In this document: positions 1 to 64,000 of the stretch, one piece after another
Numbering within the stretch: position 1 is the first letter of the stretch
Layout of the letters: each line of letters opens with the position of its first letter
Origin: Octopus bimaculoides
Taxonomy: Eukaryota
Assembly (NCBI RefSeq): GCF_001194135.2
Contig: NC_068982.1
Coordinates: 39,398,828-39,462,827 of the forward strand
Direction of reading: 5' to 3'
Length of the DNA stretch: 64,000 nt
Notes under the pieces: generated by a model
Databases searched by the model: none
Seen by the model: the letters and a program-made list of their open reading frames with translations, nothing else
What the model was told of the DNA's origin: nothing
Translations under genes and position numbers: made by a program

Positions 1-14
1 CTGGCTGGCCTATA

Positions 15-145
15 GCTTTTGGCACAGATCAGCAATCAATTCAACTGACCTTGATATTTGATTGGTACTGGCTTATTATATTCATAGCTGGAAAGAAAAA
101 AACTCGTTGTTGACCTCAGCAGGAATTGAACTCAAAACGTAAAGT
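15..145 (-). mobile_element. SINE family B fragment (octopus OK/OR-like tRNA-derived SINE)
   Basis: Reverse complement resembles the body TTCTGAGTTCAAATTCCGCCGAGGTCGACTTT...AAGTACCAGT seen intact at 20514-20727; diverged. Confidence 0.55.
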
Positions 146-172
146 ACTACTGTAAAAAAAAAAAAGAAAAAA

Positions 173-441
173 CAGGCACCGGCGGAACTGTGTGGTAAGA
201 AGCTTGCTTCCCAACCGCATGGTTCTGGGTTGTCCCACCGCGAGGCACCTTGAGCAAATGTCTTTTACTGTAGCTTCGGGCCGACCAAAAACTTGTCAGG
301 AGTGGATTCGTTGGATGAAAACTGAAAAAACCCCGTCGTATGTATATTGTATATTCTTTTACATGTTTCAATCATTGGACTGCGGCCTTATGGCTGGATT
401 TGGTTGACGGGAACTGAAAGAAACACTGAAAGAAACGCGTC

Positions 442-479
<38 letters not shown>

Positions 480-576
480 NNNNNNNNNNNNNNNNNNNNN
501 NNNNNNNNNNNNNNNNNNNNNNNNNNNNNNNNNNNNNNNNNNNNNNNNNNNNNNNNNNNNNNNNNNNNNNNNNNNN

Positions 577-623
<47 letters not shown>

Positions 624-832
624 TGTGCGTCGGTGTTTTCCCCCACCATCACTTGACAAACGATGTTGGTGTGTTTACATCCCTGTAACTTAACAATTCG
701 GCAAAAGAGCCCCAATTGAATAAATACTAGACTTTAAAAGAATAAGTCCTGGGGTTGTTCGACTTAAATCCATTTAAAGCGGTGCTCCAGCATGGCCGCA
801 GTCAAATGACTGAGACAAGTAAAAGAGTAAAG
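173..832 (+). mobile_element. SINE family A (tRNA head + CORE-like segment + internal microsatellite + 3' tail)
   Basis: Head GTGTGGTAAGAAGCTTGCTTCCCAACC, CORE-like CACCTTGAGCAAATGTCTT, internal (TA)n/(GT)n around an N gap, tail GCGGTGCTCCAGCATGGCCGCAGTCAAATGACTGA...GTAAAAGA; many paralogues in the window. Confidence 0.8.
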
Positions 833-864
833 TAGTAAATGAATAAATAAATCATGTTGTTGAT

Positions 865-1035
865 GCATGCGTGGCTGTGTGAGAAGAATCTTGCTTCACA
901 GCAACATTGTTCCGGGTTCAGTCCCACTGTATGGCAACTTGGAAAAGTGTTTTCTACTATATTCTCGGGCCCACTAAAAACTTGTCAGGGGTGGATTTGG
1001 TGGATGGAAACTGAAAAAAGCCCGTCGTATGTATA
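865..1035 (+). mobile_element. SINE family A 5' half
   Basis: GTGGCTGTGTGAGAAGAATCTTGCTTC...GTTCAGTCCCACTG...GAAACTGAAAAAAGCCCGTCG. Confidence 0.75.
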
Positions 1036-1039
1036 TTAT

Positions 1040-1605
1040 TTTACAGTCGTTGGACTGCAGCCATGCTGGAGCACCGCCTTAAAAGGTTTTAGTCGCAGAA
1101 ATCGCCCCCAGGACCTATTCTTTGTAAGCTTATTCTATCGTCTCTTTTGCCGAACCGCTAAGTTACTGGGGCGTAAACACACCAATATCGGTTGTCTAGC
1201 GATGGTGGGGACACACACAGACACACAAACATAAACATACATAGATCGNNNNNNNNNNNNNNNNNNNNNNNNNNNNNNNNNNNNNNNNNNNNNNNNNNNN
1301 NNNNNNNNNNNNNNNNNNNNNNNNNNNNNNNNNNNNNNNNNNNNNNNNNNNNNNNNNNNNNNNNNNNNNNNNNNNNNNNNNNNNNNNNNNNNNNNNNNNN
1401 NNNNNNNNNNNNNNNNNNNNNNNNATATATATATATATATATATACGATGGGCTTGTGTCAGTTTCCGTCTACCAAATCCACTCACAAGGCTTTGCTCGA
1501 CTCGAGGCTATAGCAGAAGATACTTGCCCAAGGTGCCACGTAGTGGGACTGAGCTCGGAACCATGCGATTGGGAAGCAAGCTTCTTACCAAACAGCTACA
1601 TCTGC
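1040..1605 (-). mobile_element. SINE family A, near full length, antisense
   Basis: Reverse-complement tail CCATGCTGGAGCACCGCC at about 1061; reverse-complement head CTTGCCCAAGGTGCCACGTAGTGGGACTGAGC...CTTCTTACCAAACAGC at 1525-1596. Confidence 0.8.
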
Positions 1606-1609
1606 ACCT

Positions 1610-1820
1610 GTAAATGTGTGTGTGTGTCACCAGTGACAGCCGGTGTTAATATGTTTACGTCCTCTTAACTTAGAAGCTCGGCGAAAATTGGCCGAGAGAA
1701 TAAGCGCCAGGCTTAACAAAAAATAAGTCCTGGAGGTCGATCAATTCGGCTAAAAATGCATCAAAGCAGGGCTCCCGACATGGCTGCAGGCTAGTGACTG
1801 AAAAGATAAAAAGATAAAAG
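1610..1820 (+). mobile_element. SINE family A 3' fragment
   Basis: GTGTTAATATGTTTACGTCC...AATAAGTCCTGGAGGTCGAT...GACTGAAAAGATAAAAGA. Confidence 0.65.
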
Positions 1821-2001
1821 ACTACTCCCATTTCAAGTTACATTTCTATATGACATTGATTTCGTATTAACCCACGGGTATACAGTGAATCTCATTTCAT
1901 GTTACCCCTGCACTGCTCCTAATGCATCCCCACCTCACATTTGTGTTTGCACTAGTGAAAAAAAATCTGATGCTTACAGCTCGTCTATTGATTATACTGC
2001 T

Positions 2002-2220
2002 AAGGCGGTGAGCTGGCAGAAGCGTTAGAACGCTGGGAGAAATGATTAGCGGTATTTTGACTGTCGTTACGTTCTGAGTTCAAATTCCACCGAGGTCGAC
2101 TTTACCTTTCATCCTTTTGGGGTCGATAAATTAAGTACCAGTTGCGTACTGGGGTTGATCTAATCGACTGGCCCCTCCTCCCCCAAAATTTCGGGCCTTG
2201 TGTCTAAAGTAGAAAAGAAT
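2002..2220 (+). mobile_element. SINE family B full length
   Basis: AAGGCGGTGAGCTGGCAGAAGCGTTAG...GTTCTGAGTTCAAATTCCACCGAGGTCGAC...TTTCGGGCCTTGTGTCTAAAGTAGAAAAG; near-identical to 20514-20727. Confidence 0.9.
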
Positions 2221-2221
2221 G

Positions 2222-2458
2222 ATTATACTACTACTGATGATGATGATGATGATGATGATGTTGCTGCTGTTGCTGCTATTAAAGCTACAAATCCTATTGC
2301 TACGATCACCACCACCGCAACTACCATCACTCACTACAATCACCACCACCACAACCACCCCACAACTACTACTTCTTAGTAGTAGTAGTAGTAGTAGTAT
2401 ACTACTGCTGTTGCTGCTGCTGCTGCAGCTACTGCTACTACCGTTTCTGCTGTTGGGA
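2222..2458. repeat. Compound trinucleotide microsatellite (GAT/GCT/CAC/TAG)
   Basis: Directly visible; explains the poly-M/L/T/S ORFs. Confidence 0.9.
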
Positions 2459-4335
2459 TAAAATGAGAGAGCTTCATAATTTGAGGAGGTAATATTAAGT
2501 CGTGGGAGGTAAAATGAAATTTCGTTCAAGCTATATCCTGAGATAATTTCGGATCGATTCCATTCTATCTTCTGGTTATCAAAACATGATTTCAAGGTAT
2601 CCGGGGTGGGTGACGAGGTGGAGCAAGGGAAAATCTGAATTTTTTACACCGTAACAAACATCGCAAGTCATTTTGTTCAACGCTCTAATGATCCTGGAAA
2701 TCCACCCACCTTTGCGTTTTTTGTTTTAATGTTTTTCCATATTTCCATATTAGTTCTTTGAGATCATAAATTGTTAAAATTCGTCATTGTTTGAAGAATT
2801 TCCCATTCAAAAAAACAATCGGGTTTATTTGATGTTAATGGCAGTTTTATTATGTTAGCTTCACATACGTTAAACACGAAACTTAAAATATTCTGCCGTT
2901 ATAGTTGTCTTGCAATCCACAATAATTACAAATTCGCTTGTAAATATAGCAAATACAGTTACAAGTAAAACAAACTACACACGACCAAATCATGAGCCTT
3001 TTGTCGCTACCAGAATACAACCAAAAGAGTAGTCAAATCTCTCACAATTAGATCATACCTTTGCAAAAAGAAAAACAAAAGAGAAAAATGTATTATCTGG
3101 TGTATAATGAAGCAAAAAATCCTAAGAATCTTTACAGAGAAACCCAATTATAAAGTAATACCTAGAATCAAATATTTCTTTGTCATTAATGGACATGAGA
3201 CTTCAGACCGCAAAATAACCTCTAGTAACTAATGAATTTATTTTTTTGTGAGGTAAACATAAAACTTGTGGACTTCATTCTTCTAACGGGTATACAGGAG
3301 ACACAAAGAATGGATTCTCCGTCACATTAATTGATGAACATTGAGTTAACTTGATAAATTAAAATAGATGTGGCTAATTTTTCCATAGGAACGTGTCGCT
3401 TTAACGTAATTCCTAATAAAAATCAGTATGTACAATACATAATAAGGTTAGGGTTTTGAATTAAAGATTTGAATTCCAGATTTTTCACAGTAATATGGTA
3501 TAGGAAAAGATGAGGTAACAGTGTGAATATTGGAATTGGATCTGATCCTTGGTTTTCTTAGTCGGGATCTAAGGGTTAAACAATCACAAGTAGTCACTGG
3601 AACGCATTATATCATATAACAGAACAAAAGTAGCTAACGAGGGAATGTTATATCTAATAGGAATTCCAGCTCCCACCAATCCGTTCTCTGTTGCTTTGAA
3701 TTAAGTGCATAAATCATAGTTTGTAGTAAGCCATCACCGGCAAAACAATGTAATATTAATAATACGATGTCGGGATGTTTACGACGTGGATGTTTTGGGC
3801 ATAGGTTTCCCCGATCTCGATAAGCAATAAACTAGATATAAAAATCAATAGTTTATACCACAGTTAACGTATATAGAGTATTTCACCCAAAACCTATAAA
3901 AATAAGTAGATTAATAATATAGTGCATAATGCAACACACAGAGAGATCTTCCAAATCAGTAATAATACAAAACAAAACACCAAAAATATTCTGATTATTG
4001 AAGGAAACATAACGCCATTGTTCAGGAAAAATTAACGTCCAGCGATAACGAAAGAAGAAAGAAAAAGACAAAACAGCGTTACCATATTTCTGACCTACAA
4101 TAAAACGACAGTAAGAAAAATAATTTCATCTGGTACATAAATCAGGCAAAATTTTAAAATGTTGATGGGTCTAGAATATTTATTGTTCTATTGCTCAAAA
4201 AGAAACATAAATGATATAGAAAGATATATGAAAAATCATTAATAAAAACGCATGAAGCTGGAATATTGTAATACTTTCACTAATACAAGAATACATTAAC
4301 ACATGCACGCATTCACGCACACACGCACACTCACT

Positions 4336-4367
<32 letters not shown>

Positions 4368-4739
4368 CGCACACAAACAAACAAACAAACAAAGCACATA
4401 CTGGCACTATGTAAGTACACTTCCAAAAATACACTTATTTGGAATACATATACACACATACGTAAATACATGTGTGCGTTGGTGTGTCTGTGCATGAGTG
4501 TTTATCGTGATATATACATTTTGGCTAAAACTTTTATATACGTTTAGTAAATATTCATTTAACCCTACTTAAAACAAATCCAGTGAATGAAACGGATTAA
4601 ATCACAAGATTTTTAACGAACAATAGAAGAATAAATCATCTAGATTTTCCTGGTCATTACCGACTCATCGATGTATGTGTACACATATGATTGAATAAAA
4701 ATATAAAGTCACAATGACCCGAGAGGGGCAAGATTAGTG

Positions 4740-4773
4740 CTTAATATTTCGGACGCTAATACTTCATCAGAAA
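4740..4773 (-). ncRNA. Minimal type-I hammerhead-like motif, weakened stem II
   Basis: Minus strand: TTT CTGATGA A GTAT-TAGC-GTCC GAAA TATT AAG; core intact, palindromic AATATT in place of stem III, one mismatch in stem II. Confidence 0.5.
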
Positions 4774-5099
4774 AAAGAAACGGAAAGAAAGATAACAGGT
4801 AGTTGTAAGAAGAAAAAAATGGGGGAGGTTAAGTTGAAATGCGATTCTGTGGAATGTAAGGAAGAGCGAAAGAAGCAGGCTGGTGTGTGCATGTACAGAA
4901 GAATATTCGTTTAATAAGATAGGCATAGGGAAATGTGAGCCGTGTGGAGTGCAGGTGGTTTGTAAGGATATGTGGAGATGTGCAAGCAGTGTGTAATGCA
5001 GGTGATTCCTTGGGGTGCTTGGAAGTGTGCAAGAGTGTGATGGTGGGGTGGGAAGGAAGGTGAAAATGTACGAATGTGCTATAGGAGGAAGTGAGTGTT

Positions 5100-5148
<49 letters not shown>

Positions 5149-5475
5149 AGCTATGGAGTAAACAATGTAGATAGTGAGGAAAAGATGATATAATAAAGTA
5201 TACGGTACAAGGTCAGAAGAAAAGTGTGGGTAAAGTGTGTAAAAAACGTATAAGATTCAAGAGTTTGTGTATAATATCCAAAGAAAATGCAGTTAAACGT
5301 GAGAAAAGAAAACACGTAAATTTGAAAGAATATTAAAAAAAAGAAAAATAGAAATGTTGTTGTATTTGGGGATGGTCATATTGCCAGTTTAGCCAATAAA
5401 AACACACGCACTGTATATTTGGTGTTAATTTGCTTCAGCTTTATATTACATTACATTACAGTAATCCTATTTCAG

Positions 5476-5515
5476 CCAGAGTTCTTTCGTAACACTTCTG
5501 TTACCTCATCAGTGG
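5476..5515 (-). ncRNA. Minimal type-I hammerhead ribozyme motif, core intact
   Basis: Minus strand: CCA CTGATGA G GTAAC-AGAAGT-GTTAC GAAA G AA CTC TGG; perfect 5-bp stem II, 3-bp stem I, CUC cleavage triplet. Confidence 0.65.
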
Positions 5516-5859
5516 TCCTTTGCTTTCTTCTTTCTTATGTGTGTCCCACCTTGCTAACTATCAGCCATTTTGTATTTTATATTCCTATTTTATGTGTCTT
5601 AGAAAGGATTTTGAAAAATAATTGTTTAAAAGTATTGTTAACAATAGTCACGCAGGTGGAGAGTATTCCGGTGCTGAAAGGGTAGGTAATAATAACAGTA
5701 AAGAAATTCAATAGTTGCGGTGAAACAAAAAGATGTATTTAAGGAACCCTAAGTAAGGTACTACAATAGTGATTCCAGAGATGAGCTGGGCGCAGGGAAA
5801 TGTATAGAAGAGGGGATGTTCCTGTTGCTTCAATGCACACACACACACCACACATCACA

Positions 5860-6130
5860 CACACGCCCCCCCACACACATCTTTAATCTTTTACTTGTTT
5901 CACTCATTGGACGGTGCTGGGGCACCGCCTTAAATGGTTTTTTACATGTTATTTTAAACATTAGATATTTGTTCTATAAATCACCTTTGTCTAACCTTTA
6001 TATTACGGAGATTTAAACAAACGCACGCCGGTTGGTCAGTGCGGGGTTGTAGTAGAAGGCACTTGCCAAAGATGCCAGGCAGTGGGACTGAATCTAGGAA
6101 TCATGTGGGTGGGAAACAACTTTTTGTCTA
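5860..6130 (-). mobile_element. SINE family A, diverged, antisense
   Basis: GGACGGTGCTGGGGCACCGCC tail and CACTTGCCAAAGATGCCAGGCAGTGGGACTGAATC head remnants. Confidence 0.65.
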
Positions 6131-6361
6131 GACTCGAGTTTCATGTAATTGCAGTCTTCTAACAAGTTCTTTAAGTTCTAGTGAAGTGATACACTATACA
6201 GTATAATTTGAGCAGTGTCTTCTCATTTTTGAGAAACTAATATTTGAAAGTTTCTATCTATCTATCTATCTATCTATCTCTATTTATTTCATATCTATGT
6301 ATGTGTGTGCATATATATAGTTACATTCACATATACACACGTATATATAAATATATATATG

Positions 6362-6426
<65 letters not shown>

Positions 6427-7040
6427 GTGTGCGTGTGTGCGTGTGTGTGTGTGTGCATGCGTGCGTGCGTGTGTGTGTGTACGCGAGCAAGCGTAAATAA
6501 ATACATTACAGTCCAATATAAATGAAACTACAAAATGAACGTTAATCGAGTTAGATATTTAATAATGTCTTCTGTTCTCACCTAACAAAACATTGTTTGT
6601 TTTCGTTTTTGTGTTTTGTTTGTCTTGCCTATGTATTTTCTAAAACAAGCTGAAATATTCATGAAGTGTCACATGAGTATATGTCCACAAAATTCATTCT
6701 ATTAAGAATTCAAGGAACGTAGGAAACTGAATTTTTTTCTTCATAGAATACATTGTAAACTCTCAGGTAGTTAACTGAATTACAAGTCTATCATCTCATA
6801 CTTAAAAGTAACATAGCGTTCTCTTTTCTCACACTTTCAGCCTACTCGCCTGTTTTGTTAGTTAATGTTTTGCTTAGCCCCAGGATATTACTGACTGAGG
6901 AGACATAGGATTAAATGCTAGTTAAGGTTATCTCTACAGATTTTCTATAGAAATTATAGCCAGCTCTGATTTTGTTACAACGTTTTGTATCCGAGACGCT
7001 TGGTGTAAACAACAACGGGATCGAAAATGTAAAATAGGTA

Positions 7041-7092
7041 ATGGGCGTACATGATAAATTTCAGGAGTCTTTGCCCCTTCATCAGCACCCAT
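7041..7092 (-). ncRNA. Type-I hammerhead ribozyme motif
   Basis: Minus strand: ATGGGTG CTGATGA AGGGG-CAAAGA-CTCCT GAAA TTTATCAT GTA CGCCCAT; 7-bp stem I, 5-bp stem II, GUA triplet, weak stem III. Confidence 0.6.
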
Positions 7093-7364
7093 CAAACCCA
7101 TTAATCATCCATGAACTCATTGGTTAAATAGTCCCTAAATATAACCAATTTACATATCAAATCCATTCCTGGTACGTAAATATCAATGACATATAGGGAC
7201 ACTGTATTTCGTTATGCAACCATAATATTATGGTTTCATTACAAAATACGGTTTCCCTACACATCATTAGGATTAAATACGTTCCAACCGCAACTAATCG
7301 ATCTCTTCTATTTTAAGACAATCCCTCGATGACTTCTTTATAGTGAATTCTATAGTCTAAGTAC

Positions 7365-7540
7365 CAGTCTTGTGATGGAAACTATGATCAAATGTATTTT
7401 GCCTTTGACCATCTCGTCTTTGTTCCAGGCTAAGTATATGCACAATCAAAATATTTAGCATGTCCTTCTTTCCTAAGAACACTAAGTGTGATTTGTAGGA
7501 TATTCAGCTAATATTTCTAGTCGAGGGAGAAGACCCCATT
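7365..7540 (+). repeat. Interspersed repeat family C (TATGATCAAAxGxATT...GACCATC...GCTAxTTTCTAG), unclassified
   Basis: Diverged related segments at about 14860-15050, 28900-29045, 33890-34150 (-), 47560-47745, 54200-54360 (-) and 63400-63560. Confidence 0.5.
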
Positions 7541-7549
7541 GGGGATTTC

Positions 7550-7841
7550 ACTTAGAAAGGTGCCCTCTGAGGCACAAGTGCGAATAAAGTTGTTTATGGA
7601 AGACCAGCAGTCGCCCATGCATACCAGCCTCCCCTCTCCACACCACCGATGTTATCGAAGGGAAAAGCAAACGCCGGTAACGATATGCACCAGTGTCGTC
7701 GCAATTCATTTCTGTAGTGAACTAGAGCAACATAAAATAAAGTGTCTTGCTCAAGAACGCAACACACAGCCCGGTCCGTGAATCGAACTCACTATCTCGT
7801 GATTGTGAGCCCGACGCTGTAACCACTGAGCCATGCACCTT
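7550..7841 (-). mobile_element. SINE family D, tRNA-derived, full length
   Basis: Minus strand head GGTGCATGGCTCAGTGGTTACAGCGTCGGGCTCACAATC...GAGTTCGATTCACGG with A and B boxes, then TTCTTGAGCAAGACACTTTATTT. Confidence 0.85.
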
Positions 7842-10366
7842 CTAGGAGATACAGCGCTAATATTGAAGTCCTCTCATTCGATAGTATAACACTTTAGTTT
7901 TTACGCATGATAATTATGTTAATTCTTTAATTATATACACTCGAAATATATTATAACATTGAAGTTATAGTGCCATTGGAGTGGTGGATAGAATGCCTTG
8001 CAGTATTATACTGAATCTTATCTCTAAGTTCAAATACTACTGGGGTCAAATCTCCCTCTCATCCATTCAAAGGCGATAAATAAATTAACCGTCAAGGTCA
8101 ACAGATTGATCGAGCTGTGAGAGCGTGAGATTAGGGACTTGCAATATCTTGTACCGGCCTTTGGCATATTCGTTTCATATATTTTGCCGTTGGCTAGAAT
8201 CCAATCAATTATGAGGGTTGTTTTGTGCACAGGTATCGCGCTCAATGCCAAACAAACAACTCACAAATGAACTAAAAAATAAACAAATGATCATGAGAGA
8301 AGATTGCGGGGTTTTTTGTGTTGACCCGATTGATATAAGACGCTGATAATATCGGTTTTTGAATGTGTTTGCAGTAACTCTTATATAATTCTTTTCAATA
8401 TCGCCTGTATATACTCTATATATCACTGCAGAAATATTGACCAAAGCAACAAAATAATACAACTGTGTCAATGCTTAGAGAATGCATTAGACAGTTAGGT
8501 GTGGTAAATTCAAATATTTTCCAGATCGTAGGCTCTGGCGCACAGAGAAGTCATTTGCTCTGGTATGACATATACCTTGCCTGGTACTAAACAACTGCCT
8601 TTGTCTTCAAAGATTTAGGAGGTGTAATTATACGTTGTGCACAGGATGTTGTTATCGGCATTATCTTTGCTTTTCCCCAAGCATCTGCACAATTTTGAAA
8701 GCATATTAATCGATAGTTTTAACACAAATATGTTAAAGATATTCTACACCATAAACAATCTGAAAAATTTTATGCATACATTTAACTACTTATGGTAGCA
8801 ATTCGTTGCGCTATTACCTGTGAGTTGTTCACTCACTATATAATAAATCTTCACATAAATCTTACACAACTGCATATGCTGGATGAAATGCAATAAAGCA
8901 AACACAATTAACACTTTATGATTTTATACCAACTCGAATGAAAATGGAAAATAAAGACAATGAATCTATAGGTGAACGACATATAATATTGTTATATAAG
9001 ATCGTTAGATAATAGAAGTTAAGCTCTACCGAGCTTCTGATATCTAAGCCAGTTTCGAATTGAACGTCAGAAAGTATATTTTCTGTTTTATTTTATATAA
9101 ATGTTTCGAACCAATTTAGAAAGACTTGTTTTTTGACACAAACAAGTCAAAATCGAAATATCGAAAGATAAATATCAAAATTAAAAACACACTTGTAACA
9201 AATTTGTGATCGTGAATATTTTTCACAGATTTGATGATATTGTAATCTGAATTTAGAATGTGTATTTCTTATATTTATTCAGAATTTAGATTAGTTTGAC
9301 TAACAATTTTTTTTTGCATTGGCAAATTGATAAAGAGAAATAATGTAATTCTCGAATATGTGATGTTTACATTTTTTATCGTTAAAATAATTATAAATAT
9401 TTACGAATTGAATTTTCAATTTTTTCTTGGAGATATATTTCATATACTAAAACAGTTTTGTTCTATACGCTATTAAGCAGTTTCTCTGCCGGTTATCATC
9501 TGCATCTTATATTTATACGCATTTACACACGAGCGCACGCACGCACGCACACACACATACAAACACACACACACACACTCACACTCACACACACACGTAT
9601 GCATACATATATGTGTGTATATATGTATGTATATATATATATATATATATATATNNNNNNNNNNNNNNNNNNNNNNNNNNNNNNNNNNNNNNNNNNNNNN
9701 NNNNNNNNNNNNNNNNNNNNNNNGAGAGAGAGAGTGAGAGAGAGAGTGAGAGAGAGAGTGGGAGAGATATGCATATGTATTTATATGCCTATGGATTTGG
9801 TTAAAAAGAGACGATGAGCGATGGCTAGAGAAATATTGAGCTTTGTTTTAATAGTCAGTTGATCTAGCAAGCGGGGCCTCATATCAGTGCGCATTGATGC
9901 CGTCGAGAGGTAGGCCCCGAAACGGCGCGCATTCTCTCCTGATGACCCCATACACTTGCTGGCTTCCGGTATGCGGAGTTCTTGACTGGTAACACTTGCA
10001 TGTGCAAGTTGTTTGCAAGACACACATATATATATATATATGCATATATATATATTTTATTCTTCTACTTGTTCCAGTCATTAGACTGCGGCCATGCTGG
10101 TGTACCATATATATAGATATACTTTGGGAAGTGACTTTACCAGGTTCATGTCACATTTCCAATTGTTTTAAAGGTAGACTTTTGATAGACTTTAGAACGG
10201 TAGAAAGGGCTTGCACTTGGATTTTTCTTGGTGGTTAATTCATATAACAGTACTTTATGAGTAAATTTCTTTATTTCATTTGAGCCATCATAACAGGTGT
10301 TTCATCAGTGGTTGATTCTATACTTCTGTGCTGCAGGTTATTCGTTGAACAGCATATTATGTATAC

Positions 10367-10435
<69 letters not shown>

Positions 10436-10760
10436 CACACACATATTTTGTATAATTCGGATAAAAACCTCGTAACGTGCATTTAAGTGCTGTTATGTCC
10501 CTATTTAGTTACCACATGATATCCTTCAGTCGGGTATGTTCCTGTGTTGGATACACATGCGGAACACCTTGCATTAAACTAATACAAGAAAAATATAACA
10601 CAAGAATGGAGGATATCAGGCTTCATCGGGTGGATTACGAGTAATTCCTGTTGTTTTTTTGTTTTTGTCTTTGAATACTCTCGGTATATGATGTACATTT
10701 CTTTCAACCAATCAAATTATCAGATTCCAGGGGAAGCAAGCATAAACATATACATATACA

Positions 10761-10797
10761 GGGTTAGGGTTAGGGTTTGAGTTAGGGTTAGGTTTAC
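10761..10797 (+). repeat. Short degenerate interstitial (TTAGGG)n
   Basis: GGGTTAGGGTTAGGGTTTGAGTTAGGGTTAGG. Confidence 0.7.
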
Positions 10798-11734
10798 CCT
10801 GTGGATCTGTATAAAAACCGGGGGGGGGGGGAAGGTTCAGATTACATATAGTCCATCTGGACCATATTACTAGNNNNNNNNNNTTTTTTTTCAGAATCGG
10901 AATTTCCATAGCCTAAAACGTGGGATTCCGTAAAAAAATAATAATAATAAAGCAAGGGGGGGGGGAAGGTTCAGATTACATATAGTCCATCTGGACCATA
11001 TTACTAGAATACCACTACCAGCAATAACAATAACAAGACAAGACCACCTTCGAGGTGCTCATAAGTATTAATAAAGAAGGAGACATATATAGCAAATTTA
11101 ATCTTATTTGAGTGATGATAGTAGTTAAAAAATAAATAAATAAATAAATAAGAAACTGAAAGCGAGTTTTACCAAGTAGTGGTTATATATTTGCCAAATA
11201 GTTTGTTATATATTTCTTCTTTATTAATACTATGAGCACTTTGAATGCCGCCTTATTTCTCTAATATATATGTCCACACACACACACATATATAAAATAT
11301 ATACAGCTTTTAGTTTGGAATAAAGAGAGGTTACTCAGCAGGATGAAAGGGGCATTATGAACACTTGCTACAGTAGCTTGTATATCCAGTATTAGATATT
11401 TGTAAAGTTAATGTTTATATTTTAAGTTTTAGTGATTAGATATTTCGTGACAGTATTTCGTATATCTCTAACTGAATTTACCTTCAGGACGTAATTGTAC
11501 ATCCCAGTGTGCACCATTAGAGACAATCAAAACGATCAATAATCAGCTGTTCTATTGATTTCTTATGAGCTCAAGTCCTGCGTAGGTACACACTGCAATA
11601 TACGCCTACAATAGATTTCTGTTACTAGGGGATGGGGCAGTCATTAATCTAAGACATGTCTTTGAAAGGAAAAAAAAGGTTGATACAATTATTACAATTC
11701 GTTGTGTCCGGGTCGTCATGTTGTATATTGGTTT

Positions 11735-11915
11735 CAAATTTCAACTTTTGATATAAGGCCAGTAATTGAGAGGGGAGGAGTAAGTCGATTACATAGACCT
11801 GGGTGCTTGACGAGTACTTATTTTAACAAATTCTGCGGAAATTGAATTCAGAACGTAAAGGCGAATGAAAGACCGCTAAGCATTTCGTCCGGTTCTGCCA
11901 GCTCGCCGCCTTAAC
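11735..11915 (-). mobile_element. SINE family B, antisense
   Basis: GGAATTGAATTCAGAACGTAAAG...CTAAGCATTTCGTCCGG...TTCTGCCAGCTCGCCGCCTT. Confidence 0.8.
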
Positions 11916-13005
11916 TCACGCTATATATTAGGAACAGTTACAGTTACATGAGTCACCAATGGAGTATCAGATAGATAGAGTTACAAAGCTTAATAAGTTA
12001 TTATCTATCATAGCTTCTAATTGACTTATGTTCACTTGTAAGTTGAATCTGAGTGTATGGCACTTTGAATCAATTTGTTTTATCATAGCCTTGTGGCAAC
12101 CAATTTATTTGGACATAAAAATTGGCGGATCAAAATATGCGGAAGTCCTTTGAATGAACAAGCTTCACTGAAACCGACGACGTTCTGCTGTTTGTTATAT
12201 TTAACGACACATGTTTCTACATAATTATGCCTTCATTTCCTCAGGTTTCTTGTCATGAGTCCCCACCAACAACTTAGACAATCAGCCAACCGCAGTACCT
12301 TTGTGTATTTTACTGTCGTGTTTATATAGAAAGAAAAAAAGGTGTCAATAATTTGGTTTTACGCTGCTGTCCTAATTATAAACAAATAATTAGCTTATAT
12401 TAATTAGCTTTTATTATTTATTCTATTTTATGCTATATTAACCAAATTAAGAAATCAGGTCATATTTATAATTGTAGGGTGTGGCTTGATATATTGCTCG
12501 GAAAATGATTAAATTTTAAATCGATGGTTTCACATTCAGCGTATATTAGATTTTAATACTTTGCTACTCAGACAAAAGAAGGGCCGGACGGGTGTCATTG
12601 ATCGTCATGCTAAATGTAGTAGATGACTCTGAGAAAAGAGTATACTTAAAATGTCGTTTGTTAATTACTATTTTGAAGAATCTTTTGCTCTAACCTCAAG
12701 GAAACACAATTATATGGTATTAAAAGAGAAAATACCAATATGTATATCATTAAAAAGCATCGTCTGTTGTCTGCAAAGTCAATGAGGCTCATTTTCAAAC
12801 TGTATACACGCGCATGAAATGAAAGTGATGCCATTCGTTTGTATAGAACGATTTACTTGTGTTTGGGGATCTTTTTTACTCGTAAACTAAAATTTCTAAT
12901 AACTGAAACAGTCGCTTAATTAGACGAAAGTGTTTTTGCTGTGATATCTCCTAATTAAACAGAATTTCTTACATGCATGCTTGCATACATACACACATAC
13001 ATACA

Positions 13006-13140
<135 letters not shown>

Positions 13141-13947
13141 CACAACTCAAAGGATAACTTTTTTATAGTTACTTAGGTGCTGAATGAACGATGTAAAGAA
13201 AATTCTAACGTTTCGGGTTTATAATTCCTTCAACAGATGAAAAGAAGGAAAAGAAGAAAAACAGGGAGAGTGTAAGCCACGTGCCTTCACGAATAAGCTT
13301 CCTTTGTTTTTTTTTTTTGAGTGAGCAAGGTAAGGGAAGAAAGCTATTTTTTTTTTTACAACGGAAAGTGCTTAAAGTATTAGCTGATTCATGACAGCAA
13401 GTGTGTATGTAAGTACGTGTATACAAATAGCACACATATAAACACCAGTCTCCGTTTGCACAAAATATACCCGCACTAACTGACACTTCTACAAACAAAC
13501 ATACTTAAACGTACTAAATACACGAACTATGAATGTTATCTCCCTTTATTGAATTTCCGTTGTTACAAAATGCTTTTTCCGCTTCCTATTTCTTCTTCAC
13601 TGAAAACATAACCTATTCATAAAACCATGTGGATCAGACGTCTGTTTGTCACTTTTTTTTCCTTGCTCAAATTTTCCTTGTCATTTTAGCCGATAGAATA
13701 ACGAAATCCGAAATGTCAAACGTTTCTTTCTTTCCACCATTCTGTGCCAAATTAATGCAACTTTTATGATGCATAATGTTATTTTTTAACTATATTATCA
13801 TCATCAAACATTTGGATATATTTTCCTTCTTGGTGATGCTATCAGACCGGTTTGTATTCCTAATTTGGAGGAATAGCAAGTCGGATTCCACTGGTTTACC
13901 CCTTCAACTTGCTTCGGATTGCCATTTTGGATGTATATTATTGCATT

Positions 13948-14205
13948 ATGTATGTATGTATGTATGTATGTATGTATGTATGTATGTATGTATGTATGTA
14001 TGCCTGTATGTAGATTTATGTTGTTTTATGTATGTAAGTATATATATATGTATTCATGTATGTATGTGTGTATGTGTATATGTATGTACGCATGTATGTA
14101 TATATGCATTTATGTATGTATGTATGTACGTATGTACGTATGTGTGTATGTATGTATTTATGTATGTAAATATGTATGTATAGATGTGTTTATGTATTTA
14201 TGTAT
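13948..14205. repeat. Degenerate (TATG)n microsatellite
   Basis: Directly visible. Confidence 0.9.
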
Positions 14206-15739
14206 GAGTGTATGCTCGGCATGAAAAATGATTTCAATTGAGATTGAACATAAGGAGTGAAACAGTTACTTCCATCTACAGTCATTGGAATATACGTATA
14301 ACATACATTGTTATACACATATTTAGACTTATTGTATGTTATCAATACATATCATTGCAAGTCAGAATAGTTGGTCGAGTATCGACTATTTTACGCAAAC
14401 AGGAATATAGCAGCATCAATCCACCTTACTGGTGATACATGGTATTACCCAGCAGACATCACAATAATCTCTTACTATATTTGATGTATGTAAATCTATA
14501 TTTCTAGGCTTGTACTTTTAGTTTTCATAAATCTGATACATAAAATATAGTTTAATTTATAACTGTTGAAAAAGAAAATTATTCTCAGATACTTTATAGC
14601 TACTTATATCTAAATTACTTACAATACTGAAGTTTTTACATATGTTTGTGGATATCTTTTTATATCGATATAAAAAAAAATATACAGAATAATATTATAT
14701 ATATAGGATAGTATTAAAAAATAATGATAGTGAGTATCTCCAGACATTAACCAATTAAAAAGTCGTCAGTAAAATAGACACCAAGGCGACTAAATAAGAT
14801 ACTGTGAAAGAAAAAAGATAAAAGAAAAATGTAACTGAGAAAAAATATTTTAAATGGTTGTCATAGTGGTTGTTTAACCCTGAGCATCTTTCATCGAGCA
14901 GTCTTGTGAGGAAAATCACTCAAGTCATAGGAAACATGTCTTTTAAAGACTCGTAGAAGTATATCATCTAATATGTCCTCCTCTGAAAAATAGTAGGGAC
15001 GGATTGCTATTTCTAAAATGTCAAACGACCGTGTTGGAGATGTTCCGTTGGTAGAGCAGTATTGTGGAAAACATTGCAGCAATGCAACACGCACAAATTT
15101 GTGGGCGCACACTCATACCCTAGAATATTACATACACGCGCGTCACACACACATATCGTCTTTTTACTACGGGTTAGGTTTGCGCGTATTACCTATATAT
15201 ACTGAATCAGATATTTAGTTAGAGATATTGGATGAGATTAAATGGTTTAAAGCTCTTCCCTCGCGATTAAATGTTCACATTTCTTCAAGTTAACGTAAAA
15301 GAGGCATCTATCACTGATCTTCTTCAACATAAGACCTTTTTTTTTTTGCACATATCCTATCATCTATATATCCGTTAGTAAATTAGAATTTTCCCGCAAG
15401 GTAAAGAAAGTGTTGCTTATAATGAACTGTGCTTTTGGATAACAAAAAGCTGCAGAACTCCATTAGTTCTCAGCATGTGTGATCGTTACTCTAAAGGGAC
15501 GATTGTACTTTCTAAACTTAAAGACCATCCCTTATATTAAAGGAAACTTCTTTCACGATGATGGTCTACTCTCACAAAAAAAGACAACCTGAATTACATG
15601 TGTGTAGGGAGAGAGAGAGAGCGTGTGTGAGACTATGTATACACACACACACACGTCTGCACACGCATGCATACACACATACACACACACATATAAACAA
15701 AAATGAGCTAAGTGCAATAACTCGAAGAAGGCAATGGTA

Positions 15740-16625
15740 TGTATTTGAATAAAATAGACAAATGCCAGTACGTCAAATAATACGCAACAAAAATTCTTGA
15801 TCTCTTGAAATTATCTCCACCTTAGAAGATATATATCATAATCACCAAGTGATAATAATGAAAAGGGGAGGTAATCACAGGATTCAAGTTTCTTTTAAAG
15901 TGACTTTCTATTGAGAAAAATAACTTGCTAAGGAGAGTCGTGGTTACATGTCTCTGACTCAGTAGCCTTCACCAGCACAGGATTTGCCGACTTTATCTTC
16001 AGCTGCCAAAGGACTTAGACTTGTATAAAACAGATTAGAAACAATTGTGGCCTGCGTAATTTTCATACTTCAAATAGAAATTAGCTAAGAGAAGCAATTC
16101 AAAGTGGCCAGTCGCCTGTATTTGAAGAACGTAGACAAATATCAGTAAGGTAACTACCTTACAACAAAAATTCATTTATTAAAATTATCTCCGCCTCCAG
16201 ACGATGCATCATAATTAGCAAATGGTAATTATGAGCAACTCGACTTCAGAAGGAGAAAACAATCCCAAGAATCAGGAATTCATCAAAACTGGCATACCAT
16301 TAAGGGAAAAGACAGGCTTATTGCTTGGAGATACAATAAAAATTCGTGTGAACGTTTCAGTCTTAGTATCCTTCATCAGCACGTTACTGTGACCAGAAAC
16401 AATACGTGTTCACGACTGTCCTCTTAACACAAGGAAAGACGCCTGTCCTTTTCCTCAATGACATGTCAGTTTGGGAGAAATTCTTAAATACTGAGACGAT
16501 CTTCTCTTCTGAAGCGGAGCTGGACATAACTGCAATTTGGTAATTATGATGTGTTTTCTAGAAACGAACGAAATTGTACTAAATCAAGTATTTTTCTTGT
16601 ATGGTATTTGACACACTGGCTATTG
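15740..16625. mobile_element. Three-copy 240-270 bp unit (two direct, one inverted) ending in hammerhead-like motifs; Penelope-like/retrozyme-type relic
   Basis: Copies at about 15740-15980 and 16118-16385 share GTATTTGAA..TAGACAAAT..CAACAAAAATTC..AAATTATCTCC..CATAAT..CCTTCAyCAGCAC; 16388-16625 matches them as the reverse complement. Confidence 0.6.
16345..16383 (-). ncRNA. Minimal type-I hammerhead motif
   Basis: Minus strand: GTG CTGATGA AGGAT-ACTA-AGACT GAAAC GTT CAC; core intact, palindromic AACGTT, stem II with tandem G.A pairs. Confidence 0.55.
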
Positions 16626-17579
16626 CCTCTTTCTCTCTCTGTGTATGTGTGTGTGTGTATGTGTGTGTGGATGCGTGTGCATGTGTAAGTGCGCGCATGT
16701 GCGCACATTGCATATATATATATATATANNNNNNNNNNNNNNNNNNNAATATATATACACTCCAGGTTAACCTTTAGGTAAATATCTAAATTCGCTATAT
16801 ATTTCTCTAGTTTGCACTGTTGCTCATACGTATATTTACTATCTAAAATATAAACATAGCTATATTTATAGTAATATATTTTGAATTGCCATCATAATGG
16901 CAGGAATCGATCGTATCATAGACAATACAACACGAATAAGTTTTTCTTTTCCCCCCAATAACCTTATAGTTCATCCATGTATAGTTTTAAGTTTTATGAG
17001 CATTGACACACAAAAAAAAAGAAAGAAAAATAAACGAAATACTGTAATGGTTATTTCCGATTGGAATGAATTAAAAATGTTTCTTTTTTAAAATTATCAA
17101 TAGACTGTCTTTTTCTCAACCAGACATTCTGATATATTTCATTACTAATAGCTACATGCATACTTCATTGACTAACTTGGAAAATGAGCTAAATATTCAA
17201 GGGGAATACATATCTAGTTTCAATTCTGTTCACTTACAAATCGATAAAAGAATTGACAAGAACATTACATTAAGAGAAAGGCTAATAGGCATTAAGCCAT
17301 TAATATCTTTATTTTTGTAGATTAATTCATGAATGCGTTTCTCCGGAGTTTATTGCTCAACTATTACATTTTAATATGCATCTAGAGTAATTGCTATGTC
17401 CAGCATATATTTTCATATCTAATGATTTTTTCCTATTGTGGTATTATCTCAGTTCATTTTTATTACGAGATGAACTGAAATTATGGCCCCAGATGTGAGA
17501 AATAATTTCCTAATTTCCCCCTTTTGGGACTTTTCATATAATCTAGTGGTGTTTAAAATCTAAAAACAACTGAGAAGAG

Positions 17580-17715
17580 AAATCCTCCGAGGCCGACTTT
17601 GCCTTTCATTCTTTCGGGGTCGATAAAATAAGTATCAGTTAAATATTGTGGTTAATGCAATTAACTTGCTCCCTCCCCCGAACTTGCTGACGTTGTACCA
17701 AATTTTGAAACCAAT
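17580..17715 (+). mobile_element. SINE family B, 5' truncated
   Basis: AAATCCTCCGAGGCCGACTTTGCCTTTCATTCTTTCGGGGTCGATAAAATAAGTA. Confidence 0.75.
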
Positions 17716-17830
17716 AATAAAGCTGAGGTAGTTACTAAAATAAAATCGAAAGATGTTCATTGCATTGATCAGTTGGCATTAAAGACCATATCAAACTCCA
17801 ATTTGCAGGATATTTATCTGCGTGAAACAC

Positions 17831-17883
<53 letters not shown>

Positions 17884-17896
17884 GTAATAATAATAA

Positions 17897-18390
17897 TGCA
17901 GTACGAGGCAGTAGCTTTCATGGCTTCTCATCTTAACTAATTGGAAGTGTTATTTTGTACATTGTTTTGTCTTGGTATAAAAGATGGGCTACAGCAAATA
18001 TTCTGCTCAATACCACAGATTTGCTCGATATGTGCATCTATGATCGTGGGCAGAAGTAGTGGGGGAGCATCATAGCCATGTGTTGAGAGGAAGTTTTTGA
18101 TGTTTGGATAATTCACCTCTGGAAAAATGGGTGTTTCATTCCACATCCTTAAACAACCCTTATTTAGGGACCTTTTGAGCAGGATGGGCTACTCGACCTG
18201 ACAAAGATTCTAACTGGGCCCCACCTGCAAGGTCATGCGCTGTTAATCTGATATGAGATCACCATGTCGCAAACAGATGATCGTAATGCATGTGCCTGGT
18301 GTACCCTTGTGAGACGGGTAGTCATGATGGGTATACTGGGCTTCGTATATTTTACCCCAGTGTCACTTTGATGCACTGCTCTCTCACTCT
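17897..18390. mobile_element. About 500 bp GC-richer non-coding insert flanked on both sides by (AAT)n; unclassified
   Basis: Sharp composition change; (AAT)n at 17836-17896 and 18394-18415. Confidence 0.55.
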
Positions 18391-18419
18391 ATCATAATAA
18401 TAATAATAATAATAATCTT

Positions 18420-18790
18420 TTCTGCTATAGGCCCAAAACCTGAAATTTTAGAGGACCGGGTTAGTCAATTACATTGACCTCGGTGTTCAACTCGTACTTA
18501 TTTTATTGATTCCACAAGGATGAAAAGTAAAGACGACCTTGGTGGAAATTTGATCTCAGTGTAATAATAATAATGGTTCAAATTTTGCCGCAAAGGCAGC
18601 CATTTTCGGGAAGGGGTTGTGTCGATTATATCAACCTCAGTGTCCAACTGGTATTTAATTTATCGACTTCGAAAGGATGAAAGGCAAAGTCGGCCTCGGT
18701 GGAATTTGAACTCAGAGCCTAGCGGCGGACGAAGTTCCGCGAAGCTTTTCGTCCCGCGTGCTAACGATTCTGCCAGCTCGCCGCCTTAAC
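18420..18790 (-). mobile_element. Two adjacent antisense SINE family B copies
   Basis: AAAGGATGAAAGGCAAAGTCGGCCTCGGTGGAATTTGAACTCAGA...TTCTGCCAGCTCGCCGCCTT; second, more diverged copy at 18420-18570. Confidence 0.8.
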
Positions 18791-20513
18791 AATAATAACG
18801 GTTTCTTTGCTTATTACGCAAATATACAAGCAAATGAACATTGTATAAGTGTGGAAAAAATAATGCGTCAATCATGTGCCTTAATGGACACATACCTTTC
18901 GCCGTAGCCAGTATATTGTGGTAATTTTCTTTAAAACTATATCAAGGAAATCTCTATCATGGACTTGTATGCTATACAAGAAAGCTACTCTTAATTAAAT
19001 ACATTCTGTTCAGCGATACCCACGCACTATGCACATTAATTGGAGACAGTTTTGTTGTTTTAACCGCATCCTAGTCAGGCTGAAATAACTAGGTTTATAA
19101 TTTGGTGGAACAAATCTAAACCTAGTAAAATTTTAATGAAATTGATCATAATATTGTCTGACAGTCTTCGAAATTTATTCACGCATCTACTTTCTACTGA
19201 CTAATATTTCTTCCCAAACACACCTAATATATGACCTGTTTGGTGCATAATCTGCTGATTTTCGAAAAGTGTCTTAGTCTACGTAATTAGACGCCTTCTG
19301 CTTAATTCAGATTAAGTAGGTTGATCTTAATGAGTCTAGCTGAGTGGAGGATAAAGTATTTACTCAAGAAGAGAAATCATCTAAAAGATCAGTTGAGGTT
19401 GAACATCGATCTTTGTCAATGAGTATTATAAAGAATGGCTCATTGGTGTTTGATCAAGACACATTTTGGGTTAAACAACAACATATACAAAAATACTAGA
19501 GACTGGAACATGAAAAGAGATCCGAAGCCGACTTCCTTTCGGACAGTCGTAAAATATTAATCGGGAAATCATTCAATCGCTTGAGAGTTATTCAAGAGTA
19601 CCAAAGTAGCAATATATATATATATATATATANNNNNNNNNNNNNNNNNNNNNNNNNNNNNNNNNNNNNNNNNNNNNNNNNNNNNNNNNNNNNNNNNNNN
19701 NNNNNNNNNNNNNNNNNNNNNNNNNNNNNNNNNNNNNNNNNNNNNNNNNNNNNNNNNNNNNNNNNNNNNNNNNNNNNNNNNNNNNNNNNNNNNNNNNNNN
19801 NNNNNNNNNNNNNNNNNNNNNNNNNNNNNNNNNNNNNNNNNNNNNNNNNNNNNNNNNNNNNNNNNNNNNNNNNNNNNNNNNNNNNNNNNNNNNNNNNNNA
19901 AGTCCTGGGTATGGCTTTAGATTGCATCCGTTTATGGGGCACAGGTTCAGGAATTCCATGGGTTTGAGGTGTATAGAAAAAAATCACTCTTAATAATTGT
20001 TCCCAGGTCTACTCTCATCCGGAGAACTAGCACTTATCAGGTCTCAGCTATTGGTTAATGACCTGATGATGGATTCTGGCGGTCTCTACGGAAGAAACCA
20101 CGAGATTCTATGAAGAGAAAAGCAGCTGCAGCAACTTCTTCTGGAGTGCAGAAACTAAAATGAAGCAAGTATGACATGTTAGTCATCCACTGTTTCTGTC
20201 TCAATTCTCAATCGTCTTGACCTGCGCTTGCCACTGGATTGAGGATGGTCACAGACGAGAAAATGAGATTTAAGGTGTGCAACTCTAGCAAATTCAGTTT
20301 ATGCAAATTACCTACGCATGTCATCAGTCATCTTAGAATGATTAAATTGTCCTAGGCGCTCTGACGGACGAGCATGAGATATATCGTTACATCACTTTAC
20401 TATTATTGTATTAAACAAATGAAGTGATGCACAGAAAGTATTAATTTCGAAATTTTATATCTATTTCATTGACTACAGTGCGAGGAGTGTGTTGCATTAT
20501 ATTTATATATATA

Positions 20514-20727
20514 AGGCGGCGAGCTGGCAGAAACGTTAACACGCCGGGCGAAATACTAAGCGGTGTTTCGTCTGTCTTTATGTTCTGAGTTCAGATTCCT
20601 CCGAGGTCAACTTTGCCTTTCATCCTTTCGGGGTCAATAAATTAAATACCAGTTGCGTACTGGGTCGATCTAATCGACTGGCCCTCTCCCCCAAAATTTC
20701 GGGCCTTGTCCCTAGAGCAGAAAAGAT
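20514..20727 (+). mobile_element. SINE family B full length, well preserved
   Basis: AAGGCGGCGAGCTGGCAGAAACGTTAACACGCCGGGCGAAAT...GTTCTGAGTTCAGATTCC...CCTTGTCCCTAGAGCAGAAAAGATT; inserted in TA-rich DNA. Confidence 0.9.
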
Positions 20728-21668
20728 TATATATGTGTTTGTGTGTGCGTGTGTGTGTTATTTGTAATATACAGAATATGTGTTTTGTTATGCGCATGAT
20801 CTTCCGGTCCAGGCAGAAATTGTCTTACTCGAAACCGAGTAAGTGGTGCAAAACTGATTGGGGACCATTGTGTTAGGGTGCGAAACAAAAAATGACTTAG
20901 AATGTAGTGAGATTTGAGCTTAAGATTTAAACCTATTGCAGATCATCTTGTGTGATACATTACTAATTAAAAACTCTAAAGAGAAACCAAAAAATCTAGA
21001 TGATTTTGGGGTATGTCTGATTATTGCGTCCTTATTGATCAAGATATGCAAAGATTTGGTGCATGTGGCGTATTTATTCATCAGTAGTTTTCTAATTAAT
21101 TTTCTGAAGCTTGTTTGTTATTCACTAACTCGCTATTTATCCTTATTTAGTTAATGACATTAATGAGTGCAACAGCTTGTACTTCGAAAAATGCCGTAAA
21201 TTTAGTAATTTACCTGAGCATTTTCACACTTCCACTTTTTATATCTATTCTATTTTTATTTATTTATTTATTTGCTTTTATGCATTTTAGTCTTTTCTTG
21301 TATAACGAAGAAACCCAAACATTGTAAATGTTTACACTTACTTACCCATATACATTCACGTCTACATACATACATGTATACATACATACATACATGTATA
21401 CATACATACATGATATAATCACCAATGTAGTTCAGTTATATATACACCTGTATTCATGTATATATGCATGCACGTATGTTTATAAATATATATGTATGTG
21501 TGTGTGTTTATGAGTGTGAGTCTGCGTGTGTGCGTCTGAGTGTGTCTGAGTGTGTATGCCGTGTGTGTGTGTGCCTGCGTGTGTGTGTGTGTTTATATAT
21601 ATGTATGTGTGTGTGCGTGCTCTGTAAGGTCGGAGAAAATCGCCTTCAGTGCGGTGTTTCTCCTAGAG

Positions 21669-21700
21669 CAGTGCTACTCAAAGTGGCGGTCCGCGAGCCA
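21669..21700 (+). mobile_element. hAT-Charlie-like terminal inverted repeat remnant
   Basis: CAGTGCTACTCAAAGTGGCGGTCCGCG resembles Charlie/MER5-type ends; partner end not found. Confidence 0.4.
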
Positions 21701-22894
21701 TCGGCGAATTTCCAGAAAAGAAAGAAACATTATAAAAAGCTTATGAAATGCCTATGTAATATTATTTTATTAATATTATATTATACTATTTGTTTACAAA
21801 ATAAATATGAGATAAAAATAAGTGTCAACTTTTATTATATTCATTATATATATATATATATTGCTTCCGGTATAAATTAATATTACTAAGAAATATTACC
21901 GGACTCTGGCACATTGGAAAAAAAAGAATCTCCCGGTATTCCACATTAGATAGTTTGAAAAACACTGTCCTACAGTATTCACTGAAAAGTGTTTATGTAT
22001 GTATACTGTTTAGTTTACAATTAATGTGGACATTAGTTGGAGGAATCAGTAGCTCGCCGAGAATATTCGATACTTTATTTAGGTGTGTTCCTCTAAGTTC
22101 TTTACAATTCACAATTCTAGCTTTGATGGTTGATACAGTTAATGTCTGGGTTTTACTATTGTCGAGACAATAGACTATGTTATTCTCTATAAATATCTGG
22201 GTTTTGTGGTTATGAAGGCAATCAGTGCATTACAGAATTCTATATATGACACATAGGCATATTTCACATTCCTTTTAAATCGAACGTGTGTTTGTGTATA
22301 TATGTACACACACGCACACATACATACGGGTGTAAGTATGTGTGTGCGTGTGTGTGTATTTGCATATTTGCATGTATAATGATATCTGAGTTTCAAAACT
22401 TCTGTGTTTGGAAAGTAGAGCCGATTAGATTAAGAATAGCCTATACACGCGCGCGCACACACACACACTCACACACACACACATGCACACAAATGTGGAA
22501 TGATAAAATAAGAGTAAAGACATCCAGAAACTTAAATTTTCAAAATCATCCCAACAACAAAAAAGTCGACAGAATCAAATAGTATGCAGGCTGTCTTTAA
22601 TTAAAAGCATTATTTACAAAGTTGTAGCAAGTGATTATGAATAGGTGTCTTCTTGTACACTTGTATACAATGTTGTTATGCAAATACTTTGCTTCAACTA
22701 AATATTTAAAAATGGACTTCATAGTCTTTTCGTTGCTAATCATGTTTACGTCTCACTCCTTAAATTTGAAACGTGCTCTTAAGCAACCTTCTCCAGAACA
22801 AGCAATTTCCAGTTAAATTAACTTACGTTGCGCGCGAAACAGATGTAGAGTTAATTGGGTACTCTGTAATTTTAATTAATTTCAAATAATAACA

Positions 22895-23175
22895 AGTGCA
22901 CCCAGAGAGCGCAAACCTCCGCCATGGCAACACTAACGTCCTCTCAACGATTAGCCGGAGATGATTTTCAAAATAAAAATATCTGAAATAAACTCGACCG
23001 CTCTCACAAACGAGAATACTAAAAATGAACCCGACCGCTCTCAAAAATTAAGTAAAAAACAGGAAAAATAATCCAGAATACTTGTCCGTTACTGGATCGA
23101 TCCTCAAAACTAATCAGTTCGTGCCAATCACGAGGCCAAACATGCTTGAAAGTTTCATCCGAATCCACCCACTCA
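22895..23175 (+). mobile_element. Non-autonomous Helentron/DINE-like element, truncated
   Basis: Starts AACAAGTGCACCCAGAGAGCGCAAACCTCCGCC; internal repeated GACCGCTCTCA; AAAGTTTCATCCGAATCCA motif typical of such elements (recognition from memory, no search run). Confidence 0.45.
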
Positions 23176-23821
23176 TCAGATGGCTGTTTATTCATATAGG
23201 TCGGACATGGGCAATCATCTTTGAGAAACGGGCCGCCCTATTAAAATTATTTAAGGTGGTTTATTATTTCATTAGGTGTGCGATTCAGAAGATTCCACGA
23301 TCCATAATAAGTTGATGCAACCACGCTAATTGTCGGAATATGGCACGACACTTCTTATTGAATGTTTATATCTAAATAAATACCGATTAGACTGTAATGA
23401 TAAAATTTTTCTCTTTCTCTTTTCTTTTTAATTTTCTTTTTCCTTTTATTTTCTCTTTTGTTTTCTTTCTTTCTACATCGCATACTCATTTCCTATCATT
23501 TAGACCCAACATCAGTGATGTATATAGACATATCACAAACATCAGCATATTCGGTATGGAGGATTCCGGTGCTCAGTTTTACGTTACGTTATGAAGCAAA
23601 AACCGTATTGTTCTAAACTAAAAAAAACATGACAGTAAATTTACTGCTATATCACTTTGTACAAAGCTAATTTGATCTTCCATTTTCTTTTTTGTTTAGC
23701 TATCTCGGTATACTTCAGTGCTTCTGGTTCTCAGCCTCTTACTTTCTGTATCTCCCCCTCTCTCTATCTCTTCTATTACCATCTCTTACTATGTCTCTCT
23801 CGTTCTCTTTTTCTTTCTGTA

Positions 23822-23983
23822 TAAGCGTAGGCGTGGCTGTGTAGTAAGAAATTAGCTTGACAACCACATGGTTCCAGGCTTAGTCTCACTGCGTGGCACC
23901 TTGGGCAAGTGTCTTCTATAGCCTCGGGTTGACCAAATCGTCGTGAGTGGATTTGGTAGACGGAAACTGAATGAAGGTCATCC

Positions 23984-24027
<44 letters not shown>

Positions 24028-24090
24028 TGGGTGTGGGTGTGTGTATATATATCTGTGCGTGTTTGTGTCTGTGAATGTGTATGTGTGTGT

Positions 24091-24145
<55 letters not shown>

Positions 24146-24500
24146 CATTCAAATATGGGGGTTTAGTTCACAGGTGATCTAAACGATTAGGTACACTAAG
24201 TAAGTGCGGTATAATGGATTCCTAGGGCTCCAAGGTTATAGCCGAGACGGTAGTTATGGAGCCATTGCCAATTTCCGTGTGTGTGTGAGTGTGTGCGCGT
24301 GTGCATATGTGTGCATGAGTATGTGTGAGCCTTCGTGTCAGTGTTTGTCCCCAACCGCTACTGATGGTTTGTTTACGAAAAGAGATCAATAGAATAAATA
24401 CCAAACTAAGAAATAGATATTGGGATCCATTCGTTCGACTAAAAATTCTCCAAGGTCGCAGTCTAATGACTGAAACAAGTAAAAGATAAAAGATAAAAGA
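23822..24500 (+). mobile_element. SINE family A with expanded internal microsatellites
   Basis: Head GGCGTGGCTGTGTAGTAAG..CTGCGTGGCACCTTGGGCAAGTGTCTTC; tail AATGACTGAAACAAGTAAAAGATAAAAGA. Confidence 0.85.
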
Positions 24501-24859
24501 ATTGTGTTGTATGTGTGTGCGTGCGTGTGTTTTATGTATCTGTCTCTTTGTGTCTGTGTGTGTGTGTTTGTGTGAATGTGTGTGGTAGCGTGTGTGTATG
24601 TGTGTGTGTGAATGTGTGTGCGCCCATTTGCATATGTGTGTTGCGTGTGTAATCTGTATGTATTCAAATATTCATTTCTTATACACGTGAAAATTTGTAC
24701 TGTACGGCATGCGTTAGATTACATTATTGGAGGATTAATGTAATCTTGTTAGCGATTAGACAGATCAAATTGATGATAGACTCTGGTCATGTGGCTAACA
24801 GCTCGGGACGTCCGCTAAACATTTTTGTTAGAAGTAGTTTTGTATAACTTCTCTACGGC

Positions 24860-24975
24860 TGTGCTAAACTTTATGATGAATCTCTTAATTATAAACTTAA
24901 TAGTTCCAAAATAACATTTCTGTTATTCATGAGCATATGCAGATGATATCATCTATACATTCACACAATATCTAT
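24860..24975 (+). mobile_element. Possible CR1/L2-type reverse transcriptase remnant (YADD)
   Basis: GCA TAT GCA GAT GAT ATC ATC TAT = AYADDIIY; flanks frameshifted. Confidence 0.3.
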
Positions 24976-25131
24976 TGATACATTTTATGTTTTTTTGTTT
25001 TGTTTTTGCTACCAACTTTTCAGCTATATATTATATATGTCGTGGCTGTGCATAAATGTGCATTTATTGGAAATGTAAAGCGAGTGATCGTATTATGAAA
25101 ATTTAACCCTTTTACAGCTAAAAGCAGATAT

Positions 25132-25855
25132 AGGCGCAGGCGAGATGTTTGGTAAGAAGGCGGCGAGCTGGCAGAACCGTTAGCACGCCGGGTGAAATGC
25201 TTAGCGGTATTTCGTCTGCCTTTACGTTCTGACTTCAAATTCCGCCGAGGTTGACTTTGCTTTTCATCCTTTCGGGGTCGATAAATTAAGTACCACTTAC
25301 GCACTGGGATCGATGTAATCGACTTAATCCCTTTGTCTGTCCTTGTTTGTCCTCTCTATGTTTAGGGGAAATAAAGAAATAAGAAGCTTGTTTCACAACC
25401 ACATAGTACCGGGTTCAGTCTCACTGCGTAGCACCTTGGGCAAGTGTCTTCTACTATAGCCTCGGGCCGACCAATACCTTGTGAGTGGATCTGATAGACG
25501 GAAATTGAAGTCCGTGTTATATATNNNNNNNNNNNNNNNNNNNNNNNNNNNNNNNNNNNNNNNNNNNNNNNNNNNNNNNNNNNNNNNNNNNNNNTATATA
25601 TATATATATATATATATATGCGGTGTGTGTGTGTGTGTGTATTTGTGTCCTTGTTTGTCCCCACGACCGACTGACAACCGGTGATGGTGTGTGTTCACTT
25701 TACCGTAATATAGCGGTTCGGCGAAAGGGACCGATAGAATAAGAACTAGGTCTTAAAGAAAAGTCCTGAGCTCGATTTGTTCGGCTAAAATCATTCAAGA
25801 CGGCGCCCCAGAATGGCTCCAGTGAAATGACTGAAACCAGTCAATGATAAAAGAT
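25132..25855 (+). mobile_element. SINE family A interrupted by a nested family B copy (about 25160-25379)
   Basis: Family A head stops at TAAGAAG 25153-25159 and resumes at TAAGAAG 25380-25386. Confidence 0.85.
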
Positions 25856-27014
25856 ATATACACTCAAAATTACATTATTCTTAACTGAAGAAAACAGTTT
25901 TATATAGTAATCTTACTTTTGTTGAGGAATATCATATTTGAAACTATTTTTTCGTTGAGATATGTCAAGTTTACTGAGACAACGTGAACTGCAGATATTA
26001 CCAATTCTATTTTTTTTTGGTAGACAGTTGTCATCATTAATGGAATAATCATGAAATTTAATCTCGCATTTAAAGAACTAAAGTAGTCATAAAGAAAATT
26101 TGGTAGCGTCTTTCAATAATAGAACTGAATAACTTTATTTTTCGTACTTGACTGATTGATGCCCACAAACCCAACTAAAAGACTATAATGTCACAGAAAT
26201 TTTGTTTAAGTGTTGCAGACTTTTACAAGTATATTGAATATAGTTAATATCTATAACGATATCTAAAGGCACAACATTTTCATTTCTAACCAGGAATATG
26301 CTGAAGGTCAACTATAGATTTATTTAATAAAATTCATGTTGCAGACTGGTACCTGGTGCAGTTGTAATATTGATGTTAACACAAGTTATTGACTTCGAGA
26401 ATCGTCATAAAAGTATAATAAATAGTATGGAAAATTTGAGCAAGCACCGAATCTCTACGTTTTGACTTGAGATTATGTGGAGGTCAGTTTGCTTTTCACC
26501 CCACCTGAATTAATAAAACAATGAACAAGATATGTACTAGATTCAATTTAGCTAACTATCAGCATCCACCACAAATTTATACCATTGTTCTGAACATTAA
26601 AATAGAAAACAATCAAAAGGGATGTATGAAAAATAATTTCTTTATAGATAACATGTTTTTTTATGTTCAGGAAAGCAAATTATTATACGTGATACATTGT
26701 ATCGTATTTGTACGGAGATCATAGAAACTATTTAAAGCTGAAACACCTGGGAGGCTAAAATACTTATTTTTCTAAAGGTAGGGTTATATATTCATGCTAA
26801 AATAAGAGATTTATGTAGATATCAAACAAAATATTTGATATGCACATAATGAAATTAAGAATGAATGGTTGTAAAATCGTATTTGAAAAGATGCTGAAGC
26901 TGTTGATGCAAATCGATATTTTCAATCCTGTTACTCCTACACATATCCTACAAAAGGTACACCAAATAGAAGACACATACACCCACACGCACGCACGCAC
27001 GAACGCGCACGCAC

Positions 27015-27057
<43 letters not shown>

Positions 27058-29340
27058 AGAACACATGCACACAGGCACATACACATATATGCTGAGTGTA
27101 TGTGGATATATGTATGCATAAATAAGTATGTAAGCAGTTGTTAATAAATATATACACATGCACATATACATCTATTTATGTATGTATGTATGTATGTATG
27201 TATGTATCTATCTATCTATCTATCTATTTATCTATTTATCTATCTATTTATCTATCTATCTAAGTATCTGTCTGTCTGCAGAAATTTTACATATACATCT
27301 ATCTATCAATCGTGCGTGTTTGTGTATGTGTGTGTGTGATTCATTTAGTTTACCGTCTATTCAGAAAGAAGAACATTCGGATTTGTAATGAGTGGAATAC
27401 ACTTCCATATGTCTATTTTGTAGAGCAGATTACACCGCAACGAAAAAAGTCCAAAAACCAATAACTATCTCATATACATGTTGGAATGATATTTGATTTA
27501 TTTGCATTGGAAAAATAAACTACAGAAAAAAAAAAACCGCTCTTAATTTCCACCTTCTGAAAATAATTTTATTAAACATTCCACTTCACTTGTATAATTC
27601 ATGCTGAATATATTGCTGGTCCCATTGATTTTTTTTCTTTCATATAACGCGGCTTCATCCTCAAATTTTAGTGGTGGTCTCTTTCCGATGCATAATTCTA
27701 CTTGTATCTTGCAGTTTTATTCCTTAGATCAAATATAGTTTTAGATGAATCTCCCTAAGACAACTTGGAAAAATTCCAATTAATAGTACAAGAAATAAAA
27801 CATATTATTGTCATAATCTGACAATGATTGAAAGAAATATATATCAATGCATTTCCAGTAATCGATTCTATCATATTTTCTAAGGACAATCCCGGTAGAT
27901 TTAATGTATGAACATCTCCTCATATACTACTCCTTTTATACTGTTAGCAGGGAAATTAGTTCTTGGATACATGTTAGAAAGCATCGTCTATAAATCTGGC
28001 ACTTTGGCTATGTGAAACTAAAAATGTATCCATTTAATAAGCTGAAAAAGAAAATTACTGTGACTGCAAATATCCCACTCAACATACACCTACTGCGTGT
28101 AAATATATATACATACATATACACACTCACACACACGCACACACGCGCACACATACATACATTCTTACATCCACCCATCCATCCATCCATACATACATAC
28201 ATACAGATAGATAGATAGATAGATAGACGCATATATATATATATATATATAAACACAAGCACACAAATATATACATATCTACATGCATAAGTACGTGAGT
28301 GTGGCAGGGTGCATTTCTTTTGATGAAACGCAAGCAACGTGCTTTTGCCATTGGTTATTTAATCATTATTAATATTGTCATAAAAGATGTTTACTCTCTA
28401 AAATTATGATATTAATATTAATTGTTGTAAGGTGTAAAAGCTTCTAATACTGATTTCAAACTATCGCCATATAGATCAATGTAGGAATTTAGTCAATTAA
28501 TTCAACGCCAATTTCTTATTCACAGTCATGCTAGTGCTGCTTATATATTTCATTAACAAATTTTTGATACTTCTGTGAATTATTTTAACTAATAAATTCG
28601 ACTTGGTTATGATATTAATTAAATATTACCGCTAGTAAAAATACATTTTCTAAAATGATAAAAGAAATTTGAAGGATTGCAGTGGTCCAAAAGGTTGGAT
28701 GTTTGACTCATGCTTGTAGAATATGTGGTTTCGTGTCCCACGGGCAGCTCTCGACTTTATCTGTTCAAAGTTTTCTTTTTTTTTAATCTAATATGTACAC
28801 TATATTATTTGTAGCTTTATCTACTTGGAGTTTCACCGTCCCAAATAAAATATTGCATTTTAGTTAGCGTATCATGTACTAAAGCTTAATATTGTTGCTG
28901 ATATTGTTTAGGTCCAGGTTAATGTTAGATCGAGCAGATTTATCATCAAAACCTTTCTAATGTTGACCATTTCATACTTTTATATATCCAGAACAAAATC
29001 TTCCAATGTATCCATTTTTCTAAAGATAGTAGGGTGTAATCTATTTCTTTCTGATCGATGTACCGCGTAAGAGTTCGTTCATTGACTCAAGATATCAATA
29101 TTGTTTTATTATTAGGTTTTGAATTGGTAAAAATTGTAAATTCACCATATCGTTTAGATTCGATGTTTTCATGCTTTGGATCTATTCCAAAACGCAGCCA
29201 GTCTTGTTTTGCAACCATCGGATACATACATACATACATACATACACACATGCATACATACATACGTACGTACATACGTACATACATACATACATACATA
29301 CATACATAAATGCATATATATATATGTGTATGTATATATA

Positions 29341-29839
29341 AATACAAAATGGGACAAGAACGCAAAACATCCAGACAGTTAAGTGATAGAAGAAATGGAC
29401 AAGAAAACATCCAGACAGACGATACAGAGAAAACAAGGACAGGTCATTCGGAGTTTTCTTTCCTCATTCGAGTTCCAGATTATCTTTGCAATTTCGGCTG
29501 GTTATACTCCAGATTGCTCCAATCTGGCTAGCCTCAAGGAAAAACTAAGCTAAGAGCATCAGATTCCTTGGAAGAAAGCAGCGAATGTGTACGAAAACAA
29601 GGACGAAAAGAAGGGAGAAAATTACATAAATACGAATAACAGGACTAAGGACAAATTAGATTAAGCCGGGGTGTGTGGAAGTAAACCTTACGGCAGGGAT
29701 ACAAATTTTCACAGGTACAGGGAAGAATATAGATGTTGCACAGACAACGGCCGAACCAAGAAAGAAAATCAGGCTTGGCCGAACGCCGGTGACGTGGGAA
29801 GAGAAGAGAGGTAGAGGCAGAGAGACAAAAGAAATAAGG

Positions 29840-29845
<6 letters not shown>
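29341..29845. repeat. Unclassified element-like segment bounded by (TA)n tracts, with internal direct repeats (AAAACATCCAGACAG x2)
   Basis: Purine-rich block with sharp microsatellite boundaries. Confidence 0.4.
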
Positions 29846-29880
<35 letters not shown>

Positions 29881-30115
29881 NNNNNNNNNNNNNNNNNNNN
29901 NNNNNNNNNNNNNNNNNNNNNNNNNNNNNNNNNNNNNNNNNNNNNNNNNNNNNNNNNNNNNNNNNNNNNNNNNNNNNNNNNNNNNNNNNNNNNNNNNNNN
30001 NNNNNNNNNNNNNNNNNNNNNNNNNNNNNNNNNNNNNNNNNNNNNNNNNNNNNNNNNNNNNNNNNNNNNNNNNNNNNNNNNNNNNNNNNNNNNNNNNNNN
30101 NNNNNNNNNNNNNNN

Positions 30116-30158
<43 letters not shown>

Positions 30159-30249
30159 ATTGTGAAAAACTAAGTTCTTTTATACTAATTCTATTATCTA
30201 CATGATATATCAAATTTGCAGCCAATATTACTTGACATATAAAGAGGAG

Positions 30250-30425
30250 AGTTAACAGAATCGTTAGCACGCCTTTGCGTTTTGTGTTCAAATTCTGTCG
30301 AAGTCGACTTTTCATTTCATCCTTTCAGGATCGATAAAATAAATACTAGTCGGGCACTGAGGACGATTTAATCGACTTACGCCCTGTCCGAAATTACCTA
30401 CCTTGTGCCAAAATTTAAAACCGAT
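30250..30425 (+). mobile_element. SINE family B, diverged
   Basis: AGAATCGTTAGCACGCC...CAAATTCTGTCGAAGTCGACTTTT...CTTGTGCCAAAATTTAAAACC. Confidence 0.75.
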
Positions 30426-32117
30426 TTTATTTTGCATATAAAAATACCTGAATACCGGTGGCTGACATAATCTTTTGAATGCTGGAAAAAATCATTCCAG
30501 TTTGAATTATGTATCTTTAACTTATTAGTTCTAAACCACCTTCAAACTTCTATGGGCTCGACAAATAGGTACGAGGGACACTTTGCATCTGTAGGTTACG
30601 TACATCTATTAGATGTTTATGATTTTATTGTTTAAATAGAATACATCTTTGTTTTCGGAGTACGTTTCAAATTCTGATGTGACTTTGATTCTTGTTTGAT
30701 CCAAGGTCACTTATACCATTAATGCCGCCGAGAACATCACGCATCATTAATTTTCTCTCATATATCGTACAGAGTTGTCGTGATTAGTTATAATGAAGTC
30801 AATATGATTGTATGAGTTCACAAGGTATACATGACCGAGCTAGCAAAGAATGAAGTTACATGCTTTTTCTGTAACATTCCATCTTAGTCGGTTCTCATTT
30901 AAAATATTGTCGAGTAGTCTGTTATTCATTCCTTTTCGCTTTATCAAAACAGATACCAGTAAGAAACAATTAGGAATAAGATGATTCACTATTTGCTTAG
31001 TCAATGTAAATCAAACACATATATTGTACAAATCATTAAATAATTAAGCTTTTGATGTTCCAAGTGTGCGTCGAGTTTTTTTTTTCCCGCAAGTCTCTGT
31101 AAAGCATGAATAATAGATATATCGCAGAAGAAAATTGTGTTTAACTCAATTTCATTCTTAGGATGTCTAGCTTATGTTTGTCGTTGTTGTTATTGTTACT
31201 TAGCTTCAGGTGAGCTGTAAGTGTGTGCCTTTATTTATATAAAAAAAAATTCCATTTTGTCTTATTTTCAGAGATTATATCGCGGGACTATACTATCGGA
31301 CGTGACCTTACTTTTTCTAAAATGATGAGATCTGATTCAAGGGAGATTTCACTGATATTTCTACTAAACCAAGCTACCGTGGAGTGATATATTCATTGCA
31401 TCGATTTTCATTGGATAACTCTTAAAATGAAAACACTTATGGCACACGTAGTTTCCAGAGTTATTATTTATTTATTTGTCCTATATCAATGATTAAGAAA
31501 AGTTATTAGGTTACTAGAACTCACCATTAACTGATAACATTTTAAATATATTTCTAAATTTATCTCTAATGCAAACAGAATCAGTGTCCCCTGCTGCGAG
31601 CACCATAAAGCAAGACTACATCTCCTAATGAGTGGAAAGGATCCATTTCATTTTCATTAAAAAAAACCAATTCCGTTCATTTTTTTAAGGCTTTCTCAGA
31701 GGTGGAAGAACTCTGTCTAGTTGAATAAACGAAGAAATATATGATCAGCCCGAACGTAACTCAAATGTTAAAAATTCAACTTCTTAAAACGTATGCAAGG
31801 AACCAGGTGGTGTTAATTAACTTTCTGATCGATAAGGGTCTGTTACATAAATTTATGTACCACCCAAACAGACTTTCTTCTAGTTGCTTGTCTAACCAAC
31901 TCTTTTCATTGAAAAGAGCTTGGCTGACCTTGAGGCAAAGATTGTGGATACGTTTTCAATGAGTTGAGCAGCGGACCTAACCTAGAACCATGTAATTGCG
32001 GAACTAATTTTTTAACCACACAGAGCACTATGATGTCATGCTCTTGGGTAATTCATGAATATTCTACAATATCATTTTCCTTGTTTGAAAGAAGGATTTT
32101 ATTAGAGACTTAAATAA

Positions 32118-32805
32118 GGTGGCGAGGTAGCAGAATTTTAGCACGCCGGCTTAAATGATTATTAGCGGCATTTTACCTGTCTTTACTTTCAAATTCTGTC
32201 AAGGTCGACTTTGCAATTCATTCTTTAAGGGTCAATAAAATAAGTACTACTCGAGCATTGGAGTCAGTTTAATGCACTATTTTTCCTCCCACAAAATTTC
32301 AGGTCTTGTGCCTATAGAAGAAAGACTGTTAGGGATTTATATGAAGGCGGCGACTTGATAGAATCGTCAGCACACCGGATAAAACGAGTAGCAGCGTTTC
32401 ACTCATCTTTACGTACTCGATTTAAGTTCTGCTGAAGTCGACTGTACCTTTCGTTCTTTGGGGGTCGATGAAATAAGTAATAGTCGAGTACTGAGTCAAT
32501 ATAATGGACTATTCCCCCTCCCCCCGAAAAAAAATTCTTGTCTTGTACCTATAGTAGAAAGATTATTAGGAATTTATATGAAGACGGTGAACTGGCAGAG
32601 TCGTTAGCACGCCGGACAAAATGCCTTGCGGCAGTTCATCCGGTTTTACGTATTAGAGCAAATACCTCCGAGTTTGATTTTGCCATTCATCCTTTCGGGG
32701 TGGGGGGGGGCAATGAAATAAGTACCAGATGAACAGTGGGGTTGATATAGTTGATTAGCCCAGTCCCCCAAAATGCAGGCCTTCCGTCTTATAATAGAAA
32801 CATAT
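32118..32805 (+). mobile_element. Head-to-tail trimer of SINE family B copies
   Basis: Copies start at about 32118, 32346 and 32583, linked by similar spacers (AAAGAyTrTTAGGrATTTATATGAAG). Confidence 0.8.
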
Positions 32806-33254
32806 TGATTTATATTGTTGAGAAACGTTAGTTTATAACAATGAATACACCTCTGACATGCAAAAAGAAAAACGTCAAATAAGTGAAATGAATTTTCGAT
32901 TGAGAGGACAGCAGTTTAAGTGTAATAGTATGTGTCAAACTGATGTCATTTAGAAACTAATTAATCTGTTTGTAATCTCCTGCCTGACCTTGTCCCATAT
33001 GAGAAAACAATACGGTCGAATGCTGATTTAGGTAAGCCACTGGCATGTCTTACACTTAAATACAAACACACACATTCTGACGTAAGTCACATTGTAGACA
33101 CATGTACACACACACATACACACATACTACATTCACACACACCACTGAAAACAAAGAGCCATAACTGTGAGTATGTATGTACACGTGCATGTGTATATTC
33201 ATGTATATGTGTATGTATGAATAACGCATAAATTAATGAATGATTGGCTCAATC

Positions 33255-33430
33255 TATCTATCTATATATATGTGTGTCTGTCTATCTGTCTGTTTGCCTG
33301 CCTGTCTATCTATCTGTCTGTCTGCCTGTCTGCCTGTCTGTCTGTCTGTCTGTCTGTCTGTCCATCTCTCTATCTGTATATCTTTCTATGTATGTATGTA
33401 TGTATGTATACATGTAAGTACTTCTCTCTG

Positions 33431-33525
<95 letters not shown>
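33255..33525. repeat. (TCTA/TCTG/TC)n compound microsatellite
   Basis: Directly visible. Confidence 0.9.
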
Positions 33526-34714
33526 GAAGTACATAGAGAAAATACATAAGGGAAATTACACACATACATGCAATCAATATGTGTGACTATGCGTATTTGA
33601 GTGATTGCATGCGTGTCTGAACACATGTTTCGGCTTTAATTTTCTAATTTTTACAATTTCGTAAATGTCAAATCTAATCTGTGATAGACCCATTTCAAAA
33701 ATCGTAATTAATCAATTATATTAAATTATCAATCAGTTGTGCGATTAGAAGTTATTAATATCAAATATTTCAATTTAAATAATTAATTCATAAATTCCCT
33801 TCATGTACATTGTATCCACGTATTAAAGTGGCTGCTGTTCGTGTTTATAAAATATAGCTGGTGTATTTCCCCTCGTTGTGACTAAATGAAATGTGTAAAG
33901 ACGTTGGAAAGTGAAATTCATCAGCAGGATGTAATTTCCGCCAAGTAAAACTTAATTCGGGTATCACGTGCAATCGAAGGAACGTTAGCGCGCATCTGCT
34001 AGAAATAGCAGTGAAATCCCCTCAACTCACAGTTTATTTTATCGAAAGACGAAGAGCTCATTGAATATGTACTGTGTCGAAAAATAAAACAAAACAAAAC
34101 AAGAAAAAAAAAACGATTTAGTGACAGAGAGTATATCTATGGTTCTTTATGTTAACGATTCCGAAAAAAAAAAATGAAAGACAAAATTAACCACAGCAGG
34201 ATTTGAGCTCAGAACGTAAAGGGCTGAAAGAAATGACGCTAAACATTTTATGCCATGCTCAACCATTCTCTCAGTGTCCGGAACAAAGACACTTCTGGCG
34301 CACTCCCCGGAATGACAAGCCAAAGGAAATTATGAACCCTCTCATACAGGGACCTGGAGTAAACTACTCCACCCGTTGCTGCTCCTGTGACTCTGATATA
34401 AACAAACATAATGACAATTCAAATAACAATATTACTGCCAGTTTTTCCTTTGGTTTTTGATTATTAATAATTTTAATTATATTTCCTGAATAAAACATCA
34501 GTTGTAATATCAGTATTGGCTTTTTTTAAAATTACAGACCTTATCATATTTCAGGCATGATGGGATGTCCTAACCGAAATCTGATTTACGCATAAAGTAA
34601 ATAAGTTACAGCGCACAGCATTTCAGTCTAAAGTAGTCATTTGAAGTTACAAGAGATAGCCTTATTCTGTTGCAATTGTATAACAATTTTTGCACTATTA
34701 TCAACTGCCCGAAC

Positions 34715-35110
34715 ACTTTGAAATCAACTTTGCGTTTTATCCTTTAGGGGTCGATAAAATAAACTACGCCTTAAATACTGGGGTTAATATAACTGACTTG
34801 CACCCCTCGGCTCAAAATTGCTGGTTTTGTGCTAAAAATTGAAAAGAGTGAAGCGGATGATTTGTCAGAATCGTTATCGGACTGGGTAAAATGTTTATCA
34901 GCACCTCTTCCGGCTTTTTATGTTCTGAGTTCAAATGCCGCTGCGGAGTCGATCAAATCAGAGTCAATTGAGTACTGGTGCCGATGTAATCCATTTGTTC
35001 TCTCTTGTCAAAACTGTTGGTCTTGCTGCAAAATTTGAAACAATTGAGGTGGAGAGCTTGTAAAATCGTTAGTTCGCCAGATAAAATCAGTACCAGTCAA
35101 GTAAAAGGAT
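34715..35110 (+). mobile_element. Cluster of 2-3 diverged SINE family B copies
   Basis: Repeated GGGGTCGATAAAAT, GTTCTGAGTTCAAATGCCG and CAAAATTTGAAAC segments. Confidence 0.7.
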
Positions 35111-35385
35111 CTAGGTAATCAAATTATTAACAATCCATGTAGAAGTAAGGATCACTACTTTACACTACTAGTTTAACAGCATTAAAGTATATAGTTTTGT
35201 ACTCTTCTATAACTACATCACGTCTTCCTTGGGTGGGTTTATTGGTCCTATTTATTGGTCTCATAATATATGTTGATCCTATAATAAGAAATCAATTTCT
35301 GTTATTATATAGAGAATACTATGATATTCACTTCACCCTACTTGGAAAACTTGGCAGAAGACTAATTAATAGTTAACAGGAGGCA

Positions 35386-35474
<89 letters not shown>

Positions 35475-35497
35475 GACTGACTGTCTGTCTGTCTACT

Positions 35498-35552
<55 letters not shown>

Positions 35553-35644
35553 NNNNNNNNNNNNNNNNNNNNNNNNNNNNNNNNNNNNNNNNNNNNNNNN
35601 NNNNNNNNNNNNNNNNNNNNNNNNNNNNNNNNNNNNNNNNNNNN

Positions 35645-35714
<70 letters not shown>

Positions 35715-35720
<6 letters not shown>

Positions 35721-35925
35721 AGCTGGAATTTACAGAAAAACAAAATACGATGACAGGTGTATAAACAGCAAACAGGTGTATTAGTTAACGCTCGAGAAGG
35801 TAAGAAGGTCTATTACGTTTCGAGCATACGCTCCCCAACAGAAAGGAACACGATGAAATAAACAGAGAGAATACAAACAATTTTGGAGCTAGCAGTCAGT
35901 CATGGCGGCTGGATGGACACAAGTA
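35715..35925 (-). mobile_element. Microsatellite-flanked element with a degenerate minimal hammerhead (35810-35845)
   Basis: Minus strand: CTTT CTGTTGG G GAGC-GTAT-GCTC GAAAC GTA ATAG; stem II perfect, core mutated. Confidence 0.45.
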
Positions 35926-36214
35926 GTTAGACAGGAGAGCTAGAAAGGAGGGATAATAAAGTATTGGTGATCCCAAAACGAAGGTGCGCGTGCGTGTAGA
36001 TAGGTGCTGGTGACTTTGACGTGTGGATGTGTATGTGTGTAAGTACGTGCATCTGCAATGTGTGGGTGTGTGGATGATGGTGTGGGTGCTGGGAAGTGGT
36101 CAATGCTAGTGTGTGCGGGATGGTGTGATGTGGTGTGGTGATGTGTGGTATGGCATGATGTAGTGTGATGGTGTGGCGTGGTGGTGTGTACTGTTGCAAT
36201 GTTATGGTGTGGGG

Positions 36215-36355
36215 ATGTGAGGGTGGGGTGTGGAGATGTGAAGGTGGGGTGTGCAGATGTGAGTGTGGGGTGAGGATATGTGAGGGTGGGGTGTGGAGAT
36301 GTGAGAGTGGGGTGTAGATATGTGAGGGTGGGGTGTGGGTTTGGGCTGTGGATGT
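36215..36355. repeat. About 20-bp G/T-rich minisatellite (GATGTGAGGGTGGGGTGTGGA-like) running into a gap
   Basis: At least 6 imperfect tandem units. Confidence 0.8.
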
Positions 36356-36974
36356 NNNNNNNNNNNNNNNNNNNNNNNNNNNNNNNNNNNNNNNNNNNNN
36401 NNNNNNNNNNNNNNNNNNNNNNNNNNNNNNNNNNNNNNNNNNNNNNNNNNNNNNNNNNNNNNNNNNNNNNNNNNNNNNNNNNNNNNNNNNNNNNNNNNNN
36501 NNNNNNNNNNNNNNNNNNNNNNNNNNNNNNNNNNNNNNNNNNNNNNNNNNNNNNNNNNNNNNNNNNNNNNNNNNNNNNNNNNNNNNNNNNNNNNNNNNNN
36601 NNNNNNNNNNNNNNNNNNNNNNNNNNNNNNNNNNNNNNNNNNNNNNNNNNNNNNNNNNNNNNNNNNNNNNNNNNNNNNNNNNNNNNNNNNNNNNNNNNNN
36701 NNNNNNNNNNNNNNNNNNNNNNNNNNNNNNNNNNNNNNNNNNNNNNNNNNNNNNNNNNNNNNNNNNNNNNNNNNNNNNNNNNNNNNNNNNNNNNNNNNNN
36801 NNNNNNNNNNNNNNTATATATATATATATATATTTATATATACGTATATATATATGTACACACACACATACACACACGCACAAACACACACACACACATA
36901 TATATATATACATAGATACATACAGATCGATCGATAGCTAGATAGATAGATAGATAAATATTGAAGGATATATA

Positions 36975-37160
36975 GGTATATGATATAATAGAAACGTATG
37001 TATACGATGGGCTTCTGCATAGTTTCTGTTTACCAAATTCCGCTTTTTACATATTGATTAGCCCGAGATTATAGTAAAAGCCACTCACCTAAGATGTCAC
37101 GCACTGTAGGGAGACCTGGAAACATATGTTTCCAAAACAAACTACTTAACCACACAGCCA
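36975..37160 (-). mobile_element. SINE family A 5' part, antisense, diverged
   Basis: ACGATGGGCTTCTGCATAGTTTCTGTTTACCAAATTCC...CTTAACCACACAGCCA. Confidence 0.65.
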
Positions 37161-39578
37161 TATAATTACATATAGAGTAAAGTATTAGCAGCCGTTTTTA
37201 TGAGAACAACGTGTCCTGTTTAACAATAGAGAGGCTTTGATGTTCTTGGTGTTCCAGGCTATTGCAATGCTACTTATCTAACACCTAATTTATGTTGAAG
37301 GTTCGATCGACATTTTCATCTAGTGTTTCATTTCTTTCGCCTAAGATACCAATGGAAACAGAACCTACCAATTGAAGTAATTTTCTCAAATAGCAATTGT
37401 TTGGAAATATTCCAATATATAGGAATATTTATACGAACAGTAAGATTACTACTTTCCGTTGAAACGCTTGTTTATTGTGTTATGTCTTCACAGATATCCA
37501 TATATTTGTGAAAATCAATGAAAGCTATATCTTCTTCAGTTGATTTTCGTTTTGCGTTTACATCTGTATTTTTTGTTTTACTTTCGTCGGGGCTACATGC
37601 ACACGTGATTTTGTTCGATGAAAAATACGTTTAATAATGACTGGAGAAACTTTAAATAATTAATACCACGTTAGTTAGATTGACTTATATGTCAGGCTTT
37701 TCTGGTTGGGCAAGGAGGTATGCTAACTGAGAGTACGTGTGTTCTTAAGTTAAAAATAGTCACTATCGATAGCATTATTCAGTTATCGAACCAGCAAGAG
37801 AGAAGGAGGAGGATGGAGAAAGCGAGACAAAGAAAGAGGAGGAAGAGGAGGAGAGAGGAAGAGAGAGAGAGGGAGAGAGAGAAAGAGAAAGAGAGAGAGA
37901 GAGCTTCTACGTGATCGTTCGACCTTCGAGAAATAAAAAAGTAAAAGCAGATCTCACTCAAATCAAACTTAGCCATCTTAATATAGCAAGGGCAAAGTGG
38001 ACAATGCAAATACATAAGTCTCTGATAAACAAGAACTATAGATGGTCATTGTTGAACTACTGACCTCTGGGCTAAACAACAACAACAACAACGACAACAC
38101 CAACAATTTCATTCTATCATATTGAAAAGTTTCTTCTTAAAATATAATCATATTCATTAGCGCAACTAGGATATCGACCCAGGTTGTTCTCAATTATTAA
38201 AATTGATCGACCATTAGCCGTCTAATTTGCGAAAAGCACAAAATTAAAATAAAAGTTAGATAATAATTATATTTGCATGGAGTTCTCCGTCTGAAGCTTC
38301 CCCCGTCCTCCCCTGTAGCTGCTGAGGTGAAATTCATGTTCTTTTTCTCTTCCCTCTGTCGTTCATTATTAGCCTGTCTGTTTAATCATTCTCTTACTAC
38401 TCTTTTTTTCTCTTTCATTGTTTGTCGCTTTCTACCTCTCATCCCCCTATCCATTTCTCTCTCTTTATATATAGCATATATGCAGACACATGCATACAAA
38501 CATACATGAACTTTCTTTAGTTAACAATAAAAAGAAACTCGTTATTTCTGTCATCGCATATCTAAAAATACAAACAAGCGAACGACCGACAACTATATTC
38601 AATAACATTCGATCTATACGTTTAAAGCAAGCAAAATCATATTCAACGCTTTTCAGCACTCATCCCGTTTACAAATAACAAAACTGTTTCGTTTATTACA
38701 TTGATTACATTTATTACATTGTTTCATTTATTACATCGACAAAACATGAAAGTAATAGTCGCATTATATGAATTTTCAGCTTTAAAACAATGTTCATAAC
38801 TTACTCTACAACTTTGTATTGAGTTCTTCGGACTCTTTTTTATATAATGTATATGGATAAGACATTTCTTACCACACTTCTCTCTCTCTCTCTTTCTCTC
38901 TGTACACAACACACATATGTATATACGTGCGTGTGTAATGCACATCACACATCTATCTATCTATCTATCTATCTATCTATATATATATATATATNNNNNN
39001 NNNNNNNNNNNNNNNNNNNNNNNNNNNNNNNNNNNNNNNNNNNNNNNNNNNNNNNNNNTATATATATACACGCGCGACTAGCGGAAGGCAGGGGGCTGAA
39101 TTAGATGCTAGAAGTGCATGTGCTGACACAGTACTGCTCCAGCTCTGTCATTAGCTCCTCAGAAGAACAAAGGTTGATAAATAACCCAAACTCGCTGTTC
39201 TGGATTCCGTTTTTATGTCCCTCTTTACCAGGTTTCTAAACTAGACCAATTTTTTTTTACTGCACGAAATATATTTGCTTCATAACATGCCAACTATGTG
39301 ATATTTTTTGCATGGAGAATCCGATCAAATCTTGAGAGACTTTTATAGAGCAGCTCCTACGTGTAGTATATAAATTTTGCTTAACGTACCCAGCAGCGCC
39401 TCAACGTCTGGTGTATAATTTTATGCCCTTAAACAACGTCTCCTGTATATTTTAGGAAGAACTGAACTTCGTTTATAATCACTTCGCTGAAACATTATGA
39501 CTTCTTGATATTCTTTTGTGATAGTAGATTCTACACACTCAAATACTTACCTCTGTGCTTTTCACTCTTCCCCGTTTG

Positions 39579-39680
<102 letters not shown>

Positions 39681-40626
39681 TCGATTTCGCATGATTCGTC
39701 CTCTCTTTTAAACTCTATTAATCCACTATCACATATACATGGTGTGATGTTCTATTCGCAATCACAGGGAAACACACCTATACCGACACATTCATAGACA
39801 ACACGCTGTCAGCACACACTAACCTATACACACATTGAGACTATATTCATAGTAATGCGTATGGATATACACACTACAAAACACACGCACCCTGAAGTTT
39901 AGCTTTCGCGTATTTCTATATTTTCTATAACCCTTCAATGCTGTAAAATACGATTACGTTGAACGACTTCTGCCCATTCTCCAGCATGCTCTGTTCATAG
40001 TAGAGCCTTTGCTACACTTTCATTCTCCTTTACCTTTTACTCTCTAAATTTTGATGAAAGAAATCAGTCCAAAAAGTTAGATTTTCTCCATTTCATTACT
40101 GCTGCGTAAAATTAATTATCAACCCCCTATTTGTTGTTACTCATGGATATCATTACCTGGCTAAAGCAAATCTCACAGTCAGATAACACATGCATGGAAG
40201 TAATATACAGACATACACACTCTCCGCATGTATGCATGTATATACGTTTGTGTTTATGTGTATATAATTGTGTGTATATGTGATCGCGCAGGTATAGGCA
40301 TTGAGAGACGGGAGGTGGTGTAATAGGTTGTCTAACTACAACAGATATTCGTTAAACCATTTTCGGAATTTCATGACAGACAGGAATTTAGCCTTAACTG
40401 TGACACGAGAAGTAAAGCGGAACATTCGTGTAATTATTGGCTTGCTGCATTTAGATAACAATTACAATGCGAACCATTATAAAGAAAAATAGAAAATATA
40501 ACAAGTTTCGTATAACAATATGTTTAGTAGCATACTTCATTTCGATCATAGTCTTTGTACGGTTTTTGTTTCTGGTCTCAAGCCCAATAAACCGATATTG
40601 AAACGGGCGCTCTAAATCGACCAAGA

Positions 40627-40671
<45 letters not shown>

Positions 40672-42349
40672 NNNNNNNNNNGTGTGTGTGTGTGTGCGTG
40701 TGTGTGCGTGCGTGCGTGCATGTGTATGTGGAACGGGAAGTGTAATATGTGTCTGTCTGCAAAATCGATTATTCCAATCAAACAAATACCATTGTGTTTG
40801 ATCTGATTTGCTTTATTTACATATATAACACGCACACACATGCTGCCACGAGCGCATAACTTACCTATTTGTATGTGTGGGTGGGTGTCTGGCTGCATAT
40901 GTACACACACATACATACACACACATATATACACACGCGCAAACACACATACACAGATATATGTCGATTCTTCTTCTTCTGCTTCTAGCCCTTCTTTTTG
41001 TTATTACGATAACTATCATTATTATTGAAGTGAAACTGCGGAAAAAAAATTTCCGTTAACCAGCGTATATCGAATTCGTCACCATTGCCTTTTGCAATGA
41101 GCTACCAAATATGTTTGCAATGAAATTAAATTATTTTAAAATCCTTCAACAGAAGCATATANNNNNNNNNNNNNNNNNNNNNNNNNNNNNNNNNNNNNNN
41201 NNNNNNNNNNNNNNNNNNNNNNNNNNNNNNNNNNNNNNNNNNNNNNNNNNNNNNNNNNNNNNNNNNNNNNNNNNNNNNNNNNNNNNNNNNNNNNNNNNNN
41301 NNNNNNNNNNNNNNNNNNNNNNNNNNNNNNNNNNNNNNNNNNNNNNNNNNNATATATATATATATATATATACATACACACACACACATATATTGAGGTT
41401 GCCTACTCTTTATGCAGAATCTGACCATCTCTTGTACTTACACTTTAGATTCATCATGACGTCTGTTGTGGCTTATCTGATTTGTACCACCAAGGGCTGC
41501 TGTTAAGTTCTGATCTTTGTAGGTCTTAAAATGCCTTTAGAGGCCTCCGTTAGATTTGCAGACCTTATGGCATACACGATATTGAAAGGTGCGCAATGAT
41601 ATATAGGCAGAGTAGTTAGTGGAGGTGAGTTTTTCATGAGACTGCAAATAAGATTTGAGCTTAGTAAAAATATATAGGTGTGTGTGTATGTGTGTATGTG
41701 TGTATGTGTGTATATAACAGCTTGACTCTGTATAACTAAAATTTTCTTGGGTGTATCCTATCAGAAATTAGGAATCTCTATTGATTTCTGATGAGATGGA
41801 GACGTCCTACGTGCCTACAAACCTGAAAGTTATATGGAGCTACGTCAAACGCTTATTAAAATCTATATGCAACACATACCAAATATACTGAGTGCTATAT
41901 TCTTTCGTGTGTTCATTCACTAGTGTGTGTGTGGGTGTGTGTGTGTGTGCGTGCGTGCGATATGGCTGTTTGATGTGGCATTGAGTAAAGGCAATTTCAA
42001 GGAGCAGCAACGGAGAGTCTACAGTATAATAACATGGTTATATCCCTAAAAACACTAAATACAACCTCTTTGAGAATTCTGGCATGAACTCTTCGATTGT
42101 AGGAGAATGTAAACAATAATGTTATACAGCATTCACCTTTAGGTGCAACATTACATTTCCCTACAATAACATACATGTTTGTGCGTGTTTGTGTGTATTC
42201 ATTTACATGTACACACACACACACACACACACATACATATTATGTGTGTGTGTACAGTCACACACATATACATACATACATACATACATACATAAATACA
42301 TACATACATACATACATACACACTCGCACACACACATACACACACACAT

Positions 42350-42785
42350 AAAGCGAAGTGTGGAGTGGAGTGAAAGCGTTTGAAGAGGTCAGGATAACGC
42401 ATGCAAGACTTAAGAGAGATTTAAGGAAAAATGTCACGATCGAGAAGGTGAATCAGGACACTTTTCTGTGCACAGTTTGTGACAGACCATGTCTTTCTTT
42501 TGCTGTGCTCAAATTTCATTTGCAAACCCGTGGAAAATGAACCTCCACCAACTATTCTGCTTATGTGTCTGTGCATGCCTTTCAATTCAATGTATGCCAG
42601 TTTACGATCCACAAAGATCAGAACTTAACTGCAAATCTTGGTGGTCCGAAACGGATATGCAATCGATGTGGGCGTCTTTTCAGAACATTGTCTGGTTTAA
42701 AAAGCCACATCAGATGCCATGATGGTTCTAAAGTGTAGGTACAGGATGTGGTCAAACTCTCCATAAGGAGTAGACGACGCCCACC
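42350..42785 (+). mobile_element. RTE-clade LINE 3' end with C2H2 zinc fingers
   Basis: GVKAFEEVRITHARLKR..FLCTVCDRPCLSFAVLKFHLQT, then CNRCGRLFRTLSGLKSHIRCHDGSKV* followed by a short 3' tail. Confidence 0.75.
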
Positions 42786-43759
42786 ATATATATACATATA
42801 TAAGGTTGATAGTTATAGCTGGTCAGGGAGTAATCATTGGTTTCACACCTATAAAATTATCTGTATAGGTGAATGTATAGGAGACGTTTTTTGGAGTCTA
42901 ATGACTCTCCTATACAGCTAAGCACTTTTGAGCCGGCTATAACTATCAACCTTCTATAAATATATTACTGGTGTAATGTTTTAGTATGCTTCTTTTTGGG
43001 ATATATGAACTATATATATATACATATATAAGTATACGTGTGTGCGTGTGTGTTTACATCAAACGACGCACACACACACACACATACACACATGACGTAA
43101 ATGTATTTGCTTATCTACATCCGTGTTGCTTTTCTGATATACTTACGTCTGTATATTTCACATCCATTGACTCGCTCTACCTACAAATGTGAGTATGGGA
43201 GGGTGTGTTTTCGCTTCAGTTTTTATATGTGTATGCCTGTATTCACTAGTTATGTCTTTACATGCACATATAGTAGTAACGAACAATACGTAGAGATTCA
43301 ATTGAATTTGGACACCAGGACATCCTGGCCGAAATCAGCATTGTGCGTGAGTATGTGTGTATGTTTAAGAGTATATGGATGTGTGTTACTCTCCCATCCC
43401 CCAACATATGTACTGATGTAAAGTTTCAATGTGGTTGTTCCCCAAGATGGCCGCACTCTAATGACTGAAACAAGTAAAAGATGAAAGATTATATATATCT
43501 AACCTATTGAGGAGAGTTGTCAAAATCCCAACAACACTTAAAAGAAGACCTGTCAAAAAGACGGATGACCCTGATGTAGGTTAGACAATCCTCAAGCAAT
43601 ATCACAAGCAGCCAGAAAGCTCGGGTTCGCATACGGCATGCTGAAGTTCACTAAGACTGAGGATCAGCCCAGGTTTTGTTAAAGCATGTTTCTGGAAGAA
43701 TATCACTTTGATATAAAACCCTATATACAGGCAATGGCATTGGGTATTTTAGCGATCTT

Positions 43760-43961
43760 TTACTGGAGCTTTGCATGTTGCTCCCACGTTTTTGAGGCTG
43801 CAACTAATATTGGTACAAGATATCTTGCCTCGGTTTGCCACTGAACTGTATCATTAAGGTGGAGAGGCCTAGGAAGTATTATATAGGCCTTATTGGACCA
43901 AACATTTTGCACGGGCATTGCTTTGGTATGATGGTCATACTCATTTACGAGATGACAGCCA

Positions 43962-43965
<4 letters not shown>
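43760..43965 (+). mobile_element. Possible RTE-related 3' tail ending before (CA)n
   Basis: ATGGTCATACTCATTTACGAGATGACAGCCATC resembles the tail GTGGTCAAACTCTCCATAAGGAGTAGACGACGCC at about 42749-42782. Confidence 0.35.
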
Positions 43966-44023
<58 letters not shown>

Positions 44024-44330
44024 NNNNNNNNNNNNNNNNNNNNNNNNNNNNNNNNNNNNNNNNNNNNNNNNNNNNNNNNNNNNNNNNNNNNNNNNNNNNN
44101 NNNNNNNNNNNNNNNNNNNNNNNNNNNNNNNNNNNNNNNNNNNNNNNNNNNNNNNNNNNNNNNNNNNNNNNNNNNNNNNNNNNNNNNNNNNNNNNNNNNN
44201 NNNNNNNNNNNNNNNNNNNNNNNNNNNNNNNNNNNNNNNNNNNNNNNNNNNNNNNNNNNNNNNNNNNNNNNNNNNNNNNNNNNNNNNNNNNNNNNNNNNN
44301 NNNNNNNNNNNNNNNNNNNNNNNNNNNNNN

Positions 44331-44385
<55 letters not shown>

Positions 44386-46664
44386 ACAAATATATACTTA
44401 CGAAATAAAGAACATCTCATGATAAATTCAAATTTGCCTCAGTAAAACCTTGTTAGCGGTTGTTTACGACTTTCATAGATAAACAAAGAAAATTTTCATA
44501 AATTAATTATCGGCGTCACAGAAAATTGTATTTTTCTGCCTGAGATCAAAATGTGATTTGCTACGGAGTAATGTGACAGCTGCAGATACATTTTGGATTT
44601 ATTACGTTCATCAGAACAGCATAGCTTAGCTTATTTAGCCTTGTATTGTTTAGTTGAGAAGAGGTTTTGTAAATAGAAAAAAATGTAGGCTGAATTTTGG
44701 CCAGCAAAAAAGATGAAATTTTTGAAGTCAAGAATTTAGTGAATTCAGTCAATGATGTTGGTAAAAATATTCTTAATGAATTAAAAGGTGATTATTTGGT
44801 GAAAACGAGTTGAAATTAAAAGAAATTAAGATATTAAAGATCATTGACATGCATATTTATTCTAAAAGCTTTTCTACATATTCAAAAGATGAATGTAATC
44901 GTTGCTGTGTTTCGTCGTAGGAAAACAACTTTTCCTTAATGACGAATGTGTGCTCATAACATACTTAATTCTTTTGCTCAAGGGACGCAGACACAGCCGG
45001 TGTTTCGACATTGTTGTGTTTCATCAACCAGTGAAACCTAGACTAATTAATCTAACAAAGCTCGGAGCTTTGCTTAAAAATCAATTTCCCAGTTAAGCAA
45101 ATCGTTAAGCACAGACAAAAATCTGATAACTGATTATTTAACTCTTTTTTTTTTTTGTATTTATAAATTCTTGACTGATCAAAAATGCTTGTGAAAATTA
45201 TGATATTGTGAAGAGGTTCAATAACATGAAAACATGCTTCTTGCGATCATTTTGTCTGTAAACGTTATACCTCCACTTAACCATGCCCCCTTACAAATAG
45301 CTGAAGTTTCATTTTGTTTTGCCCTAAATACATTTTTATACACTGTGTATGTTGTTGCGTACGTTATTCAGAACATTGCTATGCAACTTAGGTGTCTAGA
45401 TCAGTGTCATTGGCCCATTACGGTTATTTCCCTTACTTCACTTTTTTTTCTATTGGCTGAAATAGTTTATTTTGATGGAGCAGGAGTGTTGTCACACACA
45501 TCTGGTGGATTTATCGATTGAAAACTACATATCGCTGCTAGAGAAAAAGTATATTGGGATCTTGCCCACAATTCCAGTGTTTGATGCGTCGATGTCAATT
45601 TGATGGATTATGTGGTTGCGTGAGATATAACACCTCCTGAAATTCTGGAATCCATCGCTAAGTTTACTGTTTTCTATTATTAACCCTTTCTTCAGTTTCT
45701 AACACTCATCTTTGTAAGTGATTCTTTTCAATATATATGTTTTATTATCTTTTGGATAGTTGATAATTCACCTCTTCACACAGATTCTCAACAAAAAAGC
45801 TCCTAAGCTTTGCATGCACACTGTTGTATTTATCTTTCATTCTGTACAAGCCTTTTGTTCGCATTAACTGTATTAATGACCTTAGTTCACTCTTTTATCT
45901 AACCTTAATGCGTTTTCCAACGTTCCTCGCATTTCTATTGATATCCATCCCACGCTGTTCTTTCTCTAATAGGATTTTGGTGTTTATATATACATCAACA
46001 TGTGACTCTCTCATATTCTATTGGTAGTCTTGTAACAACCAGAAACTGTAAAAGCAGAAGTGTTTTCTGCTGTTATTGTGGATGCATGGTAGATGCCAGT
46101 CCGTTCGTCTCATAACCCAGTTATAATTAAACTATTTTCTTATATCACTTACGACTCCAAAAGTCAAATTTGCCGCGTCCTGATTGAAATATAATTGCAG
46201 TTAACAAATTTATAAGTTCCCTTCAGAAGGAGAATTTTACTGGTTCTTTTTTCTTTAGAAATGTAGACAAGAATAGAATAAAACTGAGAAGTCATCGTAT
46301 GGCTCCATTGAATTTACACTGGAATATAGCAATTAATTTAAATTATTTTTTTACATGTCATATACGACTTGAAAGACAGTCAGTGATTTAAGCCTCAAGA
46401 AACTCTAAATTAAGCTCCTAGTCTCTCGTCTCCGATTTAATCTGAATGCCTCACTAAGAGAATTGAACATGTTGTATTTAGTATTTTGGGATCCGGTTCT
46501 ACAAATTTCATCTCAGAAAGACTAACCTTCTGGATTTTGTCTGTCTTATTATCCTGCTAAAATAATGTTGAACATTTGAACGGAAAAACTTGTGCAAAAT
46601 TTTCTAAGTTGCATATTTTGACTTAGAAAGTGATGGAACTTCATTGCTTCGACCCATATGAATA

Positions 46665-47002
46665 ATAATAATTATTATTACTATTTTCTTTTTTTTCCTT
46701 TTATCGTACGTTAGTAGGTTTTGTTGGAGCTCTCGGATTCTTGCATGCTTAGCGGGCTTACTACCTGCACTCTAAGATACCATGCTATTCGTTCTTTTCA
46801 GCTATCTAATACTTACCTGATTATTTTGGCCGTGCCAAGGAGGCAAATCTCTTGTAACAGTTCTACTGGGCACTCTATTCCAATTTCCTTTATATTCCTC
46901 TAGATGCCTTCTGATACTGTTCCCAGGGATCCAACAGTAATTGGCACTACCTTCACCTTCTTCATTTTCCACAGCCGGGCTATGTCGTACTTAAGAGGGT
47001 TG

Positions 47003-47069
<67 letters not shown>

Positions 47070-47545
47070 TCTCCTTCCTTCTTGACTTTTCGTGGGTGAA
47101 AGGGGCATGCAACATCAACTATATAGCATATATGGTGCACCTTGTCAATCACCACTAGGTCCGGTCTGTTATGCTCTAGAACCTGATCTGTTTGGATTGG
47201 GAAATCCCAGAAGATTTTGCTAGTCTTTGACTCCGCTACTCTGCGTATTGTGCTCATATCACGTCTTGTCTCTCTCTAGCCCCCACTTTCGCACAGTTCC
47301 CAGTGGAGCACTTTCGCTACCTGGTTGTGTCGCCTCAACTTGTGGTGGTTTTGGGCAATTCTAGGGCATTCGTTCGTGATATGGGTAATAATTTCATCCA
47401 CTGTATGCAGATGCGGCACAGCAGAGATACTTGCTCATTCCTAAGGTTGACCTTCCGGTTCGTGGCCGTATTTATTTTACAACGGCACCAACGGTATTTC
47501 ATATCAAGATATGGAGGGAATGGTAGACTCCGCCTATAAGGAATA
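46665..47545 (-). mobile_element. R4/Dong-like (RLE-type) non-LTR retrotransposon 3' end, decayed
   Basis: Minus strand: CRIC..EIITHITNECPRIAQ..RHNQVAKVLHWELC; KIFWDFPIQTDQVLEHNRPDLVVIDK..IVDVACPF..KEGEKIDR; YNPLKYDIARLWKMKKVKVVPITVGSLG..LLQEICLLGTAKII; ends in a (TAA)n tract. Confidence 0.85.
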
Positions 47546-47749
47546 TTGTTATTTTATATTGATCAATTATGATCCAGAAAATCGGTGAAGAAAAACATTG
47601 CTTCTATGACCATATCAACAGTGTTTTCTACAGACACTATATACTATATCATTTAAGGTGTCTTTCTTTCCTTTAAAATTTTAGGGTGTACTTAGAGGAG
47701 ATTTGGCTGCTATATTTATCAAGTTAAGCAACAGCGTAGAGTCACTGTA

Positions 47750-48262
47750 AAACCCAACGGAATATATCAGCTGAAGGCATGGTAAGAACATCCATAGAAA
47801 AGCTTAGCAATATCTGGACCAACAAAAGTGTCCCGACTAACTTTAAAACAAGGCTACTGCAAGCGCTCATTTGGCCAATAGGTATTTACGGTTGCGATGG
47901 ATGAACTCGGAACTAATTTGAAGAGAACATAATGCATTTGAAATGTAGGTGTACAGAAGAATGTTTCGAGTCTCATACAAGGGTCATCGGACAAATAAGA
48001 CGACAACTCCTGAACCTTATGAAAAAACAAATCTCGTCTATTATGGTAATATTCGAAAAAGTAAAGGTTTGAAAAATATTATGGAAGGAAGAGTACAAGG
48101 CAATAGAATAAGAAACGGGCAAAGAACGCAATGGATGGACAACATCAAGAGCTTATTGGACAAGAGTGACAAGCAGCTGGAGAACACGCGCTTAATCGGC
48201 AAAACTTTCGTTGCAGTGTCATGAATGCACTGCAGGCGTTCGATACTTGAATCGATGAAGGT
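47750..48262 (+). mobile_element. RTE-BovB-like LINE 3' RT/thumb fragment
   Basis: RLLQALIWPIGIYGCDG*..AFEM*VYRRMFRVSYKGHRTN..IMEGRVQGNR..WMDNIK. Confidence 0.8.
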
Positions 48263-49094
48263 ATTTTACATTGTAAGTGAAAAATTAATTTAACTCTTTG
48301 TGATCTGTGTTGCCGACATGTACAGCATCTAAAGAAAGAAAATAGACATATTCAACGTGGTTAGTAGCACATCTTTTGGATCGTAAGATAGAGCAAAGAA
48401 AAAAAAAAGATTAAAAAGAACTCAAATGTAACTTAAGCAGGGGAACAGAGAAGATTTGTTTTTAATTTAGACAACTGATGTGGCATAAAAAATATACAAG
48501 CCTGCATCTACGTGTTTGACATTTTCGCACAAATACTTGCATTCATCTCATTTTAAACAAAACGTTCTATTTTGTCGGCTAAACTTACGCCGTTTTAAAA
48601 TTCTAGAGATATGTGTGCATACACATACATGCATTTATACATGCCTACATACATAGATGACGCACGCACGCGCGCACACATACATGTATGTGTGAATGTA
48701 TGTCTGTAGGAGAAGTTCACTCTGATATGAAACAGAATATTCAGGGAATGGTTTGGGGCATTTCAGGGATATTTTGCTTGCACATGAGGTCATGGTGCTC
48801 CTACATTCCTGAGCCTGCGACCCATATTTGTACTGGTCACCTCACCCGACTTGCCTCTGGATCATATCACTAGGGTGGAGAGGGTCGGTGAGCTATTCTG
48901 CAATCTTTATTGGCCCTAAAATTGTAGGCTGTGTCATCACTGGCAAGGCAACTTTCCGATGCCTGTTGAGTAGGAGGTGGGGGAACCGCGGCTGGCAAGG
49001 AAACTGCGGGCGCAAACTTGGGGGAGGGCGATTGTGTGTGCAATAAGCAATATAATTGTAAGGACTTAGTTGTTCAAACCGTTTCGGACCTCTG

Positions 49095-49127
<33 letters not shown>

Positions 49128-51116
49128 GTTTTCTAGCTGGACCACTGCTCCTACGTTGTTTAGATTGGGTCTCCGGTGTTGCGAGTAGTAGCCCTACTTC
49201 TTCGCGGGTTTGAAAGGTTCTCCTATTACATAACCTACCACGTGGAGGGGTTCTTGGAAAGTGTTGGACCTGTACATGAAAAACCCTCTTATTACATGAT
49301 CAAACCTGTTCAGTCTCGTCTTTATTATTATAGTGTGTCATATAAAAACTTTTCTTATGACAGTACTTCTACGCCTGTCTGATCATGATATCCTAAGTAT
49401 AAATCTAATTCATAGCATTAAAAAAAAAAACTCTGGTCTGCATTTATCTTCACATGTAAAGGTCCATGGCGTATGTTGCAATGCGGAGAATAAGAGAGTT
49501 GTAAAGTCTATTTTTTTGTTTCTGTTTAATGTTGTACATTATTTTTCCTGTCTTCTGCACGCTCTGTTTGCAAGGAGAACTCGTCATGTTTCACTGAAAA
49601 TTTTGGAAATATATATATATATATATATATATGTGCTTGCAGATAATAGAATCTTGCTCTTGACGCCATAAATTTTTATACCTTAATTTTTACCTGCTTC
49701 CACTAACTGTTTAGTGGACCTTTTCAGTTTGTAGGTATTAGATTCGTGTCGTCAGTAATATGTAGGCGACAGTGAGACCAAAATTTTATCTAAATTTTTA
49801 TGTACTCCAATGACAAGTTTCCAGAATGTGTAAAAAGTACCCACGCGTGAACGCTCAGCTAATCATCTCAGATCACAACACACAGAGTATTGTTGTATGG
49901 TGTTTAAATAATTCGCAATACCTTTGGCTCTGCCCCTATTGTTATTACCATCTTCCATTAAGGCTCCCTCCATATGGCTGGGAGTTAGCTTTAAGCTCGC
50001 TTTACACACACACACATATAACTGCATATATAAGCATGAAATAAAAAAAGGTTTAAATGCTTATATGAGTGTGTATGTGTGGGTAGATAGATAGAAAACC
50101 TTCTTTTATTAGCCACACAGGGCTGCACACAGAGGGGACAAATACAACTGTAGAGCTTTTCTTAAAAAAAATTAAAAAAAAAAAAATCCGATCAAAAGGG
50201 ATCGGTAGNNNNNNNNNNNNNNNNNNNNNNNNNNNNNNNNNNNNNNNNNNNNNNNNNNNNNNNNNNNNNNNNNNNNNNNNNNNNNNNNNNNNNNNNNNNN
50301 NNNNNNNNNNNNNNNNNNNNNNNNNNNNNNNNNNNNNNNNNNNNNNNNNNNNNNNNNNNNNNNNNNNNNNNNNNNNNNNNNNNNNNNNNNNNNNNNNNNN
50401 NNNNNNNNNNNNNNNNNNNNNNNNNNNNNNNNNNNNNNNNNNNNNNNNNNNNNNNNNNNNNNNNNNNNNNNNNNNNNNNNNNNNNNNNNNNNNNNNNNNN
50501 NNNNNNNNNNNNNNNNNNNNNNNNNNNNNNNNNNNNNNNNNNNNNNNNNNNNNNNNNNNNNNNNNNNNNNNNNNNNNNNNNNNNNNNNNNNNNNNNNNNN
50601 NNNNNNNNNNNNNNNNNNNNNNNNNNNNNNNNNNNNNNNNNNNNNNNNNNNNNNNNNNNNNNNNNNNNNNNNNNNNNNNNNNNNNNNNNNNNNNNNNNNN
50701 NNNNNNNNNNNNNNNNNNNNNNNNNNNNNNNNNNNNNNNNNNNNNNNNNNNNNNNNNNNNNNNNNNNNNNNNNNNNNNNNNNNNNNNNNNNNNNNNNNNN
50801 NNNNNNNNNNNNNNNNNNNNNNNNNNNNNNNNNNNNNNNNNNNNNNNNNNNNNNNNNNNNNNNNNNNNNNNNNNNNNNNNNNNNNNNNNNNNNNNNNNNN
50901 NNNNNNNNNNNNNNNNNNNNNNNNNNNNNNNNNNNNNNNNNNNNNNNNNNNNNNNNNNNNNNNNNNNNNNNNNNNNNNNNNNNNNNNNNNNNNNNNNNNN
51001 NNNNNNNNNNNNNNNNNNNNNNNNNNNNNNNNNNNNNNNNNNNNNNNNNNNNNNNNNNNNNNNNNNNNNNNNNNNNNNNNNNNNNNNNNNNNNNNNNNNN
51101 NNNNNNNNNNNNNNNN

Positions 51117-51181
<65 letters not shown>

Positions 51182-52830
51182 TAGTGTGATATTTAACCGT
51201 TATTTCAAAATTACAAAAGAGCTGACAATAAAATGGTCGTTATGCGTGCTTTAGTGGCTCTATTTACTCTAAAATATTTTGTGGACACAATCGGCCTCCA
51301 TTTTTTTCCCAATCCACTTCGTAGCACTGAGTCATTATATTTAGGTCTGTAGCTGTCTCCCAGAGCAGACGGCAAATCAATTAACTGCAATAAGTATCAT
51401 TGTTGTAGACACTTTTTGCCCCTTGTATTTGTACAGAAAAGTCAATATGATCGACAAGATCCATAATAAGACGATGGTCCCGGTTGGCTACAGTTCAGTA
51501 ACTAAAACCACTAAGAAATAAAAGAATAAAAGAATATACATGTTTATAACAACACGGTGTATGGATATGTGTACAAGAGCTCTTAAAAGCCATCATTTCT
51601 GTGTAGCCCCGCCATTCATGATAGGAGATTTTTTATGCAGCATGTTCAATATATAGATTCTAAACATTTCTCATAATTTCGTAATTGCATGGAAATATCA
51701 AAAGAATTTCCCGTGTTTTTTATAACCCGGTAATCGAAAATTGAAAGGGATTTCTTTTTGTGAGCAGTGAGTTTGATATCAAGTGCAGTGATTAGTTCGA
51801 CACAGCTTACTTTGTTAGAATTAAGGCCCTGATGAGAAGGCATTTACGTATGAAGGTTTAGAATTCCTTAATACGATTTAGTGTAAAATTACTGTGTTAT
51901 TTGCCGTTAATACTGCTCGATTATCCTATTAGGAACATACTATTGTTCTGTAATGAGAGAAAAATTGCATTTCTTGTTCTAAGTATAATTCAAGGTAGAA
52001 TATGCTTGTCATATATATTTAACTCAGTATTAGTCAGATTGCTTAAACTGCAATTAGGGTTACACGCAAAATTGATGCTGTAATCTTTATGAGTAATGTA
52101 GAATATCCATGGGACTAAGTACTATATTCTGTTTTCTACATAGATTGCAGTGGGAAGTCTGCTCTTATAAGCAATCAAGAAACTGGAATGAAAGATTTTT
52201 GTAAACCTTTCCAAATGCATTTTCCTTTGAAAAAGTACCATGCCGTTTAAAGATAATTATTATTCTCATGACAATGCTACCATGTATATGTGGTATTCCT
52301 CGTTCAAATTTACGCTTAAAAGTCTGGTTAAACAATAAATTCTAATAAACATGAGATATTTTAAGTCAATGTTAACACGCTTCAAAGTATCTATTTCAAA
52401 TTAATTTCTCCTCACCAAAAGGATAATTCTAGCACCATAAAGTAAAATGCATGGTTTAATAATTTGAAATATCTGAACAATTCTGATCTTATCACCTATA
52501 TTTTGTATAACTGTATAGATTTTAAAGACATCTACATGTCTCGATTTATTTCCTGTGTACAGTTAGATCATTATGCAAACGCAGTTATCAACTGCTTTAT
52601 ATTTTTGCACTAATACAGATAATTTCATATTTTTTCATATACATTTTTATATATGTATGTACTAAATGTACAGTTTCTACAAATAGCGATCATTACTATA
52701 TTTAAACATTTTTACTGCACATTTAGTTTATACCAAATTTTATGTTCCAAAATCTTTTATGGATATATAAAAGACACGAAGCGAATGACGTTCTGTGACG
52801 TTTCAGTTTCTATTAAATTGTATGGTGTGA

Positions 52831-52914
<84 letters not shown>

Positions 52915-53959
52915 TGTGTGTGTGTGTGTGAGTGTATGTGTGTGTATATAGCGCATTGTGGGATCCAGCCTAGAAGCTTGTGGTTGTGATGCTAACTTCG
53001 TACCTACAGAGCCTAACCTGCACAGTATGTATACTGATAAAGATTGGTAATCTTCGTGTTCTTCAGGACTTAAACTGAACGGATATACTATCGTGTAAAA
53101 ATAATTCTGAAAGTCATCCACATGCGCGCATACACATCTATTTCATCTCCATACCTAAAATCTTCCCCACCCCCAACCTGACCTCAGTATATGGGAATTA
53201 TATTCATATTTTTCTCTTTCATATACGCCTTTCCTTCATTACAACACGTTTTTCCTCTTTATTTTTCTTCATTTTATTTCTCTATCCATCTCTCTAATAT
53301 CTTTCATTTTTTCCACTATCTGTCTTTACTTGCTCAGTGTCTCTTTCTCTCCTTACTCATTCTCCTTCCGTTTGATTATCACAAACATCACTTTTAACTA
53401 AAGCGCTCAACGTAATGTCTTTTTACCTACCTTTCTAACCGATAGCCTTATTTCGTTATCCAATGTGCTTCGACCTAACGAATGAGTCTCAATACAAATA
53501 ACATTCAAATTTCTCTCAAATTGCACCTTTACATTCTTTAAAAAAATGGACAGCGTAGATAACATAGTTCTGAATATCCTTAAAAAGTGAAACAGTATAA
53601 ATGAACATATCTGCAGTAAATGACAACACAAAAAATACTCTAAACTACGTTTTACTATTTATCATTTATTCATTCTAACCTGTAATTCGGATACTCTTTA
53701 TGCTTGCCATTCCTCTCCCTTTCTTCCATTCATTCCACTTGTGTAATTAACACTTTTTGACGCGACGAATGAGAGGTTGTGTATTTCATAAAAAGTTTTG
53801 CAAACTTTTTCCTTCTCTCTATGCTCCGAATTCAAACTACGCAGAGCTCAACATCACCTTTCAACCTTTCTGGTGGATAAAAAACACTAGTTTCGGTTAT
53901 TTGTTACAGTATGGGCGGGAGCTTTTGCTCTTGTTATTGTCACCGTCTACGATTTGATA

Positions 53960-54130
53960 GTAACGAATGTGACAATACTGGTGCCATGCTATTTCAGCCC
54001 TAGCCTTTTCCTCTGACAACATCGGTGGCTCGAAAACAGGAGGCTTGCATATATATGCTGGGTTTCTATTAAAATATAAAATGTCAACAAAGCCTTAGAG
54101 AGGAACCTTCTAGATGCAAATCTAGCTCCT
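53960..54130 (+). mobile_element. SINE family D body, diverged
   Basis: CCTTTTCCTCTGACAACATCGGTGG...GGAGGCTTG...GCCTTAGAGAGGAACCTTCTAG aligns with the 7550-7700 copy. Confidence 0.6.
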
Positions 54131-54949
54131 GTGACAGACAAATGCTTCCAAATTGTCATTTTAGGAATCTATGCACGTCTGTCCCTTTCTTTCCATTCTA
54201 CTCTTTCGCACATACACACAGCAGTCTACCGCGTGAGCTAACGAGACGACCTTTGTGCCCTTGATTGACTTGCCAATAACAGCAGCCAAATTTCACTTTA
54301 AATAGCATCAACTGTCTAATAAAGGAAAGCAGTCAGTGGATAATGTTGTCCTACATATAGCCTCTAAATGAAAGATGGGATAATGAAGGCTGAAGTATTC
54401 ATTCTAGTGTTGATTTTTGGTTTAACAAACCCAGTAAAAGCTTCTGTTATTTGTCTACACTTCACTTTATCCCTTATTCTTAATTTTAACACCAGCATGT
54501 TTTCTCCTTACGCTTCTTCATTCTTTCAATGCATAGACTCGGTTTATGTTTTCTCTATTAATGCATATTGTCAGTCAACATTCTGGCAATCATATAATTC
54601 ATTCTCTCTTTGTTTCTTATATATATATATATTATATACCACATATGTGTGTGTGTTGTGTTATCAGCAGTATGTGCTTATTGTATAAATGGGCTATAGA
54701 CGGTTTCACATGCCCCAAATATTACACATATAAGAACACAAATACCTATGCAAATTTCTAATAAAATACAATATATCAAGCGACAATATGCAGTTAACAC
54801 AAATTACATAACATACAACGTGAAAGAAATATTATTTTCGGCTTTTGTTACCAGCAAAAATATCAATTATGTGGTCAAAACTTTGCCAAGAGACATACTT
54901 TCGTTCGATATTCAGTATTGTTACACTGTTTAGTCGTGTGTGACGCATT

Positions 54950-56100
54950 GTACTCATCAGATTTTTGTTGAAGACAGCAAAAAGCCATAAAGATTATTCT
55001 TGCCAACAGTTTCAACAACCCAGCAACAGTTGCCTGTAGACTTGGTGGTAAGCATTGATCCGCTACAAACTTTGAGTAGATGGCCTTTTGTACCTTTCAA
55101 AGCATAACTCCATAATTCGATGAAACTTGTTGCACTAGGACTGGAGATAAACACCCAAATACAAAGAGTATGCTTCGATCATTAGCATTAAATCTTGATT
55201 TCATTTTCACACCCATCCTATCCAAACTGAAATAACAGGAAGATATGCGATGACAGTCTTTGCCAGATTGAACTAGTGACAACTCTGTTGATGATTCACT
55301 AGCCAGAGTTTGCAATCGACGAGGTACCTATTTTCTTCGTAGACCTTTTATTTTCTTGAATCAGAATTGTGTGCCTTGGATTATTTGTTTGATAGTATCT
55401 TCTAACTCTTCAACGTATTTTCAAAGTTTTCTTCCTTTCTACAACTTACAAGAATTTCTTTGGTTGTTGTCGCTGTTCTTTCTGTTATAACAGTTACTGC
55501 TTATCCAAGACGTATTTGCTGAGGCTGTCTGTCTTTGATTGTATTATTTTCAGTGCAACCAGTTAAAAACGCATATAGAATTCAACAATGCATTGCTACT
55601 CGTATGTTTTGAACCGTAGGTAATTCTTTTTCACAATATATTTGCGACATCATGTGACTGTTTTATCTAATCTTACAATTTTTCATATCTACGAGACCAC
55701 GTAGTTGTACCCAGATTTCAGTGCATGAGAGATTTTACTTCCATCGATCAAGATGCTTTCAAAATCTTCGTTATTTGGCACTGGCCTCAAGAAATTTGTA
55801 AATGTTCTAAAAATATCCAAAACATTATGGAATGGTTCTATATCTGTCATTGCATCTCGAATAGCAAAATTTAGTTGTCCACAACGATGGACGACGGCTC
55901 CTTCAAAACATTCTCCAACCATTTTAAGTTTCAACTGAAGTACTTTCTAACAAACTCATAAAGAATACTTACCTCAGTAAAAAGTCCAACGAAAGGCTTC
56001 CTATTAATTCTGTAATGAAAAGTTAAAAGTGATGGCAAAAACGCCGAATGAGGTTTATTGCAACCTTCTCAAATATGCTGGTATGAGGTGCTTTACCAAC
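54950..56100 (-). mobile_element. Decayed hAT transposase fragment
   Basis: Minus-strand motifs in hAT order: FVGLF, VGECFEGA (cf. GQCYDGA), VVHRCGQLNFAIRDA (cf. HCxAHxLNLA), TTWSRRY (cf. TRW), Y..LD..KSRF, LLKL; multiple stops and frameshifts. Confidence 0.65.
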
Positions 56101-56300
56101 GTGTCTTGACATCATTTACTATGTTGTATAAAAAATGTCAGCTATAATATCAAGAATTTTGTCTGCAAAACAGGTGAACCCCAATAGAGTGTGTACCTGA
56201 CTGATTTTTTTTCCCCTTCATCAGGTGTCTTGGGGAAATATCGAACCTGGGTTCTCATGTAATATAACAAAGACTGGGTTCTCATTCCTAAGGTATTATC

Positions 56301-56301
56301 C

Positions 56302-56355
<54 letters not shown>

Positions 56356-56409
56356 CTTGTTCTTCTTGTTCTTCTTCTTCTTCTTCTTCTTCTTCTTCTT
56401 CTTCTTCTT

Positions 56410-56500
<91 letters not shown>
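56301..56500. repeat. (GTT)n(CTT)n(ATT)n compound microsatellite
   Basis: Directly visible; occupies the position of the internal (AAT)n tract in the left arm. Confidence 0.95.
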
Positions 56501-56692
56501 GCCACTACGGTATATGCCCAGAGGCATATGGCGTAGTGGTTAAGAGCGCGGGCTACTAACCCCAAGATTCCGAGTTCGATTTCAGGCAGTGATCTGAATA
56601 ATCGTAATAATAATAATAATAATAATAATAATAGTAATAATAACATCGAAAAATACCTTAGGGATGAGGACCCAGGTTCGAAATTTCCCCAA

Positions 56693-56738
56693 GACACCTG
56701 ATGAAGGCTGGAGGGTATATCAGCCGAAACGTTGTGTT
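56693..56738 (+). ncRNA. Minimal type-I hammerhead ribozyme, core intact
   Basis: GACAC CTGATGA A GGCTG-GAGGGTATAT-CAGCC GAAAC GTT GTGTT: 5-bp stem I, perfect 5-bp stem II, palindromic AACGTT replacing stem III, GUU triplet. Confidence 0.8.
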
Positions 56739-56972
56739 AGCAACAAACAATAACGTACATAATTTCTCATCTCTTAAATATAGAACTGAAATTATAATAC
56801 AGTTTCGTCGATAATAAATAATTGTTTAATAACACTGTCCGTCATTATTTTCATATATATATGTATGTGTGTGTGTTGTGTGTGCGTATGCTTGTGTTTG
56901 TGTGTGTGTGTAAACATATATATGGCGATACATCTACGACTGTTGTGTATAATTTATCAATTAATATCTATT

Positions 56973-57007
<35 letters not shown>

Positions 57008-57177
57008 CTGTCTTTCTCAATATCTCTCCCGCTCAGTCCTCTCTCGCTCATTTCGCTTCATTTCCTTTCCCTTATGTATGTATATATTCCATTAGCCTTT
57101 TAATTTATGCAGTTCTTTTCTCCATTTGAATAGTAACATTCTCCTGATGGAACAACCGCGCTTCCTTGTCCGCTCCA

Positions 57178-57382
57178 TCCTTCTTCTTCTTCTTCTTCTT
57201 CTTCTTCTTCTTCTTCTTCTTCTTCTTCTTCTTCTTCTTCTTCTTCTTCTTCTTTTTCTTTTTCTTTTTCTTTTACTTTTTCTTTTTCTTTTTCTTTTTC
57301 TTTTTCTTCTTCTTCTTCTTCTTCTTCTTCTTCTTCTTCTTCTTCTTCTTCTTCTTCTTCTTCTTCTTCTTCTTCTTCTTCC
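57178..57382. repeat. (CTT)n with a (CTTTTT)n core
   Basis: Directly visible; explains the poly-R/L/F ORFs. Confidence 0.95.
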
Positions 57383-57598
57383 TTTCACTACATCTCTCTT
57401 ATTTTACCTTACCACAATATTGCTTCGCAATTTATTTTATATTTCTCCATGCTATTCAGATCTACCTACCTCTCTTATCTCTAACAACCACTTTCCGTCT
57501 ATTACCTCTCTGTCTCTCTTCCTATGATCCGTTTCTTTTTATATTTCTTTTAAAATTTCCTCCCACCTATCTCTCCCTCTCGTTTCTCTTATCATCTC

Positions 57599-57643
<45 letters not shown>

Positions 57644-57653
57644 NNNNNNNNNN

Positions 57654-57705
<52 letters not shown>

Positions 57706-58154
57706 GTTTGGCTATTATAGTTTTACTAACGAGGACATTGTTTAACAAAACAATTCACCACCAACTCTACAAACATTTTATTGCCTCATTAGCAAGTATT
57801 CAACCTTACTTCATCTGACCGCTGTCAAGTTAGCAAATATTGGTGCAGTTATTAAAGCCCTACTTATCAGCAACAGCAGGATCGAACATGGGTCATATAT
57901 GTAGAACTTTAGAATAAAGCAATTAAAAGACCTACTAATATACATTGGGCATATATCAGTGGGTCTCTGGTTGGGTATTGAGGCATTGTATCATTGTACA
58001 ATACTTTTACACACTTGTGCAAACTGTTGTATCAACTTTTCAATGTTGGTAGAGTTTTGCAGCAATAAAATGTAGTGTCAAGAAAATTTGAGGATATTAT
58101 ATGACGGAAATTATAGTGACGCCTACTGGATCTACTGGTATACCTTCTCAGTGG

Positions 58155-58320
58155 TGAAGGCGTGTGACTTAGGGGTTATAATGCTGGGTACATGACCGTA
58201 AAGTCGTGGGCTCAGTTTCTGGATCAGGCAGTGAGTTGTTTCCTAAAGCAAGGCACACCAATCTCCGTTGTTCCAGTCTACTTATCTGTAATGATTTCCA
58301 GCCAGGTTGTGCTCCTGCAG
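58155..58320 (+). mobile_element. tRNA-derived SINE head (family D-like), diverged
   Basis: GAAGGCGTGTGACTTAGGGGTTATAATG...CATGACCGTAAAGTCGTGGGCTCAGTT...CCTAAAGCAAGGCAC. Confidence 0.5.
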
Positions 58321-58341
58321 TTCTTTCTTTCCCCTTTCGTT

Positions 58342-58476
<135 letters not shown>

Positions 58477-58987
58477 ATCTCTCTTTCTTTCTTTCTTTCT
58501 TTCTTTCTCTCTCTTTCATACTCTCTATCTCTTTCACTCGTTCTCTGCACTCTCACATCCTGGATGGTCTGCTGGGTTGAGGTAGCCCGTGAGGAAGTCT
58601 ATATCTGCTAGTGACAGCATAGGCACCTGAAAAAAATTAACGAAACCATGGTACATATTAGTAAGTCATACTCATTCAAGAGTGATTGGTGGTTGTACTT
58701 GTGGAGCGAACAAAGGAATCTTACCCAACTACAAGAAAAGAAATACCGATACTCCTCACCAATACTCCTAAAAAAACACCTTGAAACCTTAATTGAAGAA
58801 AGATTTCATTACACAGTATAGACTCTTATAAACGAAAAGGAAAGATAATCATCGCTATAGTTCTGCCAGATGAAGATTGAGCTGGAGCTGTATTACAAAA
58901 ATAAACACAATAAGGCCTATATATTTCTAGATGCCTATAATTGAAATAATACATACAGACATTCAAACACAGACTTGAACACACACA

Positions 58988-59053
<66 letters not shown>

Positions 59054-59129
59054 TTGAGAATGTTTTATTGAATGTGAGACTGTGTTTTATATTATATGTA
59101 CAAAAACTGATATTTTTATGGAAGCGGGG

Positions 59130-59300
59130 CTTGTCGACTAAATCGATTCCAGTTTTTTAGGTGGTACTTATGTGATCGACCCTGAAAGGTTGAAAAGCAA
59201 GGAGACAGTCGGCGGGAGTTGAAGTCAGGATAAAATGCCGGACAAAATGCCGCCAAGCAATTTGACTAGCGTACTAACGATTTTGTCGGTTCGCCGACTT
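59130..59300 (-). mobile_element. SINE family B, antisense, diverged
   Basis: GTGGTACTTATGTGATCGACCCTGAAAGG...CGTACTAACGATTTTGTCGGTTCGCCGACTT. Confidence 0.7.
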
Positions 59301-60587
59301 GCTATATTTTAATGGCAAATTTACAAACGTTTATTTATATTGTATCATTTTATCCTGAAGACAGGTTCTGATATTGATTTATTTAAACAAGACAGAACAT
59401 ATATATGAACTTCCGCACCTGCAGATGTTCGTGTTTGTCAGCTATGTAACTTCTGCTTTTATTGCACAATGTTCCCACTAACATTCTAACAAACAAAGCA
59501 CTCAAACTAAAACTTAGACGTAAACTACTTACTTGTAAAAATACGTATTCGTATCGGCTTTAGAGTCAGTCAATCTCGTATCACACTTATTTCTAGATCT
59601 AAACACATGGGCGTGGCGTCTATATCTAATTTTAAAAGTACTTACAGTTAACTTGATTTAGAAACTTCTCTGTTGCTATTTCTTAATAGCCTGCGTTTTC
59701 TAACTCACTGCCCTTTTGTCGTGCCACTTCAAGTTGCATTCGTGTTGAGTGTTGGTGGTAGATTTTTGACAGTGGTTACAGATTTTCAACTCAATGTTAC
59801 ACACAGCTAGCCGCCACAGAATTTTGTTGAAGATTTTGTGATATCAGCGTGACACAAGTTACGCATAAATTTAAACTATGAAGACAAACAAAATAGATAT
59901 TTCATTTTCTGCTTGTGATTATTTCACGTGGCTGTTGGATATATTTCAGCATTGTTAAAACTTCTAGGTACATCCCCTATATACGGGGCAGCATTACTAC
60001 GTATTTCTTGTTCTAATGAAAGGCTAAACGTGTGTTTGCTTATGTTGTCTGTAAGGTGCTTTATGATCGTGTCTGCTTAGAACTCCTGTTTAAGTTTATA
60101 AATTATTTCCTGGGTTTCTGGCATTAGTAGTGTTTTTCTTGTGTTTTGGTATATAGTATTGTATCTGGAAAATTTCACTCATTTGTATGCATCGTAAATT
60201 TTAAATCACTAAATGGTAATTATTTTCTCTTTGAGTTTATTCAAATCAAACTCATTTGTTTTATGCAGTACAGTATGTCTCCGGTCTGTGTGTTATATTT
60301 TACCTTTCAAGTTTGTAGGATATATAGTTCGCAAATTCTGAACTGTCCGCTACGTCATAGATACCCATGGATACACCGAGAAGTTCATTTCTGCATTTCT
60401 TAATTCAGAGAGTATGGCCATAAACTATTAGCAATATCCTTGCATTTATTATAATATCGATGCTAGCATGGGTTACGATTGTTCACATTTTGTCACATTC
60501 TAGAGCTTTAAAAAGCGGTTTATTAAAACCTATTGTAAATTTAACTTCATTTTCCGTGTCAGAGAGTTCTCTTACACATGGATTAAT

Positions 60588-60856
60588 ACAGTTTTATATT
60601 TAAGAGATGAGGAATTATGTACATTATTTACATTATTTACAATTGACGGATATTTGCCATCTTCTTGTTCGTTAACACAACGCTTCAGCTGATATACCCT
60701 CAAGCCTTCATCAGGTGTCTTGGGGAAATTTCGAACCTGCATTCTCATTTCTAAGGTATTTTTCGATGTAGTTACTACTATTATTATTATTATTAGTGAC
60801 CTGAATTATAATAATAATGATGATGATGATGATGATGATGATGATAGTGATTATGG

Positions 60857-60897
<41 letters not shown>

Positions 60898-61062
60898 ATG
60901 TTGATAACAACATCGAAAAATACTTTAGGAATGAGAACTCAGGTTCTAAATTTCCCCGAGAAACCTGATGAAGGCTGGAGGGTATATCAACCGAAACGCT
61001 GTGTTAACAAACAAGATGAGGACAAATATCCGTCAATTGTAAATAATGTAAATAATGTACAC
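60588..61062. mobile_element. Fold-back hammerhead-bearing element (copy 2), tRNA head largely missing
   Basis: Arms 60588-60795 and 60796-61062 are reverse complements over about 150 bp; hammerhead copies at 60674-60719 (-, GAAG mutation) and 60960-61005 (+, GCT mutation); remnant GTGACCTGAAT at the centre. Confidence 0.85.
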
Positions 61063-61364
61063 GAATTAATATTGGAGATGTCCATTAGTAGATGGAAACT
61101 GTATAGAAAGCCTTCTTGTGGATTATAAATAATTAAAAATGTACACCATTGTCGCATATTGTATCACGTTAATTACGCCTGGGAATTCTTTTACGGTTAC
61201 ACTGTCTGTAGAATGATCAGTCACTTTACATTTTAATTCAAGAGCAGGTAATTCCGTCGATCCGATAATCCTCATCGCCGAAATACGGGGGTCCAATACC
61301 ACATTATGAGTGTGTGTATGTGTGTATGTATACACACACACACACAAACACATATATTATGTAT

Positions 61365-61505
61365 AATTTTCAAATTTTGGCACAAGGCTAGTAAGTTCGG
61401 GGAAGAGAGCAAGTCTCTGTCAGGATCAAAGGCAAAGTTGTCCTCGGCGGAGTTTGAACTCCGAACGTGGAGACGGACAAAATTCTGCTAAGCGTTTTGG
61501 CCGGC
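61365..61505 (-). mobile_element. SINE family B, antisense, internally deleted
   Basis: TCAAATTTTGGCACAAGGC...GGCAAAGTTGTCCTCGGCGGAGTTTGAACTCCGAACG. Confidence 0.75.
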
Positions 61506-61646
61506 GTCTACATTAAAGGTTCATAAGTCAATACTGTGTCCTACCGTTTGCGTTAGCAGTGCTGACTCTAAATTTTATAGAAACACTGTAGAGTTAAATT
61601 TTAAAATATATGTGTGTATATATGTATGTGTGTTCGTGTGTGTGTC

Positions 61647-61797
<151 letters not shown>

Positions 61798-62248
61798 ATG
61801 TGTGTTTGTAGGCGATCGATTAGAACATCTGACACCCTAATATATCATTAAATGATAAGCGCTTTCTCCTGCAACCTCTAGAATTTGGGACATACTCCAT
61901 TATTATTGACACCGATATTAATATCATAATGAACACATGGAGTTCGTTTTTACATACGTGTACATATGTATATGTTTGAAACTATCTATCATGTATATAT
62001 ATTTACATACCTCTATGACATGATACTCTCCGAAGATTGATAGATGGCGTTTAAATTATACAGCAGGATATTGATTATGAATCCATTCTTAGTTTCAGTA
62101 ATTGGAAAATCAAATATCAAATCTTGAAGCTTTAAAGAGAATTCGTATCAATTCTGGAGTTTTATCTTCTAATTGTAAATATATTTAATTTATTTTTAAA
62201 GATAAAATAAAACTGCTGTGTATATATATATATATATATGTGTGTGTC

Positions 62249-62303
<55 letters not shown>

Positions 62304-63759
62304 ACAGAGTAGGTTTACATATACATATACATATATTTATATATATATATTTTTAGTTTTGTACATATGGATCGATGTGCAATAAGTATAGTATCATGTT
62401 TGAAGACGTAGGTGTGTACAATAAACACGCGTTGTTGTAAGTGTTAAATAAACATCAATATTTGTGTAACAGTTATGTATTCAGTGTAAATACTGTAGAA
62501 CTCTGCGTATGTAGGTCTGAGCATATTCTTACAAGTGTACAATTTTCTTTCCATATCTGCATCTTACAGTTTTCATATAATCACATACTGAATGTATTTA
62601 AATCATATTAACATTTCATAGCCAAAGCACAGGAAAACGGTCGGATAATAAAATGATGGAACATTTCGAGATGGAGTTAATCTTGTGCATACTAAATCTC
62701 TTTTAATCATTCATTTGTTCAAGAAGGTTTCCTAATGACTGACAGTTATTATTTAAGTTGAACAGATTTCATTCTTTGATCATCTGTGTTTATGATACCT
62801 TTACTTGATTTGAAAAGGTAATGAAGTATATATATATTAATTAATTCCATTATGTACAATAATTTTGCTCTTCGCAAGATCTTATTCATTGGTTAACTTG
62901 AAAGCCATAGTTGGGATTTATGTAGCTTACCCTTTCAATGATATTGCTTTGGATGACTTGTTTCTGCAATATGATTTCAATACTCCGTGAAATATCATTG
63001 CAAACAGAATTATAACTAACGACTGGTTAGTAAGCTTGAATGATAAATGTTAATGAATAGTGATTTGTGGCGGGGGAGGAGACATATTATGAATTGGAGT
63101 AAAGGGCTGCATTCATGGATTTTGTAAACTCTCCAAGATCGGCGATATTTGTGCCGTTCATTCTTCACTTGAACTGTGAGCCAATCAACGGTTGCTAGAA
63201 AAGTTGAGCAGGGATTATGAGACAGACATAACATAGGTGATGAGAGGAGAGGAAAGACGAGTAATATGGGAATATCTGAGTAATGTTGCATGAGATCAGC
63301 AGTTTCAAGCAGCAAAGGTTGAGCAGGGATTATAACCGATGCTCTAATCACTGAGACATGCACCTATAAAATAATGGTTTTAACTTTTGAGTGATCCTGA
63401 CATTAAAATTGCTCTCATAGTCAATGAGCTTACGTCGTGATGAAAGGCATCCCGGCTGTGACCATCCTATCTTAGTTTTAGACTGTACTTCAATGTGTCC
63501 TATCTAGAAAAAAAAAGGAGATTTATGATGAAATGAGTTCTAGCCGTGACAATTCCTTCTCTTTCTTTTTTGTAGACTCAATTTACGAGGAACTACATAA
63601 ATTAATATGTTCCTTTTGTATTAAATTATCAAGAATGGCTATACCCAGGAGAGTGGGGTTGATGTGATCGAATATACCCCTCGCAGAGTATATCAGGCCA
63701 AGCGCCTATAGTGAAAAAAAATAATAAAAGAGGAAAGAACATATTTATTCATTTTTTAA

Positions 63760-63975
63760 GATGGGGAATCGGCAGAACAGAGTAAACGTTTGGAATAAAT
63801 GCTTTGCGGTATTTTCTCCACCTGTTACATTTTGATTTCAAATCCAGCCTGGGTCAAGCTATGCCTTTCGTCCCTCCGGGAAGCATAGAATGGAAAACGA
63901 GTCAAGCACTGGGATCGATGGTATCGACTTACCACTTCACCCTCAAAATCTATTGGCTTTGTGCCTGCTTTCGAA
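63760..63975 (+). mobile_element. SINE family B, diverged
   Basis: GGGGAATCGGCAGAACAG...TTTCAAATCCAGCCTGGGTC...ACTGGGATCGATGGTATCGACTT. Confidence 0.7.
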
Positions 63976-64000
63976 ATCCTTTATTTTCTATACATTTCTC

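What the first reader, a model, noticed from the sequence alone, without database searches (positions are those of the whole stretch)
56215..56790. tRNA-headed, palindromic SINE-like element carrying an intact minimal hammerhead ribozyme
Seen: the element reads tRNA-like Pol III head (56523-56590, A and B boxes), (AAT)n spacer, unique body, hammerhead (56693-56738), AT-rich tail. The hammerhead has all core bases (CUGAUGA, GAAA, UH) and an extra A between A9 and G10.1. A palindromic AACGUU replaces stem III. The unit is mirrored head-to-head about an axis near 56520, where even the start of the tRNA head is inverted (CCACTACG..ATATGCC / GGCATAT..CGTAGTGG). Established: minimal stem-III-less type-I hammerheads that cleave as dimers, and upstream inverted partial copies, are hallmarks of Penelope-like elements (PLEs). 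An extra A at this position is tolerated in the CChMVd viroid hammerhead. Pol III-type hammerhead repeats are known in Schistosoma (Sm-alpha). Inference: this may be a Pol III-driven non-autonomous retroelement mobilised by PLE machinery and processed by its own ribozyme rather than by a LINE-tail mechanism. I do not know of this family being described in cephalopods but could not search.
Basis: partly seen in the sequence, partly recalled or inferred. Interest (0 to 1): 0.85.

Follow-up and report, generated by a model that had tools for sequence, protein, structure and literature searches.

The report
tRNA-headed Penelope-type hammerhead repeat
This is a short non-coding retroelement with a tRNA-like promoter head and the minimal hammerhead ribozyme typical of Penelope-like retrotransposons, inserted as two copies facing each other; most of this is known biology, and only the tRNA head is a modest new twist.

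Summary
56698-56733(+) is the only site in the window that fits a Penelope-like-element (PLE) minimal-hammerhead descriptor, with 0 hits in 300 simulated sequences. A perfect A box and a 7/9 B box lie at tRNA spacing (56529/56573). The locus is an imperfect head-to-head inverted pair about 56520.

The "extra A" and the palindromic AACGUU are the published defining traits of PLE min-hammerheads, not oddities.

A second, independent inverted pair of the same ~200-nt unit lies at 60589-61061. There one arm ends at GTACA and the other 29 nt further on, which matches the PLE "tail" signature. It keeps only the last 12 nt of the head-side segment (AGTGAYCTGAAT).

Three of the four arms keep some piece of the head region in the correct order, so the head is probably part of the element. 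This rests on two loci only.

The ribozyme does not define the 3' end, because the copies run 61-90 nt past the cut site. Only one of the three hammerhead copies is intact.

No copies could be retrieved from outside the window, and no autonomous partner was seen.

Verdict: a PLE-mobilised, probably Pol III-headed non-autonomous element. It is a new variant of known kinds (Schistosoma Sm-alpha, PLE min-hammerhead repeats). Interest is moderate.

The parts
56215..56305 (-). Locus 1, left inverted partial copy. It holds the unit's 5' body, the helix-I strand, CUGAUGA and AGG, and similarity is then lost. It contains a 27-nt internal duplication (CTGGGTTCTCAT twice, at 56247 and 56274).
   Evidence: (I9, D4)
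56304..56500 (.). (TGT)n-(TTC)n-(TTA)n block. This is the reverse complement of the left copy's internal AAT-type microsatellite, expanded and mutated.
56502..56518 (-). Inverted copy of the first 17 nt of the head (15/17 identical, includes a mutated A box), followed by the 4-nt spacer CAGA (56519-56522), which is the axis of symmetry.
56523..56587 (+). tRNA-derived head: A box at 56529-56539 (perfect) and B box at 56573-56583 (7/9 informative positions), 44 nt apart. It is not a foldable tRNA.
56588..56599 (+). Linker AGTGATCTGAAT, which is shared with locus 2. CAGGCAGTGA also follows the B box of another SINE at 58225.
56600..56643 (+). Internal (AAT)n. Its 3' edge carries the interruption AATAGTA (56630-56636), which is shared with the left arm of locus 2, so the repeat was inherited from the master copy.
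56644..56692 (+). Unit body (ACATCGAAAAATACC...). It contains a second B-box-like GGTTCGAAATT at 56675-56685.
56693..56738 (+). Intact PLE-type minimal type-I hammerhead: helix I 5 bp, bulged A at 56705, helix II 6 bp, no helix III, palindromic A-CG-U. The predicted cut is after U at 56733.
   Evidence: PMC4209133
56739..56759 (+). 3' region up to the proximal end GTACA. It has a 34-nt deletion relative to the locus 2 copies.
56760..56788 (+). 29-nt distal extension (the 'tail'), TAATTTCTCATCTCTTAAATATAGAACTG.
   Evidence: PMC8557442, PMC11167929
60589..60617 (-). Locus 2, left copy: 29-nt tail, 92% identical to 56749-56788.
60618..60794 (-). Locus 2, left copy: unit (60618-60769) plus its (AAT)n (60770-60794). 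The hammerhead is inactivated (GAAA to GAAG, and the top of helix II is mismatched). The copy is 5'-truncated within the microsatellite.
60795..60806 (+). Locus 2, right copy: linker AGTGACCTGAAT. This is the 5' truncation point of the right copy, just after the head.
60807..60909 (+). Locus 2, right copy: internal microsatellite, now (TAA)n(TGA)n.
60910..61061 (+). Locus 2, right copy: unit ending at GTACA with no tail. The hammerhead is degraded (mismatches in helices I and II, AACGUU changed to AACGCU). A candidate 7-bp target-site duplication ATTAATA lies at 60582-60588 and 61065-61071.

Best explanation
Both loci are old, independent insertions of one short non-autonomous retroelement of about 300-350 nt.

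Its order is: a tRNA-derived head with A and B boxes, the linker AGTGAYCTGAAT, an internal (AAT)n, a 50-nt body, a PLE-type minimal hammerhead, and a 61-90-nt 3' region.

Proposed mechanism, step by step:
1. RNA polymerase III starts at the head and reads through the whole unit. No run of four or more T occurs before 56848. This step is inferred.
2. A Penelope-like RT/GIY-YIG protein supplied in trans recognises the hammerhead-containing 3' module. This step is inferred from the architecture.
3. The protein cuts both strands of an AT-rich target. It primes reverse transcription on each strand at one of two internal start sites 29 nt apart. The result is two copies facing each other, each separately 5'-truncated, with the 29-nt 'tail' on one side only. 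This structure is shown by the loci. The enzymology is taken from the Anolis PAc study.
4. The hammerhead cannot fold a helix III on its own. It could cleave only as a dimer of two RNAs through A-CG-U pairing. Cleavage is not what makes the 3' end of the copies. Its role is more likely recognition or dimerisation, or trimming of longer transcripts. This step is inferred.
For: - The min-HHR descriptor gives a unique hit and 0/300 by chance. All PLE min-HHR traits are present: a bulged nucleotide after A9, G10.1-C11.1, a 6-bp helix II, a 5-bp helix I and a palindromic 15.2-16.2.
- The majority consensus of the three hammerhead copies equals the intact copy.
- Two head-to-head pairs have non-homologous flanks, so they are independent insertions.
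- All four arms start at the same ACATCG and are preceded by AAT-type repeats. The AATAGTA interruption is shared between loci.
- Outer ends fall at GTACA or 29 nt further on, with one of each in locus 2. This matches the 30-40-bp tail seen at one end of PLE insertions and the two RT start sites of PAc, which also extends both DNA strands.
- The distal end is 90 nt past the cut site here. In PAc the RT start works out at 85-92 nt past the cut site, from the paper's 111-118 bp into the ORF and a cut site 26 bp after the start codon.
- The head has perfect A-box geometry. Pieces of the head region are present in 3 of the 4 arms, in the right order.
- The two copies at locus 1 both begin at the same nucleotide (GGCATAT), 6 nt before the A box. 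This is as expected if both are full-length copies of an RNA that starts there.
- No other copy of this head exists in the window without the unit.
Against: - There are only two loci, and only one complete head.
- No copy from outside the window could be obtained.
- No autonomous PLE or any RT ORF is present in the window, so the partner is unknown.
- Rfam and ARAGORN recognise neither the hammerhead nor the head.
- Folding energies are ordinary.
- The explicit double-hammerhead fold (-24.3 kcal/mol) is less stable than the best dimer fold (-31.2).
- All substitutions in the other two hammerheads are disruptive, so there is no covariation support.
- The left arm of locus 1 is too rearranged to tell whether it ever had a tail.
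- The candidate target-site duplication is a 7-mer in AT-rich DNA and could be chance.
Confidence: 0.6

Rival explanations
1. The hammerhead unit is an ordinary short non-autonomous PLE derivative, or a pseudo-LTR fragment. The tRNA-like head is a passenger joined once by RT template switching or by a nested SINE insertion. On this view the head is neither a working promoter nor a regular part of the family.
For: Only one of the four arms has a whole head. 'Head + linker + (AAT)n' looks like a complete small SINE with a microsatellite tail. The head resembles other tRNA-headed SINEs in the window. Short non-autonomous Penelope elements without tRNA heads are known (PMC6685494).
Against: - The linker AGTGAYCTGAAT sits in the same place and orientation at both independent loci.
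- The microsatellite edge is shared between loci.
- A PLE pair inserted into a SINE tail would place the SINE outside the two arms, not between them.
- The head family occurs nowhere else in the window on its own.
- Both locus 1 copies start at the same head nucleotide.
Confidence: 0.27
2. It is a metazoan non-LTR retrozyme. In that case a tandem repeat is transcribed, cut by its hammerheads into monomers, circularised and copied back into the genome.
For: It is a type-I hammerhead in a short non-coding, AT-rich repeat. Retrozymes are proposed to depend on PLEs.
Against: - There is no direct tandem arrangement, and both loci are inverted pairs.
- The ribozyme is the minimal PLE type, not the canonical type with loop contacts, and RF00163 gives no hit.
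- No copy begins or ends at the cut site.
Confidence: 0.06
3. It is a foldback or MITE-like DNA transposon. The inverted arms would be terminal inverted repeats, and the hammerhead-like motif would be incidental.
For: Both loci are palindromic, with short unique or microsatellite centres.
Against: - The outer ends are asymmetric by 29 nt in locus 2, and the inner ends are truncated at different points.
- The hammerhead match is far beyond chance and is shared by the copies.
- The centre contains a directional head and linker.
Confidence: 0.04
4. The hammerhead and the promoter boxes are chance matches in repeat-rich DNA.
For: Rfam finds nothing, and thermodynamic z-scores are ordinary.
Against: There were 0 descriptor hits in 300 simulations. 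The A/B box pair is expected about 0 times. The motif is shared by three copies, and their consensus is intact.
Confidence: 0.01

Closest known systems
Minimal hammerheads (min-HHRs) of Penelope-like elements, and the dispersed repeats that carry them (Cervera & De la Pena 2014, PMC4209133; Lunse, Weinberg & Breaker 2017, cited but not readable here)
   Same: - Core CUGAUGA...GAAA...UH with no helix III and a palindromic 15.2-16.2.
- A conserved unpaired nucleotide between A9 and G10.1, and a G10.1-C11.1 pair.
- A long helix II and a short helix I.
- Dual motifs 100-700 bp apart on opposite strands are reported.
- Most copies are dispersed rather than inside full PLEs.
   Different: Here the unit has a defined short length. 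It is preceded by an internal microsatellite and a tRNA-like head. No RT/EN ORF or direct pseudo-LTR is nearby.
Sm-alpha / Sj-alpha SINE-like retroposons of Schistosoma (tRNA-Gln-derived, with a hammerhead; PMC2770079, PMC6765202)
   Same: A short non-coding retroposon with a tRNA-derived Pol III-type promoter region and a type-I hammerhead that has a weak helix III.
   Different: Sm-alpha carries the canonical hammerhead, which Rfam RF00163 detects, and it is often in tandem arrays. This element has the PLE minimal variant (no RF00163 hit) and PLE-type inverted pairs with alternative 3' ends. Sequence homology was not tested.
Poseidon PAc of Anolis carolinensis, the only PLE studied in vitro (PMC11167929)
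   Same: - Both DNA strands are cut and extended.
- Reverse transcription starts at two internal sites, which explains the optional tail.
- The RT start works out at 85-92 nt 3' of the hammerhead cut site (111-118 bp into the ORF, cut site 26 bp after the start codon), against 90 nt here.
- The target is AT-rich.
- Hammerhead cleavage is not needed for insertion.
   Different: PAc is autonomous (RT+EN ORF), and its start sites lie in an AC-rich stem-loop. Here there is no ORF, and the 3' region is AT-rich.
Metazoan non-LTR retrozymes (PMC7229834; bioRxiv 10.64898/2026.07.22.740005)
   Same: Non-coding, hammerhead-bearing, and proposed to depend on PLE machinery. They have been called 'a new type of SINE' (PMC8969392).
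   Different: Retrozymes are direct tandem repeats with canonical type-I hammerheads and are expressed as circular RNAs. This element forms inverted pairs, has a min-HHR and a tRNA-like head, and its ends are not at the cut site.
Classical tRNA-derived SINEs (for example the CORE-like SINEs also present in this window)
   Same: A and B boxes at tRNA spacing, a head whose sequence (GTAGTGGTTAAGAGCGCGGGCT) is of the common SINE-head type, and a short non-coding body.
   Different: The 3' module is not LINE-like and does not end in a simple repeat. The insertion architecture is PLE-like.

Membership tests
PLE minimal hammerhead (min-HHR) | Conserved core CUGANGA ... GAAA ... U-H in type-I order | tested here: met
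   56698-56704, 56726-56729, 56732-56733
PLE minimal hammerhead (min-HHR) | Unpaired nucleotide between A9 and G10.1, with a G10.1-C11.1 pair | tested here: met
   A at 56705; G 56706 pairs with C 56725. Feature defined in PMC4209133.
PLE minimal hammerhead (min-HHR) | No helix III; positions 15.2-16.2 palindromic | tested here: met
   A-CG-U at 56729-56732
PLE minimal hammerhead (min-HHR) | Long helix II (6-8 bp) and short helix I (4-5 bp) | tested here: met
   6 bp and 5 bp
PLE minimal hammerhead (min-HHR) | Family of copies with compensatory changes in the helices | tested here: inconclusive
   Only three copies are available. Their consensus is intact, and all six changes are private and disruptive.
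PLE minimal hammerhead (min-HHR) | Self-cleavage as a dimer | not testable with these tools
   The double-hammerhead fold is possible but is not the best dimer fold.
Penelope-like element (autonomous) | ORF with a telomerase-like RT and a GIY-YIG endonuclease | tested here: not met
   No real ORF lies at or near either locus, so the element is non-autonomous at best.
Penelope-like element (insertion signature) | An inverted copy placed head-to-head at the 5' end | tested here: met
   Seen at both loci. Feature described in PMC8557442.
Penelope-like element (insertion signature) | An optional 30-40-bp tail present at one end only (two RT start sites) | tested here: met
   In locus 2 the left arm carries 29 extra nt and the right arm ends at GTACA. 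The locus 1 right arm has the tail, and its left arm is uninformative.
Penelope-like element (insertion signature) | Direct partial tandem (pseudo-LTR) | tested here: not met
   No direct repeat of the unit is present at either locus.
Penelope-like element (insertion signature) | AT-rich or microsatellite target | tested here: inconclusive
   The flanks are AT-rich and there is a candidate duplication ATTAATA. The whole window is AT- and microsatellite-rich, however.
Penelope-like element (dependence) | The 3' module shared with an autonomous PLE of the same genome | not testable with these tools
   No genome of the source organism is available. Collection scans were empty.
tRNA-derived SINE | Internal Pol III promoter: A and B boxes at tRNA spacing at the 5' end | tested here: met
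   A box 9/9 and B box 7/9 informative positions, 44 nt apart. The unit starts 6 nt before the A box.
tRNA-derived SINE | The head is present in the family's full-length copies | tested here: inconclusive
   One full head, one with 17 nt, one with the 12-nt linker only and one with none. Only four arms were available.
tRNA-derived SINE | A LINE-derived or simple-repeat 3' end | tested here: not met
   The 3' end is a specific sequence with two alternative termini.
tRNA-derived SINE | Transcription by Pol III | not testable with these tools
   The only support is that no T4 terminator occurs before 56848.
Sm-alpha / Sj-alpha | Canonical type-I hammerhead detectable as Rfam Hammerhead_1 | tested here: not met
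   No RF00163 hit even at E<=10.
Metazoan non-LTR retrozyme | Direct tandem repeats of the hammerhead unit | tested here: not met
   Only inverted pairs are present.

The most novel reading that the evidence does not exclude
This could be an undescribed family of true SINEs that use Penelope-like, not LINE, machinery. Such an element would be a Pol III-transcribed tRNA-derived head fused to a PLE recognition module made of the min-hammerhead and the RT entry region. The palindromic A-CG-U of the ribozyme might pair two template RNAs inside a dimeric PLE protein. Both cut DNA ends would then be primed at once, giving the head-to-head insertions.
Probability: 0.35. Interest if true: 0.6.

Novelty: new variant of a known kind. 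Interest (0 to 1): 0.4.

Why it matters
Little is known about how Penelope-like elements move or what their minimal hammerheads are for. If the composite is real, a 300-nt, non-coding, Pol III-driven substrate would be a naturally minimised template. It would define which RNA parts a PLE protein needs: the hammerhead, the two RT start sites and the tail. It could be used directly in the kind of in vitro assay already set up for the Anolis element.

It would also add a SINE-PLE partnership to the SINE-LINE rule. If the head proves to be a passenger, the locus is just one more of the thousands of PLE min-hammerhead relics known in animal genomes.

Tried and rejected
- Rfam at gathering thresholds on the whole window, and at E<=10 on 56100-56900, gave no hammerhead or tRNA hit. 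ARAGORN gave no tRNA, even at lowered thresholds, apart from a nonsense call at 70%.
- Exact-pattern scans for the hammerhead and for the conserved body gave 0 hits. Collections scanned were metagenome contigs (2 scans), viral contigs (1) and prokaryotic genome contigs (1).
- I tried to fish further copies through spurious ORFs. One query was the ORF 56296-56697(-), which spans body, repeat and head. The other was a LINE-like ORF relic at 47057-47275(-), intended to reach genomic DNA of the same organism. Neither found any candidate.
- I looked in the window for a PLE RT/EN ORF. None was found, and the long ORFs are microsatellite or N artefacts. A few relic ORFs gave only weak zinc-finger Pfam hits.
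- nhmmer with a profile of the four arms and with the head found no further copies in the window.
- Segmental duplication as the origin of locus 2 is rejected, because the flanks share only (TG)n.
- Thermodynamic support is absent: z = -0.71 and -0.37. The double-hammerhead fold is not the best dimer fold.
- Target-site duplications: none for locus 1, and only a weak 7-mer candidate for locus 2.
- A possible remnant (TCAG...GTACAC) at the outer end of the locus 1 left arm is too short to trust.
- A resemblance of the tail to the MIR/CORE 'TTTCCTCATCTGTAAAATGG' segment was recalled from memory. nhmmer against the CORE-like SINEs in the window did not support it.
- Two papers, Lunse 2017 and Ferbeyre 1998, were not held.

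Full report
**1. What is at the coordinates**

The sequence reads, left to right:
- a partial inverted copy (56215-56305);
- a long (TGT)n-(TTC)n-(TTA)n block (56304-56500);
- a short palindrome, CCACTACGGTATATGCC / CAGA / GGCATATGGCGTAGTGG, centred on 56520;
- a tRNA-like segment;
- AGTGATCTGAAT;
- (AAT)n (56597-56643);
- a unique body;
- a hammerhead-like motif;
- about 50 nt of specific 3' sequence.

The repeat finder confirms the main inverted pair: 56215-56258 against 56664-56707, 44 nt, 95% complementary (I9).

**2. Is the hammerhead more than chance?**

Rfam finds no hammerhead at gathering thresholds, or at E<=10 on an 800-nt slice. I therefore wrote a descriptor for the 'minimal' hammerhead of Penelope-like elements. 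It requires CUGANGA, an optional one-base bulge, helix II of at least 4 bp closed by G-C, GAAA, a palindromic spacer of 0, 2 or 4 nt, U, H, and helix I of at least 4 bp.

It hits exactly one place in the window on either strand, 56698-56733(+). It hits nothing in 300 simulated sequences with the same dinucleotide statistics.

The monomer fold contains helices I and II. Its energy is ordinary (z = -0.71), so the case rests on the motif and not on stability.

**3. The 'odd' features are the textbook ones**

Cervera and De la Pena (PMC4209133) define PLE min-hammerheads by these traits:
- no helix III;
- a palindromic 15.2-16.2;
- a G10.1-C11.1 pair;
- a long helix II and a short helix I.

They also report pairs of such motifs 100-700 bp apart on opposite strands. 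Cleavage in vitro is low and occurs only as dimers. The motif here meets every sequence criterion. No viroid analogy is needed for the extra A.

**4. The head**

TGGCGTAGTGG (56529-56539) is a perfect A box. AGTTCGATTTC (56573-56583) matches 7 of the 9 informative B-box positions. They are 44 nt apart, as in tRNA genes. Only one other such pair exists in the window, in a CORE-like SINE at 7833(-), and none is expected by chance.

It is not a tRNA. ARAGORN and Rfam find nothing.

On the sense strand there is no run of four T before 56848. A Pol III transcript could therefore cover the whole unit. That is an inference, not an observation.

**5. A second locus changes the picture**

blastn and nhmmer find the same unit at 60589-60769(-) and 60910-61061(+), again head to head. 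The flanks of the two loci share nothing but (TG)n, so these are independent insertions.

The aligned arms show a unit of about 200 nt. It always begins ACATCGAAAAATAC and is always preceded, in RNA sense, by an AAT-type trinucleotide repeat. The repeat's 3' edge carries the same AATAGTA interruption in the locus 1 right arm and the locus 2 left arm. The microsatellite is therefore internal and inherited.

Arms are 89-95% identical, within loci as much as between them. This fits one old burst of insertion.

**6. PLE insertion signatures**

In locus 2 the right arm ends at GTACA (61061). The left arm continues for 29 nt more (TAATTCCTCATCTCTTAAATATAAAACTG). The locus 1 right arm has the same extension (56760-56788).

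PLE insertions are described as 5'-truncated, often with an inverted 5'-truncated copy abutting the 5' end. They carry a 30-40-bp 'tail' at only one end (PMC8557442).

The Anolis PAc protein cuts and extends both DNA strands at AT-rich sites. It starts reverse transcription at two internal RNA sites, and the interval between them is the tail. Its hammerhead cleavage is dispensable for insertion (PMC11167929). In PAc the start lies 111-118 nt into the ORF and the cut site lies 26 nt into it, which is 85-92 nt past the cut. Here the distal end is 90 nt and the proximal end 61 nt past the predicted cut, counted on the locus 2 arms.

A 7-bp candidate target duplication, ATTAATA, brackets locus 2. 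It is weak evidence in AT-rich DNA.

**7. Is the head part of the element?**

AGTGAYCTGAAT follows the head in locus 1. It occurs only once more in the window, at 60795-60806. That site is in the same orientation and the same place, just upstream of the right arm's microsatellite in locus 2. CAGGCAGTGA also follows the B box of an unrelated SINE at 58225, so this stretch belongs to tRNA-type heads in this genome.

The four arms therefore read as follows:
- locus 1 right: full head;
- locus 1 left: the first 17 nt of the head, then the microsatellite;
- locus 2 right: truncated just after the head;
- locus 2 left: truncated within the microsatellite.

This is the pattern expected from 5' truncation or deletion of a composite element. 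A PLE pair inserted into a SINE tail would leave the SINE outside the arms, not between them.

Both locus 1 copies begin at the same base (GGCATAT, 6 nt before the A box). This fits two full-length copies of an RNA starting there. I rate 'the head is integral' as likely. It rests on two loci.

**8. What the ribozyme does not do**

All three copies that include the site run straight through the cut site. Their 3' ends lie well beyond it. The template RNA was therefore uncut, and the ribozyme does not make the 3' end.

Only the locus 1 right copy is intact:
- the locus 2 left copy has GAAG in place of GAAA, plus a helix II mismatch;
- the locus 2 right copy has mismatches in helices I and II and AACGCU in place of AACGUU.

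The consensus of the three copies equals the intact one. The changes are simple decay, some at CpG sites, and none is compensatory.

At locus 1 there is no second sense-strand copy to dimerise with. An explicit double-hammerhead fold is feasible at -24.3 kcal/mol, but it is not the best dimer fold at -31.2.

**9. Comparison with what is known**

Four known systems are closest.
- **PLE min-hammerhead repeats.** These are dispersed by the thousand in animal genomes. This is the family to which the ribozyme belongs by every sequence criterion tested.
- **Sm-alpha/Sj-alpha of schistosomes.** These are tRNA-Gln-derived SINE-like elements with a hammerhead (PMC2770079; PMC6765202). The idea is the same, but the hammerhead is a different variant and a different insertion pattern is reported.
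- **Non-LTR retrozymes.** These are proposed PLE dependants, sometimes called a new kind of SINE. They are tandem and form circular RNAs.
- **Short non-autonomous Penelope elements.** These are noted in butterflies.

In the papers I could search, I found no description of a tRNA-headed element with a PLE min-hammerhead and PLE end signatures, in cephalopods or elsewhere. Repbase, Dfam and SINEBase could not be consulted. The organism itself could not be verified.

**10. Limits**

No copy outside the window could be fetched. Pattern scans of metagenome, viral and prokaryote collections were empty, and two protein-based attempts failed. No PLE ORF lies in the window. Everything about transcription, cleavage and the partner enzyme is inference.

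**11. Verdict**

- The PLE link is strong.
- The Pol III head is probable.
- Ribozyme-defined processing is not supported.

This is a new variant of known kinds, of moderate interest (0.4). It would rise to about 0.6 if a genome-wide census shows a real Pol III-headed, PLE-dependent SINE family.

Noticed in passing
window 5485-5512 (-) and 7059-7085 (-): Two further hammerhead-like core matches lie outside the family. One is CTGATGA-G-GTAACA/TGTTAC-GAAA with a bulged base and a 6-bp helix II. The other is CTGATGA-AGGGG/CTCCT-GAAA-TT. The relaxed descriptor expects 0.32 hits per window by chance, so two extra hits are borderline (P about 0.03). They may be decayed PLE min-hammerheads of other families.
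   Followed up: partly
window 7640-7840 (-), 1440-1600 (-), 58150-58300 (+): Other tRNA-headed, CORE-like SINE copies are present. The one at 7833(-) has a perfect A box and a B box 44 nt apart. The one at 58150 shares CAGGCAGTGA after its B box with the head at 56583-56592. The head of the element therefore looks borrowed from this SINE stock.
   Followed up: partly
window 46805-47553 (-), 47949-48221 (+), 42352-42735 (+): There are short ORF relics that look retroelement-derived. By eye one has a 'FPIQTD...HNRPD...' LINE-type C-terminal region, and there are C2H2-like zinc fingers. Only weak zinc-finger Pfam hits were found, and there was no hit in the big protein collection.
   Followed up: partly
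window 56675-56685: The unit body contains a second B-box-like motif (GGTTCGAAATT) about 20 nt upstream of the hammerhead. This hints that the body itself may descend from a tRNA-like sequence.
   Followed up: no
whole window (for example 400-700, 19600-19950, 29850-30150, 36000-36900, 43950-44350): About 3 kb of N gaps are bordered by (TA)n, (CA)n and similar repeats. GC content is 34% and microsatellites are very dense. This fits a short-read assembly of a repeat-rich animal genome, in which palindromic PLE-type insertions are prone to mis-assembly.
   Followed up: no
window 57180-57381: A 202-bp nearly perfect (CTTCTT)n array (97% matches) lies about 400 bp downstream of locus 1. (TG)n and (TC)n arrays lie in between. 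The element sits in a microsatellite cluster.
   Followed up: no
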